IMG/VR virus record: IMGVR_UViG_2734482533_000009 | From: a virus | Lineage: Duplodnaviria; Heunggongvirae; Uroviricota; Caudoviricetes | Reading direction: 5' to 3' (one strand) | DNA length: 8,410 nucleotides | Shown: in pieces, positions 1-8,410 of the stretch | Position numbering within the stretch: the first letter of the stretch is position 1 | Layout of the letters: the number at the start of each line of letters is the position of its first letter | The notes under the pieces: generated by a model | The model's database searches: none | Told to the model about the DNA's origin: nothing | Seen by the model: only the letters and a program-made list of their open reading frames with translations | Program-made: the position numbers and the translations under genes

Positions 1-28
1 AGGGACAGCTGATAGAAACAGAAGCCAC
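1..28 (-). CDS. insA: IS1 InsA, first 9 codons only (GTG start at 26..28); remainder outside window
   Basis: Minus-strand reading from 28 gives GTG GCT TCT GTT TCT ATC AGC TGT CCC = (M)ASVSISCP, the known InsA N-terminus. Confidence 0.6.
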
Positions 29-83
29 TGGAGCACCTCAAAAACACCATCATACACTAAATCAGTAAGTTGGCAGCATCACC
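1..83 (-). mobile_element. IS1 insertion sequence, terminal 83 bp (insA-proximal end); the element continues left out of the window
   Basis: Reverse complement of 1..83 reads GGTGATGCTGCCAACTTACTGATTTAGTGTATGATGGTGTTTTTGAGGTGCTCCAGTGGCTTCTGTTTCTATCAGCTGTCCCT, which I recognise as the IS1 terminal inverted repeat and the start of insA. The match ends sharply at position 83, where the low-GC flank begins. Confidence 0.85.
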
Positions 84-402
84 AGCCTTCTTGAGGCTAC
101 CACCTGTTTTCAGGTGTCATTCAGACGTGATTTGCCCCAGATTGGGAAAGCACGCTTTTTTCTCAGCTATCGTCCTCTTATTTTGCCGTTACATTTCTTT
201 TTGCATTCTAATGATTAATTTACAATAATAATATCGGTAATTATTGAGTAATAATAAATTAATTATTGCAAATGTAATTTAATTCCATCTTCGCGTTATA
301 TTCCAATCTTTAATCTCCGCATGGAACAAGTTGCATGCGTGACTATATTAAGACGACTTATAACCACCAAAACATTTGCTTTGCAAGCAAAAACAGTGAC
401 CA

Positions 403-431
403 TTGACTCTAAGAAAATTCCGATCTATTGT
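403..431 (+). promoter_or_regulatory. Candidate sigma70 promoter: TTGACT (403..408), 17 bp spacer, TATTGT (426..431)
   Basis: Hexamers and spacing read directly from the sequence, with an A-rich stretch upstream. Predicted start is about 27 nt upstream of the ATG at 466. Sequence pattern only. Confidence 0.2.
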
Positions 432-465
432 TAGGGTCATCAAAGTTACTTAACAGTATTCCGAA

Positions 466-567
466 ATGAAAATACAAAGCAAGCTAATTGTCTTATTAAA
501 CATTATTATTGCATTTATATTATTTGAGCTTTTAGCTCAAAAATTTGGTTTGAGTACATTATTTTAA
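466..567 (+). CDS. Hypothetical 33-aa hydrophobic peptide (MKIQSKLIVLLNIIIAFILFELLAQKFGLSTLF), possible small membrane protein
   Basis: ATG at 466..468, TAA at 565..567. Basic N-terminus followed by a hydrophobic stretch long enough for one membrane helix. No convincing Shine-Dalgarno upstream and it is below the ORF-track size threshold, so coding status is uncertain. Confidence 0.2.
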   Translation: MKIQSKLIVLLNIIIAFILFELLAQKFGLSTLF

Positions 568-715
568 AGCAAGATAAACAATATCGGGCACTCTAGTTTT
601 TATAATTAACAATTAAACGTCCATAAAATGTTATTTACTTTTCTTCGCTATTGTCATATCTTAATATAGTGGCTTACGCCACTCTACTTTCATCACATTT
701 TGTACGTTTATGTAC

Positions 716-746
716 TCGCCATGAAGCTCTTTCATGGCGATTTTTT
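716..746 (+). terminator. Intrinsic terminator on the plus strand: 10-bp perfect stem (716..725 / 731..740), 5-nt loop, T6 tract (741..746)
   Basis: TCGCCATGAA-gctct-TTCATGGCGA followed by TTTTTTATT. It is oriented to stop plus-strand transcripts coming from the low-GC segment, convergent with tfa. Confidence 0.5.
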
Positions 747-832
747 ATTCTTAATCCAAGAACATACTCCCTACCTATAGCAAAATCACTTTTTTAACAA
801 AAGAATAACGTATTTAGGTAATCATTACGAAT

Positions 833-1366
833 TTACCCTATAGGTGCTACTGGCCATTCAATATCCGGTGCAGTTGATGTATCAACACGGTTCAGCAACA
901 CCCGATACTTTTTCCAAGCTTCCAGCAACAAGGTTTCTTTCTCCGTTGCGATCTCCAGATCCACAGCATCCTGAAGCGGCGCTATATGCTCACTGGCTAC
1001 CTGCATCAGGCTGTTTTTTGTTTCTTCCGCCTCCCGGATCCGGAACAGTTTTTCTGCTTCCGTATCCTTCACCCAGGCTGTGCCGTTCCACTTCTGAAAC
1101 TCCCCTTCCGGGGATAACCAGGTGACATTTTCCGGTAATGAGCCGAGTTCAGAAATAAATAACGCGTCGCCGGAAGCCACGTCATAAACCGTTTTACCCC
1201 GATGATCTTCAACGAGATGCCACGATGACTCATCACTGTTGAAAACAGCCACGAAACCAGCCGGAATATCTGGCGGTGCAATATCGGTACTGTTTGCAGG
1301 CAGACCTGTATGAGGCGGAATATATGCGTCACCTTCACCAATAAATTCATTAGTTCCGGCCAGCAG
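833..1366 (-). CDS. tfa: Tail fibre assembly protein Tfa (chaperone for the side tail fibre); first ~16 codons hidden in the N-run
   Basis: Minus-strand translation from 1366 reads [75 protein letters not shown]...[12 protein letters not shown], near-identical to lambda-family Tfa as I recall it. Stop TAA at 833..835. The ORF-track entry 833..1252 is only the part after an internal GTG. Confidence 0.9.
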
Positions 1367-1692
1367 NNNNNNNNNNNNNNNNNNNNNNNNNNNNNNNNNN
1401 NNNNNNNNNNNNNNNNNNNNNNNNNNNNNNNNNNNNNNNNNNNNNNNNNNNNNNNNNNNNNNNNNNNNNNNNNNNNNNNNNNNNNNNNNNNNNNNNNNNN
1501 NNNNNNNNNNNNNNNNNNNNNNNNNNNNNNNNNNNNNNNNNNNNNNNNNNNNNNNNNNNNNNNNNNNNNNNNNNNNNNNNNNNNNNNNNNNNNNNNNNNN
1601 NNNNNNNNNNNNNNNNNNNNNNNNNNNNNNNNNNNNNNNNNNNNNNNNNNNNNNNNNNNNNNNNNNNNNNNNNNNNNNNNNNNNNNNNNNNN
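1367..1692. other. Run of 326 N (masked or unresolved sequence) covering the stf 3' end, the stf-tfa junction and the tfa start
   Basis: Contiguous n characters in the sequence. Confidence 1.
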
Positions 1693-4551
1693 GCCACTGG
1701 TTAATGAGCCACTGATACCAACCTGATTAGTCCCGCTAACTTGAGTACTCCCTGCCGGAAACATTCCAGTAGGTTGACTCCCGCTATTCGTTCTGGGCCC
1801 AGTCTGACTATGTTGGTGGGCCCCAGCTGAACTTGTAGAGCCGCTCAGACTGTGCGTATGCGCCCCGGTGTTATTCGTGGATTTAGTGCCGTAATCAAAC
1901 GACGATGTGGTTTTCGTCCCCAAATCCGTACTGGATGCGCTGGCGCTGTGGGTGTGCGATTTAATGCCATCCTGTTCCTGAGACAATACGGCACGACCAC
2001 TGGCGGGCTTGCCCTTAATCGTCCAGCCACGCATATCAGGGATCACGCCTGACGGATAAGCGGCTGCAAGTTTCGGGTAAGCAGATTTGTCAAAAGTCTG
2101 CCCCTGCATCAGGGCATAACCAGACGGAACGGTATCTGATGGCCACGGGATTGGTGCACCGACTGGATAAAACTCTGCAGGAGGATGAGCCGAGGTGTAA
2201 AGCTGCGCCCACGGCGACCAGTTTGCGTCGGTCGTATCCCGTCGTGAACGAATAAATGCCGGAGCATGAGCACCGCTTGTACCACTCCAGCCGATGAGTA
2301 ACTCACCTTCGCCAACGGCTGTCATCCCTTTCAGGTGAATGATATTTCCATACGCTGTTGGATATCCGTTGTTATACACCTCGTATAACTCAAGACCTGC
2401 TGCCCCCTGCGTATTGTCTGTCAGCGCGGCTACCCGACCTTTTGAAGCCAGATTAACTGATGATACTGCTGTTCCACCTGACGGTAGCGCCCCGATCTCT
2501 GATGCCGTTGGCTTATTTCTGGAGTTATAGTCCCTTCGCCAGCCAGGTGAATAATCTGTTCCGTGATTAATATAGGTAAACTGGGCGTTGGTTGTTCCGC
2601 CACCGCTGGATGTGGTCGGAGTGGTAATGCGGATCGTCATCGCTGACTTTATCCCCATTACTTCAATGACAGCTCCGGCGAGATGAATATTACCGCAGCC
2701 AGTATCAGTAATGATTTTATTATTGCCATAAGACCAGGAACCCTTGCACATCCAGTATGGATGGTTAAATGCTCCCTGAGAATCCAGCCACTCGATAAAC
2801 TGTGCAGTCGTCCAGTTTCCTGTTGTTGTGCTTACTGACCCACCGAAGGCACGGCAGGCACCAATATTTTTCGTAAAGGTGTCTTTGCCAGGGATATCCG
2901 CACCGTTCTGATCTTTCTGCAGACGTTTCTCAGCATTGTCATTGGCTGCTTTTACTGCCTTTGGCGTTGCCGCCAGCGTTTCAGACGTGCTGTTGGTCGC
3001 GCTGCTTAGCTGGATTATCCCTTTCTGTGCTGTCGTTGCATCCTGTGCGGTGTATTTCCCGTTAGCCAGGTCATACGCGGCCTTAACGGCTTTTGGTGTT
3101 GCCGCCAGTGACTCGGAAGTGCTGTTAGTCGCACTACTGAGCTGTACTATCCCCTTTTTCGTCGTGCTCGCATCCTCAAGCGCCACGGCGGATGCAATAT
3201 CCTCTGCCCGTTTTGCCGCTGTCTCAGCGCGCGTTGCTGCAGATTCCGCCGTACTTTTGCTCTGAGCTGCTGCCGTCGCACTACCAGCAGCCTCTGTCGC
3301 CTTCGTGGATGCCGTCGTGGCGCTGCCCTTCGCTGCTGACGCCTGTCTGGTCGCCTCATCTTTTGAAGCAGACGCCGATGATGCCGATGACGCCGCCGAA
3401 CTGGCGGACGATGCGGCAGCCGTTTTTGAGGATTCTGCACGGGTTTCCGACGCTTTCGCGTTCGTTTCGGATGTCTTCGCTGCGGAAGCTGACCTCGCTG
3501 CTGCCGTGGCCTGCTCAGTGGCTTCGCCAGCCTTCGTTGTGGCTGTTGAAGCGGATGATGCGGCGCTTTCTGCCGATTTTCCGGCGGCGGTGGCACTGGC
3601 TGAGGCCTGCCCGGCACTTGTTGACGCGGCGCTGGCAGACGACGCAGCCGCTGTTTTTGAGCCTGCCGCAGCTGAGGCACTCTGTCCCGCTGCCGTTTCA
3701 GAAGACCTGGCGTTCGTCTCGGACGTTTTGGCCGCCTTCGCAGAATTTGCAGCCGCCGTCGCCGAGGAAGCTGCGCTACTGGCGCTTGATGATGCGTTCG
3801 TTTCTGATGATTTTGCCGCCTCTTTTGAAGCCGACGCATCCCGGGCTGAGGTGGCAGCTTCTGACGCTTTCGTGGTCGCGGTGGATGCAGAAGTGGCTGC
3901 TGATTGTTGTGACGCTGCCGCATTCGTTTCTAACGTTTTCGCCGCACCGGCACTGGTAGCCGCCGCGCTTTTTGAGGACTCTGCAGCGGCAGCACTTTTT
4001 GAGGCTTCAGTGGCCTTTGTTGATGCCGTTCCTGCGCTGGAAGACGCTGACTGAGCCGACGAAGCGGCCTGTCCGGCTGACGTGCTGGCTGCACGTGCTG
4101 AATCTGCAGCATCAGTCGCATGGGTTGCCGCCTCACGGGCTGATGTGCTGGCATCGCTGGCTGATTTCTTCGCGGCTGCCGTGTTCTGTGCCACCGCGGA
4201 CGCGTTACGCGCCACCTCTTCCACCATCAGCTCAAAACGGCGCAGTGCCTCCGGACGGGCATCATCCTCCGTCATGGCACCGAGAAAATCATTCAGCGTA
4301 CCGGGTCGGGAATCTTCATACACGGTGATGGTCCCGGCATGTGACGGCGGGAATCCTTCCACCAACAGAATAACGCTGTACTGACCGTACTCAACGTCCA
4401 TGCTGTAACGCCCGGCTTCATCCGGATTTTCTGAGGCCAGCGTGTTCACCACCACCGTGGTGCTGTTACGTTTTGCTTTCAGCTGGATTGTGCAGTTCTG
4501 TACCGGTTTTCCTGTGCCGTCTTTCAGTACACCTGAAATCTTTACTGCCAT
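1693..4551 (-). CDS. stf: Side tail fibre protein, lambda Stf-like; 3' end and stop codon lost in the N-run
   Basis: N-terminus [26 protein letters not shown]... matches the lambda Stf N-terminus. It is followed by a long Ala/Ser/Thr-rich shaft, two copies of the phage tail-fibre repeat (KGI[VI][22 protein letters not shown]), a central Cys-containing domain, and a C-terminal region ([30 protein letters not shown]...SHTHSASA...GAHTHSLSG...GAHQH) matching the Stf distal domain. ATG at 4549..4551 preferred over the in-frame GTG at 4555..4557 used by the ORF track. The ORF-track span 1069..4557 is an artefact of reading through the N-run into tfa out of frame. Confidence 0.9.
2938..3165 (-). repeat. 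Two copies of a ~96-nt tail-fibre repeat unit (2938..3036 and 3070..3165) within stf
   Basis: Protein repeats [32 protein letters not shown] and [33 protein letters not shown]. The DNA is visibly repeated (GGCTTTTGGTGTTGCCGCCAG... versus GCCTTTGGCGTTGCCGCCAG...). Confidence 0.7.
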
Positions 4552-4560
4552 ATTCACCCC

Positions 4561-4589
4561 ACAAAAAAGCCCGCCTGAACCGGCGGGCT
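4561..4589 (-). terminator. Intrinsic terminator downstream of lom: 8-bp GC stem (4568..4575 / 4582..4589), then a T6 tract on the minus strand
   Basis: Minus strand reads AGCCCGCC-ggttca-GGCGGGCT-TTTTTTGTGGGGTGAAT-ATG. The T-tract runs into the stf ribosome-binding region 10 nt before the stf start. Confidence 0.6.
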
Positions 4590-4615
4590 GTCATAACACT
4601 GTGTTACCTGGCTAA

Positions 4616-5132
4616 TCAGAATTTATAACCGACACCCACGATGAAACCGTCAGTGCGCCAGAGACGTGTTGCTGTGGCGACCGTCATCACTTCCGGTCAG
4701 CACGTCGTGCGTTTTCCCCTTGTTGTCAGTTACGCGGAGATAATCCCCGGAGAAAGTCGACACACGGCTGTAAGCCACACCCGCCATCGCATACGCGCTG
4801 AACCATTCATTCACGCGCACAGACGGCCCCGCCATCACGCTGAACCAGCGGTTACGCACGGAATCTTCATGCCAGCGGGTATCGCTGTAACGGGTCAGCT
4901 GGCGATTCTTGTCTCCTGCATAGCTGAATGACGTCACCAGCCCCAGCGTATCCGTAAACTCATAACGGTATTTCACGTTAATCCCGTTCAGATCATCACT
5001 GCCGGGAACGTTGGTCCGGGCATGAAGATACCCCGCGCTCAGCGTGGACTGATGTTCAGACGCCCATGCAGGCGCACCGGATACGGCCAGGCAAATGGCT
5101 GCGGACAAAATGGCTGCACAAACTTTACGCAT
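4616..5132 (-). pseudogene. lom: Lom/Ail/PagC-family outer-membrane protein gene with a frameshift near the 3' end (intact ORF 4650..5132; conserved C-terminus WRTDGFIVGVGYKF* encoded out of frame at 4616..4660)
   Basis: ATG at 5130..5132 preceded by GAGAGGT 5 nt upstream. Signal peptide MRKVCAAILSAAICLAVSGAPAWA, then the family motifs GINVKYRYE and SAYAMAGVA. The main frame ends ...GRHSNTSLAH* at 4650..4652, while the family's C-terminal beta-strand ending in Phe is in another frame and stops at 4616..4618. This could be a true pseudogene or a sequence error. Confidence 0.75.
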
Positions 5133-5151
5133 AATTACCTCTCGCTTTTCT

Positions 5152-5178
5152 GCAATAAAAAAGGCGTCATTCCTGACG
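5152..5178 (-). terminator. Intrinsic terminator hairpin between J and lom (stem 5161..5167 / 5172..5178, T-tract on the minus strand at 5152..5160)
   Basis: Minus strand reads GGCGTCA-ggaa-TGACGCC followed by TTTTTTATT. The plus strand also has T-rich sequence after the stem, so it may act in both directions. Confidence 0.55.
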
Positions 5179-5202
5179 CCATTTATTGGGGTTATAAATA
5201 TT

Positions 5203-8200
5203 TCAACGAATACTGATGCCGGAAGCCGCTTTTTTGGTCACAATCACCGTACAGTCGGTGATATTGCCTGCCCCCTGATTGCCTTTCTGGAAAATCTTAA
5301 ACTCCAGAGTGACGCTACCACCACCACTAGGCATATCAATAACTGCACTGTAACTACCGGGAATGGCACCTTTAGTTTCTCTGGATGCGATTAATACGCC
5401 GTTTTTGCGAACTTCAAAACCATAACCCGTGTATCGCGTGCCTCCTGGGTTATTTCCGCTCCCCGGATCGTCATACGCTATACCGTTAAAAATAATGGGC
5501 GGAATAATAATCTGGCGGTCAAAGTTATGATCATCGCTTATGGTGACTGTAACCGTCCCGTTTGGTGTTTCCGTGTTACCCCACGTACCAGCCTGTTTCG
5601 GAAATGATTTGGATACAGCTTTAACGAAGTCACCTCTGACCTGAGTCGCCTCCAGCATGCCCTTAATCGTACAGTTTTCATTTACCGTGACATTGTTGAG
5701 CGTCCCGGCGTTCGCATTCACACTGCCACTGATATCCGCATTTTTAGCGGTCAGCTTTCCGTCCGGAGTCAGGGAAAATGCCGATGGATTTCCACCGCTG
5801 GTAATGGTGGGGGCCGTCAGGCGTTTCAGGAACACGTCGTTCATGAATATCTGATCGCCCTGACCAACAAACATCGGTTTTGTGTTGCCATTCGCAGGAT
5901 TAACCATCGCAATCCTGTCCGCCGCCAGCAGCACCTGACTCTGCATGCCGTCAGGGGTGTTCTCAATACCGGCACCAATACCCGCGATATAAAGGCGTCC
6001 GTCCTGCATCTGCTGCAGCTTCACAGCCCACATGCTGTTCAGGTTATTATTTGTATCAACCTGAACCTTCTGTATCTGCTGAATTGCCGCACTCTGGTCT
6101 TCCAGTTTCTTATTGACGGTCTGCGTGATTTCATTGCTGACATCCGTAATGGACGTCCTGATTTCAGCCAGGTCAGGCGCAAGCTGACCGTTATCAATCT
6201 GCGTCCACAGCTCCTGAGCCAGATGGGTTTTCCCTATCTCGCCTTTGAAAAAATCCAGATAACCGGATGCATCATCACTCGGCTGACCAACAGCCTCCAC
6301 GAATGCCGATTTGCCAACGGTGTTCACACTGCGGATATAAAAGTAATAATCATGGCCCGGTTTGATATTGATACTGGCGGCTATCCAGTACAGCGCCGTG
6401 CCAAGATAGCGTGCTGTGGTTTCAACCTGCCTGATATCCGCAATCCGCTTTTCCGAGAACCAGAACTCAAACTGTACCGTCGGATCATAAACCGCAAGAT
6501 GCGGCGTGGCGGTTATCTGAAAATAGCCCGGCGTCAGCTCAATCCGCGACAGCGCTGCCGGTGCGGCAATCCGGAACGATACCGACGCCGGATCGCCCTG
6601 CTGCCCCCACGCATTTACTGCCCGGACTGTCAGCCTGTAGTTCCCCAGCGCCAGTTGTGTGAAGCGGTAAGTGGTTTCCGTCGTCCGGGCCGTGCTGACC
6701 AGCCGCTCACTGCCGTCATCCGCTGTTACGGTCAGACGGAGCAGGAAGCTCACGCCCTTCACCACCTTCGGCGTGTCCCAGCGCGCCAGCACCTGATATT
6801 CCCCGCTGTCTGCGGTGACTTCGGCAGTCAGGTGCTGCACCGCTGGCGGCGTGACACCATTCACCGTGCCGCTCTGGTCGCCGTCAAAGTGCGCCCCGTT
6901 ATCCACGATGGCTTCTTTTTCCGGCACATGCTGCACGGCGGTGATGGCATACGTGCCGTCGTCGTTCTCACGGATACTCACGCAGCGGAACAATCGCTGG
7001 TGCAGCGTCGGCAGCTTCAGCCCCCACACGCTGTATTCAGCAACACCGTCAGGAACACGGCTCACTTTTACCTTCACGCCGTCGGTGACGGACTGGACCT
7101 CCACGCTGACCGGATTCCCCTGCCCGTCAACCAGGCTTATCAGCGTGGTGCCGGAGGATGGCAGCGTGATTTCACGGTCGAGCGTCAGCGTCCGGGTCTG
7201 GCTGTTCACCGCCAGCACGCGCCCGCCGGTGCGGATACCGGCATAGTCATCATCGCAGATTTCAATGACATCGCCCGGTACATGACGAAGCCCTTCAGCA
7301 CCCACGCTGAAATCCACGGTCTGCGTCTCCAGCAGTTCCGTTTTAATCAGCCACAGCCCGGCGCGGTGTGCCTGCCNNNNNNNNNNNNNNNNNNNNNNNN
7401 NNNNNNNNNNNNNNNNNNNNNNNNNNNNNNNNNNNNNNNNNNNNNNNNNNNNNNNNNNNNNNNNNNNNNNNNNNNNNNNNNNNNNNNNNNNNNNNNNNNN
7501 NNNNNNNNNNNNNNNNNNNNNNNNNNNNNNNNNNNNNNNNNNNNNNNNNNNNNNNNNNNNNNNNNNNNNNNNNNNNNNNNNNNNNNNNNNNNNNNNNNNN
7601 NNNNNNNNNNNNNNNNNNNNNNNNNNACAGCGCATCGCCGAGCAGAAATCACTGAGCACATCCCACGCCTTGCGCTGTGTGGTCAGCCAGGCATTACAGG
7701 TGATGCGCGGCTCCGTGCTGCCAAAGCCGTCCGGCACCGACTGGTCACAGTACTGGCCGATGACATACAGCGCCCATTTATCCACATCTGCCGCACCAAG
7801 ACGTTTCCCCATGCCATAGCGCGGATGGGTCAGCATATCCCACAGACACCAGGCCATGTTGTTGCTGTATGCCGGTTTTAACGTTCCGTCCCAGATACCG
7901 CTGTATTGCCGCGTCTGCGGATTATAGTTCGACGGCACCTGCAGAATGCGCCCGCGAAGATGATAATTACGGCTCACCTGCTGGCTGCCGAACTGCTCCG
8001 AATCCACCTGTACGCCGACCAGTGCCGTGTTCGGGTAGCACTGTTTCACATCGATGATTTCGGTGTATGACGACCAGAGCGTTTTGTTCTGCAGCTGGTC
8101 TGTGGTGCTGTCCGGCGTCATTCTGCGCATCCGGATATTAAACGGGCGCGGCGGCAGGTTATCCACCACCACCGAGGCCAGATACTGCGAGGTGGTTTTG

Positions 8201-8410
8201 CCCTTAATGGTGATGTCTTTTTCCGTCACCCAGCCACCGTTACGCTGTATCTGAACCAGCAGGCGAACTTCAGACGGATTCCTGTCTCCCTTTGAGGTGG
8301 TTTCCACCAGTGCCTGTACACCGAAGGTAAAACGCAGTCGGTCAATGTTTGCCGACGTGATGGTCCGGGTGATCGGCGTGTCATATTTCACTTCCGTACC
8401 CAGCACCGTC
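5203..8410 (-). CDS. J: Tail tip host-specificity protein J (central tail fibre), C-terminal ~1067 codons; N-terminus outside the window; interrupted by an in-frame N-run
   Basis: Long stretches match lambda gpJ as I recall it (e.g. [99 protein letters not shown]). Stop TGA at 5203..5205. The frame is continuous across the N-run. Confidence 0.95.
7377..7626. other. Run of 250 N inside J; reading frame is preserved across it
   Basis: Contiguous n characters. J codon boundaries fall at 7627 and the frame resumes correctly at 7372..7376 (X then QAHRAG), so the Ns replace real sequence of equal length. Confidence 1.

Follow-up and report, generated by a model that had tools for sequence, protein, structure and literature searches.

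A YncL-like small membrane protein gene in a mobile prophage cassette with a conserved, structured 3' end

YncL (E. coli K-12 b4598; NCBIfam NF000537; Pfam PF28073) is a protein of 31 aa, with the sequence MNVSSRTVVLINFFAAVGLFTLISMRFGWFI in K-12, compared to the 33 aa of the prophage peptide described here. YncL resides in the inner membrane and is induced by heat, in minimal medium, and in stationary phase, and its production leads to sublethal membrane depolarisation, a phage-shock response, nucleoid condensation, and an increased sensitivity to magainin-2, with early plasmid-driven production depolarising the membrane and reducing viability (PMC12542507). The protein is cleaved in vivo by RseP (PMC10470546), and KilS, an sRNA derived from the Rac prophage, has been reported to contact the yncL mRNA (PMC8175672). 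In Salmonella, the yncL transcript, whose expression is sigmaS-dependent, was initially listed as the sRNA STnc1110 (PMC5437024).

In this work, we describe a new, previously unannotated phage-borne addition to this known family of small membrane proteins. The gene is located in a stretch of 8,410 nucleotides, referred to as the window, which covers the end of a lambda-like prophage where the tail-fibre genes lie. The original prediction for this locus, made from the sequence, was that of a compact unit with a promoter, a 33-codon hydrophobic ORF, and a terminator, encoding either a small membrane peptide or a non-coding RNA. Here, we compare this unit with its relatives in E. coli, in E. albertii, and in phages, and weigh the different readings of its function.

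Genomic setting and spread of the cassette

The features considered in this work are the following:

1..82, minus strand: end of an IS1 element (IS1A transposase annotated immediately left of the match in loci L001 and L002)
255..746, plus strand: conserved cassette (left homology boundary at 255-283 depending on the lineage, right breakpoint just past the terminator)
300..345, no strand assigned: conserved island upstream of the promoter (90-93% identity in a copy that is 76% identical overall)
403..431, plus strand: putative sigma70/sigmaS-type promoter, TTGACT-17-TATTGT (scan, 9/12 consensus positions)
466..567, plus strand: yncL-like gene for a 33-aa predicted single-pass small membrane protein, without Shine-Dalgarno sequence (frame integrity, pN/pS, YncL homology)
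568..654, plus strand: proximal 3'UTR, poorly conserved (65% identical in lineage L004, with indels)
655..715, plus strand: distal 3'UTR, conserved (hairpin A, single-stranded stretch, hairpin B)
716..746, plus strand: intrinsic terminator with a 10-bp stem, a 5-nt loop, and U6 (scan; RNAfold)
833..1414, minus strand: tfa (tail fibre assembly), the convergent neighbour (RefSeq annotation of the identical locus; PHROG 105, E=7e-70)

On the right-hand side of the cassette, tfa is partly N-masked from position 1368 and is followed by further minus-strand genes, namely stf, lom, and J. As originally described, the unit is convergent with the phage late genes, since tfa runs toward it on the minus strand, and it lies in a low-GC segment, with a G+C content of 27-34% versus 45-52% in tfa. 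In RefSeq genomes, the identical locus is found at the lambda attachment site, adjoining the bio operon, with the gene of an AraC-family regulator past the IS1 element. The insertion point of this IS1 is the AT-rich spacer between the regulator gene, which lies beyond the window, and the cassette; the same spacer is uninterrupted in the phages without IS1.

The cassette is mobile and widespread. The stretch 395-760 is present in 828 of the 5426 complete E. coli genomes (about 15%), where it occupies 942 places, all of them chromosomal. The prophages hosting it are found at four or more sites, which include bio/lambda att, ydfJ (Qin), the icd/sit locus, and argW. Cassette DNA is also carried by the sequenced phages mEp332, PhiR70_1, and ev099, and is absent from PP6 of E2348/69. 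Within IMG/VR, three independent scans with words taken from the ORF, the 3' stretch, and the terminator retrieved the same ~49 loci, with the one exception of a locus where IS1 is inserted just 5' of the terminator, and a more permissive terminator pattern yielded no further lineages in this database. The cassette adjoins tfa in every case, and its left-hand neighbours differ between sites, with BLAST coverage classes starting at query position 173 or 205. In addition, the IMG/VR locus L041 is a mosaic of two lineages, resembling L005 to the left of ~746 and L004 to the right. Owing to these varied left contexts and to the L041 mosaic, the unit can be said to behave as a cassette that is exchangeable, with the joints lying at either end.

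Lambda morons, such as bor and lom, are promoter-gene-terminator units expressed from the prophage. Judging by its composition, its patchy presence, and its joints, the unit described here fits the moron concept, with a promoter that is putative. Upstream of this promoter, the ORFs overlapping the island at 300-345 are broken in variants, and the island itself may possibly be a regulatory element.

Regarding the promoter, the site, strand, and coordinates given in the original prediction hold, but its description as near-consensus was overstated, the match of 9/12 positions being at chance level. The window contains 7 promoter-like sites of such quality, versus 6.6 +/- 3.0 in shuffled sequences, and the hexamer match alone is thus no evidence of a promoter. 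What makes this promoter-like site credible despite its chance-level match is the conservation of both hexamers and of the 17-bp spacing across four lineages, namely those of the window, L004 (with TATCGT), L005 (with TTAACT), and E. albertii (with TTGAAT-17-TATCGT). In the last of these, the promoter is 79% identical across 29 bp, and its flanks are 38-45% identical. The -10 hexamer is immediately preceded by TC, a context that is frequent at sigmaS promoters. From this site, transcription would be predicted to start near 438.

A reading frame under purifying selection

The predicted ORF at 466-567 was recovered with an ATG start and 33 aa, its product being MKIQSKLIVLLNIIIAFILFELLAQKFGLSTLF, and it is bounded upstream by an in-frame TAA at 451-453. 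It carries no annotated feature in any of the ~200 RefSeq matches listed. The 33-codon frame is intact in all 39 unique copies from IMG/VR and RefSeq, and in 82 of the 83 full-length E. coli-type copies when RefSeq, IMG/VR, and metagenomes are taken together, the sole broken copy being one metagenome contig with an ATG to ATA change. Only four peptide variants exist among these copies, and the changes between them are conservative save for E21K and A24D.

The ORF is under purifying selection. When compared to L004, which is the most divergent of the E. coli lineages and whose cassette is 76% identical, it shows 11 synonymous and 7 non-synonymous changes, with a Nei-Gojobori pN/pS of 0.16 (Fisher p<1e-4), and the comparison with L005 gives 5 synonymous changes and 1 non-synonymous (Nei-Gojobori pN/pS 0.05, p=0.001). 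By this measure, the frame of 466-567 is the best of the six. L004 has also undergone a 5-bp deletion directly after the last sense codon, with the stop regenerated at the same codon position. The check suggested along with the original prediction, which consisted in asking whether substitutions in homologues preserve the reading frame, therefore has a positive answer in the E. coli-type copies. Each of the five other cassette ORFs suffers a stop, a frameshift, or a start loss in some variant. Among them is a 37-aa ORF in another frame, which is the sole annotated feature of the cassette in the three phages and a "hypothetical protein" in PhiR70_1; it was considered as a gene and rejected, as it is broken in other copies.

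Two arguments against a coding role had been raised from the beginning, and both of them are real: no Shine-Dalgarno sequence exists within 20 nt 5' of the ATG at 466, and the gap between stop codon and terminator, estimated at about 150 nt, measures 148 nt up to the stem. However, they do not outweigh the coding evidence. The most radical reading in this direction would be that of a non-coding remnant or a purely non-coding sRNA, whose ORF is incidental in AT-rich DNA. Such a reading would account for an ORF without Shine-Dalgarno sequence, for the loss of the frame in the E. albertii-type copies described below, for the ATG to ATA change in one copy, and for the missing annotation in all of the ~200 RefSeq matches listed, but it has to face a pN/pS of 0.05-0.16 that is specific to this frame, the 82/83 intact copies, the decay of the neighbouring cassette ORFs, and a homology to YncL far over the shuffle controls. 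We consider it highly improbable.

This homology was found with several methods. In a search of NCBIfam (E<=10), YncL was the sole match for both peptide variants (E=1.3e-5 and 3.7e-5), with scores of 25.0 and 23.5 bits that lie under the curated equivalog cut-off of 35 bits. According to this sub-cut-off score, the peptide is a paralogue or family member and not a YncL equivalog, and the same circumstance is the likely reason for the missing annotation in the RefSeq matches listed. In a gap-free BLASTP alignment of 28 aa, the peptide and K-12 YncL are 39% identical. Using a family HMM built from 18 diverse YncL-family members, with the query left out, three prophage variants reached 31.1, 33.4, and 27.4 bits, against 13.9 bits for the best of 5000 composition-preserving shuffles; the same HMM matched nothing besides the yncL-like ORF among the six-frame ORFs of the window.

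The family-invariant residues M1, L10, N12, A16, L19, L22, F27, and G28 are all present in the peptide and are retained in its four variants. Positions 6 and 26 are basic, as in the family, and the peptide also has the K/R-F-G motif, with Asn12 as an intramembrane residue. Over its whole length the peptide has a GRAVY of 1.5, and within residues 7-24 the mean Kyte-Doolittle value rises to 2.9. When 1.84 billion representatives were searched with a profile, a wider family of 30-31-aa proteins was retrieved. The Pfam family PF28073.1 is precomputed for protein P0001, which is identical to the peptide, as well as for all 75 YncL proteins, whereas the local copy of Pfam gave no match for the peptide, nor for K-12 YncL itself. 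No match was obtained for the 33-aa peptide in PHROGs, or in a literature search with the peptide string. The tblastn search of the peptide against phages did not give any match either, though three of those phages do carry the cassette DNA, so this search simply missed the gene.

Taking its sequence as a guide, the peptide is a diverged, prophage-borne paralogue of YncL rather than an ortholog. The early proposal of an encoded small membrane peptide is thus borne out by the preservation of the frame, by a pN/pS far below 1, and by the YncL-family homology, and the ORF is probably a translated YncL-family gene.

By analogy to YncL, the earlier "toxin-like" label for this peptide appears reasonable. 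This label raises the question of a type I toxin-antitoxin system, where the hydrophobic peptide would be a membrane toxin kept under control by an antisense RNA encoded in cis or in trans. The peptide is indeed small and hydrophobic, its gene has no Shine-Dalgarno sequence and a long structured UTR, early plasmid-made YncL lowers membrane potential and viability (PMC12542507), and one promoter-like site on the minus strand, at 657-628, is placed antisense to the ORF. However, this site is kept neither in L004 nor in E. albertii and is followed by no terminator on the minus strand. Moreover, no type I toxin model matched the peptide, for which NCBIfam gives YncL alone, a hok-like pairing between 5' and 3' ends is absent, and no antitoxin is known for YncL. 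None of the type I toxin-antitoxin hallmarks that were tested is present, and we regard such a system as improbable at this locus, the yncL-like gene being the preferred reading.

The conserved 3' end and its E. albertii relatives

The strong plus-strand terminator of the original prediction was confirmed, with its stem at 716-740, a T6 run directly after it at 741-746, and a free energy of -14.4 kcal/mol. Its stem, to which the scan assigns 11 pairs and RNAfold 10, belongs to one of the two strongest terminators in the window, and on the reverse strand no U-tract follows the hairpin. The nine inner pairs of this stem are invariant in seven lineage representatives, where changes are confined to the loop. 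Upstream of the terminator, the distal 3'UTR contains hairpin A (668-683, -8.4 kcal/mol), a single-stranded stretch at 684-701 (UCUACUUUCAUCACAUUUU), and the weak hairpin B (702-715, -1.8 kcal/mol), with a fold z-score of -6.5.

These last ~90 nt (655-746) are the best-conserved part of the cassette, with an identity to L004 of 90%, compared to 80% in the ORF and 65% in the proximal 3'UTR, where conservation is lowest. The substitutions in L004 affect none of the 36 stem positions versus 9 of the 56 others (p=0.011), and those in E. albertii, once the search word is excluded, affect 1/31 stem positions versus 19/43 others (p=5e-5). Only two changes are found in the stems, from C-G to U-G and from A-U to G-U, and both of them keep the pairing only in the plus-strand RNA. 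The stems show no compensatory double substitutions, and the support for the structure is therefore limited to stem avoidance and to these two wobbles. In addition, positions 683-695 are invariant in L004 and L005, whose copies were retrieved without using that stretch. The terminator, like the 3' hairpins, is conserved and specific to one strand.

More distant copies come from E. albertii. A scan of species representatives with a 22-mer gave 0 matches, and the same scan with an 18-mer from the 3' stretch gave only E. albertii plus chance matches. The E. albertii-type copies comprise the type strain and two metagenome contigs; in the type strain and in one of the contigs, the copy is flanked by uspF and ttcA, at the Rac attachment locus. 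All of them retain the promoter, the 3' hairpins, and the terminator. The stretch corresponding to the ORF, however, lacks a stop as well as a start codon at the homologous position, carries a deletion of 11 nt, and contains an A-run that varies in length, and it concentrates ~8-10 of the ~12 differences among the three copies. We read this as a peptide gene that has probably decayed in a prophage remnant. The original prediction had proposed that a broken frame within conserved surroundings in related prophages would point to a non-coding element or a decayed remnant, and such a situation is seen in this E. albertii remnant only and not in E. coli. The pattern hints at an added role at the RNA level, and would not constitute evidence against coding in E. 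coli. Since the sample consists of three close relatives retrieved via an 18-mer inside the conserved 3' region, and is thereby biased toward that region, the RNA role in E. albertii is to be taken as a hypothesis.

Such a role would make the transcript a dual-function RNA, acting as the mRNA of the peptide and as the source of a stable 3' fragment of ~80-90 nt, either a base-pairing sRNA of the Hfq type or another RNA-level element, with targets in the host or the phage. This reading supplements that of a yncL-like gene and does not replace it. It would explain why conservation within the cassette is highest at 655-746 (90% in L004), the fold z-score of -6.5, the avoidance of stems by substitutions in L004 and E. 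albertii, the two stem wobbles that pair on the plus-strand RNA only, and the persistence of promoter, 3' hairpins, and terminator where the ORF was lost in E. albertii, and it has a precedent in the former listing of Salmonella yncL as the sRNA STnc1110 (PMC5437024). The cassette also offers features of Hfq-type sRNAs, with U6 after a 10-bp stem and a conserved unpaired stretch upstream. However, a plain terminator with a stabilising hairpin would conserve the stems as well, these stems have no compensatory double substitutions, and the E. albertii evidence amounts to three related sequences that were found via an 18-mer in this very region. The search for a conserved internal promoter 5' of hairpin A, from which a separate sRNA could start, gave no candidate, no Rfam family was matched, no target was found, and the pairing of the 3' region with its own translation start is not beyond chance (85 of 500 shuffles are as good). 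An additional RNA function of the 3' end is, in our view, possible but doubtful. The complete picture of a bifunctional cassette, with a YncL-like peptide and a regulatory RNA of the phage that acts on host or phage transcripts and that, in the domesticated remnant of E. albertii at the Rac attachment locus, has survived the loss of the peptide, would be slightly more doubtful.

The Rfam searches, permissive on 1-1400 and with gathering thresholds on the whole window, returned only IS009, inside tfa. The prophage type is shared with carriers of the sRNA PasB and of an IS009 match (bioRxiv 10.64898/2026.05.13.724894). The identity with PasB suggested by this reported association was considered and rejected, with 0 matches of the probe complement in the window at <=3 mismatches.

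Proposed mechanism and comparison with known systems

According to the preferred reading, that of a yncL-like gene, a monocistronic mRNA of ~310 nt would extend from the promoter at 403-431 to the terminator at 716-746, in the direction opposite to the phage late operon. This mRNA would be translated without a Shine-Dalgarno sequence into a 33-aa single-pass inner-membrane protein, which, by analogy with YncL, would be inserted into the lysogen's cytoplasmic membrane and cause a dose-dependent decrease in membrane potential and metabolic activity. The resulting role could be that of a lysogenic-conversion or stress-physiology factor, and the transcript may be protected or processed through the conserved hairpins that close the 3'UTR. 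In this chain, we infer the use of the promoter, the translation without Shine-Dalgarno sequence, the membrane insertion, and the physiological effect, the last of these being extrapolated from the induced plasmid expression of YncL, a paralogue with 39% identity.

Small membrane proteins are routinely overlooked in annotation, and in this case a yncL-like gene is present in about one of every seven complete E. coli genomes, the carriers of the cassette including avian, porcine, and human isolates. As this gene shows, phages have acquired a paralogue of YncL, a stress peptide of the host that reduces membrane potential and metabolic activity when produced, which suggests a route by which lysogeny could modify tolerance to stress, persistence, or the host's sensitivity to antimicrobial peptides. 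The unusually conserved 3'UTR, in turn, is a specific candidate for a new RNA element carried by prophages.

When compared to known systems, the unit resembles the lambda morons bor and lom in its deviating G+C content, its patchy presence in related prophages, its position at the end of the late operon, and the mosaic breakpoints at its ends (255-283 and ~746). Classical moron proteins are far larger, and the product of this unit differs from them in having only 33 aa.

The peptide shares with Hok, Ldr, Ibs, ShoB, ZorO, and TisB its small size, its hydrophobic and membrane character, and a ribosome-binding site that is absent or poorly accessible. Contrary to these type I toxins, it has no family match among them, no conserved antisense gene, and no long-range 5'-3' pairing.

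At the RNA level, the 3' end has the same arrangement of a conserved hairpin, a single-stranded stretch, and a U-tract terminator as the 3'UTR-derived Hfq sRNAs CpxQ and SdhX, and as the prophage sRNA PasB, whose locus in E2348/69 lies between a tail assembly gene and J, unlike the cassette. As in STnc1110, a short transcript with a terminator is ambiguous between an sRNA and the mRNA of a small protein, even though no sequence or structure similarity between the two is detectable with Rfam.

The closest system remains YncL. K-12 yncL is located between patD and ortT, whereas the prophage copy adjoins tfa and does not share that synteny. Moreover, the K-12 gene has a GGUGG Shine-Dalgarno sequence and a hairpin ~20 nt past its stop, in contrast to the prophage gene, with no Shine-Dalgarno sequence and a structured 3'UTR of 148 nt. 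The N-terminus is MNVSS(R/K) in YncL and MKIQSK in the prophage peptide, whose C-terminus (GLSTLF) is 2 aa longer. Both proteins, nevertheless, have the same design, with a short basic N-terminus, a single hydrophobic helix that includes Asn12, and K/R-F-G near the C-terminus.

Remnant copies and the conserved island upstream of the promoter

In copies of the Escherichia albertii type, namely strain NBRC 107761 (L110, positions 1480-1870) and two metagenome contigs (L085 and L090), the cassette persists as a prophage remnant which retains the promoter and the 3' hairpins, and which in L110 and L085 is sited between uspF and ttcA. The yncL-like frame has decayed in all three remnants, where a mechanical ORF of 113-125 aa runs through the terminator. 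Upstream of the promoter, window positions 300-345 form a conserved island, with 90-93% identity in the copy whose overall identity is 76%. This island includes GCATGGAACAAGTTGCATGC, and no preserved ORF was found in it among the copies compared.

The AT-rich region and its IS1 insertions

The AT-rich region has received IS1 in three independent events, each at a different point.

IS1 insertions in the window and in two comparison loci
Window 1-82: IS1, with its end at 82/83
L006 about 4243-5000: IS1, with its end at the position equivalent to window 207
L060 about 12586-13090: IS1, with its end at about window 712; ORF removed

In the cassette-bearing phage loci without IS1 (L007-L009), an AraC-family gene lies about 0.9 kb to the left of the cassette, and a long AT-rich spacer extends between them.

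AraC-family regulator gene, divergent from the cassette
L007 1017-1760
L008 1001-1753
L009 2330-3073

Immediately to the right of the IS1 end, the window carries an 85-bp segment (84-168). Matches to this segment, at 93-100%, occur in most of about 1,000 additional cassette-less E. coli genomes, and a 'capsid protein' annotation covers the segment in some prophages, those of O157 and O26 among them.

Tail fibre assembly sequences and the late tail-gene block

In the sit-linked variant lineage (L004 and L062-L064), fragments that bear the annotation 'tail fibre assembly protein' stand on either side of the cassette (in L004, at 4892-4991 and 5596-5754), an arrangement that suggests recombination between the 3' ends of tfa, the tail fibre assembly gene. 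Further to the left, this lineage carries a Bcr/CflA efflux gene together with sitABCD.

In the window, a run of N from 1368 to about 1700 hides the junction at which tfa meets the C-terminal portion of stf, and the late tail-gene block contains two strong terminator-like hairpins, the second of which falls between the long minus-strand ORFs 4650-5132 and 5203-8406.

Terminator-like hairpins in the late tail-gene block
4568-4589, minus strand: strong hairpin, about 10 nt upstream of the opening GTG of the stf ORF
5163-5180, both strands: strong two-way hairpin

Within tfa itself, the Rfam family IS009 gives a full-length match of 218 bits (window 873-1071, minus strand), located wholly inside the coding sequence; this 'sRNA' family may simply be a model of conserved tfa coding DNA.
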